A stretch of DNA of 64,000 nucleotides from NCBI GenBank assembly GCA_038245785.1, contig JBBRSB010000001.1, forward strand, positions 1 through 64,000, read 5' to 3'. The notes below the pieces were generated by a model, which did not search any database, was not told the DNA's origin, and saw nothing but the letters and a program-made list of their open reading frames with translations. Both the position numbers and the translations under genes were made by a program. Below, one piece after another: positions 1-64,000 of this stretch. Each line of letters opens with the position of its first letter. The stretch's first letter is position 1. This DNA comes from Gloeobacterales cyanobacterium. Its GTDB lineage: Bacteria > Cyanobacteriota > Cyanobacteriia > Gloeobacterales > PMM-0068.

Positions 1-788
1 ACTAAAAACCCAAGTATTCAGTCGGGGCACAATCCACCAATAGGTCTCTCCCGACTGAGGATGGACAAAGCCTGCTAACCATAACCATTTAAATTGCCAG
101 TTCACCTGGGCGACGGGTTGTTCTCCTCGCGGGACCCACACCATCCGGTTGACGGGCTGTAGGCCTAGGCGATGCTCATCTTCACACCAAACTTCAACAC
201 TCGCCTTAGGATGCTCTTGCTGAATCTGCTCTACGGTCTGCGCCAGTTTTTTTTCCAGGCCTCTTGTTCCATTGGGTCGCTCTCTTCGTGCGCAGGACGC
301 GGGCGACGCCGACGCATCTCAAGCGCCCTTAAGTACTCCCACCCCCGCTGCGGTCCCACGGTGCGTCCCAACAACTCACTCATCCAGGCGGCCACCTTCG
401 GCCCCGTCCACAGTCCCCCATCGGCAGGTGGTTCTTGCAAAGCTTGCCAGAGCAGGGCCTGTTGCACATCATTGAGCAGGGTTTTAGCTCCTCGGTTATG
501 GTGGCGTTTATCGCCCAGGGACTCCAGGCCCAAGCGGTTATAGCCCCACACCAACTCATAAATCCAACTGCGGCTGTAGCCAGTAATCGTGGCTACTTCT
601 TCGGTGGGTTTACCAGAGGCCAGCAGCCAGATAATTTGGAGGTGGCTGCGCTCTGCAGCGTCTTTAGCTTCACGATAACGGGTGTAGAGTTGCTCAAGGC
701 TCAAGTGGGGTTGGATAGTGATGCGTTTGGCCATAGCTCACTTACCTCTAGCTGTTCTTATCCCTCTATTCTAAGTTATGGTTATATA
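1..788 (-). mobile_element. IS630-family insertion sequence; runs off the window start, and its end near 781-788 is approximate
   Basis: HTH ORF A (231-734) plus a second frame encoding ...VEVWCEDEHRLGLQPVNRMVWVPRGEQP..., the first acidic motif of IS630 DDE transposases. The frames are joined by an A8 run at 247-254. TATA at 785-788 fits TA targeting. Confidence 0.85.
231..734 (-). CDS. IS630 transposase ORF A (HTH domains), fused to the DDE ORF B (<1-250) by a probable -1 frameshift
   Basis: HLQIIWLL...EVATITGYSRSWIYELV and LWTGPKVAAWM winged-HTH motifs; ends WKKN at TGG AAA AAA AAC. Confidence 0.85.
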   Translation of the reverse strand: MAKRITIQPHLSLEQLYTRYREAKDAAERSHLQIIWLLASGKPTEEVATITGYSRSWIYELVWGYNRLGLESLGDKRHHNRGAKTLLNDVQQALLWQALQEPPADGGLWTGPKVAAWMSELLGRTVGPQRGWEYLRALEMRRRRPRPAHEESDPMEQEAWKKNWRRP

Positions 789-789
789 A

Positions 790-1299
790 CCTGAAGAGGC
801 TTATGTCGATCGCTATATCCGAGAGTGCATGTTTGGCGGCAAGTTTGGAGCTTTTGCAACGGAAGGATGTCATTTCTTCAATCCTATGCACCCTACCTAC
901 TTACGCATTGCTGCGATCGCTCGGGTTCGCAATCGTCAGTATAGTATCGGCAAAACCCTTCGTCGAGGACATCATTATCTGCGAGACACATCGTTTTGCG
1001 ATCGTCCTTTTGCTACTCCCTCAGCGGGTGAAGTAATTGCCTGGTCACAGGTTTTGTACACGACTGAAGTGTTAATGGCACTTAATACCCATGGTTTGGA
1101 AAACCGGGGTGCGTTTGTTACGGTAGACCGTTCTTTGCACCCGATGAATTCTACGATGAAGGTGTTATGCCGAAGTGGTTGGAGCGATGATCAATTGCTT
1201 CATCCGCCTCAAGCAGAAACATTATCCGTCCAGGAGTATCAGGGAAGGGCAGCAGTACGGGTTGATTTTTCCTCTTCTGGCATGGCGATCCTTTCCTAA
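790..1299 (+). pseudogene. 3' fragment of an alpha-amylase-family (GH13-like) gene
   Basis: Frame opens at 790 (PEEAYVDRYIRECMFGGKFGAF...IAWSQVL...EVLMALNTHG) right after a stop at the IS630 end. I recall this as the C-terminal part of bacterial alpha-amylase-family proteins. No catalytic N-terminal domain in the window. Confidence 0.55.
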
Positions 1300-1308
1300 T
1301 TCAAGGAC

Positions 1309-1380
1309 TCAGCCGACTCATCGGTTCGCGTGTTGGTAATTCATACACAGGAAGATTGGGCAATTGCACAGGTCTGCTAA
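1309..1380 (+). pseudogene. ackA: Acetate kinase C-terminal relic (23 codons)
   Basis: Manual translation SADSSVRVLVIHTQEDWAIAQVC* matches the acetate kinase C-terminal V-L-V-I-x-T-x-E-[ED]-x-x-I-A signature. No upstream gene body. Confidence 0.7.
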
Positions 1381-1560
1381 CGTGGGTAGAAGCCAAAGAA
1401 GCTATCTGCAAGGAGAACCACTCCTATAACCCATCGAAGTGCAAACGAAAACGGAAACTCTGGCGAGTCGAACCAGCAGAGGCAGTAATTGGCGACATAA
1501 GTTTTTTTGAACGGGGTGACATGGAATACAGCAGTTTAGCTATCTGGCATCAACACAACT

Positions 1561-2013
1561 TTAAAACTGGCACGGCTCATCTGATGGAGGATGTAATCCA
1601 GTTTTAATCCAAAAGCGTCTTGTTTCTCAGATGGAATCATTTTCTGGGTAGCGTAGATCATTCAAATCAAGACGAATGCAGGTTGCTCGACCAATCGGTG
1701 TAATTCCCTCAATGACAACACCTTGGTCTACCCAAACAAAATGCTCCTCCCATGTCTGTCGACGCGGATTGAAAATAGGAATGATTTCCTGAGTCTCTGG
1801 ATCGATACCAGCAACAAAGTTGTAACGCCTCTCATTGCAACGGCGACAGGCAAGCGCAAGATTATCAACTTCGTCGGAACCGCCCAGAGACCTCGGATTG
1901 ACATGATCAACGGTAAATCGATTGGCACTCAAACGTTCTGGAGAATGGCAATACTCACATACATATTTGGCTCGTTCTCGGATAACCTGCTTAGTTTCAT
2001 TACTAATCGGCAT
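1561..2013 (-). pseudogene. HNH endonuclease with a premature TGA at 1627-1629
   Basis: CEYCH, VDHVNPRSLGG and NLALACRRCN motifs; the frame continues past TGA as ETRRFWIKTGLHPPSDEPCQF* to 1561. Confidence 0.75.
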
Positions 2014-2242
2014 TTTGAGCAGCAAGCATCGCGTTGACATGAGTAAAAATGCGGTCTAACTCTCCGATTGCATCTAGTTCAGTGATTTCATCTGGAGTTA
2101 GCTGTTCAGCCTTTTTCCTCTCCAGAAGGCTCTCCATCCGAAGTTGGAGGGGTTCACTAAACTTGAATAAATTCCAGCTACCAACTTTTTCAAGCTGAAT
2201 TTCATGGATCAGTGAGGACGGCTTGTTGAGAGTTGTAACCAT
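2003..2242 (-). CDS. Small helical protein overlapping the HNH gene (possible antitoxin-like partner)
   Basis: MVTTLNKP...LQLRMESLLERKKAEQLTPDEITELDAI; 3' end overlaps the HNH start. Confidence 0.6.
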   Translation of the reverse strand: MVTTLNKPSSLIHEIQLEKVGSWNLFKFSEPLQLRMESLLERKKAEQLTPDEITELDAIGELDRIFTHVNAMLAAQNAD

Positions 2243-2463
2243 TTTTACCCCTGTTACACGGCTATCGAGAGACAATTACCTTTGTCTATAGCCAAATTAT
2301 AACTTTATTCCTAAATGGCAGAATAGTCATCTCACCAACAGCCCCGAACCACTATCTCAACAGAAACCTTTATAGATTTGGTGCCGGAGAAGCGATGGGA
2401 GATCTCGTTAAAGCATTTCCCTTGAAATTATTTTTTCCCCTTTATTTCTAATATTTCTAATTT

Positions 2464-2482
2464 GTTAACCAGCTATTAAACC
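2464..2482 (+). promoter_or_regulatory. Possible Pho box (SphR/PhoB) upstream of phoD
   Basis: GTTAACCA and ATTAAACC 11 bp apart, resembling the cyanobacterial PyTTAAPyPy(A/T) repeat. Confidence 0.35.
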
Positions 2483-2584
2483 TAAGTTTCAATAGACATA
2501 AGGTGTCATTAATTCTTCGATAATCTGCTTCTGCTACGGTACAAACTGAATCATTCAGAAACCTAAAGCACTATTGGGGGATAT

Positions 2585-4174
2585 ATGCCACATGACCGTC
2601 GGCGATTTTTAATTCAAGCTGCACTTACCTGTGGCAGTGTCCTTGCATCAGATTTAGCTTCTAAGCGAGTATGGGCGCAATCAAGTCCAGCGCTCATCAC
2701 CTCCGATAAAATGCGTCCGGCCATTCCCTATGGCGTTGCTAGTGGTGATGTTACAAAAGGGAACGCAGTCATTTGGAGTCGTAGCGATCGTCCCGCCCGC
2801 ATGATGGTCGAATACTCCCTCGACGAATCCTTTCGTCGAGCCAAGCGCATTGTGGGTCCGGCCGCCGTCGAAACCAGCGACTACACCGCCCGGATCAACC
2901 TCAAAGGTTTACCTGATGCCCGCCAAATTTTTTACCGCGTTAGCTTCCAAGATTTAAACGACGTTAATGTCTTTAGCGAACCTCTCGCTGGATCATTTCG
3001 CACCACTCCTAAAGCGGGTCAGGACGTTACCTTCGCATGGGGTGGCGACACAGCGGGTCAAGGCTGGGGTATCAACCCTGACTTTGGCGGCATGAAAATT
3101 TATGAAACCATGCGGCAACTGAAACCGGATTTCTTCATTCACTCCGGTGACAATATCTATGCCGATGGGATCATCCTCCCGGAAGTGACTTTGCCCGATG
3201 GCACGATTTGGCGCAATATTACCACCGAGGAAAAGTCGAAAGTTGCCGAAACACTGAAGGAATTCCGTGGCAACTACCTCTACAACTTGATGGATGAAAA
3301 CATTCAGCGCTTTAATGCTGATGTGCCTCAAATGGTGCAGTGGGATGACCACGAAACAACTAATAACTGGTATCCCAATGAAACGTTGACCAATGCTGGT
3401 AGCGATGCTCGTTATACGGTCAAGAGTGTCGCTTTGCTGGCAGCACGGGCACGCCAAGCGTTCTTAGAATACCAGCCGATTCGGATCAATGGTCGCGATC
3501 CAGAGCAAATTTATCGCTCGTTTAACTATGGTCCATCTTTAGATGTATTTATGCTGGATGAGCGCAGCTACCGGGCCGATAACTCGGCTAACCTGCAAAA
3601 GATGATGAGTGGGGAGACAGATTTCTTGGGCAATCGTCAACTTGCTTGGCTCAAGAAGGGCTTGCTGAATTCTAAGGCAACCTGGAAAGCGATTGCTAGC
3701 GACATGCCAATCGGCTTAGTCGTGAGCGATGGGCCAGGACAGTATGAGGCGATTGCTAATGCTAATGATGGCCCTGCGCTCGGGCGTGAACTCGAAATTG
3801 CTGATTTGCTGAAGTTTATCAAGGATAACAACATCCGCAACGTGGTGTGGTTTACAGCCGACGTGCACTACACCGCTGCTCACTACTATGACCCGAACGA
3901 AGCCCAATTTCAGGACTTCCTCCCCTTCTGGGAATTTGTTGGCGGGCCGTTACATGCCGGAACCTTTGGCCCGAATGCCCTCGACAAAACCTTTGGCCCC
4001 CAGGTTAAGTTTGTCAGTTCGCCCCCGGCGGGTTCGTCCAACTTACCGCCTAGTGCTGGTCTCCAGTTCTTTGGCTTGGTCAAAATCAATGGCGACAGCC
4101 AGGTGATGACGGTTTCGCATTACGATATCAACGGTAACGTGCTTCACCAAACTGAGTTGCAACCGGAAGTGTAA
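2585..4174 (+). CDS. phoD: Alkaline phosphatase D, Tat-exported
   Basis: RRRFL twin-arginine signal; GVASGD, HSGDNIYAD, WDDHE and TADVH motifs. Confidence 0.95.
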   Translation: MPHDRRRFLIQAALTCGSVLASDLASKRVWAQSSPALITSDKMRPAIPYGVASGDVTKGNAVIWSRSDRPARMMVEYSLDESFRRAKRIVGPAAVETSDYTARINLKGLPDARQIFYRVSFQDLNDVNVFSEPLAGSFRTTPKAGQDVTFAWGGDTAGQGWGINPDFGGMKIYETMRQLKPDFFIHSGDNIYADGIILPEVTLPDGTIWRNITTEEKSKVAETLKEFRGNYLYNLMDENIQRFNADVPQMVQWDDHETTNNWYPNETLTNAGSDARYTVKSVALLAARARQAFLEYQPIRINGRDPEQIYRSFNYGPSLDVFMLDERSYRADNSANLQKMMSGETDFLGNRQLAWLKKGLLNSKATWKAIASDMPIGLVVSDGPGQYEAIANANDGPALGRELEIADLLKFIKDNNIRNVVWFTADVHYTAAHYYDPNEAQFQDFLPFWEFVGGPLHAGTFGPNALDKTFGPQVKFVSSPPAGSSNLPPSAGLQFFGLVKINGDSQVMTVSHYDINGNVLHQTELQPEV

Positions 4175-4186
4175 AAATCGTGTACT

Positions 4187-4219
4187 AGCGGGTTGTTGGA
4201 GGATCTTCTACAACCTGCT
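4187..4219. terminator. Hairpin between convergent phoD and ppk1
   Basis: AGCGGGTTGTTGGAG-GAT-CTTCTACAACCTGCT forms a 15-bp imperfect stem. Confidence 0.55.
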
Positions 4220-4336
4220 TAGGCACCGTACACTATTAGTCACAATTACTTAGGCCTTTTTGATTAAGTAAAATGCTGCTTTAGGAAGCGTTTATCTTCT
4301 CGCATAACTCTATTGGACCTCATTAACGGAATCGAT

Positions 4337-6490
4337 CTAAATATTTCGACCGGATTTTGAGTAACGATCCATTAGAAGGTTGTGGGTGCTGTATTCTGGC
4401 TCGTTTTGACCTGGTTGACGCCTTATGTAGGAACCATTCGATTGAAGGTCCCATGCCTGACGGTTATCCTGCAGCAAAGTGTCAAGAATTTCTTTCAATG
4501 CTTTGGCACAAACTGGCTCTTCGACAGGTATAACCGCTTCTACCCGACGATCGAGGTTACGCTCCATCCAGTCTGCACTACCGATGAACACTTCTTCCTG
4601 CCCATTGTTGTGGAAATGGAAGATGCGGGAGTGTTCCAGGTAACGTCCCACGACGCTGATGACGCGAATGTTTTCACTCACCCCTGGAATTCTAGGAAGC
4701 AGGCAACACATTCCTCGAATAATCAAATCAATTTCTACCCCCGCCTGGGATGCTTGATAAAGATTTTTGATGATATCAGTGTCAATCAGGGCGTTCATTT
4801 TGGCAATGATGCGACCAGGTTTTCCGTCTTTACAGTGTTCGATTTCGCGATGGATAAGAGACACCATGCGCTCACGCAAGGTGAAGGGAGCCACTATCAA
4901 CTTTCGGAAAGATTTTTGTTTGGAGAAGCCTGTCAGGTAATTGAATAGATCCGTCAGGTCAGCTCCCAGTTCTTCTCGACAACTGAGCAATCCTAAGTCG
5001 GTATAAATTCTGGCGGTTTTGGCGTTGTAATTACCCGTACCAATATGAACATAGCGGCGAATGTCATCCCCCTCCTGCCTGACAACCAGCAACACTTTAG
5101 TGTGCGTCTTCAGCCCCATTACACCGTAGACAACATGCACCCCTGCTTCTTCTAAGGCTCGTGCCCAGTTAATATTACTGGCTTCATCAAATCGGGCTTT
5201 GATTTCCACTAGAGCAACAACCTGCTTGCCATTTTGGGCAGCGTCAATCAATGCCTTGACAATAGGAGAGTCGCTAGAAGTTCGGTAGAGCGTCATTTTA
5301 ATTGCTTGTACATCCGAATCGTGCGCAGCATAGGCAATGAAATGTTCAACAGATGTCGTGAACGACTCATAGGGATGATGCACCAGTAAATCACTCTGGC
5401 GAATCACATGGAAAATATCTTCTCCTGCCTCCTGATCGACCGGCATTTCGCTTAAATGCCGCAATCGTTTGGGCGTAACTGGAGTCCAGGGCTTGTCTTT
5501 TAGATGGGGTAGGGGCAAGGACATGAAGGACATCAAATCTCGCATTCCCAGCCACCCCTGAGTCACATAGAGGTCATTGGGATCTATGTCCATCCCTTTG
5601 ATCAAGGTTTGCTTAACAGACTCTGACATGATTGGGCTAAATTGAAATCGCACAACCGAACCCCCAAAGCGGCGTTTAGTGAGTTCCTGCGCAATTGCCT
5701 GCGCTAAATCATCCGCTTCTTCCTCTTGCACCGCTAGATCCGCGTCACGAGTGACCCGGAAGAGGTGGTGCTCCTGAATAATCATCCCAGGGAAGAGCGC
5801 ATCAAGATTGTCTGCAATCACCTGCTCTAACGAAACACCCGCCCACGTAGCAGGGCGATCGCTGTGAGGATGAATTTCAGACGGCAACGGCACAAAACGG
5901 GGGAGGCTGTCTGGCACTTTCACTCTGGCAAACTTTGCTTCTTCTGTTTCTGGGTCCCTTAGCACAATGGCTAGATTTAGACTCAGGTTTGACATGACTG
6001 GAAAAGGATGAGAAGGATCGACCGCCAGAGGGGTGAGAATCGGAAATATCCGATCCTCAAAATATTGCTTCAAATACTGGCGCTGCGCTTGATTAAGCTC
6101 TGCAGATTTCAATACATGCACCCCCTCAGCTGCTAGCTGTGGAAGCAGTTCAGTTTCTAACAGCTTCTGCAGCTGAGCCAACATGACATTAAGACGCTGG
6201 CTAATTTGATCCAGTTGCTGCTGCGGTGTTCGTCCATCAGGAGTCAAAGTCGTTACCTGTGCTTCCACCTGTCTTTGCAGACTGGCAACTCGCACCATGA
6301 AAAACTCATCAAGGTTAGAGCTAAAGATAGCAGCAAATTTTAGCCGTTCAAGTAAGGGATTGCGTGGATCGATTGCTTCATCTAACACCCGAAAATTGAA
6401 CTCCAACCAACTAAGTTCACGGTTGAAATAATATCGTGGATCATTCAAATCAATAACCATGACCATGTCAGCTTTCTTATTTTTAGACAT
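4337..6490 (-). CDS. ppk1: Polyphosphate kinase 1
   Basis: NRELSWLEFN, FSSNLDEFFMVRV, HHPYESF, KTHTK and GSADWMERNLDRRVE. Confidence 0.97.
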   Translation of the reverse strand: MSKNKKADMVMVIDLNDPRYYFNRELSWLEFNFRVLDEAIDPRNPLLERLKFAAIFSSNLDEFFMVRVASLQRQVEAQVTTLTPDGRTPQQQLDQISQRLNVMLAQLQKLLETELLPQLAAEGVHVLKSAELNQAQRQYLKQYFEDRIFPILTPLAVDPSHPFPVMSNLSLNLAIVLRDPETEEAKFARVKVPDSLPRFVPLPSEIHPHSDRPATWAGVSLEQVIADNLDALFPGMIIQEHHLFRVTRDADLAVQEEEADDLAQAIAQELTKRRFGGSVVRFQFSPIMSESVKQTLIKGMDIDPNDLYVTQGWLGMRDLMSFMSLPLPHLKDKPWTPVTPKRLRHLSEMPVDQEAGEDIFHVIRQSDLLVHHPYESFTTSVEHFIAYAAHDSDVQAIKMTLYRTSSDSPIVKALIDAAQNGKQVVALVEIKARFDEASNINWARALEEAGVHVVYGVMGLKTHTKVLLVVRQEGDDIRRYVHIGTGNYNAKTARIYTDLGLLSCREELGADLTDLFNYLTGFSKQKSFRKLIVAPFTLRERMVSLIHREIEHCKDGKPGRIIAKMNALIDTDIIKNLYQASQAGVEIDLIIRGMCCLLPRIPGVSENIRVISVVGRYLEHSRIFHFHNNGQEEVFIGSADWMERNLDRRVEAVIPVEEPVCAKALKEILDTLLQDNRQAWDLQSNGSYIRRQPGQNEPEYSTHNLLMDRYSKSGRNI

Positions 6491-6707
6491 TACAGTTACG
6501 AAGAAATGAGTGTACTTGACAGTCTCAAAATAGCCTACTTAGCTAGAGTTAAGGAATAATTAAAAAGGTAATCCGTGCCTGAAAAAGTACATTTATAGTT
6601 CAGTAAGTCTTATCTGACAAAGCCTAGGTGAACTGAATGCAGGCAGAGGATTTGTGAGCTTTGCTATATTTACCCCTATCCAGTTCATTACGCACCCAAG
6701 ACTGAAT

Positions 6708-7217
6708 ATGATTGATGCCCCTGACAAGTTGATTGTGCGCCCAGCCACCTCGGCTGATGTGCCTACCGTATTTCGCCTGATTGAGGCACTAGCCGCCTAT
6801 GAGAAACTGTCCCACGCTGTCACAGGGAATATAGCGTCCTTAGAGGAACATTTGTTCGGTCCTCGACCTTGTGTAGAAGCATTGTTGGCAGAATTGGATG
6901 GTCAAGCGGCAGGCTTTGCCCTCTTCTTCCAGAGCTATTCGACCTTCTTAACCAAGCCCGGAATCTATTTGGAAGATTTATTCGTTTTGCCAGAATATCG
7001 AGGCCAAGGCATCGGCAAGGCCCTGATTACCCATGTCGCCACCTTAGCCGTTGACAGAGGATGTGGGCGGTTTGAATGGAGCGTTCTGGACTGGAATGAA
7101 TCGGCCATTGGCTTCTACGAGAAGATAGGCGCGACCGTACTGCCTAACTGGCGGATCTGTCGGGTTACAGGGGAGGCCCTAGATGCGCTAGTGTCCCCTG
7201 TTGACGTTGTGACTTAG
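6708..7217 (+). CDS. GNAT N-acetyltransferase (diamine/spermidine acetyltransferase-like)
   Basis: YLEDLFVLPEYRGQGIGKAL and WSVLDWNESAIGFY; ATG at 6708 preferred. Confidence 0.9.
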   Translation: MIDAPDKLIVRPATSADVPTVFRLIEALAAYEKLSHAVTGNIASLEEHLFGPRPCVEALLAELDGQAAGFALFFQSYSTFLTKPGIYLEDLFVLPEYRGQGIGKALITHVATLAVDRGCGRFEWSVLDWNESAIGFYEKIGATVLPNWRICRVTGEALDALVSPVDVVT

Positions 7218-7318
7218 GGTGTTACGCTAGCCGTTGCTGTCTGAGCAGATGATTTCTAATGACTCAGCAGTCGTTTCATAAGGACTAGATCTTCTATCTA
7301 AAAATATTCCAAGTTTTC

Positions 7319-8026
7319 TCAAAGGGAAGTATGCCAATTTGCGACGGAGCAATCACGTGAATCTATCTTGCGGTTTTGTTGAAGCCACGGACGAGCTATA
7401 TTCGTTTCCAGTAATTCAAATGTTGTTATAATTGCTTGTATTAATTCTTTCCAGCGTTTCGAAACGGTCCCTTGCGAGATATTCAGTTCACTGGCGATTT
7501 GAGTTTGGCGTTTACCCAGAATTTTTGCTTCCAGTAGTTTGAGATATCCCCGTTTCGGATACTGGGCATCTAAAGTTTGAATAGAAATGTTAACCTTGTT
7601 GAGCAATTCTGCCTGTTCAATCGCTTCCCACACATTAGATTGGTCTGCGATCGTATCTAGAAGCGGGGTATTAGAACCGGAAAGCATACCATCTAGGCTT
7701 GTAGATTGCCGTGCTTTCTCTCGACGATTCAGATCGACAATGGTGCAGTGAGCAATCGTGGCAGACCATCGGTAAAATTCTGCTACACCTCCACGCTGAA
7801 ACTTATTAGACTGAATCGCCAGCAAGATCTTTTCATAAGCAGCTTGAGCAGCATCTTCCCAGGCAAGCGGAGTTCCTCTGGTTTGCTTACGGGCAATTTT
7901 CTCAATGATGCGGCGATAGTCTGAGGATTGGAGCAAGCGACTAAAGAGACAATAGGTTGAGTCGAGTGATTGCGGTAACGCAGCCAATGATTCTACTACC
8001 TTGAAATATTCTTTCTTTGAAGTCAT
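7319..8026 (-). CDS. ECF-like sigma-70 family sigma factor, divergent from the lanthipeptide cluster
   Basis: Region 2-like WEDAAQ...FYRWSATIAHCTIVDLNRR and region 4 HTH QTQIASELNISQGTVSKRW. GGAG RBS before ATG 8026; alternative start 8089. Confidence 0.75.
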   Translation of the reverse strand: MTSKKEYFKVVESLAALPQSLDSTYCLFSRLLQSSDYRRIIEKIARKQTRGTPLAWEDAAQAAYEKILLAIQSNKFQRGGVAEFYRWSATIAHCTIVDLNRREKARQSTSLDGMLSGSNTPLLDTIADQSNVWEAIEQAELLNKVNISIQTLDAQYPKRGYLKLLEAKILGKRQTQIASELNISQGTVSKRWKELIQAIITTFELLETNIARPWLQQNRKIDSRDCSVANWHTSL

Positions 8027-8477
8027 AAAAATCTCCAGAAGAAAATTATGAGAACTACCGATCTGAGCTAGGCGGCTAAAAATTTCCATTCAAAATCCGA
8101 ACAGCAAAAAAGCAATTTTTTAGCTAATACCTTAATTAGCTTTTGCTAACAAAGAGACCAGGTAACTGAAGATCTACATTGAGTCAAGAGCACTTGAAGA
8201 ATAAGGAGGGTGAAACACAATTGAGAAATAAATTATCTATCAATTTGCTTGGTTCTCTACTCAGTTCAATGTAGCAAGCTGCGAAGCTAGTGATATAGAT
8301 AATAAGAGCTTGAGCATTAGGTTTCAAGGGATAATCTTTCGATTCAATGATCTCTTCTTTCGGTTTTATTCTCAAGAATTGAGTTGCCTGCATAAGTATT
8401 TTTCGTCTGATCCGGCAACCCACCAAGGCTTTAGGGCAACGATAGATTAACTCTGATACCAAAACAATGTCTTCTAT

Positions 8478-8588
8478 ACTACAACTGATTCAATCCAGGA
8501 ATGGTGTCTTAAGTTTGCTCAAAGCTAGGCTCACCAGATCCGCCGTCGCTCCAAACCAGTACATACGTGGCACCTCGATGGAGTCGTT
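8478..8588 (+). mobile_element. IS6-family transposase relic
   Basis: Manual translation ...TDSIQEWCLKFAQS*AHQIRRRSKPVHTWHLDGVV resembles the IS6 segment TIRxWxxKFG...RRR....WHLDEV; internal stop. Confidence 0.7.
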
Positions 8589-8589
8589 T

Positions 8590-8617
8590 GGAATATTTTC
8601 ATTTGCATTTTCGATAT
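8590..8617 (+). promoter_or_regulatory. Repeated ECF-type promoter candidate, copy 1 (upstream of lanA1/lanA2)
   Basis: GGAATA-N16-CGATAT, identical boxes and spacing in three copies. Confidence 0.65.
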
Positions 8618-8688
8618 GAGATTTATAGGGGGCAGCCAAGAGAGAAACCTGTCAGCCCCAAAGTGTCGGAAACCAGAGGAGAGAAACA

Positions 8689-8913
8689 ATGTCACAGGAA
8701 AATATCATTCGGGCTTGGAAAGATGAAAGCTATCGGAAACAACTAAGCGAACAAGAGCTGGCACAACTCCCAGAGCATCCGGCAGGATTGGTTGAGTTAG
8801 GCGATTCAGAACTTGATGCGGCTGTAGGTGGCATTGGTCCATTTACGCGCATTCCTTGTTCTGCAGTTGATGCCTGCCCTTCGGCTTTAGAATGCACGAG
8901 AGCTTGTGATTGA
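8689..8913 (+). CDS. lanA: Class II lanthipeptide precursor A1 (mersacidin/lichenicidin-type leader); core IGPFTRIPCSAVDACPSALECTRACD
   Basis: IIRAWKD...LPEHPAG...ELDAAVGG leader; core with 4 Cys and 4 Ser/Thr; GAGGAG RBS. Confidence 0.92.
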   Translation: MSQENIIRAWKDESYRKQLSEQELAQLPEHPAGLVELGDSELDAAVGGIGPFTRIPCSAVDACPSALECTRACD

Positions 8914-8950
8914 GTTTGGAATTAAAACGAATGAAATCAAGGAGAAAAAG

Positions 8951-9184
8951 ATGTCCCATGAAAATGTGATTCGCGCCTGGAAAGATGAAGACTTTCGCAA
9001 TCGCTTAAGTCAAGAAGAGCGATCGCAATTACCCGATCACCCTGCAGGAAAGCTGGAGTTGACGGATGCTCAGTTGGGGAGTGCGGCTGGAGGCCGAAAA
9101 GCCAATACCGCTGCAGGAGATGAATCCTGTTACTCAGGAATTATTGCCTGCACACTTCCGATTTATTGTCCTATTGCCCAGTAG
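8951..9184 (+). CDS. lanA: Lanthipeptide precursor A2; core RKANTAAGDESCYSGIIACTLPIYCPIAQ
   Basis: MSHENVIRAWKD...LPDHPAG...AAGG leader; AAGGAG RBS before ATG 8951; 3 Cys. Confidence 0.92.
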   Translation: MSHENVIRAWKDEDFRNRLSQEERSQLPDHPAGKLELTDAQLGSAAGGRKANTAAGDESCYSGIIACTLPIYCPIAQ

Positions 9185-9254
9185 TGGAAGTTGAAACAAC
9201 CGATAATTGTAGTGTCAGTCTATGAAATTATCTTCCAAACTGACGCCAACCACT

Positions 9255-9282
9255 GGAATATTTTTGTTTAAATTTTCGATAT
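9255..9282 (+). promoter_or_regulatory. Repeated ECF-type promoter candidate, copy 2 (upstream of lanA3)
   Basis: GGAATA-N16-CGATAT. Confidence 0.65.
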
Positions 9283-9355
9283 GAGATTTATAGGGGTCAA
9301 CCAGGAGTTAAACCTCTGTCAGCCCCGAATTGTCTAAAACTAAAGGAGAGAAACA

Positions 9356-9583
9356 ATGTCACAGGAAAATATTATTCGTGCTTGGAAAGATTCAGACTAT
9401 CGCGATAGCTTAAGCAAAGCTGAGAAAGCGATGCTCCCTGAACATCCTGCTGGGTTAATGCAACTGAGTGATGAACAGCTCGGTGCTGCTGCTGGTGGAA
9501 TACCAAAAACCGACAGTGGTCCAATTTGTTTTCCAACAGAAGTTGGTCTCAGGTGCGCTCCACCACCTAGAGGATGCAGTTAA
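9356..9583 (+). CDS. lanA: Lanthipeptide precursor A3; core IPKTDSGPICFPTEVGLRCAPPPRGCS
   Basis: Conserved 48-aa leader ending GG; 3 Cys and 4 Ser/Thr. Confidence 0.92.
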   Translation: MSQENIIRAWKDSDYRDSLSKAEKAMLPEHPAGLMQLSDEQLGAAAGGIPKTDSGPICFPTEVGLRCAPPPRGCS

Positions 9584-9637
9584 ATCAGTTCGTGATGAAA
9601 ATAACCATTATGTTAACTTGAGAAATACTACATCGCT

Positions 9638-9676
9638 AGCCGGCAGATGAATTGAAGCTGGTTCATCTGCTCGGCT
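9638..9676 (+). terminator. Strong hairpin between lanA3 and the TPR gene (attenuator, terminator or stability element)
   Basis: AGCCGGCAGATGAA pairs with TTCATCTGC(T)CGGCT; only a weak U-tract follows. Confidence 0.55.
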
Positions 9677-9716
9677 CTTCCGGATTGACTATGCTTACGA
9701 AGTCGAGTAAATCTGA

Positions 9717-11297
9717 ATGAAAAAGCAGTCCCTTATTTTGGCTCTAATTTTCTCGCTCTTTATCGGCAGGCCTGCCTTCAGCCGAACGTACGCTCTCACC
9801 TCTAAATCTGAATTTTCCCGACAACATCACCCGATTTCAACCCGTAGTGTTGCAGCCCAACGTTTTTTTGATCAAGGACTCACGCTCGTTTATTCTTTTA
9901 ATCGTGAAGCAGCAACTCGTTCGTTTCAACGTGCAACTGAGTTAGATCCTCATGCGGCAATGGCATATTGGGGAATTGCTCTTGCTTTAGGTCCTAATAT
10001 TAATGTTGATAGTGACCCATCTCAACGCAAGAGCGCATATCAAGCTGCTCAGAGAGCCTTGTCATTAGCTTCTAATGCAACAGAAAATGAAAGAGCTTAT
10101 ATCAAAGCGATTGCCACCCGATATTCACAAGATTCTAATGCCGATCTCAACAAACTTGCTAAAGACTATAAAAATGCTATGCAGCAACTTGTTATGAACT
10201 ATCCTGATGACCCTGATGCAGCAACTCTGTTCGCTGAAAGTCTCATGGATCTGGGAAATGGGAATCTCTGGTCGGCGGATGGAAAACCAATTAATGATAC
10301 ACAAACTATTATCGACACCTTAGAGTCAGTGATGAAGCAACATCCCAATCATCTTGGTGCAAACCACTACTACATTCATGCAATGGATTCATCTTCTCAT
10401 CCAGAACGGGCCCTGTCGAGTGCTCAGATATTGGCTAAAGCAAAGTTAGAACCTGCAGCCGCACATCTTGCTCATATGCCTTCTCATATCTTCCTGCATA
10501 CAGGTGACTATGCCGCCGCGATTCACAGTAACGAAGATGCAGTTGCTCACGATCAGATTTATCTAAGTGATAAAATTAATCATCCTCAAGATACCTACCA
10601 TAGTCATAATTTAAAGTTTTTATTAGCTGCTTACAGTATGGCAGGGCGATTCACAGAAGCTCAAAAAGTAGCTGAACAAATTAAAACACCAAGTGGCCTA
10701 CCTTATTCCACCCTCTTACTTATTCACTTTGCACAGTGGGACAAGATTTTGCAGTTGTCTGAACCTGTTTTGAAAGACTCTCAGACTCATCTTATTTGGC
10801 ATTATGCTCGTGGTATGGCTTATGCGGCAAACCATTGTGTTGATCTGGCAGAAACAGAACTCAAGGAAATGTTGGATGGACTCAATCACGACTCTGAAAT
10901 GGGTATGCATGAAAATTCCCATCGAATATTTTATGAGACAATGCTCAGGGCCAAAATTGCCACAGCAAGAAATAACTTGCCATTAGCGATTCAATTCTTG
11001 AAAACACTGGTAGAACCGATAGATAAACTTCAAATGCTGCATGAACCTCCACTCTGGTATTTTTCAGTGAGGACATCCCTTGGAGCATCACTGTTGCTCA
11101 ATGGTGATTCTCGAGAGGCTGAGCAAGTTTTTCGAGATGATTTAAAGAAATATCCTCGCAATGGACGTGCTCTTTTTGGTTTGCTGGAAAGTTTGAAGTC
11201 ACAGAAAAAGATGGCTTCTATTCCATGGGTTCAGAGGCAACTTGATCTTGCCTTAAAAGATGTAGATTATCCACAACTGAAAATTCAAGACTTATGA
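9717..11297 (+). CDS. Secreted TPR-repeat protein of unknown function
   Basis: Sec-type signal MKKQSLILALIFSLFIGRPAFS; TPR-like AQRFFDQGL...ELDPHAAMAYWGIALAL; His-rich GANHYYIH and HLAHMPSHIF. Confidence 0.8.
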   Translation: MKKQSLILALIFSLFIGRPAFSRTYALTSKSEFSRQHHPISTRSVAAQRFFDQGLTLVYSFNREAATRSFQRATELDPHAAMAYWGIALALGPNINVDSDPSQRKSAYQAAQRALSLASNATENERAYIKAIATRYSQDSNADLNKLAKDYKNAMQQLVMNYPDDPDAATLFAESLMDLGNGNLWSADGKPINDTQTIIDTLESVMKQHPNHLGANHYYIHAMDSSSHPERALSSAQILAKAKLEPAAAHLAHMPSHIFLHTGDYAAAIHSNEDAVAHDQIYLSDKINHPQDTYHSHNLKFLLAAYSMAGRFTEAQKVAEQIKTPSGLPYSTLLLIHFAQWDKILQLSEPVLKDSQTHLIWHYARGMAYAANHCVDLAETELKEMLDGLNHDSEMGMHENSHRIFYETMLRAKIATARNNLPLAIQFLKTLVEPIDKLQMLHEPPLWYFSVRTSLGASLLLNGDSREAEQVFRDDLKKYPRNGRALFGLLESLKSQKKMASIPWVQRQLDLALKDVDYPQLKIQDL

Positions 11298-11427
11298 AAC
11301 GTGAGAGATTATTTATCTATTCTGAGTCACAGATATCATCAGGGGAGGAGGCGAACCTTGGGAGCAGTCGTATGATGATTCAGAATTGTAAGAAATGATC
11401 TAAGAAATGATCAATGTCCAAACCACT

Positions 11428-11455
11428 GGAATATTTTCATTTTCATTTTCGATAT
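11428..11455 (+). promoter_or_regulatory. Repeated ECF-type promoter candidate, copy 3 (upstream of lanA4 and possibly lanM-lanT)
   Basis: GGAATA-N16-CGATAT. Confidence 0.65.
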
Positions 11456-11526
11456 TAGATGTATAGGGGTTTTACAGGAGTTAAACCTGTCAGCCCCGAA
11501 TTATCTCAAACCAAAGGAGAAAAGCA

Positions 11527-11736
11527 ATGTCACAAGAAAATATCATTCGTGCTTGGAAAGATTCAGACTTTCGCAATAGCTTAAGTGAGGCTGAAAAAGC
11601 GCTGCTCCCTGAACATCCTGCTGGGTTAATGCAACTGAGCGATCGACAGCTCAGTGCTGTTGCTGGTGGAGACTGTAACCCAAACACAAATCTTACAGTA
11701 CAACGTATTGGCGGCAGGTGCATAGTTGAGCCATGA
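11527..11736 (+). CDS. lanA: Lanthipeptide precursor A4; core DCNPNTNLTVQRIGGRCIVEP
   Basis: Leader 41/48 aa identical to A3; 2 Cys and 2 Thr in the core. Confidence 0.9.
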   Translation: MSQENIIRAWKDSDFRNSLSEAEKALLPEHPAGLMQLSDRQLSAVAGGDCNPNTNLTVQRIGGRCIVEP

Positions 11737-11875
11737 ACAGCTCTGTGCTGCGGCTGGAGGATATACCTCTCCTCTTTGTACAGCAAGTGGCCCCAGGTGC
11801 AGATTCTGCAGTTAACAATTAGTTGATGATTTAAATTTATCAATTCATCATTTTTGATTAGTCACCATGGATAGA

Positions 11876-11970
11876 TATAGCGGTTCCTGAACTGGTAAGG
11901 TCCTGTCAGACTTTTACTGACGAAACTTCCAGATTCGAGAACCCACCTTACTCGATTGAGAACCGCTATA
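11876..11970. mobile_element. 95-bp MITE-like element with TA ends
   Basis: 26-bp imperfect terminal inverted repeats: TATAGCGGTTC-N8-GTAAGGT ... ACCTTAC-N8-GAACCGCTATA; no coding capacity. Confidence 0.65.
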
Positions 11971-12023
11971 TCGCTCCACCCATCACCCAAATAATTCAAC
12001 GAGTCAGGAAAAAGTAGGTTTTC

Positions 12024-15000
12024 ATGAGTCAATTTGATTTCGAAGCAAAAGATTGGTATCAGGCGATCGCACTGACCGAACGTATTGCTTTGTTGAAAAC
12101 TACTCAAAGTACACCATCAAAGATTGAACGCAATCCTGATCTCTCTCAGCGCAGTATTGATCGCTGGAAATCTCAGTCGCCATTCGATAAGGACGACTAC
12201 TTCAATCAGCGTCTTGCTACGGCAGATATCAGTGAAGAGGAATTTTTCTGTATCCTTGGAGAACCACTTGAAGCAGTGCAAGATCGCTATGATATTCCTC
12301 CAGCTTGGTTAACAGAACTAGAACAATCTTTCTCTCAACCTCTTGCCTCTGAACCGATGACGTTTCCAGAGGAGCTGAATGACATAGAAACGATCGGTTT
12401 CTTGGAAATCATCGAACCCTTGATTCGGCAAGGACGCGATCGCCTTCGCAAAGGAGTCGATTCAATCCAATCTAATTCATTCAGTCTTCCTTTTGATCCA
12501 GCAATGATTCATGATCTTTTATATGTTAATTTGCCAAGTCGATTGTTGATGATGGTCAGTCGGACCTTGGTATTGGAATTGAACATAGCGCGTTTACAAG
12601 GACTACTGCAAGGAGACACTCCCAAGGAGAGATTTCGAAGCTTTATCCAACGGCTGCGAAAAAGGGATGTTGCATTAAGTTTCCTACAGGAATATCCCGT
12701 ACTCGCGAGGCAGTTGACGATCGCAATTAATCAGTGGGTTAGCGTTAGTTTGGAATTTTTGAAACACTTGTCTAGTGATTGGGAAACGATTCGATCAACA
12801 TTCACGCCAGACCAAGATCCAGGGATGTTGACGGAAATGAGTGGTGGGGAAGGGGATAGCCATCGCGATGGGCGGAGTGTGGTGATTGCTAAATTTAGCT
12901 CTGGTTTTCGAGTGGTTTATAAGCCGCGATCGATGTCGCTGGATATTCACTTTCAAAACTTACTGAACTGGATTAACGAACGCGGAGATCATCCTCCGTT
13001 TCGGACCTTGCAAATTCTCGATCGCGGTTCTTATGGATGGGTTGAGTTTATCGAAGCTCAATCCTGTACCTCTGAAGCTGAAATTCAGCGTTTCTATGAA
13101 CGTCAGGGAGGATATTTAGCCCTACTTTATGCCCTCGAAGCCGTTGACTTTCATCACGAAAATCTGATTGCAGCGGGAGAGCATCCCATTTTGCTGGATC
13201 TAGAAGCGTTATTTCATCCTCGCGTTGGTGGGCTAGATCTCAAACAAGCAGACCAACTTGCCAATAGCACCCTGAGTTACTCCGTTTATGGCATTGGGTT
13301 ACTGCCTAACCGGGCATGGTCCACTAATGAGTCGGAAGGTGTCGATATTAGCGGGTTGGGCACAGCAGAGGGACAACTCACGCCTCATCGTGTTCCTCGA
13401 TGGGAAGGAGTGGGAACGGACGAGATGAAGCTGACTCGTAAGCAAATCGAGATGTCAGGTACGCAGAACCAACCCACACTCCATGATGAAAAAGTTGATG
13501 TCTTGAATTACGCTGAAGCGATCGCCAGTGGATTCACCAACTTATATCGCCTACTCTTAGAACACCGAGATGAGTTGTTAACGGAAAACGGACCGCTAGC
13601 TAGCTTTGCTAAAGATACCGTGCGCGTGATTGTTCGAGCCACACTAACTTATGCCATGTTGCTGAGCGAAAGTTTTCATCCCGACGTTTTACGCAATGCC
13701 CTGGATCGCGATCGCTTATTTGATCGACTTTGGGTAGGGATTGAACATCTTTCCCATTTGGCTAGGCTTATTCCTGCTGAGCGGGAAGATCTGCTGAAAG
13801 GAGATATTCCCATGTTCACGACTCGTCCTGAATCTCAGGATCTATGGACGAGTTCTGGTCAACGGATCGCTGGCTTTCTTGACAAATCGGGTTTAGATTC
13901 TGTTCAACGACGTATTCAACAACTTAGTGAAGCTGATTTAACACGACAACTTTGGATTATTCATGCATCGTTCACCTCACTCGTTCTCAGTACAGAAGGA
14001 TCGAAAAAACATTCTGCCCATCCTCTGACTGAATCCCAGATGATTGCAGCTCCTGAAAATTTGTTAGCTGCTGCTCGATCCATGGGCGATCGACTAGAGC
14101 AATTAGCCTTACGCGGGGAGCACGATGCGTCTTGGCTGGGGTTAACCTTAGTCAATGAGCGCCGTTGGTCGCTGGCTCCGCTCGGATATGACCTCTATGA
14201 TGGTTTGCCAGGAGTAATTCTATTTTTGGCTTATCTCGGAGCGATCACCGAAGAGGAACGCTACACAACCTTAGCCCGTGCTGCCCTCACCACATTCCAG
14301 CGTCAGCTAGAACGGAGCCAACCGTCCATCACTCAGATTGGAGCTTTTAACGGCTGGGGCGGTGTGATTTATGCCTTAACTCATTTGAGTTGTTTGTGGC
14401 ATCAACCTGCGTTACTTTCCCAGGCAGAGGAGCTGGTTCGACTGCTGCCATCGCGGATTGAGCAGGATGAAACGCTGGACATTATTGGCGGTGCAGCGGG
14501 TTGTATTGGAAGTTTGCTGACGCTCTATCAATATGCTCCATCTGACGCCACACTGAAGGCGGCTATCCAATGTGGCGATCGCTTGCTTGCGCTGGCGACT
14601 CCAGTGCAAGCCGGAATCGGTTGGATGTCAAAAGTCTCTACAAAACCGCTAACCGGATTCTCTCACGGTACAGCGGGCATTGCTTGGGCATTGTTGGAAC
14701 TCGCGGCCCTGACGGGGGAAAAACGTTTTCGCACAGCAGCATTGGCAGCGATCGACTATGAGCGCAGTTTGTTCTCTCCAGAGGTGTCGAACTGGCCCGA
14801 TCTACGAGAATTTGAAACCGCAGTTCAATCAGGCAACGAGGAACACGTTTCGTTCATGACGGCATGGTGTCATGGCGCACCGGGTATTGGGCTGGCTCGA
14901 ATGCGCTGTCTGCCGTATTTAGATGATGAAACGGTTCGAGCCGAGATTCGCACAGCGCTTGAAACAACGATCGCTCAAGGATTTGGTGGCAATCATTCCC

Positions 15001-15305
15001 TATGCCATGGGGATCTCGGTAATTTGGAATTGCTGTTGCAGGCCAGCGACGTTCTCGATGAACCTGAGTGGCGTTTTCAGGTCGCTCGTTTAGCAGGTCG
15101 TATCCTCGACAGCATTGCTCAACAGGGCTGCCGCTGCGGAATTCCATTAGGTGTGGAATCGCCCGGACTGATGACGGGATTAGCGGGCATTGGGTTCGGA
15201 CTGTTGCGCTTAGCAGAGCCAAAACGAGTTCCTTCCGTGCTAATGCTTGCTCCGCCGCACAGTAATTTAGTGAGATTAAGTGACCCTGAAAAAGTTTTAC
15301 GGTAG
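12024..15305 (+). CDS. lanM: Class II lanthipeptide synthetase (dehydratase plus LanC-like cyclase)
   Basis: YKPRS, DFHHENLIA and LDLEALFH dehydratase motifs; GFSHGTAG, WCHGAPGIG and LCHGDLG Zn-cyclase motifs; 1093 aa. Confidence 0.97.
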   Translation: MSQFDFEAKDWYQAIALTERIALLKTTQSTPSKIERNPDLSQRSIDRWKSQSPFDKDDYFNQRLATADISEEEFFCILGEPLEAVQDRYDIPPAWLTELEQSFSQPLASEPMTFPEELNDIETIGFLEIIEPLIRQGRDRLRKGVDSIQSNSFSLPFDPAMIHDLLYVNLPSRLLMMVSRTLVLELNIARLQGLLQGDTPKERFRSFIQRLRKRDVALSFLQEYPVLARQLTIAINQWVSVSLEFLKHLSSDWETIRSTFTPDQDPGMLTEMSGGEGDSHRDGRSVVIAKFSSGFRVVYKPRSMSLDIHFQNLLNWINERGDHPPFRTLQILDRGSYGWVEFIEAQSCTSEAEIQRFYERQGGYLALLYALEAVDFHHENLIAAGEHPILLDLEALFHPRVGGLDLKQADQLANSTLSYSVYGIGLLPNRAWSTNESEGVDISGLGTAEGQLTPHRVPRWEGVGTDEMKLTRKQIEMSGTQNQPTLHDEKVDVLNYAEAIASGFTNLYRLLLEHRDELLTENGPLASFAKDTVRVIVRATLTYAMLLSESFHPDVLRNALDRDRLFDRLWVGIEHLSHLARLIPAEREDLLKGDIPMFTTRPESQDLWTSSGQRIAGFLDKSGLDSVQRRIQQLSEADLTRQLWIIHASFTSLVLSTEGSKKHSAHPLTESQMIAAPENLLAAARSMGDRLEQLALRGEHDASWLGLTLVNERRWSLAPLGYDLYDGLPGVILFLAYLGAITEEERYTTLARAALTTFQRQLERSQPSITQIGAFNGWGGVIYALTHLSCLWHQPALLSQAEELVRLLPSRIEQDETLDIIGGAAGCIGSLLTLYQYAPSDATLKAAIQCGDRLLALATPVQAGIGWMSKVSTKPLTGFSHGTAGIAWALLELAALTGEKRFRTAALAAIDYERSLFSPEVSNWPDLREFETAVQSGNEEHVSFMTAWCHGAPGIGLARMRCLPYLDDETVRAEIRTALETTIAQGFGGNHSLCHGDLGNLELLLQASDVLDEPEWRFQVARLAGRILDSIAQQGCRCGIPLGVESPGLMTGLAGIGFGLLRLAEPKRVPSVLMLAPPHSNLVRLSDPEKVLR

Positions 15306-15322
15306 GTCATACGATTCGCATC

Positions 15323-15922
15323 ATGAAAAACACACAGCGTTCAATATTTCGTGAAGTAGCCATTCGTCGCTATATCGAAGGCAAAGAAACATCGGTTTTG
15401 CCGCGATTGGTATCACCTCGCACCTTTGTCTATTTATGGTCCCTGCTGGGATTACTTACAGCCAGTAGCTTTGTGGCTTGGTTTACCAAAGTTCCTGTGT
15501 ATGCTTCTGGTTCAGCCATGGTTGTCCGTTTAAACAATAGAACTCGTGACCCAACGATCGCTTTTGTGGCATTCTTTCCGGCTCGATATCTTACCAGCTT
15601 GCAAAACGCTCGGACCCTATTTTTGAAGTTTGATGCAATGGGCGATGATCGCTTCAGTCGCTCCATGATCAAGGTTGAACCCCAAATCTATAGCCCCGAT
15701 GCGATTCAGAAACAATTTGCGCTGAACGCTCGAACAGCACAAACGGTGACACAACCCTCAGCCGTTGTGGTTGCTGCGCTACTCGAAAAAAACGCGCCTG
15801 AGCAGCTCCAAACTTTACCTGCATCAACCTTACTCGGCAGTGTGGGTCATGCTGAAGTTGAGGTGGAATCGCAGCAAATGATTTCTCTGTTGCCCCTGAT
15901 TGGAAAAAATTTTGAACCCTAA
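15323..15922 (+). CDS. Membrane-anchored bacteriocin secretion accessory protein (short, HlyD-like N-terminus)
   Basis: SIFREVAIRRY, one TM helix and VPVYASGSA; located between lanM and lanT. Confidence 0.6.
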   Translation: MKNTQRSIFREVAIRRYIEGKETSVLPRLVSPRTFVYLWSLLGLLTASSFVAWFTKVPVYASGSAMVVRLNNRTRDPTIAFVAFFPARYLTSLQNARTLFLKFDAMGDDRFSRSMIKVEPQIYSPDAIQKQFALNARTAQTVTQPSAVVVAALLEKNAPEQLQTLPASTLLGSVGHAEVEVESQQMISLLPLIGKNFEP

Positions 15923-15925
15923 TTC

Positions 15926-18163
15926 ATGAAGAGAGCACCATCCATCCCTACAGAACTGGCTCCAATGAATGCGCGATCGAAACAGCATACCCCTCATTGG
16001 TTTAAGCGGTTCTCCTCTCATCGAGTCCCCGTGCAACTGCAACTGACTGCAGTTGAATGTGGAGCGGCTTGCCTAGCTATGATTCTCAGTTACCATGGCA
16101 GGCACACGCGCATCGCTGAATGCCGAACGCTCATGGGGATCGGTCGGGATGGTGTGACGGCCGAGACAATTGCGAAAGCGGCTCGCCTGTTCGGTTTGCG
16201 TGTGAAAGCATACTCGATTGAAGATCTGACTGATTTTCGGTATATTCAACTTCCAGCCATCGCCCACTGGGGGTTTGAGCATTTTGTGGTAGTAGAGCAC
16301 TGGTCTGCAAAGGAAGTGGAGATTGTTGATCCAGGTGTCGGACGACGACGACTCACGGTGAAACAATTCAATGATGGTTTTACTGGTGTGATACTAACGT
16401 TTGAGCCAGGCGTTCAATTCAAGCGCCATCATCCCAAAGCTCAATTCACCTTGTGGAACTATATGCTCCACTATGGTCTACAGATGACGGGCGTACTATC
16501 CCAAATCTTGGCCACATCTCTGTTCTTGCAACTGCTTGGGTTAGCGTTACCGATCGCCACAAAAGTTTTGGTCGATAGCATTCTTCCATTTCATCTCACG
16601 AGCATGATGTCGATCGTTGGCATTGGGATGCTCATTCTCATCCTGTCGCAATGGGTGACCAGTTACTTACGGGCAGTGCTACTCATCTATTTACAATCGC
16701 GTCTGGATACTCGTTTAATGTTGGGTTTTTTCGATCACCTGTTGACGCTCCCCTTTCGTTTCTTCGAGCAACGCACCGTAGGGGATCTGTTAATGCGTCT
16801 TGGCAGTCACACCATGATTCGAGAAACGCTTACCAGTCAGACCCTCTCAATACTGCTAGATGGTTCGTTTGTGTTGGGATATCTCATCCTGTTATTTGTT
16901 CAAGCACCCTCATTTGGCATCACTGCTATGGGTATTGGATTGCTTCAAATCATGCTTTTACTCGGTACTACTCGTCGAGTGCATGACCTGATGCAACAAG
17001 ATTTGGTGGCTCAAGCAGAATCCCAAAGTTATTTAGTCGAAGCCTTGACGGGGATTCAAACGTTAAAAGCATGTGGATCTGAAGATCGTGCCTTTGATTA
17101 CTGGTCTAATTTATTCTTTAAACAATTGAATGTCTCGCTCCAACGCAACCACTTAAGCGCACTGATCGATACAACGCTGCTGTCTTTGCGGATCTTCTCT
17201 CCCCTTCTCCTGTTGTGGATTGGCGCGCTCTCTGTGCTCAATGGCACGATGAGCTTGGGCACAATGTTGGCACTGAATGCGATCGCGACGGCCTTCTTAA
17301 CCCCTCTATCCTCGCTCATTTCAAACGGTCAGCATGTGCAATTAGTCGGTGCTCATCTCGAACGGCTCACCGATGTACTGACAGCAGAACCAGAGCAGCT
17401 TTTGCAGGGTGTTCAACCTGCACCTTTGCTAACGGGGCACGTTACCTTAAGCAAAGTTCGTTTTCGGTATGATCCGAATGCTCCAGAGGTCCTGAACAAC
17501 ATTTCTCTAACGATCGAACCGGGCCAGAAAATCGCCCTGGTGGGTCAGTCTGGATCTGGGAAAAGTACGCTGGCCAAGCTATTGCTGGGGCTTTACCTGC
17601 CGACGGAAGGAGAAATTTTGTATGACGGATTCTCCTTACAAACCCTGAACTGGCGGACATTGCGAAGTCAATTTGGGATCGTTCTCCAAGAACCATTTCT
17701 ATTTAGTGGTTCGATCCGCCAAAACATCACGGTCAATAACCCCAGTCTTTCATTGGAGCAGGTGCAAACAGCAGCAAAACTTGCAGCCATTCATGATGAT
17801 ATTATGCAGTTTCCGATGGGGTATGAAACCCGAATTTCTGAAGGGGGAAACGGACTTTCGGGAGGACAACGCCAACGCGTGGCGATTGCTCGGGCCTTGG
17901 CGCATCAGCCAGCCATTCTGCTGATGGATGAAGCTACGAGTCATTTAGATAGTGTCACAGAAAGCTTAGTAGAACGGAATTTAAGCCAACTTTCCTGTAC
18001 TCGAATCGTGATTGCCCATCGCTTAAGTACAGTTCGCAACGCAGACATCATCTTTGTGCTGGAGAAAGGAAAAATTGTCGAGCAGGGGTCTCATCAAACC
18101 CTCTTTGATCGACAAGGATACTATTCATCGTTATTTCGGGAAGGGGCCTTGCAGTCAACTTAA
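15926..18163 (+). CDS. lanT: C39 peptidase-containing ABC exporter
   Basis: QLTAVECGAACL and HFVVV C39 motifs, TM domain, [17 protein letters not shown] and MDEATS. Confidence 0.95.
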   Translation: MKRAPSIPTELAPMNARSKQHTPHWFKRFSSHRVPVQLQLTAVECGAACLAMILSYHGRHTRIAECRTLMGIGRDGVTAETIAKAARLFGLRVKAYSIEDLTDFRYIQLPAIAHWGFEHFVVVEHWSAKEVEIVDPGVGRRRLTVKQFNDGFTGVILTFEPGVQFKRHHPKAQFTLWNYMLHYGLQMTGVLSQILATSLFLQLLGLALPIATKVLVDSILPFHLTSMMSIVGIGMLILILSQWVTSYLRAVLLIYLQSRLDTRLMLGFFDHLLTLPFRFFEQRTVGDLLMRLGSHTMIRETLTSQTLSILLDGSFVLGYLILLFVQAPSFGITAMGIGLLQIMLLLGTTRRVHDLMQQDLVAQAESQSYLVEALTGIQTLKACGSEDRAFDYWSNLFFKQLNVSLQRNHLSALIDTTLLSLRIFSPLLLLWIGALSVLNGTMSLGTMLALNAIATAFLTPLSSLISNGQHVQLVGAHLERLTDVLTAEPEQLLQGVQPAPLLTGHVTLSKVRFRYDPNAPEVLNNISLTIEPGQKIALVGQSGSGKSTLAKLLLGLYLPTEGEILYDGFSLQTLNWRTLRSQFGIVLQEPFLFSGSIRQNITVNNPSLSLEQVQTAAKLAAIHDDIMQFPMGYETRISEGGNGLSGGQRQRVAIARALAHQPAILLMDEATSHLDSVTESLVERNLSQLSCTRIVIAHRLSTVRNADIIFVLEKGKIVEQGSHQTLFDRQGYYSSLFREGALQST

Positions 18164-18199
18164 TAAGACCCATCAAAATTCAGATACTTCTTTTGTGAT

Positions 18200-18568
18200 T
18201 TAGTGTGTTGCACTATCCGGTTGAGCGACAGGCTGGAGCAAGCTAATCAAATGCCCGTCCGGTGAACGCATGGCGGCCACTTTTCCAAAAGAGGGTTCGC
18301 GCACACGGCCTTCCAGTTGAGCCCCTAAGGCTTCCAGGGTGGCAATCACGGCATAAACATCGTCCACATGGAAACTGAGGATCGGGGAATCACCCCCTTG
18401 AGCATTTTCCTGGGCGGCATGAAGGGCAATTGTGGTGCCGTTAGCATCCAATTCAGCCCATCCAGGACTAGACATTTTGATCGGCAATCCCAAGCCTTCA
18501 TGGAAGAACTTTACCGTCTGGGGAATATCTTTAACCATCAGCATGATGTGCTTGAATTCGGTGGCCAT
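18200..18568 (-). CDS. VOC/glyoxalase family protein
   Basis: HIMLMVKD...FFHEGLGL, LSFHVDDV and SPDGHLISL. Confidence 0.88.
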   Translation of the reverse strand: MATEFKHIMLMVKDIPQTVKFFHEGLGLPIKMSSPGWAELDANGTTIALHAAQENAQGGDSPILSFHVDDVYAVIATLEALGAQLEGRVREPSFGKVAAMRSPDGHLISLLQPVAQPDSATH

Positions 18569-18673
18569 CAGTTTTCCTCTAGGTTCTCTTAGATTCTCTC
18601 CTCTAGGATAGGTCGGGCCAAGAGGTTGTGGTACCGAGAAGGCTATACTCAAAAAAGCAGCAGTAACATCACC

Positions 18674-18994
18674 ATGATTTCCTCCATTCTTTCTGTACTC
18701 CTTGTCCTTTCCGGTATTGCCATCGTTGCCATGGTTTTACTCCATGCCCCCAAGGGAGATGGTTTAGCGGCTATCGGCGGTCAAGGACAGCTGTTTTCTA
18801 GCCAAAAGAGTGCCGAAAAGAATTTAGACCGAGCGACATGGGGTGCGATCATAGTATTCCTCAGCATCTCTGCTGTGCTGAGTTCTGGCTTGCTTAAGCA
18901 ACCTCCTCAGGCAAGTGCTCCAGCCCCAGCCTCGACCACTGAACCTATCTCCCTACCCAGTTCTGTTCCAGCCCCTACTCCTGCTGGGAAGTAA
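18674..18994 (+). CDS. secG: Preprotein translocase subunit SecG with Pro/Ala-rich tail
   Basis: VLLHAPKGDGLAAIGGQGQLFSSQKSAEKNLDRATW. Confidence 0.92.
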   Translation: MISSILSVLLVLSGIAIVAMVLLHAPKGDGLAAIGGQGQLFSSQKSAEKNLDRATWGAIIVFLSISAVLSSGLLKQPPQASAPAPASTTEPISLPSSVPAPTPAGK

Positions 18995-19012
18995 GCTGAA
19001 TGCGCTTAGAAT

Positions 19013-19963
19013 TCACACAGGACTTTTCGCGTATTCAATAGCCTTAACGGTATCCCTGATATAGAGAGCGGTTGCTCGTTCACAGCAGACATTCTCCCAC
19101 CAGTCCAAAGTTTTTTGTTGCAGCTCATGGAGGCGGTCAGGATTTCTCAGTAAGCTATTAACTGTTTTTTTCAAATCCTTCCAACTATCCAAAATGATAA
19201 TGGGAGATCCCTTATAGTAGTAATGTTCTGGTAAAGGCTCAGAGATGACAACACAACCAGCACGCATGGCCTCAAATTGACGAGTTGTTTCAGAACTTTT
19301 GAAGCCTTTAGGACAGATGGCAATCTTACTATCGAAAAGCTTCTTACTGTAAGTTGCGATATCAAGGCCCTGGGCAAAGCCAGAGGTGAACTTAATATAT
19401 GAATCCGGAAAAGTCTTAGAAAGATCCGTATTGAAATATGACTTTATGATTATAGACAAAACCTTAGCGCTCAGAGTTTCTATTCGTGCAGGAAAATCTG
19501 GGACAAACTTTAAAAGAGTAAGCCTTTTATATAGAGGATATCGGCTCCCATTTAAGTTTCCAGAGAAGAATACATTAGTATGCCGCTCATTAATGGGTAC
19601 GATTGGAAATTCTTTAGATCCTCGATTAGGGACCAAGGGCAGTGGAAATAGTGTGCTATCCCTATCATAATTGCTGGGAATATGCCATTTGAAAATCGCT
19701 GTAAAGTGCTTGCAGAGATGGTATGGAGCTAAAATTTCTTCATCTGAGATATAGAGAAGTATTTTCTTCTTATTTCCAGTAAGTACGATTGGAACAGCAG
19801 GATTAGCAGAGCCATTACTTGCATAGAGTATAAATTCGTAGTCTGAAAATTCATTTCCGAATACTCGCTGAAGCTCACTGTATAACCTGTCCAAAGATTC
19901 ACATTCCAGCAACTCTTCATATTTATATTTATAGTTAATGAAGTTATAGCCAGACTTAGACAT
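19013..19963 (-). CDS. Putative glycosyltransferase (exostosin/GT47-like), paralog 2
   Basis: VFFSG and SKIAICPKGFKSSETTRQFEAMRAGCVVIS; GGGAG RBS before ATG 19963. Confidence 0.7.
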   Translation of the reverse strand: MSKSGYNFINYKYKYEELLECESLDRLYSELQRVFGNEFSDYEFILYASNGSANPAVPIVLTGNKKKILLYISDEEILAPYHLCKHFTAIFKWHIPSNYDRDSTLFPLPLVPNRGSKEFPIVPINERHTNVFFSGNLNGSRYPLYKRLTLLKFVPDFPARIETLSAKVLSIIIKSYFNTDLSKTFPDSYIKFTSGFAQGLDIATYSKKLFDSKIAICPKGFKSSETTRQFEAMRAGCVVISEPLPEHYYYKGSPIIILDSWKDLKKTVNSLLRNPDRLHELQQKTLDWWENVCCERATALYIRDTVKAIEYAKSPV

Positions 19964-20185
19964 TTTCAGCGTCTCCCGTCTCAATAAATTATGGAGCTTG
20001 CGTGACTTCCTTGCCGTAGACATTCTTATATAGTTATATAAGCTGCCATTAGAGAAGAGCATCCTCATAAGACTATAAGAGAATATGCTTCATTAGAGAC
20101 AGGGACGATCGTTGATATCTAGAAATTTAGTATAGCGTAGGGCCAGAGAGCACCAAAACTGCAAAGGAGAAATCCATCAGTGATA

Positions 20186-21148
20186 CTACTGCTTGGATAG
20201 TTTTTTTGAATATTGCATACTAGAACATTCAATATTTTTAACTTTATCTCGAATATAGAAAGCCGTTGCTTTCTCGGAGCATACATTTTTCCACCAATCT
20301 AAAGTTTCCTCGTGCAGTTCATTGAGCTGAGCAGGATCACTCAACAGGCCTTCAACCGTTTTTTCCAAATCTTTCCAGCTGTCTAGCATGATCATAGGAG
20401 ATCCTTGGTAGAAGTGATGTTTTGGTAAAGGCTCAGATATCACTACACAGCCCGCCCGCATGGCCTCAAAGTGCCGACACGTTTCGGGACTTTTGAAACC
20501 TGAAGGACAGATAGCAATTTTACTGTCATGAAGCATCCGGCTAAATGTTTTCGCGTTGCCCTGCAGATAGCCCCCTGTAAATTCAATGCATGAATCAGGA
20601 AAAGCATGAGAGAGATTCGTATTGAAATACGACTTTATTAATTTAGAAAAAACTCTAGCAACCTGTTGTTCTAAAGGTGCTGGAAAATCAGGCAAATGTC
20701 TTAGAAAAGTAAGATGCTTATATAAGGGATAGCGTTTTTCATTTAAGTTCCCAGAGAAAAATAGATTAACAGGCCGCTCATTGATTGGAATAATGGGCAA
20801 TTCTTCGGTTCCACGATTGGGGACAAGGGGGAATGGGAATATATTACTCTTCCGGTCATAATCATCAGGAATAATCGATTTGAAAATTGCTAAAAAATCT
20901 TTGCACAGGTCATAGGGGACTAGCATTTCTTCATCAGAAATATAAATAAGAACTTTTTTCTTGTCTCCTGTGAGGTTAAGGGGAACGGCAGGATTGGTGG
21001 AACCATTGACTGAATAGAGTACAAATTCATATTCCTCAAACTCACTTCCAAATAACTGCTGAAGTTCAAGGAATAACTTATCTAGAGATTCACATTCTTG
21101 CAATTCTTCGTATTTGTACCTATAGTTAACAAAGCGAAATCTAGACAT
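20186..21148 (-). CDS. Putative glycosyltransferase (exostosin/GT47-like), paralog 1
   Basis: SKIAICPSGFKSPETCRHFEAMRAGCVVIS; colinear with the adjacent paralog. Confidence 0.7.
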   Translation of the reverse strand: MSRFRFVNYRYKYEELQECESLDKLFLELQQLFGSEFEEYEFVLYSVNGSTNPAVPLNLTGDKKKVLIYISDEEMLVPYDLCKDFLAIFKSIIPDDYDRKSNIFPFPLVPNRGTEELPIIPINERPVNLFFSGNLNEKRYPLYKHLTFLRHLPDFPAPLEQQVARVFSKLIKSYFNTNLSHAFPDSCIEFTGGYLQGNAKTFSRMLHDSKIAICPSGFKSPETCRHFEAMRAGCVVISEPLPKHHFYQGSPMIMLDSWKDLEKTVEGLLSDPAQLNELHEETLDWWKNVCSEKATAFYIRDKVKNIECSSMQYSKKLSKQ

Positions 21149-21402
21149 TTTTGGTCGTTCCTTCTTTATGGGAAATCACGCAGATTGTCTCGGTGCCGTT
21201 ACACAGAGATTGTTATTGAGCTGAAAGCCAATAGAGGGCTTGTTTCAGGTTGAAGAACAATAGTATTTAACTGACTGTCAAAGCAGCTTAAATGGTTCCC
21301 GCTAGGTGCAATTCGATGTTCTCCCGGATAGACCAGGGATATAGTCCAAATTGGCAGAGATAGCTTGGATGAGTTCCTTCAAGATTTTAGCAACCTAGTA
21401 GT

Positions 21403-23043
21403 CTAGGTGCCAAAGAGTGTCTGAATGCGTTTGCGCATCCAGGTCAGAGGGGCTTCATCAGTGTTGGACAAGCCTTTTTCATTCAAAAGACCCAGTTCTC
21501 TCAAGACCTGTTGACGCTCTGCCAACCTCTGAGCAATTTGTTCTGCTAGTCCTTTGTGGTCTTTGAGCAGCTTTTGTAGCGCCGTGCGGTCTACGACAAA
21601 GAGGCTTACCTCTTCCAAGGTGCGCACTGTAGAAGGGCGAGGCATACCTGTTAGGAGGGAGATTTCCCCGAAAAATTCCCCCGCTTTCAGTATTCCGATC
21701 GAAGCGCCTTTCTTTTCCGAGAAGATCTCTACTCGCCCCGACAGGATGATGTAGAACGACTCTCCAGCATCTTTTTCCTTAAAGATGGTCTGTCCTGCGG
21801 CGAAGCGCTTGCGATAGCCCTGTTCAATCAGACTTCTCAGCTCAATATCAGTGCAGGATTCGAAATAGGTAATCCGACGGAGTAAAGTACTGAGATCTGA
21901 CGTGGTAGCAACCACAGGTTTTGCCTGTATTTCTTCAAGAGGCCTTTGGGGCTCTTGCCGGATAGAGCTAATCAACTCGTTCAGATTGCGTATTTTTAAA
22001 TCTCTTTGGGGGACGGGTATTTCAATATGTCTTTGTCGCAGTTCCTGCTCAATCAGAAAGTTCAGAGCACTTTTGATCACTTCTACGTCTTGGGGTTTAT
22101 CAATCCAGACGAGTAATTCAAACTTGAGGGCACTATCGCCAAAATCTTTGAGCCATACTTTCGGAGCAGGATAAGATAGCACTCTTGGCTCTGAACGGGC
22201 TGCATTTAAAAGTATTTCTGTGACCAATACGGAACTGGTTCCATAGGCCACCCCAATCGGTATATGAATCCGACTTTGGGGGTCTCGATAGCTCCAGTTG
22301 ATAATGTTATTTTCGACAAAACGATTGTTTGGGACAATCACGAAGATCCCATCTAGCGTGCGCACGGTTGTTGAGCGAATAGCAATTTTTTCTACGGTTC
22401 CAAGCAACCCACTGACTTCGATAAAATCACCGACTTGAATCGGTCGTTCAAACAGTAAAGTTAAACCACTAACAAAGTTACTGACTAGATTTTGAAAACC
22501 AAAGCCTAAACCAATACCCAAGACTCCGGCCAGAACAGTTAGAGAACTCAAATCAATGCCAGCAGTCTGTAGAACGATTACAAACCCTAGACCAGCTAAT
22601 ACGTAGCCAATCAGTGCAGCGATGGTTCCCCGTGTTCCGGTATCGAAACCCAAACGCATCAAAAGACGTTGATTAATCCATTCACTTAGAGAGCGAGAAG
22701 AGAAAAAGACGGTAAGTAACAGGCCCATTAAAAAAATGATACTGGCGAGAGAAAACTGATTTTTTCCTGCCAGAATCAGGGGCGTATTTAAGGGCTCAGA
22801 CAACCTTGTGGTGATAGAGACAATCCCTGATTCAATCGGTTCTAACTCAGGGATTAAACTAAAAACCAGGAGGCCCAAACCTATCCAGAGAGAAACCCTC
22901 ACCACCCCAAAGAGTATTTGCTTAGGCAGGGTATCCAGCACGATCCAGCGTTTGAGCAGTCTGCTAGATAGCCAGTCCAGTAGAGCAATTCCTAGAAAGA
23001 CTAGAAAAGCCAAAAGTATAGTTTGTATTGGGAACGCACTCAT
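21403..23043 (-). CDS. MscS mechanosensitive channel with C-terminal cyclic-nucleotide-binding domain
   Basis: GIGLGFGFQNLVSNFVSG, GTVEKIAIRST; cNMP motif GEFFGEISLL...PRPSTV. Confidence 0.92.
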   Translation of the reverse strand: MSAFPIQTILLAFLVFLGIALLDWLSSRLLKRWIVLDTLPKQILFGVVRVSLWIGLGLLVFSLIPELEPIESGIVSITTRLSEPLNTPLILAGKNQFSLASIIFLMGLLLTVFFSSRSLSEWINQRLLMRLGFDTGTRGTIAALIGYVLAGLGFVIVLQTAGIDLSSLTVLAGVLGIGLGFGFQNLVSNFVSGLTLLFERPIQVGDFIEVSGLLGTVEKIAIRSTTVRTLDGIFVIVPNNRFVENNIINWSYRDPQSRIHIPIGVAYGTSSVLVTEILLNAARSEPRVLSYPAPKVWLKDFGDSALKFELLVWIDKPQDVEVIKSALNFLIEQELRQRHIEIPVPQRDLKIRNLNELISSIRQEPQRPLEEIQAKPVVATTSDLSTLLRRITYFESCTDIELRSLIEQGYRKRFAAGQTIFKEKDAGESFYIILSGRVEIFSEKKGASIGILKAGEFFGEISLLTGMPRPSTVRTLEEVSLFVVDRTALQKLLKDHKGLAEQIAQRLAERQQVLRELGLLNEKGLSNTDEAPLTWMRKRIQTLFGT

Positions 23044-24396
23044 CTAAGAGAGAACTTTACATTCTAAATAGCTTAGTGCTTCCACATGGTAAGTCTGCGG
23101 AAAAAAATCTATAGGAATTACCGTTTTGAGTTCGTACTGCGTACTTAAGTGTTTGAGATCCCTCGCGAGGGTGCTGGGATTGCAACTTAGATAGAACAAT
23201 CGTCGAGGCTGTTTTTTTAAGATCACATCTAATACACTGGGGTCGCAGCCTTTACGGGGAGGGTCAAGGATCAGGGTATGCTCTGGCTGTAAGACTTCAG
23301 CCAGCTGGTCTTCTACCGTTCCTGCCAGAAACGCCACATTCCCTATGCGATTATTTTGGGCATTGAGTTGGGCTTGCTGAACGGAAGGCCCAAAACTCTC
23401 AATTGCAATTACTTTTTTGACGTGCTGGGCAATGGGCAACGAAAGGGTGCCAATGCCCGAATAGGCGTCTACTACCCTGTCTTCTTTGGTAAACTGAGCG
23501 ATTTCTAATAGTTTGTGGATCGTCTGCTCGGCTTGCTCTGTATTCACTTGGAAAAAAGTAGTCGGCCCAACTTGGAACTCTAAACCACAAAATTGTTCTT
23601 GGATAAAACCTTTGCCCGTCACTACTTTGGTCTGTGGGCCAAAAATAGCATTGGTTGGCTGGTCATTCAGATTCAGACAGATGCTGACCACCGAACGAAA
23701 CTGCTGATGAATAGCGGTACAAAACTTTTCTAGATTAGGAAGATTCAGCTCAGTGGTGACCAAAGTGAGCAGGACTTTATCGGTACGACGTCCTATTCTC
23801 AGGGCCAAATGACGGATATACCCGGCATTGTTTTTTTCATTGTAGGCAGACCATCCCATCTCTTGAATCAGAGCTTTGGTCTTTTCCAGGATTGGGTTAA
23901 GTTTTTCATCTTGGACCGGGCACTGATTGAGATTGATTAAATCATGGGATTGTTTGCGATAGTAACCGGCCATGATTTTTCCCTGCTGATTGGCCCCCAC
24001 GGGGAAGGTGCTTTTGTTGCGATAGTGTAGAGGGTCTTCTGCGCCGAGAACCTCATCCACGGGTGGATGCTCAAAGCCACCAATACGCACCAAGCTATCA
24101 ATCACGATTTGCTTTTTCTGGGCTAGCTGCGTGGCATACGCTACGGCCTGCCACTGACAGCCCCCACATTTATCCGCCACAATGCAGGGAGGACGAACCC
24201 GATGGTTAGAGGGCTGCACGATCTCTAGAATTTTTCCTCGGACGATTTTCTTAGCTTCAGTGATGCGGATGCGCAGTTGGTCTCCCGGCGCACTGTCCGA
24301 CACAAAAATAGCCCGGCCTTCAAAATGGCCTAGACCATCTCCTCCTGCCGTCAAGGTCGTAATTTCTAAATCAAGCGCATCGCCCTGCTGAATCAT
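23044..24396 (-). CDS. rlmD: 23S rRNA (uracil-1939-C5)-methyltransferase
   Basis: TRAM domain, CGGCQWQ, FFQVN, DPPRKG, YLSCNPSTLARD and DFFPQTYHVE. Confidence 0.93.
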   Translation of the reverse strand: MIQQGDALDLEITTLTAGGDGLGHFEGRAIFVSDSAPGDQLRIRITEAKKIVRGKILEIVQPSNHRVRPPCIVADKCGGCQWQAVAYATQLAQKKQIVIDSLVRIGGFEHPPVDEVLGAEDPLHYRNKSTFPVGANQQGKIMAGYYRKQSHDLINLNQCPVQDEKLNPILEKTKALIQEMGWSAYNEKNNAGYIRHLALRIGRRTDKVLLTLVTTELNLPNLEKFCTAIHQQFRSVVSICLNLNDQPTNAIFGPQTKVVTGKGFIQEQFCGLEFQVGPTTFFQVNTEQAEQTIHKLLEIAQFTKEDRVVDAYSGIGTLSLPIAQHVKKVIAIESFGPSVQQAQLNAQNNRIGNVAFLAGTVEDQLAEVLQPEHTLILDPPRKGCDPSVLDVILKKQPRRLFYLSCNPSTLARDLKHLSTQYELKTVIPIDFFPQTYHVEALSYLECKVLS

Positions 24397-24405
24397 GAAA
24401 AGCTC

Positions 24406-25488
24406 TTAACCAAACGTGAGGACCAAACGGTCTTCGCTAAACTTAGCACCCGTGACTCGTTTATTCCGAAAAGCACTGGGCAAGATCAGATTGCGGCGCT
24501 GGTCGGCGACCCTCAAGGTCAACTCAGGACCATACTGACTAAGTTCTACTTCCTTTTTGCTATAGCCCGGCAGATGGAGCGATAGGGTAAGGGCCCTGTC
24601 ATCCATCTGAATCGGGGCAGGAAGGTCCTTCGTTCTTTTGATATCCGGCAGGTGTTGAACCAAACTCTGCCATCCGGATACTTCTGGCAGGGTGTACTTT
24701 TCGAGCCCAGAAAAAGCCTCCTGCATGGCATCGGTTACAGTGGGCACCCGGTTTAGGAGTACGCCACCGTAGCGCAGATTGAACAATTGCCCTGCCCCCC
24801 AATAGCGACGGGCACTACTGAGGGTTAAAGCATCCTGATTGGCAACCAAATAGAGCGTCACTTCCTGTTCGGAGGCTTTGCGGGCCTCATCAATCAGGTC
24901 TACCAGCTGACTGCCACTAGAGCGGATCTTATCGCCGGATAATCCTGCGGCTAAGACTGTCTGGGCCAAGGGTTCTAAGAAGGGACCAATGGCCTGCCCT
25001 AAGGGAGAACGCTGGAAAAGCTCTTGGAACCTTCGCACATACCATCCCAATTGGTCCGCTGCCGACAATAATCTGAGCGTAGCGAGCGGGGAAGCCAAAT
25101 CCAGCACAATCAGGTCATATTTCACATGCCAGTCTTTGAGCAAGATGAGAACATTAAATTCGTCAAATCCTGGCAGAATTCCTAGCTCTTGACCATAAAT
25201 GTCTTTGAAGAAGGGGGTTCTCAGATATTGTCCTTCCAGGCTCCGCACTTTGTTCCACCCTTTCTCTAAGAGATCGGTGGCGCTGACCTGGATCGCATCA
25301 AAACCCTCACTAAGGGTACTCGTTTCCTTGCCCACGGGGTGCCCTAAAAGTTCTGACACACTGAATGCCGCTTCTTGAGTGACGAAAAGAGTCTTCTTTC
25401 CTTGCAGATGGGCTTGGTAGGCCGCCGCTAGTGCGATGGTCGTAGTGCCTGTCCCGCCTTTCCCAAGAAAGGCAATCGTTTGCTTCAT
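24406..25488 (-). CDS. Get3/ArsA-fold ATPase with C-terminal alpha-crystallin-like domain (Get3d-like)
   Basis: FLGKGGTGTTT, YGQELGILPG and LSQYGPELTLRVADQRRNLILP. Confidence 0.85.
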   Translation of the reverse strand: MKQTIAFLGKGGTGTTTIALAAAYQAHLQGKKTLFVTQEAAFSVSELLGHPVGKETSTLSEGFDAIQVSATDLLEKGWNKVRSLEGQYLRTPFFKDIYGQELGILPGFDEFNVLILLKDWHVKYDLIVLDLASPLATLRLLSAADQLGWYVRRFQELFQRSPLGQAIGPFLEPLAQTVLAAGLSGDKIRSSGSQLVDLIDEARKASEQEVTLYLVANQDALTLSSARRYWGAGQLFNLRYGGVLLNRVPTVTDAMQEAFSGLEKYTLPEVSGWQSLVQHLPDIKRTKDLPAPIQMDDRALTLSLHLPGYSKKEVELSQYGPELTLRVADQRRNLILPSAFRNKRVTGAKFSEDRLVLTFG

Positions 25489-25504
25489 AGAGATCCTCTC
25501 ATCC

Positions 25505-25798
25505 TCATGGTTCTTGAATATGGGCTTTTAAGGCTTCCGAAGGAGAAAATACAGGTACCAAGGCCGCAGGAACGATAACAGGTTGCTGGGTCCGGGGGTG
25601 AAAGACGGTACGTTCAGCGCGTGCACGAACAGAGAAAGAGCCAAAACGTGAAAGTTTGACAGTGCGCCCTTCTGCCAAAGCCTCCTCAATCAGTTCTAAA
25701 AAACAATCTACAGCTGCTCCGGCCATCCGCTGGGATAGTCCATCGATCCGCTGCGTCATCCGTCGAACTAATTCCTGGCGATTTATCGTTTCCATCAC
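25505..25798 (-). CDS. HU/IHF family DNA-binding protein
   Basis: VKLSRFGSFSVRARAER...HPRTQQPVIVPA. Confidence 0.88.
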   Translation of the reverse strand: MMETINRQELVRRMTQRIDGLSQRMAGAAVDCFLELIEEALAEGRTVKLSRFGSFSVRARAERTVFHPRTQQPVIVPAALVPVFSPSEALKAHIQEP

Positions 25799-25914
25799 TA
25801 CTGTCCAAGAGAGAAGTGCTTCAATCTTAGCTTCAAGCGCAGAAGCTCCGCTTCATAACCCGTAGGCTGTGAAAAGCAGCAATAAGCGATGGAGCCGGAG
25901 AAGCCCGGAAGAGG

Positions 25915-26106
25915 TCACAGAAGCTCCAGTTCTTCTTCAAAAAACCAGGCAGAGGTTTTATCGTCAAATACGACAACGACGCCGATGTCTGAACCATCGA
26001 CAATTTTGCTTCCAGCCACTGTCCCCACTTCGCCCAGTTTCCGGCCAATATTAGCCTCCACTACATCTCGAATTTTTCGGATTCTTACCTTCTGCCCTGT
26101 ATTCAT
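25915..26106 (-). CDS. petP: Cytochrome b6f-associated protein PetP
   Basis: GQKVRIRKIRD...KIVDGSDIGVVVVFDD...WFFEEEL. Confidence 0.85.
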   Translation of the reverse strand: MNTGQKVRIRKIRDVVEANIGRKLGEVGTVAGSKIVDGSDIGVVVVFDDKTSAWFFEEELELL

Positions 26107-26157
26107 AGACCGCATCCCCTCAGAAAGTCTTGAAACAGCAATCTGTCCCAGTATCTA

Positions 26158-26877
26158 TTACGAAGCTGATTCAGCTGGAGTTGCTTTGTTTTGGTTTTGC
26201 TTTTCTGCTTCCCGTGCTGCTCGCTTCTCTCGGTCCACCTTCGCCACTTCGTCCAAAACACTTTTGGACTGACGGATCAGTTCCACGGCCTTGGTGTAGG
26301 TTTCCATGTCTTGAGAAACCCGCTCAGGATTGAGCTTGAGGCGCTCACAAATCGACATTAGCTTTGCCTTGCGTTCTTCGGTTTTGGTGTAGACCTTATT
26401 CGCTGCTCCTTCAAAAACCATCATTAAACCAATGGCAAAAAAGCGACTGTATTTAAAGTCTTGATTGTCTACTAAGCCAACACAAATTTTATGAACCAAC
26501 ATCAGAGGGCCTTCTACAGGCTGTCTGGTCCCGCTCAAGACTTCAAGAATCTCCTGACCAGGGACCTGGGTAATCAGGTCAATCAGACTTTGGCTATCTT
26601 GCTGAATCTGATTTTGGTTAAGCCGCAGAGCGTTAATAAGGGCGGGGAAAATAAGTATTTTTTGGTCTGCGGGTTGATATCCTTCCATCATCGTGTCATA
26701 GGCCGTCTTCAAACCTAGTCCAAAAAACCCGTCATAGACAAAGTTTCCTGCTACCGTCACCAGATGAGTTTCTACCAGAATTTCATCGAAAACTGCGCGA
26801 AAAATTGAGTTTAAGGGTTGGCTATAGCCTTGATAAAATGCTTTTTTTGTGTCGGAGACCGTCGGAGGCTTGTTCAT
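26158..26877 (-). CDS. psb29: Photosystem II biogenesis protein Psb29/Thf1
   Basis: PTVSDTKKAFY, EILVETHL and FKYSRFFAIGL. Confidence 0.92.
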   Translation of the reverse strand: MNKPPTVSDTKKAFYQGYSQPLNSIFRAVFDEILVETHLVTVAGNFVYDGFFGLGLKTAYDTMMEGYQPADQKILIFPALINALRLNQNQIQQDSQSLIDLITQVPGQEILEVLSGTRQPVEGPLMLVHKICVGLVDNQDFKYSRFFAIGLMMVFEGAANKVYTKTEERKAKLMSICERLKLNPERVSQDMETYTKAVELIRQSKSVLDEVAKVDREKRAAREAEKQNQNKATPAESAS

Positions 26878-26898
26878 AGAATGCTCAAAGTAAGCTAA

Positions 26899-27270
26899 CT
26901 AACCATTGTTACCTTCAATGCTCGCATCAGCAAGAGCAGAGTCGCCTATTTGCCTCAAAAGGTCTATTACTAAAGGAGGACCGAGATAACCTTCCACCTT
27001 GCGCCCGCCGCGTATTTGCAACCATAGGCCCCACTGTTCTGCCTGTCCTTCTGCTCGTAATCGGATAGTTTCACTTTCACTATCTAGGGTCAAAGCTTCT
27101 TCTGGCATCAGTTCTTCTTGGATACTCTGCCAAGCTTGGGCCAAGGTTTTGAACTGTTGGACAAATTGCTGCCATTCCTCTGGACTAAATTCTATGGTCC
27201 AAGTGTCACAGCCCAGCCAAAATCTTTCGTTTCGGTTCTGGAGTGTTAGCTTAGGGGCGTTCACGGTCAT
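26899..27270 (-). CDS. DUF1818-like conserved cyanobacterial protein
   Basis: LGCDTWTIEF, IQEELMPEEALTL and GGRKVEG. Confidence 0.65.
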   Translation of the reverse strand: MTVNAPKLTLQNRNERFWLGCDTWTIEFSPEEWQQFVQQFKTLAQAWQSIQEELMPEEALTLDSESETIRLRAEGQAEQWGLWLQIRGGRKVEGYLGPPLVIDLLRQIGDSALADASIEGNNG

Positions 27271-27682
27271 AGATACTGACTACAGCACTGGTTAGCGCCT
27301 CGCGCTGCCTGCGCGTAAGCTGGTCAACGACTTTGCGGTCACGAATCATTGGATTTGTGGTTAAGGTTTCTGCTCCGGGATATTCCTGATAGTCCATCTC
27401 ATCATTGATGCCTAGGTAGTCTGCAAGGGTAAATTTCCAATCGATACGCGAGTAGGGGCTACGACCTTTGATCACGGTGTGGTAGGTAATAATCCGCCGG
27501 GCGAGGGTGTTTTCCGTACTTGGCTGTCCATCCTGTTTGCTGTTGTAAAGGTTCTCTTTTGGAAAGTCCGGCAACTTTTTATAAAGCTGTTGAGCGGCTA
27601 CTTTGGTGCTGGGTAGCGCCAGTACCGGGGAGAGCATAAAGAGACTCAAGGCTAGGAAGACCGTTAAAGATAAAAAACGCAT
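27251..27682 (-). CDS. Conserved exported cyanobacterial hypothetical protein
   Basis: Signal peptide; LPDFPKENLY and KGRSPYSRIDWKFTLADYLG. Confidence 0.7.
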   Translation of the reverse strand: MRFLSLTVFLALSLFMLSPVLALPSTKVAAQQLYKKLPDFPKENLYNSKQDGQPSTENTLARRIITYHTVIKGRSPYSRIDWKFTLADYLGINDEMDYQEYPGAETLTTNPMIRDRKVVDQLTRRQREALTSAVVSIYDRERP

Positions 27683-27690
27683 AGGAAACA

Positions 27691-28110
27691 CTAGAGGGAA
27701 AAGGATGATCTCTGGCACCAGTCTCCGCTGGGAATAAGGTGCTCTTCACGGCAGAAGGATTCCAAAAAGGGGCCGACGACATAAACGATGGCCTGGGCGT
27801 CCCTGGAAACAGGCGCTGCGCTGATGGGAAACGAGGCTCTTTGATAATATCCTTCCTCGACCCCTTCCAATTCATCTAAACAGGGCCAAAGCTCTGGTTG
27901 GATTTGGTAAAGCTCACCGATGACAGATCTCGCGCCCGCTTTACGGGAGAGGCTTGGCCTAAATACTGGATATCGACCTTCCACAGAGAATAATGAGCCT
28001 GAATAATGGACTATCCCAAGGAAAGGGCAACCTGTTAAAAAATGATGGTTACTTTCTCCGCGCCGCAAGGTTCCATATACCCAAAGATATTGGTGATTGG
28101 TGAACAACAT
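27691..28110 (-). CDS. Gamma-glutamylcyclotransferase (AIG2-like)
   Basis: VYGTLRRGESNH, GELY and LDELEG. Confidence 0.88.
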   Translation of the reverse strand: MLFTNHQYLWVYGTLRRGESNHHFLTGCPFLGIVHYSGSLFSVEGRYPVFRPSLSRKAGARSVIGELYQIQPELWPCLDELEGVEEGYYQRASFPISAAPVSRDAQAIVYVVGPFLESFCREEHLIPSGDWCQRSSFSL

Positions 28111-28119
28111 GAGGGATAG

Positions 28120-28533
28120 CTACTTGTATAAGGGCACACCGCAATGAAGTATCACCTGGGTCAATTTTTTATCCACGGTTGCCAGAGGAAAACCTCCTCT
28201 CATGGCTAATTCTAAGTATGCGGCATCATATGCGGAGAGACTGTGTTCTCGGGCGAGCGTTAGTGTGGCCCCTAAAGCTTGTTGGGCAGTGGCTTCATCC
28301 ACACTGATAGGTAGCGCTTGTAATAGCGCTACGGCTCTCACCATTTGCGCTTCGGTCAGTCGCTTTCTTATTTCAGCAACTACTAAGACATTGGCAACCT
28401 CAAGGGGCCAAAGGGCAGGGACTACTGCTTCTGCTGTTAGTAGAGAACCCAAAACTTCATCAGCATAGATGTTAGTTTCATCATCAAAGCACCAGCTCAT
28501 AGCAACGGAGCAGTCAAGAACAAAGCGGGTCAA
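28120..28533 (-). CDS. vapC: VapC/PIN-domain toxin
   Basis: VLDCSVA, LEVANVL, LSAYDAAYLELA and LATVD. Confidence 0.9.
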   Translation of the reverse strand: MTRFVLDCSVAMSWCFDDETNIYADEVLGSLLTAEAVVPALWPLEVANVLVVAEIRKRLTEAQMVRAVALLQALPISVDEATAQQALGATLTLAREHSLSAYDAAYLELAMRGGFPLATVDKKLTQVILHCGVPLYK

Positions 28534-28796
28534 AACCTTCTTCCTTCTTCTATGAGCTCTCTTATAGTAAGACCGCCCAGGGACATCTCGCGTTTGAGCG
28601 CTCGTAAATCCGCGATCACAGAGGCTAAGTCTTGGTTGCGATTGAGGCTGCCTGATCTCTGGGCTACATGTGGCATTGGTGTTAACAAAGCAACAGGCAC
28701 GCCATGCTTCGTTATAGTGACAGCCTCACCCATGGCAACTTGCTCTAATAGCTTGGGCAAATGAGTTTTAGCTTCATAGGCTCCCACGGTCTGCAT
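28530..28796 (-). CDS. Phd/YefM family antitoxin
   Basis: VGAYEAKTHLPKLLEQV...ITKHGVPVALL; 4-bp overlap with vapC. Confidence 0.9.
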   Translation of the reverse strand: MQTVGAYEAKTHLPKLLEQVAMGEAVTITKHGVPVALLTPMPHVAQRSGSLNRNQDLASVIADLRALKREMSLGGLTIRELIEEGRRF

Positions 28797-28813
28797 TACT
28801 ATCCTCAGAGTCA

Positions 28814-28834
28814 ACTAGTCTAAGACTAGTCTAA
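28814..28834. promoter_or_regulatory. Putative TA autoregulatory operator
   Basis: Perfect inverted repeat ACTAGTCT-A-AGACTAGT, also an ACTAGTCTAA direct repeat, 18 bp upstream of the antitoxin start. Confidence 0.6.
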
Positions 28835-28862
28835 ACGTGCTCTTGAAGTATTGCAAGCTTTT

Positions 28863-29603
28863 CTAGCCATGTTGCTGTACCTCTTGAGCATCCAGACGGT
28901 CTAGTACTAAATCGGCTCCAGCCAATTCTTCTGGAGTCCCCAAGCCTGTAGTTACTGCTACTACACCTCCAGCATTCGCCCTATGACCAAACAAGAGGTC
29001 TACTACGTTATCTCCCACCAGCAGAGTCTGTTCTGGAGAAAGCCCCAATTTTTCACAGGCTCTTTGATAAAGCTGAGGGTCGGGTTTATCTTGATCGCCT
29101 GGTTCAGTGCCTAGAACTAAATCCATAGGCAGTTTGTGAGCTGTGACAAAAGATTCTGCACGGGCCTGGGTATCTGCCGTCAAAATGGCAAGCTTCAGGC
29201 CCAAGCTTTTTAAGAGTTCTAAAAGGGCAGGCACTCCGGGAAATATGGGAGCGTACTGGAGAAAGGGAAGATAATCATCGGCCTCTAGAAAGCTATGCTC
29301 TGTAACCGCTTTCGCTTCAGACCAATCCATGCCCATTTCAGCTAGATAAGCAGCAGCGGCAATCATGTTTTCGTAGCGAGAGCCTACCGCCATCAGTCCC
29401 TGGGGTTTAAGCTTGCCCCGTTCTACCCCAAAGGCTAGTTCTAGTTGACCGTGTACGCCCGGAACTTTGGCGTCCATAAGACGAGCACGGCGAAGCGCTA
29501 AATTTTTGTAGTAGTCCACGCTGTCGCAGAGGGTGCCGTCCTTATCAAAAAAGATGGCTTCGATATCAGTGAAAACGTGACCTTTCCAGGTTAAGCGTGC
29601 CAT
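28863..29603 (-). CDS. HAD family hydrolase
   Basis: FDKDGTL, KPDP and VGDNVVD. Confidence 0.9.
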   Translation of the reverse strand: MARLTWKGHVFTDIEAIFFDKDGTLCDSVDYYKNLALRRARLMDAKVPGVHGQLELAFGVERGKLKPQGLMAVGSRYENMIAAAAYLAEMGMDWSEAKAVTEHSFLEADDYLPFLQYAPIFPGVPALLELLKSLGLKLAILTADTQARAESFVTAHKLPMDLVLGTEPGDQDKPDPQLYQRACEKLGLSPEQTLLVGDNVVDLLFGHRANAGGVVAVTTGLGTPEELAGADLVLDRLDAQEVQQHG

Positions 29604-29627
29604 GAGTTATCCAATTGAGCCTTTGGA

Positions 29628-29702
29628 GATCCCCCCAACCCCCCTTAATAAGGGGGGCAAAGCCCTTCACGACTTAAAATTCTCTTTCGCTGGGGGGGGA
29701 TC
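29628..29702. repeat. Cyanobacterial-type dispersed palindromic repeat
   Basis: GATCCCCCCAA-CCCCCCTT-AAT-AAGGGGGG ... GGGGGGATC, with nested inverted repeats. Confidence 0.65.
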
Positions 29703-29764
29703 GCATTGAAAAACGCACCAAAGCAACGCCTTAGTGCGTATATACAAAAGTCAGAAGTCAAGAT

Positions 29765-29905
29765 TTACTTGAATCCGACGGCTGCCTGCCAAACAAAGGC
29801 CAGCAGGAAGAAAAGGATGGGGATGACCGGAAGCAAATCGATCAAGGGATTCATCCAAGCCCATTCCGGGGGAGTGCTATTCGCTAACAAAAGAGCTGTA
29901 TGCAT
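29765..29905 (-). CDS. psbK: Photosystem II reaction centre protein K (46 aa; below the ORF-track cutoff)
   Basis: Manual translation [46 protein letters not shown]. Confidence 0.95.
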
Positions 29906-30121
29906 AAAACTGACACCTATCTAAATGCGCCCTAACTTGAGGATTATCTTAACACGCAGTTACTGAAGTTAACCTAGTCTTTGACGATTGCCTAGACAAC
30001 TTCTGACTGCTCAACCGAAAGTGCTCTCTGTAGAGGATTTGGGGCCTATCCTGCCTGTGAGGAATTCCTAAGATCTAGCCGTAGTTTGTCCGTGGAAAAA
30101 GACGATCCCCGTTTAGGGCTT

Positions 30122-30625
30122 TTACTGGATCCCAACCAGCTTGATTTTGAAATTCAGCTTCTTGCCCGCTAGCGGTGGGTTGGCGTCCACGGTAATCGCT
30201 TTGCTATTGACGTCGAGAACCTTGACGGCGATCGGGGTCCCCGTTGCCAAACGCAACTGCAGAGTCTGTCCCTTCTCCACTTTCTGTTTTCCTAGTTTCT
30301 CGCGGGGGATTTCTCCTTTCTTTTTTGGATCATAGGCCCCATATCCATCTTCAGGAGGGACCTTCACCGTGCGTTCTTCCCCTACCTTCATCCCTGTCAC
30401 TCCCTTATCAAAGCCAGGAATGACCTGCCCGCCCCCAATTTTGAATTCTAGGGGCGCTCTTCCTTGAGAGGAATCCGCCACCGTGCCATCCTCTAAGGTC
30501 AGGGTATAGTCCACTTTTACGGTGTCACCCTTCTGTGCCAGGCGGTTCGTCGTAGCTGGGGGGGTGCTACAAGCCGTAATGGTAAGGACCACCAGCCAGA
30601 GGGGAGCTTTTTTGAGGATTATCAT
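30122..30625 (-). CDS. FKBP-type (SlyD-like) peptidyl-prolyl isomerase, probable lipoprotein
   Basis: ITAC lipobox; VKVDYTL, VIPGFDKGV and DANPPLAGKKLNF. Confidence 0.9.
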   Translation of the reverse strand: MIILKKAPLWLVVLTITACSTPPATTNRLAQKGDTVKVDYTLTLEDGTVADSSQGRAPLEFKIGGGQVIPGFDKGVTGMKVGEERTVKVPPEDGYGAYDPKKKGEIPREKLGKQKVEKGQTLQLRLATGTPIAVKVLDVNSKAITVDANPPLAGKKLNFKIKLVGIQ

Positions 30626-30645
30626 TTCTCTTTCTTTGATATCCC

Positions 30646-31089
30646 TTATAAAAACACATTTGGGTTAACCCCAAAATGGGCGGCGAGGGTTTTGATCTGG
30701 TCTGTGGTTAGTTTGCGCTCTCCCTGAAGAATCTTGCTCAGGTTGCTCTGATGGATAGCCGTGGCCTTCTCTAGATCTTTTTGTGTCAAGTTTTGCTGGT
30801 CCATCAGAAAAGCTAATACTTGATGCGGTAGGGCGTCAGGAATAGGGTGCTTTTGGACTTCATAGGTGTTGATGCGCTCACTCAAAATACCCAGTAAGGT
30901 ACCAAAGGGTGAATGGGGGTCCTCGCCCACTTTGTCCCAAAGCACTGCCAAAAGTTCTAAAGCCGCTTGATATTGGGCTTCATCCTCAATCGGCACTAGA
31001 TAGTCATGAGTAACCCTATCCATTTGCTCCCACTTTTCTAAAACAAACTCAATAGTCTTTATACGATACTCCTTCAGAGGAATCTGCAC
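30646..31089 (-). CDS. HigA-like HTH antitoxin/regulator with no adjacent toxin
   Basis: PIEDEAQYQAAL and LAFLMDQQNLTQKDL...SKILQGERKLT; start uncertain. Confidence 0.8.
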   Translation of the reverse strand: MQIPLKEYRIKTIEFVLEKWEQMDRVTHDYLVPIEDEAQYQAALELLAVLWDKVGEDPHSPFGTLLGILSERINTYEVQKHPIPDALPHQVLAFLMDQQNLTQKDLEKATAIHQSNLSKILQGERKLTTDQIKTLAAHFGVNPNVFL

Positions 31090-31198
31090 CTCCGGCAGGC
31101 TGAGTGCATGGCACTCACTTTGTGCACACCAATGGGAAGCTTTGCTATGGGGAAGCTAGGAGCACCGCCTATACTCAAAGGAAACCATTCCTATTTCT

Positions 31199-31993
31199 AT
31201 GGCTCTGCATCTCAGCGCAACAACGCTCACCATTTACACCCGTTGTCCCTATGCCTATGCGCTTGAGAAAGTAGCCAAGGTGCCTGCCTATCTCAAGTCG
31301 ATTAGCCCTGAAATGCATACAGGGACAGCAGTGCACTCAGTTCTGCAAAGCATGATCAAGGAACCGGAGCTGACTCCAGAAAAAGCTCAAGTCAAGTTAG
31401 AGCAGAGCTTCAATTGGAATAACTACCAGGACCCGCAGCAAGCGCAGGCGCAATTTGCCATTGCTCAACAGCGACTCCAGGATTGGTTGGAGACACCCTA
31501 CGGTTGGGGAGAAGGAGAAGTGATCTCTGTCGAAAAGATGCTCCGCAGCCCAGAAGTAGAAGGGCTGATTCTCTGGGGAAAACCGGATATGGTGCGGGTG
31601 GCAGAGGGCAATATTCTAGAGGTTGTGGACCACAAATCAGGTCGCTTTGTGCCCAGCTTGAAAGAACAGAAAGCCAGTTGGCAAGCGATTGTCTATCGTC
31701 TTTTGACCGAGATTCGCTGGCCTGAATTTAGCGATTATCGGATTAGCTTTAGTTATCTGGCCACTCAGCAAATCCTGCCTATTGCCTACACGCCATCGGA
31801 AGTGGAATCGATGTGGCAGAGAATTTTACAGATTGCTAGACGGATTGAAAAAGCTCGGGCTTCTGTGGAATTAGATATTGCTTTGGAGGAAGCCTTCCCC
31901 GCTCGTCCTGGCTCCCATTGCCGCTACTGCAATACTCGTAGGGCCTGTTCTTTTTATGAAGGCCAAGAAGAATATGCTGCAACCGCCCACTGA
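31199..31993 (+). CDS. PD-(D/E)XK nuclease (RecB/AddB/Cas4-like) with putative Fe-S cysteines
   Basis: LSATTL...RCP, GTAVHSVL, GKPD, VVDHKSG, QAIVY and C-terminal CRYCNTRRAC. Confidence 0.85.
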   Translation: MALHLSATTLTIYTRCPYAYALEKVAKVPAYLKSISPEMHTGTAVHSVLQSMIKEPELTPEKAQVKLEQSFNWNNYQDPQQAQAQFAIAQQRLQDWLETPYGWGEGEVISVEKMLRSPEVEGLILWGKPDMVRVAEGNILEVVDHKSGRFVPSLKEQKASWQAIVYRLLTEIRWPEFSDYRISFSYLATQQILPIAYTPSEVESMWQRILQIARRIEKARASVELDIALEEAFPARPGSHCRYCNTRRACSFYEGQEEYAATAH

Positions 31994-32232
31994 GGAGAAT
32001 TCAATATTTGAGTGTAAGACAGAAATCAGTTTCTTCTTATCGTCTCAATTGTGCGTGGTGATACACAGTTTTGCCATCCATGAGGAAGGTGAGCTAATCT
32101 AGCGGAAGTTAGCAAATAAATCGTTGCCCACGCTACCGAATAGCCATTGGATAGGCACTAGATGCTTATCTCGCTAAACAAAAGTAGAACACGTGGAACG
32201 GGCATAGTTTATCCACACGCTGGTCTGTCCAG

Positions 32233-33528
32233 ATGAAAACTGTATCCAAGCTCCCCATAGGATGGCGTTGGTTTATCGGGGTTCTAGGGCTTATCGGGAT
32301 TGGCATAGCAGCCTACGTCTTTATCTTTTCCCGTCCTAATCCTGACCAATACGAGAAATTTTTGACGACGGTTGAACAAATCAACAGCGATATCCGCATT
32401 ACTTCAGCCGGAACCGTAGCGCCCAATCGCAAGGCTAATGTCGGACCCAAAGATCAAGGATTGCTTATAGAACTCTATGTCGAACAGGGACAGGCTGTGA
32501 AGAAAGGACAGATTCTGGCCCGCATGGATTCCAGTCGATTGGTCAGCGAAGTCGCTGAAGCCAAAGCCACTGCCGATGCCGCCCGTGCCCGCTATCTAGA
32601 ATCCCGAAATGGTTCCCGCCGTCAGGATGTTTCTCAGGCAGAGGCCGAGAAGCGTTCAGCCCAAGCCAGTCTCTCCATTGCCCAAGATAACTACAAACGA
32701 TTCAAGCAACTGCGAGATGAAGGCGTGGTCAACACTATTGATTTCAATACCCGCCGTCTTGAACTAGACCGGGCACGGGAAGCCCTTAAAGGCAGTGAAC
32801 AGAAGCTCAATCTCTTGAAAGCTGGTAGCCGCTATGAGCAGGTATTAGCAGCCAAGGCCGAAGTAGACCGCACGGAAGCCCAGTTCGCCAATGCCCGTAC
32901 CCGCTTTAATGATCTTACTATCCGGGCACCCTTCACCGGAATTGTCTCTCAGCGCTACGCCCAAGCGGGAAGTTTCGTATCTCCAAACAGCAATACCCAG
33001 GGAGATTCCGCCACCTCTAGCTCCATCTTGCTTTTGATTGACCGCCTGGAAGTGCTGGCAACGGTTGCCGAATCAGATATTGCCCGGATACAGGTTGGTC
33101 AGCCTGTAGAAGTCACGACCACGGCTTTCCCTGGCAAAATCTTCAAAGGCAAAGTCCGTCTGGTTGCCCCAGAGGCAGTTCAGGAGAACGGAATCACCCA
33201 GTTTCAGGTGCGGGTACAATTAGATAACGAGGCGGCGAAGACGCTGAAATCTCGTCTGAATGTGACGGTCAACTTCATCGCTGGAAAGATCCAGGATGCT
33301 TTAGCAGTGCCGACCGCAGCGGTAATTACGAATAAAGCGGGGAAGACAGGCGTTTTAGTCCTAGATCCTAAAAAAGGGCCAGTTTTCCGAGTAGTGACTT
33401 CCGGTCAGAATTTGGGAGACAAGACCCAGATAGTTTCTGGTCTGAAGGAGGGTGAGAAGATTTTCAGCAAAGTTCCACCAGACTTCAACATCGAAGAGAT
33501 CTCGGGGAGTGGCAATGCTTTTCGGTGA
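32233..33528 (+). CDS. Periplasmic adaptor (MacA/HlyD family) of an ABC exporter
   Basis: N-terminal TM, VEQGQAVKKGQILA and IRAPFTGIV. Confidence 0.9.
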   Translation: MKTVSKLPIGWRWFIGVLGLIGIGIAAYVFIFSRPNPDQYEKFLTTVEQINSDIRITSAGTVAPNRKANVGPKDQGLLIELYVEQGQAVKKGQILARMDSSRLVSEVAEAKATADAARARYLESRNGSRRQDVSQAEAEKRSAQASLSIAQDNYKRFKQLRDEGVVNTIDFNTRRLELDRAREALKGSEQKLNLLKAGSRYEQVLAAKAEVDRTEAQFANARTRFNDLTIRAPFTGIVSQRYAQAGSFVSPNSNTQGDSATSSSILLLIDRLEVLATVAESDIARIQVGQPVEVTTTAFPGKIFKGKVRLVAPEAVQENGITQFQVRVQLDNEAAKTLKSRLNVTVNFIAGKIQDALAVPTAAVITNKAGKTGVLVLDPKKGPVFRVVTSGQNLGDKTQIVSGLKEGEKIFSKVPPDFNIEEISGSGNAFR

Positions 33529-33529
33529 T

Positions 33530-34735
33530 ATGAATTTGCTTGAGAGTCTGAAAGTAGCGGTGGATAGCCTCTGGGCCAATCGGTTGCGCTCCTTTCTAAC
33601 CATGATTGGCCTGATCATCGGGATTAGCTCGGTGATTTTAGTTATCGCCTTTGGGGTTGGAGCTCAACAGTTCGCCAAACAGCAGCTTCAAAGTTTAGGG
33701 AGCAATGTGATTGGTGTCTTTGATGGAGGACCTCGCACTCAGGGCAACCAACCGCTGACCCTCGCGGATGTAGAAGCTATCCGCACACAGGCCAGTACCG
33801 TTCAGAACGTAGCTCCACTGCTCTATGGCCAGGGTCAGTTAGCTCGAAATAACCGCACAGCGCAAGGTCAACTCAGTGGCGTTCCTGCCTCTCTAGCAGA
33901 AATTCTCACCATTACTTATGCAAGAGGGCGCTACTTTACGCGCGCTGAAATTGAGTCGCGTTCGCGGGTCGTGATTATTGGAGAAGAGCTTAATAAGCAG
34001 CTTTTTCAGTACGAAGACCCGATTGGCAAAACGATTATCGTCAATAATCAGCCCATGACCGTGGTCGGAGTCACTCGCCGAGGCATATTACCGATTGGTT
34101 GGGTGGATCTGAACCAAGGGTTATTGATTCCTTTCCCTTTAGCGATGGAGAGCTTTCTAGAGAGTGACTCTCCTTTTGGAAAAAAAGCGGGGGCTCTCTT
34201 AGTACAAGGAAAACCAAGCACCACCATCGAGGAAGTAACCTTCGAGGTCAAAAACCTGATGCGGCTACGTCATAATGTCACCGATAAAGAGGATTTTGTC
34301 CTCTTCAACCTGAAATCAGTCCTCGACCTGATCAATAATGTCGCCCTTGCGATCACGATTGTTTTAGGGCTGACTGCCGCGATTTCCCTATTGGTCAGTG
34401 GGGTGGGCATCACGAATATCATGCTCGCTTCCGTGTTGGAGCGTACGCGGGAAATCGGCTTACGTAAGGCCTTAGGAGCCTCTGAAGAAGTGATTCTCAC
34501 CCAGTTTGTGATTGAAGCGGTGCTCCTTTCCTCCGTGAGTGGGATTCTTGGCGTACTTTTGGGAATTCTCGGAGCTACAGTAGCCAGTCACTTCTCGCCT
34601 GTCCAACCGGAGATAACACTATGGTCCGTCTTGCTAGCGGTGGGATTTTCTGTAGGCATAGGGCTCCTCTTTGGGATTGCGCCTGCCCAACGAGCTGCCA
34701 ACCTTGACCCGATTATTGCTCTGAGATCTGATTGA
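33530..34735 (+). CDS. MacB-type ABC permease 1
   Basis: NRLRSFLTMIGLIIG, ERTREIGLRKALGA and AANLDPIIALR. Confidence 0.92.
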   Translation: MNLLESLKVAVDSLWANRLRSFLTMIGLIIGISSVILVIAFGVGAQQFAKQQLQSLGSNVIGVFDGGPRTQGNQPLTLADVEAIRTQASTVQNVAPLLYGQGQLARNNRTAQGQLSGVPASLAEILTITYARGRYFTRAEIESRSRVVIIGEELNKQLFQYEDPIGKTIIVNNQPMTVVGVTRRGILPIGWVDLNQGLLIPFPLAMESFLESDSPFGKKAGALLVQGKPSTTIEEVTFEVKNLMRLRHNVTDKEDFVLFNLKSVLDLINNVALAITIVLGLTAAISLLVSGVGITNIMLASVLERTREIGLRKALGASEEVILTQFVIEAVLLSSVSGILGVLLGILGATVASHFSPVQPEITLWSVLLAVGFSVGIGLLFGIAPAQRAANLDPIIALRSD

Positions 34736-34755
34736 GTGGATGGAGGAAAGAACCT

Positions 34756-36042
34756 ATGCCTTGGTTTGAAAATTTACGGGTAGCGGCTTCAGGACTTTGG
34801 GCCAATCGATTGCGTTCGGGCTTAACCATGCTCGGTTTGATCATTGGCGTCAGTGCAGTAATCTTGGTAGTCTCTCTCGGAATTGGCCTCCAGCGATATC
34901 TCAAAGACCAGTTTAAAACCTGGGGAACGAACGTAGTAAGCGTCTTAGAACAGCAGGGACAACGGACGTTTCGGCCTCTAACGATGGCGGATGTAGAAGC
35001 GCTACGCAATCAGGTCAATACAGCCCAAAGCGTCGCCCCTGTGCTTAGTCAAGGAAATGCGCGGGTGGCCTGGCAAAACTACAACACTACCGGAACGATT
35101 CAAGGAGTGACGCCTGAAGTGGCCGTCATGTTGAGCATCCCGATTGTGCAGGGACGATTCTTGACTCAACGAGAACTGGAAGAACGAGCCAGAGTTGTGG
35201 TGCTCGGTAACGAATTGGCTAAAGAAATATTCAAAAATGAAGATCCTATTGGTAAGCAGCTCCTGATTAGCAGTCAACAAGTCGTTAGTGCAAAAGATGT
35301 GGGCAGTCAGGCTTCCAAGAATTCCAATAAAGCTAGACCCAAACTTATTGGCAGTAGTCAACTGCTGACGGTCATTGGCGTCACCAAGGAAGGCGCCTTT
35401 GAAGCCCATCTATCCCTAAGCCGAGGACTGCTAATTCCTCTAACAGTGGCTCATGAACTGCTTATTCCTAGCGATAGTCCCTTCGGGCGCAAAGTGTCGA
35501 ATATTCTCTTGGAGGCTAAAGAGGGCGAGACGGTTGAGCAAGTGACTTTTCAAACCACGAACGTGATGAGACAGCGCCACCAGATTACGACACAAGATGA
35601 TTTCGTGACCTTCAACCTCCAGGAACAGCTCAATATCTACAACAATATCGCCAAAGGAATGACGGTATTTCTCGGGGTTGTAGCAGCGATCTCCCTTTTG
35701 GTAGGCGGCATCAATATCATGAATATCATGTTAGTTTCGGTTAAAGAGCGCACCCGTGAAATTGGTCTGCGCAAAGCATTGGGTGCTTCAGAAGAGGTAA
35801 TTTTGACTCAGTTTGTGATTGAAGCTTTGTTTATTGCGGTGGTGGGAGGACTGATCGGTATCGGCATCGGGGTTGGCCTTGTTACCTTAGTAGCAACGTT
35901 TACTCCACTCAAAGCAGAAGTCACACCCTTTGCCATGATTTTGGCGGTTGGTGTTTCTGGGGCCATCGGTCTATTTTTTGGAGTTTTCCCTGCTCGCCAA
36001 GCAGCCAATTTAGACCCCATCACGGCCTTACGTACGGAGTAG
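34756..36042 (+). CDS. MacB-type ABC permease 2
   Basis: NRLRSGLTMLG and GGINIMNIMLVSVKERTREIGLRKALGA; GGAGG RBS. Confidence 0.92.
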   Translation: MPWFENLRVAASGLWANRLRSGLTMLGLIIGVSAVILVVSLGIGLQRYLKDQFKTWGTNVVSVLEQQGQRTFRPLTMADVEALRNQVNTAQSVAPVLSQGNARVAWQNYNTTGTIQGVTPEVAVMLSIPIVQGRFLTQRELEERARVVVLGNELAKEIFKNEDPIGKQLLISSQQVVSAKDVGSQASKNSNKARPKLIGSSQLLTVIGVTKEGAFEAHLSLSRGLLIPLTVAHELLIPSDSPFGRKVSNILLEAKEGETVEQVTFQTTNVMRQRHQITTQDDFVTFNLQEQLNIYNNIAKGMTVFLGVVAAISLLVGGINIMNIMLVSVKERTREIGLRKALGASEEVILTQFVIEALFIAVVGGLIGIGIGVGLVTLVATFTPLKAEVTPFAMILAVGVSGAIGLFFGVFPARQAANLDPITALRTE

Positions 36043-36047
36043 CAACG

Positions 36048-36737
36048 ATGATTATTCGTCTCAAAGATATCCATAAGTCCTATGGCCTGGATTCTAGCAA
36101 AGTCGAAGTGCTCAAAGGCATTGACCTCGATATTGAGCGAGGAGAATATGTAGCGATCATGGGACCTTCGGGCTCTGGAAAGTCTACCCTGATGAACATC
36201 ATTGGTTGTCTGGACCAGCCGACTTCCGGTTCTTACTCAATTAATGACCAGGATGTGTCGATAATGGACCGCAAGGAATTGGCGCGCATCCGCAATCGGG
36301 AAATTGGTTTTGTGTTTCAACAGTTCAACCTGATGCCCCGCTCTGATGCGATGGAAAACGTGATGCTTCCGGCGCTGTATGCAGGGATGCCTAGCCACGA
36401 ACGCAAAGTACGGGCGACGGAACTCCTAGAGCGGGTTGGGCTCCAAGACCAAATCCACAATCGGCCCAATCAACTGTCAGGCGGACAACAGCAGCGGGTT
36501 GCTATCGCTCGGGCTTTGATGAATCGTCCGAGTATTCTCTTGGCTGATGAACCGACAGGAGCCCTGGACACCAAGACGGGAGAAGAAGTGCTCAGCCTAT
36601 TTGAAGAACTAAACCAAGAAGGATTGACCCTTATTGTCATCACCCATGACCAAGAAGTGGGCAACCGTGCCCACCGTCTCGTTCGGGTCCGTGATGGTTG
36701 TCTGGAAGATGGGGTAGAACTAGCCAAAGTGTCCTGA
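36048..36737 (+). CDS. ABC transporter ATP-binding protein (LolD/MacB-type)
   Basis: [24 protein letters not shown] and ADEPTGALD. Confidence 0.95.
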
Positions 36738-36843
36738 AGAGCGATTGCTCGTCGTTCCTGCCCCTCCCAACCCCTCACTACCTACCGTGCACAACCCTGG
36801 GCTATATCTACATCCGCGCCCAAGTTCTATCCTTCTCTCAACC

Positions 36844-37047
36844 ATGAAGCAATCTGATTTTCTGTTAATGTCCATTAAGGCCCTAGCCGATAAAACAGAG
36901 TACAGCGAGACCCATTGGTGCTTGGTCTTCAAAGGCAAAAGAAAAATAACCAGAAAGTTCTTAAGGCTTGCCCAAATGTCTCTAGGCGTCCCGCAAGAAA
37001 CTTTGTCCCTGTGGATTAATCAAAGAATCGCCAATAAAACTAAATGA
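36844..37047 (+). CDS. Possible small Cro/XRE-type HTH protein (67 aa)
   Basis: MSIKALADKTEYSETHWCLVFKGKRKITRKFLRLAQMSLGVP fits the XRE HTH spacing. Confidence 0.4.
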   Translation: MKQSDFLLMSIKALADKTEYSETHWCLVFKGKRKITRKFLRLAQMSLGVPQETLSLWINQRIANKTK

Positions 37048-37222
37048 ATATTGGCTTTGATTTCTGGGTCTTGCATTCCTGCTGTATGTCAAGCTTTTCC
37101 CCAACAGCCAGGGTGAAGCCTTTTCTAGCGAGACTCTTCGACGTAGCGCAAGAGCCTAAATACCTTTACCTTGGTACGCGAAAATTTCGGACAGGTCCAT
37201 TAGACTGCAGATAGCCTAGATC

Positions 37223-38647
37223 TTGAAACTTACTATCAATCAATTCATCAGTGATGTCGTTGTTTTGGAGGATGGGCAAGCGCTACCGCGCGATATCAGG
37301 CTGCCGCCGCGAACGCCAAAGTGGCAGGACACCTTTGCCTATATTGCCAACCCAGATCAGTTTTGTCGGGTTAATCAAGCGCAGTATGGGCCAATCTTTC
37401 AGACGGGGATTTTTGGGGGCACCACCGTACTTATGGGGTCATCCCATGCGATTCAGATGGTTTTTAATGGTGACTCAAAGTATACGGAAATTGGACTGCC
37501 TCCTACCACCATGGAAATGTTTGGTGAGTACAGTCTATTTCAGAAACCAGACTTGCATCGCCAGCGCAAAAGTGCCCTCAGGCCAGCATTTACAGGACAG
37601 ATGCTTGGGAATTATCTGCCGCATATCCATAGTGTGCTGGGACAGTCTCTTCAGACATGGAATACAGCGGCTCCGATGCAGCTAGTGCCTTGCGTAGAGC
37701 GGGTTTGCTTCGATATTTTAGTACCCTTGCTCTTAGGAACACAGCTAAACAATGAATCGGCATTTGTGGGATTGCCGATTTCGTCCAAGGCAGAACTCAA
37801 GCGCTTGTACAAAACCTTTTTTGATGGCTTCTATGGACTGCTGAAGTGGAATTTACCGTTGACAACGTTTGGACGGGGACAACAGGCACGGTCCCGCCTC
37901 ATTGAACTCATGCGGGCACAGGTACAACATAGACGGGCAAGCCATGTGCCGATTGACCCAACAGCAGATTTTCTGTCCATGATGTTGGCGGATCAAAAGT
38001 CCGATCCAGAGAGTGTCTTTAGTGATGCCCTGATCGAAAACCAATGCCTACTTCAACTATGGGCATCCCACTATGAAGTTATGGGTTTAGTATCATCCTG
38101 GATCTATCAGCTCGGTCACTATCCTGAACTGGTCCAGCGGTTGCGATCTGAGCAGGTGAAAGTATTAGGTGAGCAGAGCGATCCAAAGACTCCTTCCCTG
38201 GAGCAGCTTAAGCAGATGGTATTTCTGGAAGCAACTATAAAGGAAACGCTGCGGACCTTGCCACCTAGTTCCACTGCAACACGCCGCCTGACAAAGTCTG
38301 TCGTTTTAGACGGGGTTCTGTATAAAAAGGGATGGGGGCTGGTTGCTGAACCCCGAATTGCACATGGGATCTCAGACTATTTTAGCCAACCCGATCGCTT
38401 TGACCCGGATCGCTTCTTGCCGGAACGGGGTGAGGGGCAGATGTACGAGTTTATTCCCTTTGGGGGCGGGGTTCATGCCTGCCTGGGAGCACAGTTGGCG
38501 ATGCTCTTGATGAAGATGTTTGCGGTAAATCTGTTGCATCAGTTTGACTGGAAGCTGCTGGATGAGGCAACTTTTGTGCAGTTCCCGCTCAAGAGAATCC
38601 AAGACAACTATCAAATTCAGCTTGTACACCACGTACCGAATGATTGA
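37223..38647 (+). CDS. Cytochrome P450 with atypical I-helix
   Basis: ETLR, FDPDRF and FGGGVHACLG heme motif; TTG start uncertain. Confidence 0.93.
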   Translation: MKLTINQFISDVVVLEDGQALPRDIRLPPRTPKWQDTFAYIANPDQFCRVNQAQYGPIFQTGIFGGTTVLMGSSHAIQMVFNGDSKYTEIGLPPTTMEMFGEYSLFQKPDLHRQRKSALRPAFTGQMLGNYLPHIHSVLGQSLQTWNTAAPMQLVPCVERVCFDILVPLLLGTQLNNESAFVGLPISSKAELKRLYKTFFDGFYGLLKWNLPLTTFGRGQQARSRLIELMRAQVQHRRASHVPIDPTADFLSMMLADQKSDPESVFSDALIENQCLLQLWASHYEVMGLVSSWIYQLGHYPELVQRLRSEQVKVLGEQSDPKTPSLEQLKQMVFLEATIKETLRTLPPSSTATRRLTKSVVLDGVLYKKGWGLVAEPRIAHGISDYFSQPDRFDPDRFLPERGEGQMYEFIPFGGGVHACLGAQLAMLLMKMFAVNLLHQFDWKLLDEATFVQFPLKRIQDNYQIQLVHHVPND

Positions 38648-38739
38648 CATATATCAGACTTATTGGAAGTCGCTACAGGGAGGCTCATTCAACAAGCTTT
38701 GAGATTTTACAGTAGTGGAGCATTTCGAAGTAGAACAAG

Positions 38740-39357
38740 ATGAGCCAAAGAAAAACTCGGTTGCTAGTTGGAACATCCCTTGCACTACTCGCTACCTTTT
38801 TGCTTGCAATTAATCTAATTCCAGCGATGTTCATCAAAGTTCCACTCAACCCAGTGGGAAACGAGAAGTTTGATGTCATCATTGCCCTCGGATATCCAGC
38901 CCTTGAAGATGGACACCCTAGCCCCATGCTGAGACAGCGCGTCATCGATGCCGTCAACCTCTTCAAAAATCATCATGCCGACCACATTATCTTCACAGGT
39001 GGCGCCGCTCACAACCCATTCGTGGAAGCTGACGTCATGGCCAAATTAGCCCATTCGCTAGGAGTCCCCACCGCAAATATTATTCAGGAAGGAAAAGCAA
39101 AGAGTTCCTGTCAAAACGCTTTGAATTCTGTGAAAATCATGCAGGAGAAAAACTGGCACACAGCAGTGGTCGTCACCTCGCCCAATCACCTAAAACGAGC
39201 TAACTATCTGTTTGCTCATTATCCCATTCACTTTGCAGTTTCTAGCTCTGGTTATCTAAACGAGATGAACCTCTTGGAGAGCGTTTTGTTTAACCAGTGG
39301 GAGCAGTATTCCTTGACTCGACTCACTTTTTTGGGTTATCCCACATGTAGGTCGTAA
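38740..39357 (+). CDS. YdcF/ElyC (DUF218) family protein
   Basis: VIIALG, IIFTGG, EADVM and VVVTSPNHLKRA. Confidence 0.85.
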   Translation: MSQRKTRLLVGTSLALLATFLLAINLIPAMFIKVPLNPVGNEKFDVIIALGYPALEDGHPSPMLRQRVIDAVNLFKNHHADHIIFTGGAAHNPFVEADVMAKLAHSLGVPTANIIQEGKAKSSCQNALNSVKIMQEKNWHTAVVVTSPNHLKRANYLFAHYPIHFAVSSSGYLNEMNLLESVLFNQWEQYSLTRLTFLGYPTCRS

Positions 39358-39639
39358 ACGAGCGTTCTCCTTGTTTGTCAACTCTTCTGGAGCGTCTGCT
39401 AAATGGGAGAAAGATCAGCCTTTGAGTTGCTCATAATTTTTTTGATGCGCTTGATAGATCTTGTTAGTGTTTGGGGATCCTATTAAAAGCGCACAAAGTA
39501 ACCAAATACTAGAGCTGAAAATGCTGCTAACTAAGTGACGATGGTCGGTTAGCAGTAAGTCATATCGGAAAGAGTCATGGCAGCCTATAGGGAAGGTGCA
39601 CTTAGAGAAACTAATGAATGAAGGAAAAATAATTTAAAT

Positions 39640-40761
39640 ATGTTTTCAATCCAAGTTATTAAGACTATTGATGAATTCAAAGCCATTTCTGAGACTTGGC
39701 AAAGTTTACTTCAGGATGCCCAAGAGAACAATATCGCTTTGGATCATGCGTGGCTATTGACGTGGTTAACCCATTTCTTACCACAACAAATCTTTATTGT
39801 GCTGGTCTATGACGATCAGAAAAAACTGGTGGCAGCAGCGCCCTTTCAAATCCAGCGAACCCCTTCAGGTCTGGCCCATCGTCTGCTTCGCCGCTTGCAA
39901 TTTATTGGGACCGATCCAAGCGTATATGATGACATCAAAATCATTTGTACGAAGACGATTGACAAGCCGACAGTCTTTCAATCCATTGCCAAGTGTTTAT
40001 TAGATGCAAGGCCTCAGTGGGATATCCTTGACTTAAGATATAGTTCTGACAAAGAAGGGCTTGTACTGCTTGAAAGTTACCTGTCTCATGGCACCTATTC
40101 AAATCAAATGAATTCGCCCATGAGTATTCCTATTTTAAGACTCCCTGAAACTATAGAAGAATACACGCAAACAAAATCAAAGAGCTTTCATAAAGACTTG
40201 CGCCGTATTGCCAATCGCCTGGAACGGGAGTACCCCAAGCAAGAAGTGACCTTATCTTTCTTCCTAACATCTCCAGAGACTGAAGAAAAAATGGCTTCGT
40301 TCCTTCAAAACCACCAAGACTATTGGAAAGCAAAAGGGGTGAAGACTGAAACCGCTCGATTTCCAGCATTAAAGTCGTTTTACAAATCCATCCACGCTAA
40401 TTTCCAATCTTCAAAAGAGCGTCATGGACGATTCCATTTCTCAGTACTTTCCTTGGGAGATATTCCCTTGAGCTATCAATTTTGTTATTGGCAAGGCCGT
40501 CATTATTTGGGGTATTTAACTCACTACAATCCTGACTTCAAACCTTATCGACCTGGCATACTTCATATTGAATCTCTCATTCACCATGTAATTGAAGAAA
40601 ACGGCGAAGCCTTTGAATTTGGACGAGGAGACGAACCTTATAAATTGCAATGGACAAAGTCCCTTTTACCCTTATGGAATCTCACCATGTTCAAAACGGC
40701 AAAAGTTGCTTGGGCCTGGCAACTGGATGATGAAATTCAAAAACGGTTAAACCGAGCCTGA
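39640..40761 (+). CDS. GNAT/FemAB-like acyltransferase (CelD/BcsL-type)
   Basis: LVAAAPF, YNPDFKPYRPG and FEFGRGDEPYKLQW. Confidence 0.8.
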   Translation: MFSIQVIKTIDEFKAISETWQSLLQDAQENNIALDHAWLLTWLTHFLPQQIFIVLVYDDQKKLVAAAPFQIQRTPSGLAHRLLRRLQFIGTDPSVYDDIKIICTKTIDKPTVFQSIAKCLLDARPQWDILDLRYSSDKEGLVLLESYLSHGTYSNQMNSPMSIPILRLPETIEEYTQTKSKSFHKDLRRIANRLEREYPKQEVTLSFFLTSPETEEKMASFLQNHQDYWKAKGVKTETARFPALKSFYKSIHANFQSSKERHGRFHFSVLSLGDIPLSYQFCYWQGRHYLGYLTHYNPDFKPYRPGILHIESLIHHVIEENGEAFEFGRGDEPYKLQWTKSLLPLWNLTMFKTAKVAWAWQLDDEIQKRLNRA

Positions 40762-40817
40762 TTAATCCCCTTTACGAGCCCATTGCATCTTCTTTGCCCT
40801 TTTATGCCTTGCCTTAA

Positions 40818-41720
40818 TCAACGGGTTGGTGCAGGTAAGCGTGAACGAATGGTTGTTTGATACTCTGCCTTATCTAAGCCTCTAGAACCAACAAAGTGAT
40901 TCACCTGAATAAGGTGGTTTAACGCGTTGATCCGGTCAGGGACGGCGGGGTGAGTACTCAGGAAAGTAGGGCTAGAAGGATAACGGGTTAACTTTTCCAG
41001 AAAAGCAGGCATAGCGTTAGAGGCGTAGCCTGCACGGTCTAGCATCGACAAACCTAGCCGGTCCGCCTCAAACTCATCACGACGACTATTTGGTCGGCTC
41101 ACGGCCAGTTCGACACCAATATTGACCGCTAGATTCCGGTCGAGGCTGGCTGCATTGGCAACTCCAGAGACGATAGCTTGCTGACGCATCTGCTCAACCG
41201 CATGACGAGCTGAGATGTGACCAATTTCGTGGCCAAGTACACTGGCTACCTGAGCTTCGTTATCCGCAACAGCGAGTAATCCAGTGGTGACATAGACATA
41301 GCCACCCATCGTGCTGGATGCATTGATCTGTGGGTCTTGGATTACTTGGAAATGGTAGGGAATCTGGGAGCGTCCACTGAAGGGAACTAGTCGCTGACCG
41401 ACCTGATTGACATATCGGGTAATCACCGGGTCATTCCGCAGGTGAAACTCCTTAGCCAGCAGTTGCTGATTAATCTGCTCACCCAGTGCGACTTCCTGTT
41501 GATCCGATAGATTCGACAGCTGGATCACCTGGACACCCTGAAAGATGAGATCCAGAAGAGAGGCCCTAGCAGGCTGTATATATGTGGTGGCCCATAGGCT
41601 TGAAGCTAAGGTCAGCGAAAGGAGCAGGGAAAACCCACGCTTCTTATGGATTAAACGACTTTTACGGAAATACTGCTCTAATGAGCTAACAGGTAAGAGA
41701 GGAGGAAATTGGCTTTTCAT
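40818..41720 (-). CDS. M48 family metallopeptidase
   Basis: VLGHEIGH, EFEADRLG and FLSTHP. Confidence 0.9.
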   Translation of the reverse strand: MKSQFPPLLPVSSLEQYFRKSRLIHKKRGFSLLLSLTLASSLWATTYIQPARASLLDLIFQGVQVIQLSNLSDQQEVALGEQINQQLLAKEFHLRNDPVITRYVNQVGQRLVPFSGRSQIPYHFQVIQDPQINASSTMGGYVYVTTGLLAVADNEAQVASVLGHEIGHISARHAVEQMRQQAIVSGVANAASLDRNLAVNIGVELAVSRPNSRRDEFEADRLGLSMLDRAGYASNAMPAFLEKLTRYPSSPTFLSTHPAVPDRINALNHLIQVNHFVGSRGLDKAEYQTTIRSRLPAPTR

Positions 41721-41964
41721 CTTTATCGGTCGGATAGCGTTTGCTTACTATCTGACTCATGCACCTCTTACGCTCAATCTAGCATTGCCTGCAAAATGTG
41801 CTGAATAGTAGATACCAAAAGACTATAAATCTCTACAAATCTAGATGCTCATGCTGATCAACTTTAGGATTACTGAAGTATATCAAGTATTTAATCTGAC
41901 TCCAATCCCCGCAAGCGAACAAGCCAAAGCAAGAAATGCCACTAGTTCTCCATGGACTTGCTGT

Positions 41965-43254
41965 CTAAGACTCCAGGTCTTTGATTTCCTTGGGAATAGC
42001 ATGGGTAAGAACTTTTGGGCCTTGCTCGGTGACCAAAACATCATCTTCAATGCGAATACCGATGCCTCGGAAGGCTTCCGGCACCGTTTCGCAGTCTGGC
42101 GCAATGTAAAGTCCTGGTTCTACAGTCAACAGATTACCCGGTGCCAGTTTGTACCACTCCTGCTCAGAAGTTTTATAGGCACCGACATCGTGGACATCTA
42201 AGCCCAGCCAGTGGCCCGTACGATGCATATAGAACTCTTTGTACTTGCTTTCTTCAATCAGCTGGTCCACAGAACCTGAAAGCAAGCCTAAGTCCACAAG
42301 TCCCTCGGTCAGGACCCGGACCGCTTTATTGTGAGCACCTTCATAGGGATTACCGACCTGTACTTCTTGGATCGCTGCTTTTTGGGCTTCTAGCACTACT
42401 TCATAGACGGCTTTTTGTTCTGGGCTAAAGCGTCCACTGACCGGAAATGTGCGCGTAATATCTGCGTTGTAGTAGCCATAGGAGCATCCGGCATCGATCA
42501 GCAAGAGTTCCCCCGCTTCTAACTTCTTTTTATTCTCGATATAGTGCAGGATGCAGGCATTCTCGCCAGCCGCAACAATCGAAGGATAAGCTGGGCCTTG
42601 GGCTCCGCTTTTTCGGAAGATGTACTCCATCAGGGCCTGGATTTCATACTCATAGACCCCAGGTTTTGCCAATTCCCGTGCTTGGTTATGGGCATCAGCA
42701 CTAATTGCAATTGCTCGCTCAATCAGGGCTAGTTCTGCGGGGTCTTTATATAGACGCAAGTTATGGATAATCATGCCCGGATCGTCCATCCCGACAGGAC
42801 CTTTGCCTGTGCGGACGCGATTGCGCTGGAAGTAGTCTAACCACTTGAGCATCCGCTGGTTGAACGCTTCGTCCCGCCCCAACTTGGTATAAATCCGGCC
42901 AGCGTCTTTTAGATAGCCAGGCAGATGCTGGTCTATTTCTTCAATGACATAGGCAATGTCTGCCCCAAAACGGTCGGTCGCTCCTTCTACTCCGGCTCGA
43001 ATGCCATGCCAGATCTCCTGCTCTCGGATCCGGGGCCGTACGAATAGGACAAATTGATGCTCCGCGTGATCAGGTGCAAAGACGGCGACAGCACCAGGTT
43101 CATCAAAACCAGTCAGGTAGTAGAAGTCACTATCTTGGCGGAAAGGAAATTCAACATCGCTGTGATGGACTTGCGGAGGAGCACTGGACAGGACGGCAAC
43201 GCCATCTCCCAAAGCTTTTAGGAAACGCTGACGGCGATGCTGGAATACATCCAT
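41965..43254 (-). CDS. pepP: Xaa-Pro aminopeptidase
   Basis: FRQDSDFYYLTG, DITRTFP, HWLGLDVHD, EPGLY and GIRIEDD. Confidence 0.95.
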   Translation of the reverse strand: MDVFQHRRQRFLKALGDGVAVLSSAPPQVHHSDVEFPFRQDSDFYYLTGFDEPGAVAVFAPDHAEHQFVLFVRPRIREQEIWHGIRAGVEGATDRFGADIAYVIEEIDQHLPGYLKDAGRIYTKLGRDEAFNQRMLKWLDYFQRNRVRTGKGPVGMDDPGMIIHNLRLYKDPAELALIERAIAISADAHNQARELAKPGVYEYEIQALMEYIFRKSGAQGPAYPSIVAAGENACILHYIENKKKLEAGELLLIDAGCSYGYYNADITRTFPVSGRFSPEQKAVYEVVLEAQKAAIQEVQVGNPYEGAHNKAVRVLTEGLVDLGLLSGSVDQLIEESKYKEFYMHRTGHWLGLDVHDVGAYKTSEQEWYKLAPGNLLTVEPGLYIAPDCETVPEAFRGIGIRIEDDVLVTEQGPKVLTHAIPKEIKDLES

Positions 43255-43590
43255 AGAATGAGCTTATATACAGGCTTTTCTATCCTAAGACTGGGAGGCT
43301 TCAAGCTACAACTTTCTGTGTTCGACTACTGCTTTTGGAAATATTGAGCCACAATGAGTATAAGTTCCGTATATCGCCATGTGGGTTGTCATTCTGGAAA
43401 AGCAAGTCATCCGCTCAGATGTTGTCTGTGGCTCATGTTTACTGGCAAATTCCCAAGGGCATCCCCGTTACGATAAGGACCGTTTGCGTTGTGGCAGGCT
43501 ATCGCAAACGTCGTCAGAAGCTATCTCGCAGTACCAATGTACGATGGGATTCCGACTTGCCCAAACTTTAGAATCGACAGGAGAGCCTTC

Positions 43591-44082
43591 ATGACGTGGC
43601 GCGGTAGTGCTACTGTACAGGACCGGATTTTCGGCAGCTTGATCTATATTCTGCCTATCGGAGATGCGGTGCTTTTTGGCGGAGACCTGCTTAGTCAGGT
43701 TGGCCTCAGTAGTATATATAATTTTTTGGCGCCTCTAGCTGCCTTGAACAGTGGCTTCGGCGGTCTGATCCTCTTTTTTGCACTCTTCATTCTCGTGATT
43801 AACAACCCAAATATTGCCCATTTCATCCGCTTTAACGTGTTTCAGGCCCTACTGCTTTTGATTGCTACAACCCTCTACTCTCTAGTGTTTGGCGTGTTGT
43901 TCAATATCTTTGGTCAGATTCCTGAATTGGGCTCTTTGGTGGTCCTACTCAAGCAGACCCTGAATAACACGGTATTTCTGGCGGTGACGGTTGCCTGTTG
44001 CTACTCCATTTTCAAGAGTGTGACCGGGAAGTATGCCGATATCCCCAAGCTGTCTGACGTGGTTTATTCTCAAGTCCGATGA
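43591..44082 (+). CDS. Tic20/Ycf60 family membrane protein
   Basis: MTWRGS, HFIRFNVFQA and GKYADIP. Confidence 0.88.
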   Translation: MTWRGSATVQDRIFGSLIYILPIGDAVLFGGDLLSQVGLSSIYNFLAPLAALNSGFGGLILFFALFILVINNPNIAHFIRFNVFQALLLLIATTLYSLVFGVLFNIFGQIPELGSLVVLLKQTLNNTVFLAVTVACCYSIFKSVTGKYADIPKLSDVVYSQVR

Positions 44083-44129
44083 ACTACCCCAGAACCTACT
44101 AATCTGGAGGAAAGCTTTCTTGAGGGATC

Positions 44130-44675
44130 ATGGCAGTTTTTGAAGGTAGATTAGACAGTACTAAGGGTTTACGCTTTGCAATCGTAACGGCCCGCTTTAA
44201 CGATTTAATTACGGGCAAGCTCTTGTCTGCCTGTAAGGATTCGCTGAAGCGTCACGGCATAGATGTGAGCGATGAGTCTGACCAGGTGGACTATACCTGG
44301 GTCCCAGGGTGCTTTGATATGCCCGTGATTGCCTATCGTATGGCTTTGACGAGACGCTACGACGCAATTATCTGTCTGGGAGCTGTGATCAAAGGCCAGA
44401 CGCCCCACTTCGACATTGTTTGTAAGAAAGTTGCCGATGGCATCGCCCAGGTGATGATGCAAACAGGGGTGCCTGTGGTATTCGGGGTATTAACTACCGA
44501 TACGATGCAGCAAGCCTTGGAGCGAGCGGGCATTAAGGATAATAAAGGCTGGTCTTTTGGGATGGATGCGATTGAGATGGCGAGTCTTGTGAAGGCTCTT
44601 CCTCCGCTTATAGGAGACACCTCCTCTTTAATGACTTCGGAAGGCAAGCTTTTGCCTGACCGCTCTAATTTTTAA
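44130..44675 (+). CDS. ribH: 6,7-dimethyl-8-ribityllumazine synthase
   Basis: [22 protein letters not shown] and QALERAG. Confidence 0.95.
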
Positions 44676-44773
44676 TATTATCCAGGTGCTTGTGCCATCT
44701 GTGAAAGTGTCCCTTCAGGGCACTATTAGGGGCATGGAGTCTTTATGCTGTATCCAAGAGTTTATCTTCTACT

Positions 44774-45520
44774 ATGAATCCCTACGCTGCTGCTGTCTCT
44801 CTGCTGAAAGGTCCCGCTAACGCCAAGGCTGCGCCTGCGCCCTCCTATTTCTCTCCCTGGCTCATGTCTCTGGTCTATCCCATGGGGCGTTATGCCTTAC
44901 TTCCGGCTTACTTTAAGTCGATGGAGGTGACGGGACAGGAACATCTCTCGAAAAGTGGTCCTATCATTCTGGCACCTACCCATCGTGCTCGCTGGGATGC
45001 GCTGATGGTTCCCTATGCCGCTGGTCGCTATGTGACGGGACGGGACCTCCGGTTTATGGTTACTGCCAGTGAAGTAGTCGGCTTCCAAGGTTGGCTCATG
45101 CGCAATACGGGGGCTTTCCCGGTCGATACGGACAAACCCGCCATCTCTAGTCTCCGCCATGGCATGGAGCTTCTACAGCGAGGAGAGATTCTGGTTATCT
45201 TCCCAGAGGGAAATCTTTTTTATGAACGAGAAATCCAACCGTTGAAGCCAGGATTGGCTCGTCTTGCGCTGCAAACGGAGGCCAGCCAACCCGGTCTTGG
45301 GCTGAAGGTTGTGCCTATGGCCTTGCACTATGATCCAATCCAGCCTCGCTGGCGCTCTACGGTCTCTATCCGCATTGGTGCGCCGCTGCACGTAGATAGC
45401 TATGACGTGGATTCGATTAAGCGCAGTGCTCAAGTAATGACGAATGACTTGGATGCAGCTCTTAAAAAACTGGCCATGACTCCAGGGGTGGAAACCACGC
45501 GCTCAACTGTTCAGCGGTAA
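44774..45520 (+). CDS. plsC: 1-acyl-sn-glycerol-3-phosphate acyltransferase family protein
   Basis: PTHRARWD (HX4D) and IFPEG. Confidence 0.85.
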   Translation: MNPYAAAVSLLKGPANAKAAPAPSYFSPWLMSLVYPMGRYALLPAYFKSMEVTGQEHLSKSGPIILAPTHRARWDALMVPYAAGRYVTGRDLRFMVTASEVVGFQGWLMRNTGAFPVDTDKPAISSLRHGMELLQRGEILVIFPEGNLFYEREIQPLKPGLARLALQTEASQPGLGLKVVPMALHYDPIQPRWRSTVSIRIGAPLHVDSYDVDSIKRSAQVMTNDLDAALKKLAMTPGVETTRSTVQR

Positions 45521-45573
45521 TTGACAGGCCACAGTACCCATGAGAGTATAAAGAGCGCTCGTAATGAGTGTGC

Positions 45574-45649
45574 GGGGCTATGGCGCAGTTGGTAGCGCAC
45601 CTCAATGGCATTGAGGGGGTCAGCGGTTCGAGTCCGCTTAGCTCCACCA
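45574..45649 (+). tRNA. tRNA-Ala(GGC)
   Basis: 76-nt cloverleaf; GGGGCTA/TAGCTCC acceptor stem with G3:U70; anticodon arm CCTCA-ATGGCAT-TGAGG; GGTTCGAGTCC T-arm; encoded CCA. Confidence 0.98.
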
Positions 45650-45659
45650 AATTTTAAAT

Positions 45660-45982
45660 TTATATCTGTAGTTGTTTCCTCTTCAGAAGCAGCCCTGCTC
45701 GATTTGCTCAGATCACGGGGTAAATTCAGTGAACTATCTGCCGAAGAGACGCAACAACGGTTACTACTGTACCTGCGCGAGGACGACCGCTTTAAGCGCC
45801 TAGCCGCCATCGCAAACTCCGAACCGCCGCGAGTTCGGGCCATGCTGGGTGCGATCGGGCAAGAACTCAAAAAGAGTGCCAAGCAGCTAGCCCCACTCCG
45901 CCAATCCTTGAACCCTATCTCGCGCTTCGACTTTGGCAAGCTGCGGAACTTGCGCTATGCAAAGGAATGGCAAGCCAAATGA
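45660..45982 (+). pseudogene. 5'-truncated AbiEi-like antitoxin
   Basis: Open frame ...EPPRVRAMLGAIGQEL...LNPISRFDFG...AKEWQAK has no valid start outside the tRNA and overlaps the AbiEii start (ATGA). Confidence 0.6.
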
Positions 45983-46953
45983 AGCTTTTTGAATCACCGG
46001 ACTTTTATGATGCAATCGTTGAGGCCACAGCGCACTTTACGGGTTCTGGCCTCACTGAACAGTTGATTGAGAAAGACTACTACGTCACCGAAGCCCTGCG
46101 TATCATTGCAACCCAATGGCCTAACCAAGTTATTTTCAAGGGAGGTACGAGCCTTTCTAAGGGTTGGAAACTGATTAATCGATTTTCGGAAGATCTAGAC
46201 TTATTTCTCAACAAGGATGCCTTTGCGCCTCCTTTAGGCACTGGTGGTAGAGACAAAACTCTAAAAGCTGTTGAACAGGCTGTAGGCGCATATCCAGCCC
46301 TAAAATATCTGCCAAAGTTAGAAAAAGGACGCAGCCGCTCTGAAAAAGGCATTTCCCGTACCAGTGATTTTGAGTATTCCATGCAATTTTCAGGCAATGG
46401 AGCGATTCAAAATCGAGTTCTTTTAGAAATGGGCATTCGCAGTGGCACCTTTCCCGTAGAATCGGTTCAGTTGACCTCATTTTTAGCTGAATTCTTACAT
46501 AATAAGGGCGACTCGCTAGAGGCAGAGGATGAAGCATCCTTCTCTATGCCATTGCTGCATTTCCGCAGAACATTTGTAGAAAAGCTATTTAGTCTACATT
46601 CCAAAATAATGCAGTACCAGCAAGACGGAACCTCCTTTGCTAACTACACCCGGCATTACTATGACCTGATGTGTTTAGCCCAACGCCCCGAAGTGAAAAA
46701 CATGCTCTAGTCAACAGAATATACCGCCATCAAACAAGACTGCGATCGCATTAGCCAGGAATATTTCAAAGAATACTACTATCGTCCTCAAGACCTAAAA
46801 TTTTCAGAGAGCATCGCTTTTTTCCCAACGGGCGAACTCAAGCAGGCGATCGCTAAAGAATATAAGCAGCAGTGTGACAACCTTTGTCTTAGCTCCTACT
46901 ATCCTTGGGAAGACGTTGAGCAATGCTTTGAGGAACTTCGTGCATGGCTATAA
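45979..46953 (+). pseudogene. AbiEii/AbiGii nucleotidyltransferase toxin with premature TAG at 46708-46710
   Basis: IEKDYYV, FKGGTSLSKGW, RFSEDLD and RHYYDL; the frame continues 80 codons after TAG to TAA at 46953. Confidence 0.85.
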
Positions 46954-47044
46954 GCAGCTTCATCTTAAAGCCTCTTGGCTCATCTAAACCGACCTTAGTT
47001 CAGGTCTAATTTCTTTTCATGAAGCCCAAACGAAATTTTAATGC

Positions 47045-48208
47045 TTATAATCGTGCCCATGGCATTGGCGTCATAGGTTCGAAGGAAGACGTCAACGTTC
47101 GAGGACTCCCCATTAACTGAGGGAATTGGATAGTCAGGACAATTTCATTAACGTGCAGTGCGTAGTTAGCGGATAGTCGGCACTGTCGCTTTTCTGTGAT
47201 GGCAGCAGCTAACTCTCCGACTCCACGGGCAAAGTCCATCTGATGAGAATCGCATTCATAACGGTGGCGATAGTTAGCCTTGCGGACCAGGGGATAGCGG
47301 CGATTCCGGTTCGCGAACTTCCGCAGGGGGCTCAATAATCGAAACCTTTCCGCCAGTGAGCTTAGCTTGTTGCGACGTCTGATATAAACCGGAGCATCAT
47401 AATTCCAACATTCCTCGGTGGAAAGTTCGCCCTCATCGCCAATAATATGCAAAGCATGGTCATGGGGAGCCACAATACTACAAGTTAGCCGGGCCACCAC
47501 CCCTGAAGGAAATTCAATGCACGCCACAGAGAAATCGGGGGAAACGACATCCAAGGGGAGCTCTGTTTGTTTATCTGGAATCAAACTAGAGGCAAAAGAG
47601 GTTACTTTTTTTGCCGGGCCGAAAAAGGCCGTGAGCCACGTGACATAGTAGCCCGCATGTTCCATCGTGCAGCCCACCTCAAATTCATCCTTATAAGGCC
47701 AAGGAGTGCCTGACTCACTGCGCCAGTGACCGTAGCGCATCCGATGAACTAGCCCATCATCCAGCTCAGCGTAGACCAAACGCACTTTCCCAATATCATT
47801 GAGACGGAGCGCTTGCCAGATAGTCTGAGCTGTTTCTCCCAGGACATTGCACGGTGCTGAAGTAATATATAACCCTTGCTTCTCCGCCAGGCGTACGAGC
47901 TGTTCTGCCTCCTCAAACACCATAGCTAGAGGCTTCTCCGAGTAGACATGCTTGCCCGCTTCCAAGCAAGCTTTAGAAACCTCAAAATGACTATGTGGAT
48001 TCGTTAAATTTAAGACGATTTCCACACTAGGGTCTGCCAACAATTTTTCAAAAGTGCTGTAGACAGGGAGTCCATAGAAAGCAGAAAAGCGATTAGCCCG
48101 CTCAGGGTCCAGGTCCATGACCCCTGCTACTTCTAATTCTGGATAGTTAGGAAGCGTTCTTAGATAATAATCCGCGACAAATCCGCACCCAACAATGGCG
48201 ACACGCAT
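47045..48208 (-). CDS. Gfo/Idh/MocA oxidoreductase
   Basis: VAIVGCGFVA and GKHVYSEKPLA. Confidence 0.9.
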   Translation of the reverse strand: MRVAIVGCGFVADYYLRTLPNYPELEVAGVMDLDPERANRFSAFYGLPVYSTFEKLLADPSVEIVLNLTNPHSHFEVSKACLEAGKHVYSEKPLAMVFEEAEQLVRLAEKQGLYITSAPCNVLGETAQTIWQALRLNDIGKVRLVYAELDDGLVHRMRYGHWRSESGTPWPYKDEFEVGCTMEHAGYYVTWLTAFFGPAKKVTSFASSLIPDKQTELPLDVVSPDFSVACIEFPSGVVARLTCSIVAPHDHALHIIGDEGELSTEECWNYDAPVYIRRRNKLSSLAERFRLLSPLRKFANRNRRYPLVRKANYRHRYECDSHQMDFARGVGELAAAITEKRQCRLSANYALHVNEIVLTIQFPQLMGSPRTLTSSFEPMTPMPWARL

Positions 48209-48281
48209 TCCTGATTCTCCTCGTCTTGTATTCCTAGACCTAAGGACTATGCGAATAGATATAAATTACTTTCCCCCCAGC

Positions 48282-49349
48282 TTAGCAGTTCCATTGCGAG
48301 CGGATTGTATCCATTATTTCTACGATCCTCAAAGTCTCATCCAGAGGCATAATTTCACTCTCAAGTTTCCCCGCTCGCAAACAGCGCATAACCTCTGCAG
48401 CTTCATAGTTATAGCCATTACCTTCGATCCGTTCCTCAACTTTTTCTAGACGCTCGCTCAACAATCGCTCCAAATGAAAATAGACAGACCGTACTACAGG
48501 CAACTTTTTGACATAATTCAACCCATTTTGTCTCGGTGTTGATGACTCTGGTCCTTGGAATCGGGTAATGGAGAGCTTATGGGGTCGATAAAGAGGTGGG
48601 TGAATCCTAATCCGGCCACGGGTCCCGATGATTAAAGCCTCGCAGGATAGCTGGGTACACAAACTGGTATGAAGAATGGCCAGTTTTTCTTGCCCGTAGC
48701 TCAAAATAAACGCCGATTGTTCATCCACGCCGGTAGAACCAATCGATGCCTGACTGACGACTTGAGTAGGATTGCCGAGGAGATAGGATGCAAGAGAAAG
48801 GGTATAGATACCCAAATCAAATAAAGCACCTCCACCCTTCTGGCGGTTTGAAAAGCGATCATTTTCATTGAAAGCCACAGGGAAACCCAGGTTGGCTTCC
48901 ACCATGCGAACCTCTCCAATGGCACCAGCATCTAAGTAGTTGCGCAGTTTAGACATGACGGGCATGAAGCGCATCCACATGGCTTCCATACAAAACAACT
49001 GCTTGCGACGAGCTATAGCAATGATTTCACGTGCTTCCTTAGCATCAAGTGCAAATGGTTTTTCACAGAGCACACTCTTGCCTGCTTCCAGAGCAAGAAG
49101 GCAGTGGTCCTTGTGCCGATGGTTAGGAGTAGCAATGTAAATGACATCTAAATCTTTATCGTCAACGAGGTCTTCATAGTTCTTGTAGGCACGAGGCATA
49201 GAAAATAAACGAGCAAATTCCTCTGCCTTAGCCTGGCTGCGAGAACCAACAGCGAGCAATTGAGCATCAGGTAAAGACTGCAATCCCTGTGCGAAGTCTC
49301 TAGCAACTACTCCTGTGCCAAGGATGCCCCAACGAATTGTCTCTAGCAT
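48282..49349 (-). CDS. Gfo/Idh/MocA oxidoreductase (dihydrodiol dehydrogenase-like)
   Basis: WGILGTG, VLCEKP and GGGALFDLGIY. Confidence 0.9.
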   Translation of the reverse strand: MLETIRWGILGTGVVARDFAQGLQSLPDAQLLAVGSRSQAKAEEFARLFSMPRAYKNYEDLVDDKDLDVIYIATPNHRHKDHCLLALEAGKSVLCEKPFALDAKEAREIIAIARRKQLFCMEAMWMRFMPVMSKLRNYLDAGAIGEVRMVEANLGFPVAFNENDRFSNRQKGGGALFDLGIYTLSLASYLLGNPTQVVSQASIGSTGVDEQSAFILSYGQEKLAILHTSLCTQLSCEALIIGTRGRIRIHPPLYRPHKLSITRFQGPESSTPRQNGLNYVKKLPVVRSVYFHLERLLSERLEKVEERIEGNGYNYEAAEVMRCLRAGKLESEIMPLDETLRIVEIMDTIRSQWNC

Positions 49350-49463
49350 GGATATCCTCTAAATTTGCTGACGGATAACCTAGACCTGTCAGTTTAGGGC
49401 TTGGCCTTCTAAATCTAACAACCATCGTTCTGTTTCACTCTGTGCCCCTAGAGATTTTTTAGC

Positions 49464-50303
49464 TTATAGCATCGGAAGCACACGGGGACGAGTTCCGAGC
49501 GGAAAGGCTGCATCGATCCGGTCAAGTTCGGCTTGGGTTAGATGGAGTTCTCCAGCGCTCGCGTTTTCGGCGGCGTGATCGGGCTTGGAAGCCTTGGGAA
49601 TTGCATAGAGCGAAGGTCGTCGCACCAGAAACCGGAGCGCAACCTGCCGAGGAGTGGCGTTGTGGGCATCGGCAATTTCTTGGAGGACACACCCCTCGGA
49701 TGTGCGAAGACGGGGAAAGTTCCCTTGACCGAATGGACTGTAAGCAACCACTGCGACCCCATGCTTTTCACACCAAGGAATCACCGCGTGTTCGATTGCT
49801 CGTTCGTTCAAATGGTAGAGCACCTGATTGCAGACGAGACTACGACCGCCAGCAATCCTCCATGCTGCTTCTAGATCAGGCACATCGAAGTTGCTCACCC
49901 CCCAGGAAAGGATCTTCCCCTCATCCTGAAGTTGCTCGAAGGCAGCAATCGTTTCCTCTAAAGGATGTTGGCCGCGCCAGTGTAATAAGTAGGAGTCTAG
50001 TCGATCGGTCTTGAGGCGAGTAAGAGACTGCTCGCAGGCAGCAATCGTTCCACTTCGGGAGGCGTTTCCGGGAAGCACCTTTGAGACTAAAAAGACCTCA
50101 TCCCGTCGCCCATGGATCGCTTCAGCAATGATCTCCTCAGCATTGCCATACATCTCGGCGGTATCGATATGAGTCATTCCAAGATCCAGTCCTTGGCGCA
50201 AAGCCGCAATCGCGGAGACCCGATCGCCATTGTCAATATTCCAGGTACCTTGACCGATCACCGACACCTTGCGCTCCGTGGAACCGAATCGACGCTGTTC
50301 CAT
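49464..50303 (-). CDS. Aldo/keto reductase
   Basis: IGQGTW, IDTAEMYG, YLLHW, GVSNF and AIPK. Confidence 0.93.
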   Translation of the reverse strand: MEQRRFGSTERKVSVIGQGTWNIDNGDRVSAIAALRQGLDLGMTHIDTAEMYGNAEEIIAEAIHGRRDEVFLVSKVLPGNASRSGTIAACEQSLTRLKTDRLDSYLLHWRGQHPLEETIAAFEQLQDEGKILSWGVSNFDVPDLEAAWRIAGGRSLVCNQVLYHLNERAIEHAVIPWCEKHGVAVVAYSPFGQGNFPRLRTSEGCVLQEIADAHNATPRQVALRFLVRRPSLYAIPKASKPDHAAENASAGELHLTQAELDRIDAAFPLGTRPRVLPML

Positions 50304-50461
50304 GCCTATGCTCCTGGTTGAATTCGTTGCTTTTGAGACTTGGCTCTCTACGCGAACAATGGGGCGGGCGTATACCCTGGAAAGGGCCGCTCAAGCATAA
50401 ATAGCACCATACTATAGTATTAGAATCCGCTTCTTTGACACCTCCTCAACTGGAGCTGCCC

Positions 50462-50902
50462 ATGCAGACCACAACCCTCTATGACCAAGACTTTTACGCC
50501 TGGACTCAACGACAGGTAGAGCTACTGCAAGCAGGGCGCTGGAATGAGCTAGATATTGAGAACTTGATTGAGGAAATTGAGTCCTTGGGTAAGCAACAAC
50601 GCCAAGAGTTACGCAATCGCCTCGGAGTGCTCCTGGGTCATCTCCTCAAGTGGCGCTATCAACCCGAAGCCCGATCAAGAAGTTGGACCGCAACCATTCG
50701 GGAACAGCGACGGCGGATTCAAGAACACCTGCAAGACAACTCTAGCTTAAAATCTTATCTTCCAGAAGCGATCACCCGTGGCTACCAAGATGGGCTGGAC
50801 TTGGTCGAACGGGAAACTCCGATAGAGATAGAGACACTGCCCCAAACCTGCCCCTTTTCTATCTCGGAAATTTTCGAGGAACCAGTGGAATTAAAGCAGT
50901 AG
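50462..50902 (+). CDS. DUF29 family protein
   Basis: LYDQDFYAW, LIEEIESLG and LLGHLLKWRYQP. Confidence 0.9.
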   Translation: MQTTTLYDQDFYAWTQRQVELLQAGRWNELDIENLIEEIESLGKQQRQELRNRLGVLLGHLLKWRYQPEARSRSWTATIREQRRRIQEHLQDNSSLKSYLPEAITRGYQDGLDLVERETPIEIETLPQTCPFSISEIFEEPVELKQ

Positions 50903-50918
50903 AAGTTTTCTGACATAC

Positions 50919-50950
50919 AAAAAGGGACATAGCTTACTTGCTATGCCCCT
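50919..50950 (-). terminator. Intrinsic terminator between convergent genes
   Basis: AGGGACATAGC-TTACTT-GCTATGCCCCT preceded by an A-run, giving a U-tract on the minus strand. Confidence 0.65.
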
Positions 50951-51002
50951 CTAGTGATTACTTGAAAATTAGAATAGTAGTTGTTAGATAACAGCTTTTG
51001 GC

Positions 51003-51272
51003 TTAGTTGCCGAGTTCCCAAACGTGGGCACCTACTTTTCTAGGACGCTGTGAGCCGAGAATAGGAGAAAGATATCCGGCGACCATCCAAGCGGCGTCTT
51101 CGGTAGCACCCGTCAGAACGTAACGGCCACGGCCTTTAGGCTCCAGGGTGCAATCCATATAGTGGCAGAGGACGCCAAGGGAATCAGGCCATTGCTTGCC
51201 TTCCTGATAAAGTTTAAATTGCTTTGCGTCTAAAGAAACTTGGTATTCTACGGGAGCGGTAGGGGCGAACAT
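51003..51272 (-). CDS. Hypothetical protein (89 aa)
   Basis: Fills the intergenic space and is followed by a minus-strand terminator; no family recognised. Confidence 0.55.
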   Translation of the reverse strand: MFAPTAPVEYQVSLDAKQFKLYQEGKQWPDSLGVLCHYMDCTLEPKGRGRYVLTGATEDAAWMVAGYLSPILGSQRPRKVGAHVWELGN

Positions 51273-51406
51273 AAGCTTTATTTGTGAATCACTATATTCA
51301 TAGTAAAACGCAGGAAGCCCTCGGCTGATAACCGTGCCGACACGGAAAACGAATAGTTTATATATCAGTAAATCCCTGGTAAATATCCCGAGATGAACCT
51401 ATCCCC

Positions 51407-52756
51407 ATGACTCTTTCTTCCCGCCAAATGGCCTTGAATGTCTTACTGAAGCTGGATTTTGATACGGGAGTTTACATTAGTGAAGTATTAGATAGGCAAC
51501 TTAAGCAGAGTCTAACCAGTAGTCAAGAGCGGGGACTGGCTACAGAACTGGTGTACGGAGTAACGAGACAGAAACTGTTGCTCGACCATCTTATAGAGCA
51601 AGCTACCAAACGTACTACGGAGCAACAGTCTCCCGTTTTGTTAAATATTCTGCGTTTGGGCCTTTATCAACTAAGGTTTTTACCCTATATACCTGTTCAG
51701 GCCGTTGTCCATAGCGCAGTCGACCTGGCCAAAACGAACAAGCTGCAGCGCTTGAGTACGGTGGTGAATGGAGTCCTGCGAAACTACCTGCGTGAACAGG
51801 AAAAGTATGAGCAGACCAACTCTATGCAGGTAATCGGTTTACCGGAAGAGCCGAAGGCGAAACTTAGCATCCTCTATAGTTTTCCTCTGTGGATAGTGGA
51901 GTTGTGGTGGCAGCAGCTAGGTCCAGAAGGTTGTGAAAAACTCCTCAGTTGGTTTAATCGCACTCCCCATCTCGATCTGCGGGTGAATGGCTTGAGGACA
52001 GAACGCTCCCAGGTGCAGCAGGCGTTAGCTACTGTTGGAATCCGGTCTCAGGCCCTAGAAGGTCTACCTCACGGCCTGAGACTTTTAGACAGTCCTGGGG
52101 CAATAGAAACAATACCGGGCTATCGAGAAGGGCACTGGAGCATCCAGGATGGGGCCGCACAATGGGCGGTAATCGCTCTGGCTCCTCAGCCTGGTGAGCT
52201 TATCCTAGACCTCTGTGCCGCTCCAGGGGGGAAAACCACCTATATCGCAGAATTGATTGGCAATCAGGGCGCTGTCTACGCCTTTGACCGACACCGTGCT
52301 CGCCTGCGTCGATTGAGAGAAAATGTTGAGCGGTTGGGTGTTACGACCGTATCTATTCAACCAGCCATTGATATTTTGATGTGCGCAGAAACATTTCAAG
52401 CTGACCGAATTCTTGTAGATGCTCCCTGTTCCGGCTTGGGAACGCTGCACCGCCATCCCGATGCCCGATGGCGCAAACAATCCCAGCAACTTCAGCAGAC
52501 GGCAACACTCCAAGGCCAAATTTTGGAGAAAGCCACGACCTGGCTTAAACCCGGCGGCTTGATCGTCTACAGCACCTGCACGCTTAACTTCCAAGAGAAT
52601 GAGCAAGTGGTCGCAGACTTTCTCAAGATTCGTCCCGACTGGCAGCTAGAGGGGATTAGCGCAGGACCTTTCCTAGGACAAGGAGAATGTACGATTTGGC
52701 CCCATGAGTGGGATTTGGATGGGTTCTATATTGCTCGGTTACGTGCACCCCGTTAA
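51407..52756 (+). CDS. rsmB: 16S rRNA (cytosine-967-C5)-methyltransferase
   Basis: NusB-like N-terminus; DLCAAPGGKT, DAPCSGLG and VYSTCT. Confidence 0.93.
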   Translation: MTLSSRQMALNVLLKLDFDTGVYISEVLDRQLKQSLTSSQERGLATELVYGVTRQKLLLDHLIEQATKRTTEQQSPVLLNILRLGLYQLRFLPYIPVQAVVHSAVDLAKTNKLQRLSTVVNGVLRNYLREQEKYEQTNSMQVIGLPEEPKAKLSILYSFPLWIVELWWQQLGPEGCEKLLSWFNRTPHLDLRVNGLRTERSQVQQALATVGIRSQALEGLPHGLRLLDSPGAIETIPGYREGHWSIQDGAAQWAVIALAPQPGELILDLCAAPGGKTTYIAELIGNQGAVYAFDRHRARLRRLRENVERLGVTTVSIQPAIDILMCAETFQADRILVDAPCSGLGTLHRHPDARWRKQSQQLQQTATLQGQILEKATTWLKPGGLIVYSTCTLNFQENEQVVADFLKIRPDWQLEGISAGPFLGQGECTIWPHEWDLDGFYIARLRAPR

Positions 52757-52762
52757 TCGTGA

Positions 52763-54055
52763 TTAGTCACGGGCAGCAACCGTGGCGACTGCAGGCTGAG
52801 GGACTAGTTCATCTACTTCCTGAGGCACTTTTCCATCAAGGAGAGAGCTTACGGTCATGTCTCCCATGACGTTGATCGAGGTGCGGCAGCGGTCTAGGAA
52901 CCAATCTACAGTCACTAAAAGGGCAATGTACTCTGTTGGTAGGCCGACTGAACTAAAGACCAAAGTCATGGTCACCAAGCCTGCTTCGGGAATCCCTGCG
53001 GCTCCGACAGAAGCAATGATCGAAGTAAGGATGACGATCACTTGCTGTTCCAGGGAAAGGTTTATCCCTAGGGCTTGGGCAATGAACAGAGCGGCCATCG
53101 CTTCATAGAGGGCCGTGCCATCATTGTTGAAATTGCTACCCACCAGTGAACCCAGAGAAGCTGAAGATTCACGCAGACCGACTTTTTCCTTTAAAACTCG
53201 GAAGGTGACTGGCATAGTGATGGTCGAGGATGCGGTTGAAAAAGCGGTGATTAAAGCATCGGCACCGCCGGATAAGAATCTAGGGATGCCGACCCAAGAA
53301 CCAAACTGGACTCGACTGAGGTAGTAGCAAGCTTGGCAAAAGAGGGCGAGAATAACGGCGAAAATGAAGGCTGCTAGCGCTTGAAAAGGGGCAAATCCTT
53401 GGGTGCCGACTGTCTTGGCTACAATCCCAAAGACGGCTATCGGAACAATCGTAATCAGCCAGGTCAGGATCTTCATCACCGTCTCCAACAGGATGGTGAT
53501 CACCTGTTCCACAGGCAGATAGTCCGTCTTTCCTTCCTTGACTTGTTTGGCTTTGATGCTCCGTAGCGCCACCCCAAAGGCCAGCGCCACCACAATCAGT
53601 TGAATAACATTGTTGTCTACCAGTGGTTGCGCCACGGCAGTAGGCACACTGTCCTGCAGCAGTCCCCAAGGGTCTAGTGATTTAGTAGCGGTCACTGCTG
53701 TCTGGGGAGCAGCCAATTGGCCCCATTTCCCTGGCTGGACTATATTGGCTACCGTTAAGCCAATCAGAATCGCTACTAGCGTATTGGTAAAAAGTAACAC
53801 GGCCAGACGGCGACCAGATTTCTCAGGAAGCTCTGCGGTCATGAAGACATGAAGTACCGCCAACAGAATCAGCGGAGTAGCCAGCGCTTTGAGGGCTTTG
53901 AGGATCAGGGCACAGGGAATGGCTAGATTATTAAGTAGCGTGGCATTCTCAGGAGTCGGCTGTCCTCCACCAAGCAGAGTCCCCACCGCAACTCCAAAAA
54001 GCAAGGCTATAAAAATTTGAATGTAGAGGGGAATGCGCTTTAAGAGAGCTGGCAT
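52763..54055 (-). CDS. Dicarboxylate/amino acid:cation symporter (DAACS)
   Basis: AFSTASS, NNDGTALYE, SVGAAGIP and DWFLDRCRTSINVMGD. Confidence 0.93.
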   Translation of the reverse strand: MPALLKRIPLYIQIFIALLFGVAVGTLLGGGQPTPENATLLNNLAIPCALILKALKALATPLILLAVLHVFMTAELPEKSGRRLAVLLFTNTLVAILIGLTVANIVQPGKWGQLAAPQTAVTATKSLDPWGLLQDSVPTAVAQPLVDNNVIQLIVVALAFGVALRSIKAKQVKEGKTDYLPVEQVITILLETVMKILTWLITIVPIAVFGIVAKTVGTQGFAPFQALAAFIFAVILALFCQACYYLSRVQFGSWVGIPRFLSGGADALITAFSTASSTITMPVTFRVLKEKVGLRESSASLGSLVGSNFNNDGTALYEAMAALFIAQALGINLSLEQQVIVILTSIIASVGAAGIPEAGLVTMTLVFSSVGLPTEYIALLVTVDWFLDRCRTSINVMGDMTVSSLLDGKVPQEVDELVPQPAVATVAARD

Positions 54056-54153
54056 GGATTTGGTCCCCGAAACAAGAAGCTTAAGCTCCTAGTGTATACA
54101 TCGCAATAATAGTGTTTGTGATAAGACAAGGATGTTTTCGGGAAGACGTCTAT

Positions 54154-55257
54154 ATGTCTCGCTCTGTTCTCTATGTGGCCATCACCAATCACGGATTTGG
54201 TCATGCTACCCGGATATCCTCTGTAGTAGAAGTTATTCAACGGCTCTATCCAAACATCGAAATTATTGTGGCAACGAAGGCTCCCCGCTGGTTGTTGGAA
54301 TCCTATATCCCCGGTGATTTTCTCTATCATCCCTCTGTCCTTGATGTGGGAGTTATCCAAAGTGATAGCTTAACCATGGACAAAGCAGCAACCCTTGCTC
54401 AGCTGCATCAAATTCGAACCCAAGCGCCAACCCTGATTGCAGAGGAAGTTGATTTTATTCAGCAGCATAAAGTGGGACTGATTCTGGCAGATATTCCACC
54501 TTTGGCTACGCTCGTGGCGGAAGCAGCAGGGATTCCTTGCTGGATGAGCAGTAATTTTGGCTGGGATTTTATCTATCGGGATTGGGGCGGGGAATTTATA
54601 GAAATAGCCGATTGGATTGGGGATTGCTTTAGTCGCTGTGACCAGCTGTTCCGGCCCCCTTTCCATGAGTCAATGAGCCGCTTTCCGGTAATTACGGATG
54701 TTGGTCTAATCGGCGGTTCTCCTCGCCATAACCTACAGGAGCTTAAGGAAAAGTTTGACCTCAAGGTAGAACGTGACCGGATAGTCTTGCTAACCTTTGG
54801 GGGGCTTGGGCTTGACCAGATTCCCTATGGCAATCTAGTTCAATTTCCTGATTGGCAATTTATTACCTTTGACCAGAAAGCGCCTGACTTGCCCAATCTG
54901 CTTACGATAAACCGGGATGGACATTCCTATCGGCCCGTGGACTTTATGCCTTTATGTGGACGGATCATCTCGAAGCCAGGGTATGGCACTTTTGCAGAAG
55001 CTTGTCGGGTAGGCGTACCGATTGTTTCAGTGACCAGAGATGATTTTTCAGAGGCGGCCCTATTGATCGAAGGAATCCGAGACTATGCTCAACACCAAGT
55101 GCTCACCCCCCTTGAGTTCACTCAAGGTACTTGGGAATTTCTCAATCAAGCTCCTCAGCCTCCCCGCCAGAGCCAGTCCCTCGCCTTAGATGGGAATGAA
55201 GTGATTGCCCATGCTATCGGCCAGTACTTTCAAAGGAAACAGGAGCTCCTATGCTGA
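54154..55257 (+). CDS. GT-B fold glycosyltransferase-like protein
   Basis: HGFGHATR, SNFGWDFIY and ISKPGYGTFAE. Confidence 0.8.
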   Translation: MSRSVLYVAITNHGFGHATRISSVVEVIQRLYPNIEIIVATKAPRWLLESYIPGDFLYHPSVLDVGVIQSDSLTMDKAATLAQLHQIRTQAPTLIAEEVDFIQQHKVGLILADIPPLATLVAEAAGIPCWMSSNFGWDFIYRDWGGEFIEIADWIGDCFSRCDQLFRPPFHESMSRFPVITDVGLIGGSPRHNLQELKEKFDLKVERDRIVLLTFGGLGLDQIPYGNLVQFPDWQFITFDQKAPDLPNLLTINRDGHSYRPVDFMPLCGRIISKPGYGTFAEACRVGVPIVSVTRDDFSEAALLIEGIRDYAQHQVLTPLEFTQGTWEFLNQAPQPPRQSQSLALDGNEVIAHAIGQYFQRKQELLC

Positions 55258-55616
55258 TCCAAAAACTCAACAGGTGCACAGAATTTACCGCCGGAGATAA
55301 CACCTCGCTGCGAGAGTTATTGCATCCTGACAAACAACTGCTAGACCTGCGTTATAGCTTGGCCCATGCCACCGTTGAGGTAGGACAGACTTCTACGCTC
55401 CACGCCCTAAAAACTTCTGAGGTCTATTACATTCTGCAAGGAATTGGGGAAATATATATAGACGACGAAGTAGAGGAAGTAGAACTAGGAGATACGATTT
55501 ATATTCCACCTGGTGCCAAACAATGCATTGCGAACAGGGGCACAGAACCCTTGATTTTCCTGTGTATTGTTGATCCCGCTTGGCGTTTGAAAGATGAAAT
55601 TATCTTTAAGGAGTGA
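55251..55616 (+). CDS. Cupin domain protein
   Basis: LH...SEVYYILQG and IYIPPGAKQ. Confidence 0.88.
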   Translation: MLIQKLNRCTEFTAGDNTSLRELLHPDKQLLDLRYSLAHATVEVGQTSTLHALKTSEVYYILQGIGEIYIDDEVEEVELGDTIYIPPGAKQCIANRGTEPLIFLCIVDPAWRLKDEIIFKE

Positions 55617-55786
55617 CACAAATGTTTCCCTGTATACCAAGTTATCGTGGTTAGTACGTGAATCTCCGTAATTCTTCTCAAACTGGAATGTGCTGTCCTG
55701 CTGTAAACTTGAGTGGCATTCCTGAGCATTCCTGTTCCTCTCAAGAAATTGCGCCCGATAGGGTTCTCTTGGCAGGTTAATTTGTT

Positions 55787-56875
55787 ATGGATAAACAGCT
55801 AGTCGCCATGCAACAGATAGCCAAAGACTTCTACAGCATTCTCGATATTCCTCCTAACACCAGCAAAGAGGAAATTAGGCAAGCTTATTTACGCCTGGCA
55901 CGCAGATATCACCCAGATGTGAATAGTGACCCCCGCTCTCGAGAGCGGTTTGAAGAGGTCAATCAGGCCTACAGTATCCTTTCCGATGACGAGGCGCGTA
56001 TCTTCTATGACCTTTATCGGGAAGGGGCTGACGAACTAGACGGTGCCGAAGACCAAGTCTCCTATGATTATCAAGCTCCACCGCAGTCTTGGTGGCAGCG
56101 GAACTCCTCAACCTTGGGTGTCGGTTTGGCTGTGTCTTGTATGCTGGCTGCCTACGGAGTAGTGCTCTATCTGCCAAACATTCAGAACACTCAGATCTTT
56201 CCTTCATGGATCGAGTCTGGAGTGATCAAACAGATAGTGTCGGTGATCTCAAAACACGACGTTAAAGCCTCCGACAATGATAGTAGTAAGCTGGAAAAGT
56301 CTAAGAACAATCCACAACTGACGACACAGCAACCTGCAGATGCTGTTTTGCAACCTGAGACTTCATCCGTATCTGAGAAACAACCTGCGACGGTAGAACA
56401 ATCCAAACTCCCTGTAGCGAAGCCTCCTAGTACTAGTTCTGGGGTGTCAGAACCAGCTAAGCCTAAAGTTATAGACCAGGTCGTACCGCCAAATATTTTT
56501 GGGACTGTTGCTCTCCAACCGGTACCTTCTCTACAAACAGTAGCGCCCTCTTCTGCTTCAAATGAAGTACTGACGACGATAGAGACTCCAGCACGGGCTT
56601 ATGAGTTGCTGGCCTACTATGCATTGGTAGTGGGGGATCTCAACCAATTCAAGAAGGCTCTAGGTTCGGCTCACCGTGAGAATGCTTCCTTCAGTCAAAT
56701 AAACTCTTTGATCCTCTTTCTCCAGCAGTTAGAGACTAGGAATACTTCTCTGGAAAACACCTTGCAATCTTTGCGCCGCCGGGTTATACGCGAGGATGCT
56801 ACTCGGCTGACACCCTTACAGCTTGATTCTTTGAAGAAGCAGATGGAGAACTGGCAAAGCTCAGAGAATTCTTAG
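55787..56875 (+). CDS. Membrane-anchored J-domain (DnaJ-like) protein
   Basis: DFYSILD...YHPDVN J-domain, one TM and a Pro/Ser-rich linker. Confidence 0.85.
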   Translation: MDKQLVAMQQIAKDFYSILDIPPNTSKEEIRQAYLRLARRYHPDVNSDPRSRERFEEVNQAYSILSDDEARIFYDLYREGADELDGAEDQVSYDYQAPPQSWWQRNSSTLGVGLAVSCMLAAYGVVLYLPNIQNTQIFPSWIESGVIKQIVSVISKHDVKASDNDSSKLEKSKNNPQLTTQQPADAVLQPETSSVSEKQPATVEQSKLPVAKPPSTSSGVSEPAKPKVIDQVVPPNIFGTVALQPVPSLQTVAPSSASNEVLTTIETPARAYELLAYYALVVGDLNQFKKALGSAHRENASFSQINSLILFLQQLETRNTSLENTLQSLRRRVIREDATRLTPLQLDSLKKQMENWQSSENS

Positions 56876-59281
56876 AGGATCTACATCCACATGGATACGT
56901 ACTCTAGGATGTCCTTGAAATAAGGTGAGGGCCTGGGCTATTTGCTGATAGCCTTCGTGATATCCGTTTGCCGTATCTGGATTTTTGAGTAGAAGCTGCC
57001 AGCGGTATTGGTTTTTGACTTTTTCGATGGTGCAGGGAGCCGGACCTAACTGTTCGATTTTCACTGTCTGTTGGTGTAGATGTAGGGCTAAGGATTCGGC
57101 GCAGGCAATGACCTCTGCTTCTAGCGTTCCCTGAAAATGAATACACACCAGTTGCACAAAGGGTGGATAGCCAAAAGAGCGACGTTCTTCCAACTCTTTT
57201 TGAATAAACGGTTCATAGGCATGGCTTTGAACAGCCTGAATAACGGGATGGTCAGGACTGTAGGTTTGCAGAATCACGCGACCGGGTTTATCGCCTCGTC
57301 CCGCCCGCCCAGCTACTTGCAGAAGGGTTTGAAAGGCTCGTTCTGAAGCCCGGAAATCGGGAAGGTTCAAAATACCATCGGCTACCAGAATGCCTACAAT
57401 CGTGACTTCAGGGAGGTCTAGCCCTTTAGTCAGCATTTGGGTCCCGATCAAGACCTGTGCTTCTCCCCGTTGAAATTGATCGATAATCCGCCGATGGGAA
57501 CCCTTGCGCGTGGTAGTGTCCCGGTCATAGCGAAGAGAGATGAGTTCGGGAAAAAGTCGGCTGAGGTCTTCTTCAATGCGCTGGGTGCCGGAGCCAAAAT
57601 ATTTGAGATAGGGAGAACTGCACACAGGGCACTGTTCCGGCTGCATGGCACTGTGATTGCAATAGTGACAACGCAGTCGTTCCCCTGCTTGATGGTAGGT
57701 AAGGGAAACGGCACAGTGGGGACAGGTGATGGTGTAGCCACAGCTGCGACACATGACGAAGGTGCTGTAGCCTCTGCGGTTCAGGAAGAGAATTCCCTGT
57801 TCTTTGCTCGTTGGCAGTTCGGAGAGGATGTGTTGCAGGAGGCGACTAAAGGGACTAAAATTTCCATCTGCCAGTTCTTCGCGCATGTCTACCACCTCGA
57901 CCACGGGCATCGGACGCCCTTCTACCCTTTCGGGTAAGGCACAGTAGGAAGGGCTAGAGGGTTCATATTGGGCGAAGGTTTCTATTGCTGGAGTTGCGGA
58001 ACCTAAGATCAGGGGGACTTGTTCCAGTTGAGAACGCCATTGCGCCACAGTCCGGGCGTGGTAGCAAGGCTGGGGCTGGTCCTGCTTATAGGAGCCATCG
58101 TGTTCTTCGTCGAGGATAATCAGCCCTAAGTTTTGCAAAGGAGCAAATACCGCCGAACGAGTGCCCACTACAACCTGGGGTTCAGCAGTAAGCATCTGTC
58201 TCCAAGTGTCATAGCGCTCTCCATCGGACAGGGCCGAATGGTAAACCCTGACTTTGCCAGGGAAACGGGCTTCAAAGCGGTCCGTGAGCTGGGGCGTTAG
58301 ACCAATCTCTGGCACTAGGACCAAGGCGGAGTATCCCTGTTCTAGAACGGGAGCAATCGTCTGGAGATAAACTTCGGTCTTACCAGAACCTGTGACTCCG
58401 TGCAAGAGCGCTTGGAGATGGGACGGAGGTTTTTCAAAAAGGGCCTGGATCCTCTCTAGGGCCTTTTGTTGATGAATAGTTAGCGTCTTGGGGCGGTCAG
58501 TCTGGACGCCCACTCCTCCCAAAAAGCGGAGGACTTCCCGTTCTTCTAGCGTGACCCTACCTAGCTTAGCCAGAGTCTGGAGCGTGCCCGTCGTGGTCCG
58601 GGCTTTGGTCAGCGCTTCCTGGACAGGGAGGCTGCCACCTAGGGCTTCCAGCACATTCAGGACTTCTCGTTGGCGTGCCGTTAAACCGTCTGAGTGGACA
58701 GACACTAGAGTAACGAACTTTTGGCGTTTAGGTTTGGCCGTGTTCGTCTCTAGAAAAAAGCTTTCTACCCAGCCTAGTTTTTGTAGTTCCCGCAGGCCAG
58801 TCGCCGCTTGGGGCACTTTGCGCTGGAGGGCAAGTATCGCCAAATCGGGTGATTTTTCCAGGATTGTTAAAACGGCACGCGCTTTCGGACTGAGAGGAGG
58901 AGCAAATAGAGTGGCTTGGTGGGTAGAACGTTTTTCAACTGGAATCAAGCGGACACGGCGCTGAATACGGGTAAGGACGCCAGGAGGGAGTACCGTTTCT
59001 AAGACTTTGGAAAGGGGGGTTAAATAGTAGTCAGCTACCCGAATCAATAGATTCCAATAGCCTTCTGGAAAAAAAGTAGGACTGATCAGTTCCAGCACAT
59101 CGCGGGTTTTATCCGTCTCACAGTCAGCTTCTCGGATTCGGGTGCAAAATCCATGCACGACTCTGGGGCCAAAAGGAACGGCTACCACTGCTCCCACGGT
59201 GAGGGTTATAGCTTCTGGTACGCGGTAGGTATAGGTTTTATTTCCCGCTATCGGCAGGTCTACTAGGACATCGATCAGCAT
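56861..59281 (-). CDS. priA: Primosomal protein N' (replication restart helicase)
   Basis: GVTGSGKTEVY, DEEH, CxxC zinc motifs and QVAGRAGR. Confidence 0.96.
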   Translation of the reverse strand: MLIDVLVDLPIAGNKTYTYRVPEAITLTVGAVVAVPFGPRVVHGFCTRIREADCETDKTRDVLELISPTFFPEGYWNLLIRVADYYLTPLSKVLETVLPPGVLTRIQRRVRLIPVEKRSTHQATLFAPPLSPKARAVLTILEKSPDLAILALQRKVPQAATGLRELQKLGWVESFFLETNTAKPKRQKFVTLVSVHSDGLTARQREVLNVLEALGGSLPVQEALTKARTTTGTLQTLAKLGRVTLEEREVLRFLGGVGVQTDRPKTLTIHQQKALERIQALFEKPPSHLQALLHGVTGSGKTEVYLQTIAPVLEQGYSALVLVPEIGLTPQLTDRFEARFPGKVRVYHSALSDGERYDTWRQMLTAEPQVVVGTRSAVFAPLQNLGLIILDEEHDGSYKQDQPQPCYHARTVAQWRSQLEQVPLILGSATPAIETFAQYEPSSPSYCALPERVEGRPMPVVEVVDMREELADGNFSPFSRLLQHILSELPTSKEQGILFLNRRGYSTFVMCRSCGYTITCPHCAVSLTYHQAGERLRCHYCNHSAMQPEQCPVCSSPYLKYFGSGTQRIEEDLSRLFPELISLRYDRDTTTRKGSHRRIIDQFQRGEAQVLIGTQMLTKGLDLPEVTIVGILVADGILNLPDFRASERAFQTLLQVAGRAGRGDKPGRVILQTYSPDHPVIQAVQSHAYEPFIQKELEERRSFGYPPFVQLVCIHFQGTLEAEVIACAESLALHLHQQTVKIEQLGPAPCTIEKVKNQYRWQLLLKNPDTANGYHEGYQQIAQALTLFQGHPRVRIHVDVDPLRIL

Positions 59282-59694
59282 TGGTTTGCGCAGACTAAGA
59301 GGCGATTGTACCCCACGAACAGAGGCTTCATTTTTTGTAGCTTACTCGTCTGTATCTGCGCTGAGCCCATAACTTCGTGTGCCAGTCTGAAAACTGGGCC
59401 AAGCTGGGCCATACGGGCTGGCTCTGAATTTTAAACTGCTTAGCATCAGGAACAGCAAAGTTCCTGTCCATTCTAAGAGTTTCGGTATGCTTCATTTCTG
59501 TGAATTCTTTAACGTCAATCTGGAGAACATTGACTGCGCTTCTTACCTTTCTCTCATGGCCTTGCCCTACATGGTCGCTATTGTGTCCGTTGCCTTCATC
59601 ATCGAATGCTCAAAATTAAAAGCTTGAGCGATCATCTCCAAAAAATCTCAAAATTCACAGGATAATTATGCTGCTTACCATAGCAAATTTCTCG

Positions 59695-60669
59695 ATGAAA
59701 TCTCTATTCCAGATCCAGTCAGATAGTGAAATTCCAGCCTCTACCCAACTATTGAATCAAATTAGTTTTGCCATTGCTTCCCGCCAATTTTTACCCGGAC
59801 ATCAGCTGCCGAGTACACGACAGCTTGCGATGCAGACAGGTTTACATCGCAATACGATCAGCAAAGTCTATCGTCAGCTAGAAGAATTAGGTTTAGTCGA
59901 AGCGCAAGCAGGTTCTGGAATTTATGTGCGTACCCTAGGGCAAGAGGCTAGAGAACGGCTGGCCCACTTCAATCAGTACCCCCAAGCCTGTGAACTGGTG
60001 CAGAAAAGCCTTGATAAATTGCTCAGTCAAGGTTGTTCTTTGAGTCAAGCGCGTGAACTTTTCTTAGCAGAAATTGAGTGGCGGCTGCGCTGTAGTCTAG
60101 TCGTTTATGTCACCGCTCCTCTGCAGGACTTAGGCGTAGGTGAACTGATGCGCCAAGAATTGGAACGCGCTTTAAATATTCCGGTGCAACTGGTTCCCCT
60201 TGAGCAATTAGGGCAGGTCCTTGAACAAGGTTCCGGTACTGTGGTCACCAATCGCTATTTCGCCGAACAGACAGAAGTGATCACTGCAGCCCATGCTGCA
60301 CGGGTAATTCCTGTAGATATCAATCAATTTGCGCAAGAGCTACAGTTGGTTAAAACCATGCCCAAGGATAGTTGTCTGGGCGTAGTTAGCCTCAGCTCTG
60401 GAATTTTGCGGGTGGTAGAAGTGATCTGCCATAGTATTCGGGGAGAAGAGATTCTAGTACTTACGGCTCAATTGGAAGACGATGCAAAACTGCGGTCTGT
60501 TATTCGCAGTGCCCACACGATCATCTGTGAACGAGCGATCTTAGATAGGCTTAAGGCCGCTATTCACCAGATGCGTGAAGACTTGGTTCGTGTGCCTCAA
60601 GTCCTCTGCTCCGAAAGCTATATCAACACTGAGTCAATGGATTTACTCAAGCGTCAATTGGGCTTTTAG
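59695..60669 (+). CDS. plmA: GntR family regulator, PlmA subfamily
   Basis: IQSDSEIPASTQL and LPSTRQLAMQTGLHRNTISKVYRQLE. Confidence 0.88.
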   Translation: MKSLFQIQSDSEIPASTQLLNQISFAIASRQFLPGHQLPSTRQLAMQTGLHRNTISKVYRQLEELGLVEAQAGSGIYVRTLGQEARERLAHFNQYPQACELVQKSLDKLLSQGCSLSQARELFLAEIEWRLRCSLVVYVTAPLQDLGVGELMRQELERALNIPVQLVPLEQLGQVLEQGSGTVVTNRYFAEQTEVITAAHAARVIPVDINQFAQELQLVKTMPKDSCLGVVSLSSGILRVVEVICHSIRGEEILVLTAQLEDDAKLRSVIRSAHTIICERAILDRLKAAIHQMREDLVRVPQVLCSESYINTESMDLLKRQLGF

Positions 60670-61574
60670 CAACCCGCAATACTATCTAGAATCAGTTTTT
60701 TTAGAGCTTGCTCATCCCTTATCTTGACTATATAGCTAGAAGATGAAGCGTCGGGTTCCCAGAGAATTCTGCCTCGTTCTTCGATCGGGTTTTCAAGAAC
60801 AGCGGTAACTTTTATAGCTTCTGCGTCAAAGGGTATTTGTCTCAAAAATAGAGCAGCGGCAATCACGTCATGACAGTAGATTCCATTAAATCCATCCACT
60901 TCTTGATGGAATTGGCTGTAAAACTCAATGCAGTGTTTGACGATGGCCCCGAAAGGCGTATTGCTATAAACAAATTCAGCCAACAAAAATTCTAGGGCTT
61001 CGGTCAGGTCTAGTCCGACTAAATAGGTTTTCAGGCCCAACTGCAAAAATTCATAAAAAGCCGCAGGATCTTGATAAACGTTGAATTCTGCATAGGCATT
61101 GATATTGCCAGGAGTGCGGAAAGTTCCGCCCATGACCCAGACTTCTTGAACCTGTTCTCGCAGGTGTGGATAGGTAGCAAAGAAGCGATAGGCATCGGAA
61201 AGGGGCGATAGGACCAACACCCTTATCTGAGATTTGAGGTCAGTTAGTTCCTGCGCTAGTGTTTCTAAGCTGTCTAACGCCTTATGCCCTTCAGCAGGCA
61301 CAGGAAGCCCTGCTAGACCATTTTCTCCGTGGACGGAGGCTGCTGTCTCTAGGGGTGCTTCGGACACAAAACCACCAGACCCCAGATAGCCTTTTAAGTG
61401 TGGCGCCTTCCACAGGGAGAGGAGATACTGTAAGTTATCCCCTACGTTTTCCAAAGACACATTGCCGGCAGAAGCAACTACATAAGCTTCTTGATCATCG
61501 CTTTTGGCCCTTGCATAGTGGCCAAGCGCCAAAAAGTCGTCGATGCCTGGGTCAGTAAATATTAGGTCTGTCAT
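60666..61574 (-). CDS. Nucleoside hydrolase (IU-NH family), divergent
   Basis: TDPGIDD, GNV, VHGENGL, AEFNVYQDP and HD. Confidence 0.85.
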   Translation of the reverse strand: MTDLIFTDPGIDDFLALGHYARAKSDDQEAYVVASAGNVSLENVGDNLQYLLSLWKAPHLKGYLGSGGFVSEAPLETAASVHGENGLAGLPVPAEGHKALDSLETLAQELTDLKSQIRVLVLSPLSDAYRFFATYPHLREQVQEVWVMGGTFRTPGNINAYAEFNVYQDPAAFYEFLQLGLKTYLVGLDLTEALEFLLAEFVYSNTPFGAIVKHCIEFYSQFHQEVDGFNGIYCHDVIAAALFLRQIPFDAEAIKVTAVLENPIEERGRILWEPDASSSSYIVKIRDEQALKKLILDSIAGC

Positions 61575-61588
61575 AGTATCAAAAGCAT

Positions 61589-62092
61589 ATGCTCCCCAAC
61601 AAACAAGCCAGCATACCGATTCCCAAAGAACAACGACCGATCAATGAGTATCAAGAGCTCTGCGATTCGTTCTTTTTCCGCTGGGCCACCATAGAACCCC
61701 GCAGATATATTATCGGTCTTGTCGCAGTATGGAGTGGAGCTTGGCTGATTGCTGGCCCCGTGGCAGCTTTTAGCTTCGAACCGACCACATCTCCTTTTTT
61801 GTTCTTTTTAGCCGGGGCAGCCGGAGCAGGCTTAGCACTTTCCCTGGTCATGGCCCGTCTGTACTTGGGTTGGTTCCATGTATACGACCGTTTAGTCAGT
61901 GCCAGAGTTAGCTATGAGGAAACAGGCGGACACGATGGCAGCTATTGGAAGAAACCAGCGGAAGAACTAGCAAAAGACCGTTTACTGGTCCAATACCGAG
62001 TTTTTCCCGTAATTCAGAGGCTTAGGCGTACGCTCGCAGTAGTCGCCTTTTTAGGATGCTTCGACGCAGTGGCTTGGTGGTGGTTACTTTAG
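61589..62092 (+). CDS. ycf36: CGLD27/Ycf36 family membrane protein
   Basis: PKEQRPINEYQEL, RLYLGW and YEETG. Confidence 0.88.
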   Translation: MLPNKQASIPIPKEQRPINEYQELCDSFFFRWATIEPRRYIIGLVAVWSGAWLIAGPVAAFSFEPTTSPFLFFLAGAAGAGLALSLVMARLYLGWFHVYDRLVSARVSYEETGGHDGSYWKKPAEELAKDRLLVQYRVFPVIQRLRRTLAVVAFLGCFDAVAWWWLL

Positions 62093-62478
62093 GACCGAGA
62101 TTGCTCTAAGTGACTCGGCTGCATCTCTTGATAACTGGGTTGAATTTCTTGTATCGGGCAGAGGTTGCAGGATGGGGGCGCTAGGACAACATCTTGCGGA
62201 GTGGGGATAGGGTCTGCACAACGGACACAATAGTCAAACTCGAACCGTGAATGGATGAGCTGAGCGAAGGAATGGGCATCTCCTTCAATGTAGAGATTGA
62301 GAAACTCTCCACTACTGATCAGCCGTTCAATAAAGTTATTAAACTCATCGGTATAGTTTCCTCGCCCGTCGTATACCGAACGTGAGAAAGCAAGGGTCTT
62401 CCCCTTCTCACTGATCAAACATCGACCTCGGTTGACGTGATGAGCAATGTAATGTTTCAGGTCGTAGAAACTAGCCAA
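62089..62478 (-). CDS. Conserved cyanobacterial hypothetical protein with Cys-rich C-terminus
   Basis: TTG start giving MASFYDLKHYIAH; YIEG and CVRC...CNLC. Confidence 0.6.
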   Translation of the reverse strand: MASFYDLKHYIAHHVNRGRCLISEKGKTLAFSRSVYDGRGNYTDEFNNFIERLISSGEFLNLYIEGDAHSFAQLIHSRFEFDYCVRCADPIPTPQDVVLAPPSCNLCPIQEIQPSYQEMQPSHLEQSRS

Positions 62479-62584
62479 GGTGGATACCTTTTTGTATTCA
62501 TACGCCAAGCTTATCGCGCTGAAGAGAGACGCATGCCTAACGATATGAAAAGACGAGATGCTTAATATAGATATATAAAACAGC

Positions 62585-63391
62585 TTAAAGGATAATGAAC
62601 TTCTGTATGGCAATAGCAACTCCGTCTTCTTCTACAGAAGGAGCGATCCAGTCCGCGCGTTCCTGAACCCCGCTTGGGCCGCCTGCCATGGCAATTCCTA
62701 AGCCCGCATATTCAATCATTTCTAAATCATTAAAATTGTCTCCGATGCAAATCACTTCATCGGCAGTAATTTCTAATATTTTTTCTGCCACAAATTTAAC
62801 GGCATTTCCCTTGCTAGCACTAGGGTGCGCAACTTCTACGAAAAAATCGGTAGAACGGGTGAGATAAAGCTCTTCAGGTCGATATTTTTGCTTTAGAACA
62901 GCAAGGATTTCACCCATAAGCTGGCTATCTTTCTTAAGCGCTAAAATTTTGGTTGGTTCTGCTGTCAAAACTTCGAATAGATTTGGGACGACTACAGGTT
63001 CTACTCCCGAACGTTGGGCATAGGCTATGGTTTCAGGAGAAAGGCTGGCTACGTAGAGGGAGTCATTAAGATACACATGGACAGAAACGTCCATCTCTGT
63101 CAGCAGGGAGAGGACTTCCAGGGCATAGTCCAAGGGCACTGGTTCATGCCGATAGACCCGATTATCTTTGGGGTCCTTGATCAAAGCGCCTTGGTAACTA
63201 ATCAAAGGCAGAGGGGAATCCAGCAAACGGTGAAATCTCAAGGCTGAGCGATACATCCTGCCCGTGGCAAGGGCGAGCTTCACCCCAGATTGTTGCGCCT
63301 GGCTTAGAGCCTCTAGGACAGTTGGTGTCGGATCTAAGGTGTCTCCTAGGATAGTGCCATCGATATCTACCACCAAAAGCTTATAGTGCAC
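62585..63391 (-). CDS. Cof-type HAD-IIB hydrolase
   Basis: DIDGT, ATGR, SKGNA and GDNFNDLEM. Confidence 0.93.
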   Translation of the reverse strand: MHYKLLVVDIDGTILGDTLDPTPTVLEALSQAQQSGVKLALATGRMYRSALRFHRLLDSPLPLISYQGALIKDPKDNRVYRHEPVPLDYALEVLSLLTEMDVSVHVYLNDSLYVASLSPETIAYAQRSGVEPVVVPNLFEVLTAEPTKILALKKDSQLMGEILAVLKQKYRPEELYLTRSTDFFVEVAHPSASKGNAVKFVAEKILEITADEVICIGDNFNDLEMIEYAGLGIAMAGGPSGVQERADWIAPSVEEDGVAIAIQKFIIL

Positions 63392-63833
63392 GGAGTTTTC
63401 TTCCTGAAGACCTGTCTAAAAGAGCCTAACCCAATTTCTCTTGGTCGCGCTAACGCACTTAGACTTAAACCTATGTATCAATAGATACTCATACTGCGCT
63501 GCTAATTAATCTAGATTGACAGATCTGATTTAGTCGTCATTTCTCTTGTTGTGTCTTCTCAACCAGGATACTAGCTACCATTTGTCAGGTCAGAGTCTGA
63601 AATGAAAGTACCGCTGTTACAGATCCCATTTACCAGCTCTGGATTTCGGACTATTGTGAGTTCCTTTATTTTGTTCACAAACATACTTAAACTAAAGCAA
63701 AGTATTTTATATGTCATCCATTACCTAGAGATTGCGTTAAGAGACAAGGGAGATCCAGACGATTTTACAGGCAAGACCGAGCTGAGTTTCGAAGTCATAA
63801 GAACCTAAACTCGGTATTACAGGGATTCAGAAG

Positions 63834-64000
63834 ATGAAGACAAGCAAGACCGATTGGCCATTAACCTACAGAATTGGAGTAACCTTCGCTGTTGCTTTTA
63901 TCCTGACAGTCATGATTTGTTCGGCCTTCCTCGCAGTGATTATCTTCACCATGCCGAAGGAACCTCAAACGGTAAACTTTGCTACTTTGCTATGTCAGGT
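63834..64000 (+). CDS. 5' end of a membrane-anchored protein (runs off the window)
   Basis: MKTSKTDWPLTYRIGVTFAVAFILTVMICSAFLAVIIFTMPKEPQTVNFATLLCQ; open to the window end, one TM. Confidence 0.45.
   Translation, partial: MKTSKTDWPLTYRIGVTFAVAFILTVMICSAFLAVIIFTMPKEPQTVNFATLLCQ

Follow-up and report, generated by a model that had tools for sequence, protein, structure and literature searches.

ECF control of lantibiotic clusters has been described before. For the sigmaMibX-MibW pair of the microbisporicin cluster of Microbispora corallina, five mib genes or operons are preceded by the motif GAACC-N15-GCTAC (PMC4973701; PMC3933326), and the planosporicin ECF is cited as a second lantibiotic case. 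Because of this precedent, the first-pass annotation of the locus described here overstated its novelty by contrasting it with LanRK systems as the classic regulators; that an ECF sigma may sit in a cluster and have private promoters there is an established idea. EACC2-caspase neighbourhoods encode both an ECF sigma and a protein with DUF1822 (Kaur et al., eLife 2021, PMC8195603). In heterocyst-forming cyanobacteria, sigmaHetZ-PatU3 combines a proven ECF-type sigma with a co-transcribed, likely anti-sigma; its promoter is given as TCCGGA-N16-17-TG, with a CGGA core in the -35 (PMC13342950). Canonical ECF promoters are described as AAC / CGT (PMC8103513) and that of sigmaH as G-11 T-10 T-9; in the sigmaH structure residue N92 touches the base pair at the upstream edge of the -10, an element at which ECFs are reportedly stringent (10.1101/534826).

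The window, i.e. the whole stretch of 64,000 nucleotides of a Gloeobacterales cyanobacterium that was analysed, contains a class II lanthipeptide cluster with a LanM, precursors with double-glycine leaders and a C39 ABC exporter. On the plus strand lie the genes for four precursors that match TIGR03898 and whose cores contain 2-4 Cys and 2-4 Ser/Thr: the mersacidin/lichenicidin-type LanA1 (8689..8913; 74 aa, 72.1 bits), LanA2 (8951..9184; 77 aa, 67.6 bits), LanA3 (9356..9583; 75 aa, 72 bits) and LanA4 (11527..11736; 69 aa, 70.9 bits). Between lanA3 and lanA4 lies a gene for a TPR-repeat protein of 526 aa (9717..11297, +), with weak Pfam TPR matches under the cut-off and an N terminus that reads as signal-peptide-like. 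Downstream on the same strand follow the class II synthetase gene lanM (12024..15305; TIGR03897, 1095 bits), a gene for a 199-aa membrane protein without family match (15323..15922), the first 60 residues of which recur, in the same position, in the three lan clusters closest to this one, and a gene for a LanT-type peptidase-containing ABC exporter (15926..18163; Peptidase_C39, ABC_membrane and ABC_tran). A strong hairpin 3' of lanA3 (9638..9676, +; the segment 9584-9716 folds at z=-3.62) is likely a 3' stabiliser or attenuator ahead of the TPR gene.

The minus-strand gene at 7319..8089, with a convergent GNAT gene on one side and the lan cluster on the other, encodes an ECF-like sigma-70 protein of 256 aa from the first ATG, or 234 aa from the ATG at 8023. 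Its earlier description as a divergently transcribed gene with sigma motifs is borne out, albeit narrowly, by TIGR02937 (44.9 bits against a cut-off of 42.9; residues 58-220). Profile matches are to SigW and SigL, and the listed Foldseek matches of its AlphaFold model (pLDDT 77.8; two helical domains) are all sigma factors or sigma-containing complexes; the profile and structural matches together include SigL, SigE, SigH and SigW. Only sigma2 and sigma4 domains are present, as in ECF (group 4) sigmas. ECF sigmas have a linker of under 50 residues between these domains; in the model, with approximate domain borders, about 25 residues lie between helices 80-106 and 128-154, but group 3 sigmas are also among the structural matches. 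Since Pfam region 2 falls under its cut-off and the TM-scores are only 0.23-0.30 by query, the protein is best regarded as a divergent ECF member. It belongs to a cyanobacterial sigma family (family profile E 1.9e-73), inside a nine-row clade with an SH-aLRT of 100 in a quick tree. In this family a DUF1822-type partner is usually encoded next (86/112 loci); DUF1822 was present in all four long partners scanned, and 13 of the 18 next genes scanned beside sigma relatives encode pentapeptide-CHAT proteins.

The window sigma stands without such companions. As the first-pass annotation had noted, there is no adjacent anti-sigma or two-component gene: a scan of 19 ORFs between 2585 and 25488 revealed none, and the place of a co-transcribed anti-sigma, a common but not universal ECF hallmark, is taken by the convergent GNAT gene. 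Searches of the 98%-complete genome with the partner profile and DUF1822 found neither, while positive controls matched, and a CHAT protease gene is absent next to the sigma gene, the three CHAT genes of this genome lying on other contigs. Positive autoregulation is likewise a frequent rather than universal hallmark, and no copy of the motif described below was found on the strand of the sigma gene in 8023-8600. A sigma-70-like TTGAAA-17-TATTAT at 8327-8299 (-) is a possible promoter of the sigma gene itself, from a scan that gave 12 sites against 9.1 by chance.

On the plus strand, the motif GGAATA-N16-CGATAT occurs at 8590, 9255 and 11428 (0 matches in 100 shuffles), and the distance of about 100 bp to the lanA starts given earlier is 99, 101 and 99 bp from motif start to ATG. 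These are the only copies with 16-nt spacing in the 5.0-Mb genome, where 0.67 would be expected by chance per spacing, and a matrix of the three copies gives them 41-44 bits against 18 for the next-best genome site. The conserved element (TGGAATATTTT...ATTTTCGATAT) extends beyond the two hexamers. It lies at the 5' edge of a block of about 100 bp that is duplicated as far as the ATG. The predicted promoters are P1 (8590..8617; -35 GGAATATTTT, 12 nt, -10 CGAT), P2 (9255..9282) and P3 (11428..11455). By sigmaH numbering, P1 would start at about 8624-8625, and P2 and P3 near 9289-9290 and 11462-11463, placing transcription starts some 65 nt ahead of lanA1, lanA3 and lanA4. In alignment, the duplicated 5' leader (8618..8688 for P1, +) shows a GGGG...CCCC stem and a GGAG ribosome site; the stem is predicted in all three copies, with z-scores of 0.52, 0.62 and -2.01, so that support for it is weak, and it was set aside, being not significant in two of the three. 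The "three precursor cassettes" of the first-pass annotation stand as three motif-bearing cassettes, but there are four precursors, and lanA2 has no motif of its own. It follows lanA1 after 37 nt and is likely co-transcribed from P1, and lanM, which also has no copy of its own, is likely transcribed by read-through from P3.

The boxes and their spacing had been called invariant against a drifting spacer. This holds for the column counts (12/12 in the boxes, 12/16 in the spacer), but the boxes are not distinct within the duplicated block: 12/15 of the next 15 nt and 40/58 of the remaining leader are also invariant, and the difference between the boxes and the rest of the first 43 nt is not significant (Fisher p=0.16). 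Taken alone, invariant boxes within one genome are weak evidence. Since conservation extends over all 100 bp up to the ATG, one might take the repeats for no more than a trace of a recent duplication of cassettes, or of gene conversion, with no regulatory role, which we nevertheless consider very improbable. Homology among the copies begins at the -35, with 6/40 invariant columns upstream, and the first 43 nt are 36/43 invariant against 4/14 for the fourfold-degenerate sites of the adjacent leader codons (p=0.0002, for three copies only and with gene conversion possible); the motif also has a counterpart across the sigma family. Among 40 of 198 listed strain differences, those in P2 fall at 9270-9271 in mid-spacer and outside the boxes, a sample too incomplete for counting. 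Two of the strain runs (X2 and X7) give no cover over the sigma gene, but no contig joins across it and the records are filtered, so nothing was concluded from this gap.

An unguided word search in the upstream regions of 56 non-redundant distant sigma homologues, none with nearby lan genes, yielded the divergent motif GGAATATTTT-N12-(C/T)GT(T/A). Its top word pairs, reading away from sigma, were GGAA-N19-GTTA (15/56, 0.6 expected) and GGAA-N18-CGTT (10, 0.4 expected). A family matrix built without the window found 62 sites of at least 17 bits in 41 of 58 loci, 16 of which had at least two, although kin among these counts are not independent. The sites point away from the sigma gene and often form repeats ahead of genes for secreted proteins or peptides; the same matrix found no site in 369 kb of sigma-less lan loci and one in 2.04 Mb of reversed loci. 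Within positions 1-26 of the motif, 17 are shared by 80% or more of the family sites; each of the three window copies agrees at 16 of them, and none of the 17 is among the four spacer positions at which the copies differ from one another. The -35, the spacing and a nearly identical -10 were thus recovered de novo beside homologues without nearby lan genes, and we regard this as independent and decisive support for the proposed pairing of sigma and motif. The earlier proposal that the sigma drives the precursor genes through repeated promoters is strengthened accordingly as a prediction from sequence: the sigma probably reads GGAATATTTT-N12-CGAT and drives the three duplicated lanA cassettes as a local regulon.

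Against the pairing, among 16 separately fetched sigma loci, several of them cut by contig ends, a site of at least 17 bits was found in only four and of at least 14 bits in six; of these four, one repeats a locus of the training set and two have sigmas 86-88% identical to training sigmas. In favour of the pairing, 8 of 15 sigma-bearing genomes contain a strict family pattern, compared with 36 of 385 that lack the sigma, and three of the matches lie within 2.2 kb of the sigma gene, in a comparison whose background is inflated by coding sequence and whose sigma-bearing genomes are large. At the position equivalent to sigmaH N92, aligned via SigW, Asp goes with C in 31 loci and Asn with T in 8, and one locus has both paralogues; the window sigma has Asp97 and the window motif C. 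As the Asn/T group forms a single clade, this covariation amounts to one evolutionary event.

The exception among the 17 positions is the third -10 base, which is T in 63/63 family sites, even with this column left out of the scoring, and A in all three window copies. With the full family matrix P1, P2 and P3 score 13.6, 2.7 and 10.5 bits (ranks 5, 152 and 19 among about 10 million positions), all under the 17-bit threshold, and the scan gave no further high-scoring plus-strand site in the window. The T-to-A change might mean that the promoters descend from those of the sigma family but that the pair has been decoupled, the change suiting another resident ECF or weakening the promoter to the point where the neighbouring sigma ceases to matter, with the sigma left as a passenger. 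That no DUF1822-type partner was found in the genome would fit this, as would the other 17 of the 18 sigma-70-family proteins over cut-off in this genome, several of which are ECF-sized. We consider decoupling unlikely, as the sigma frame is intact, its region 2.2 (EDAAQ), region 2 Trp and region 4 helix agree with the family consensus, the three copies retain the entire -35 and the T-tracts, and the sigma is still linked to a cassette in a related strain. A general regulon would also be expected to leave some comparable 28-bp site elsewhere in the genome, and none approaches the window copies.

Sigma homologues do not generally co-occur with lanM clusters: lanA and lanM are absent from all 114 family loci, which argues for lineage-specific recruitment rather than a lanthipeptide-dedicated family. 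Linkage was seen in near-identical strains only; in two other genomes with both sigma and lan genes these are unlinked and the lan locus has no site. When the 60-70% identical sigmas were matched by longest contig with the best 120 of 1908 lanA matches, no pair emerged beyond the near-identical strain, a weak negative. A search of 400 other genomes of the class for the promoter-block DNA gave ribosome-site or coding matches and short weak matches only. Plasmids yielded one 42% homologue; viral contigs gave 120 motif matches, with no sigma relative and no sigma, lanA, lanM or TPR homologue in the DNA examined. In the three lan clusters nearest to this one, whose LanM is 63-64% identical, lanA is directly preceded by a GerE/LuxR gene, and their genomes contain no homologue of the sigma. 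The block could accordingly be a site for an activator encoded elsewhere, e.g. of LuxR type, or a housekeeping -10-only promoter, as TATTTT at 8594-8599 fits TAnnnT and is conserved in all three copies; its ECF look would then be coincidental. This appears quite improbable: the 16/17 match to an independently found family motif would be chance, the block was not found upstream of lanA in those three clusters, and this genome has no full-length homologue of their LuxR protein, only four matches at helix-turn-helix level. P3 contains AGATGTATAGG, which resembles AGATGTGTGGG ahead of lanA in the LuxR clusters, but the distance differs and the likeness was dropped.

In our reading, the sigma derives from a cyanobacterial family in which the sigma gene is usually accompanied by one for a DUF1822-type partner and, in many cases, one for a pentapeptide-CHAT protease, while private copies of the promoter precede several neighbouring genes for secreted proteins or peptides. 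Because the cassettes carry a near-match to the motif of its relatives, it likely switches the peptide genes on directly, and read-through would add lanA2, the TPR gene, lanM and the exporter to its local regulon. With the partner and protease genes missing from the locus, output is likely set by synthesis or degradation of the sigma rather than by anti-sigma release. It would fill the role apparently held by the LuxR-type activator in the closest lan clusters, and, as the promoter is duplicated in one piece with the 5' leader and the leader-peptide DNA, any further copy of a precursor gene would become part of the regulon. More speculatively, and on balance doubtfully, the sigma was excised from a protease-gated sigma/DUF1822/CHAT switch, replaced the LuxR activator at a lanthipeptide cluster and had its -10 specificity rewired from CGTT to CGAT (candidate residues Ser87, His92 and Thr94), giving a private orthogonal regulon; the promoter block would double as a recombination site for adding, losing and reordering cassettes, with one LanM serving a self-expanding peptide library.

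If the proposed pairing is right, a sigma and its promoter would be named for direct transcription of lanthipeptide precursors in a cyanobacterium, for which our literature search found no report, and for the cyanobacterial ECF family there would be target lists, a promoter prediction and a rule that links residue to base (Asp-C, Asn-T). A search for this family's promoter also found no description, although the supplements of PMC8195603, PMC7826278 and PMC13342950 could list the family. The natural replacement of T by A, at a -10 base that is otherwise invariant, offers a ready test of ECF specificity rewiring, and a partner-free sigma/promoter pair would be a simple handle for activating the cluster or building an orthogonal switch.

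Compared with the known systems, the predicted window promoters share with canonical ECF promoters the bipartite GGAAT...CG(T) geometry and the T-tract after the -35 (PMC8103513; 10.1101/534826), but have GGAAT instead of AAC and a -10 of CGAT. The CGGA core of sigmaHetZ recurs in the family motif, which begins TT(T/C)CGGAAT; by description, however, sigmaHetZ is a protein of about 400 aa that contains domain insertions, and its regulon comprises hundreds of promoters. In the same register its -35 and -10 lie 2-3 nt closer together, and the window copies lack TCCGGA. The window sigma's relatives, followed by DUF1822 partners and pentapeptide-CHAT proteins, resemble the EACC2-caspase neighbourhoods, whereas the window sigma stands alone in a genome where DUF1822 was not found; the passages of PMC8195603 available give no promoter or targets. 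SigmaAntA of the Streptomyces antimycin cluster is also a cluster-situated ECF with its own conserved promoter and no co-encoded anti-sigma (PMC3933326), but it belongs to a non-ribosomal pathway of actinomycetes, has another promoter and is an orphan across its family, whereas most relatives of the window sigma keep a partner (86/112 loci). With sigmaMibX the locus shares a cluster-situated ECF sigma and a repeated private promoter controlling a lantibiotic cluster. SigmaMibX has an anti-sigma, autoregulates and leaves the precursor operon mibA to MibR, whereas here the motif lies directly on the precursor genes of a class II cluster in a cyanobacterial host. Neither the anti-sigma partner nor the feed-forward autoregulation that mark the MibX type was found for the window sigma, which is not classed as a member of that type but may work like sigmaMibX in reading private promoters.

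The window carries a class II lanthipeptide gene cluster with all genes on the plus strand, including four TIGR03898 precursor genes (starts at 8689, 8951, 9356 and 11527), a LanM gene and a C39-peptidase exporter gene, and a sigma-70-family gene is located on the minus strand (7319-8089). Between two precursor cassettes, a TPR protein is encoded (9717-11297, plus strand) which looks secreted and has His-rich motifs (HLGANHYYIH and AAHLAHMPSHIF); no counterpart was found in the 11 other lan loci examined. A 199-residue membrane protein without family match (15323-15922, plus strand) is matched by the closest clusters over its first 60 residues only, and occupies the slot where an HlyD-type adaptor often sits.

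The motif GGAATA-N16-CGATAT, described in the first-pass annotation as lying about 100 bp before lanA genes, was indeed present at 8590, 9255 and 11428, i.e. 99-101 bp before lanA1, lanA3 and lanA4, and never occurred in 100 shuffles. A scan of the 5.0-Mb genome found it at the 16-nt spacing nowhere beyond these three copies. lanA2, which starts 37 nt after lanA1, has no copy. Alignment of the three copies places the motif at the 5' edge of a duplicated block that reaches to the ATG. Invariant columns number 12 of 12 in the boxes, 12 of 16 in the spacer, 12 in the next 15 nt, 40 of 58 in the rest of the leader and 6 of 40 upstream, and 4 of the 14 fourfold-degenerate leader sites are invariant. 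Compared with synonymous sites, the first 43 nt are under constraint (p=0.0002). Against the whole block the boxes are better conserved (p=0.035), but within the first 43 nt boxes and remainder are not distinguished (p=0.16), and the three copies by themselves neither meet nor escape the condition of the first-pass annotation that boxes no better conserved than the rest of the duplicated DNA would speak against it.

Homologues of the window sigma form a discrete family (29 database matches; 42 cluster representatives at E<=1e-30), and a predicted model and fold search of the window protein agree with a sigma factor, albeit with low TM-scores. All 79 genome loci with a taxon name (from the best 80 of 93 loci) are cyanobacterial; 35 metagenome loci were added, and the family is present in 15 of the 400 other genomes of the class. 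Co-occurrence of these homologues with lanM clusters, raised in the first-pass annotation, was not observed, as lanA or lanM is found in none of 114 family loci. A conserved partner gene is present in 86 of 112 loci, nearly always immediately downstream on the same strand. DUF1822 was identified in all four long partners scanned, and two short partners gave no match. Past the partner, a further large co-oriented gene is found in 18 of the 44 non-redundant loci with a partner, and 13 of these 18 encode pentapeptide-CHAT proteins; neighbourhoods of this sigma, DUF1822 and CHAT kind are noted in PMC8195603. In the window's genome the partner profile was not found, nor was DUF1822 in a search that detected its positive controls. 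A lone GGAATATTTT without a matching -10 (7301-7310, minus strand) lies immediately beyond the stop codon of the sigma gene, at the place expected for the start of a partner gene; it is probably there by chance, as 10-mers of this kind are frequent genome-wide.

The partner (L033:10751-12145 and others) has a conserved N-terminal part without Pfam match; one Atlas model match of residues 21-156 (TM 0.78 by its row) is to a PemK/MazF-like cluster, under the bar for naming and no more than a lead. Two family proteins, P0048 and P0051 (344 and 523 residues), have a duplicated C-terminal region-4-like segment. A Nostoc-rich sigma clade (loci L115, L084, L026, L008, L023, L055 and L030), sister to the window's clade in a quick tree (support 85), has a short partner of about 230 residues without DUF1822, and repeated promoter copies before small double-glycine-type peptides.

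A family motif was recovered by reducing the homologues to 59 at less than 85% identity and counting every gapped pair of 4-mers over 56 upstream regions, a count to which the window sequence gave no input. Reading away from the sigma gene, the top pair was GGAA-N19-GTTA (15 of 56 regions, against 0.6 expected), with GAAT-N18-GTTA also among the top pairs and GGAA-N18-CGTT lower in the ranking (10 of 56, against 0.4 expected). The iterated matrix converged on 23 sites with the consensus TTTCGGAATATTTT-N12-CGTTATAG, information being high in two boxes and low in the middle of the spacer. Over whole loci, 62 sites of at least 17 bits were identified in 41 of 58 loci, 16 of which have two to four copies; the -10 is CGTT in 43, TGTT in 10 and CGTA in 9. 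Controls gave no site in 369 kb of lan loci without the sigma, and one in 2.04 Mb read backwards. By mechanical first-ORF assignment, the genes behind these sites encode, among others, proteins with signal peptides, secreted proteins rich in repeats and no fewer than six short peptides of the double-glycine type. Of 15 genomes with the sigma, 8 contain a strict form of the pattern, against 36 of the 385 that lack it, a contrast inflated by the relatedness of the genomes, their size and the coding background (TGGAATAATTTG); three of the matches are at most 2.2 kb away from the sigma gene. The yield was lower in 16 separately fetched loci: 6 reached 14 bits and 4 reached 17 bits, and among these four, one repeats a training locus and two are closely related to training loci. 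The family column counts are circular, because the matrix itself chose the sites, but the match to the window copies is not: all three agree at 16 of the 17 positions (within 1-26) that 80% or more of the family sites have in common. This match to a window-free motif supports the earlier proposal that the sigma reads the motif and drives the precursor genes, and judged from sequence we consider it likely that the window sigma reads the three promoters before lanA1, lanA3 and lanA4.

The -10 base following CG is invariably T in the family (63 of 63 sites, even with that column unscored); each of the three window copies has A there. These copies score 13.6, 2.7 and 10.5 bits with the full matrix (ranks 5, 152 and 19 among some 10 million positions), and rank 2, 62 and 7 when this column is neutral. 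The sigma may have changed its specificity, its promoters may have been tuned down to suit the lack of an inhibitor, or sigma and promoters may have come apart. Residues near the pocket set the nine proteins of the window's clade (60-100% identical) apart from the family: Ser87 (Ala in 49 of 58 family members), His92 in six of the nine (Arg or Lys in 52 of 58) and Thr94. Cys93, the N88-equivalent, was ruled out as cause of the T-to-A change because it is found in 11 other members, some of them CGTT readers.

As to recognition of the promoters by the sigma, Asp at the sigmaH N92-equivalent accompanies C as first -10 base in 31 loci and Asn accompanies T in 8, one locus carrying both paralogues; the window sigma has Asp97, and its -10 begins with C. 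For the sigmaH open complex, 10.1101/534826 describes a contact of N92 with the -11 pair, a T-10 held by W81, I85 and N88, and a T-9 held by the specificity loop. The CGTA loci, four in number, group in a single clade whose loop is short and contains proline, but CGTT is found at one locus where the loop is similar. Such residue-base patterns are consistent leads and not statistics, since each is a single clade. By analogy with sigmaH numbering, transcription would start near 8624, 9289 and 11462, and a weakly supported GGGG/CCCC hairpin lies a few nt downstream of these predicted starts.

TIGR03898 precursors are encoded in 11 of the 400 other genomes, and the motif was found in none of their lan loci. 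In the three closest clusters (LanM 63-64% and exporter 66-68% identical), lanA is immediately preceded by a GerE/LuxR gene, and the sigma is absent from their genomes; hence, the window arrangement looks like a switch of regulator, in one direction or the other, that is specific to the lineage. In these clusters (L137:9296-9874, L138:10352-10933, L139:3719-4327) the regulator is accompanied by a divergent TPR-CHAT gene, and a conserved block of their own, with an inverted repeat at its 5' side, precedes lanA. In four other cyanobacterial loci (L118, L119, L120 and L122), AATGATAATCATT-like palindromes lie at most 160 bp upstream of lanA, which we take to resemble the Fur box consensus; three of these clusters have an SLH-OprB porin gene beside them, and both features suggest putatively iron-regulated lanthipeptides.

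In sequencing run X9 of a related strain, a 1583-bp contig runs through the sigma gene to 8606 and resumes at 9272, a joint that falls within the motif and keeps its register. An extra lanA3-like segment precedes lanA1 in runs X2 and X7. Cassette number and order therefore vary among related strains, with one joint in the promoter, although this single low-depth contig could be an assembly artefact. About 60 bp shortly upstream of the first promoter (8486-8548) match other loose-ended contigs in three runs, and may be a small dispersed repeat.

A search of main texts found no report of this family's promoter, nor is it described in the accessible parts of PMC8103513, PMC6648896, PMC7826278, PMC9679502 and PMC11119718. 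HetZ has been proven to be a cyanobacterial ECF and reads TCCGGA-N16-17-TG (PMC13342950), AntA is a cluster-situated orphan ECF (PMC3933326), and MibX represents established ECF control of a lantibiotic cluster, reading GAACC-N15-GCTAC at five promoters but not its precursor operon (PMC4973701). The window sigma belongs to its family by sequence, but its locus is not an intact sigma/DUF1822/CHAT module, and the system would work like a cluster-situated ECF regulon.
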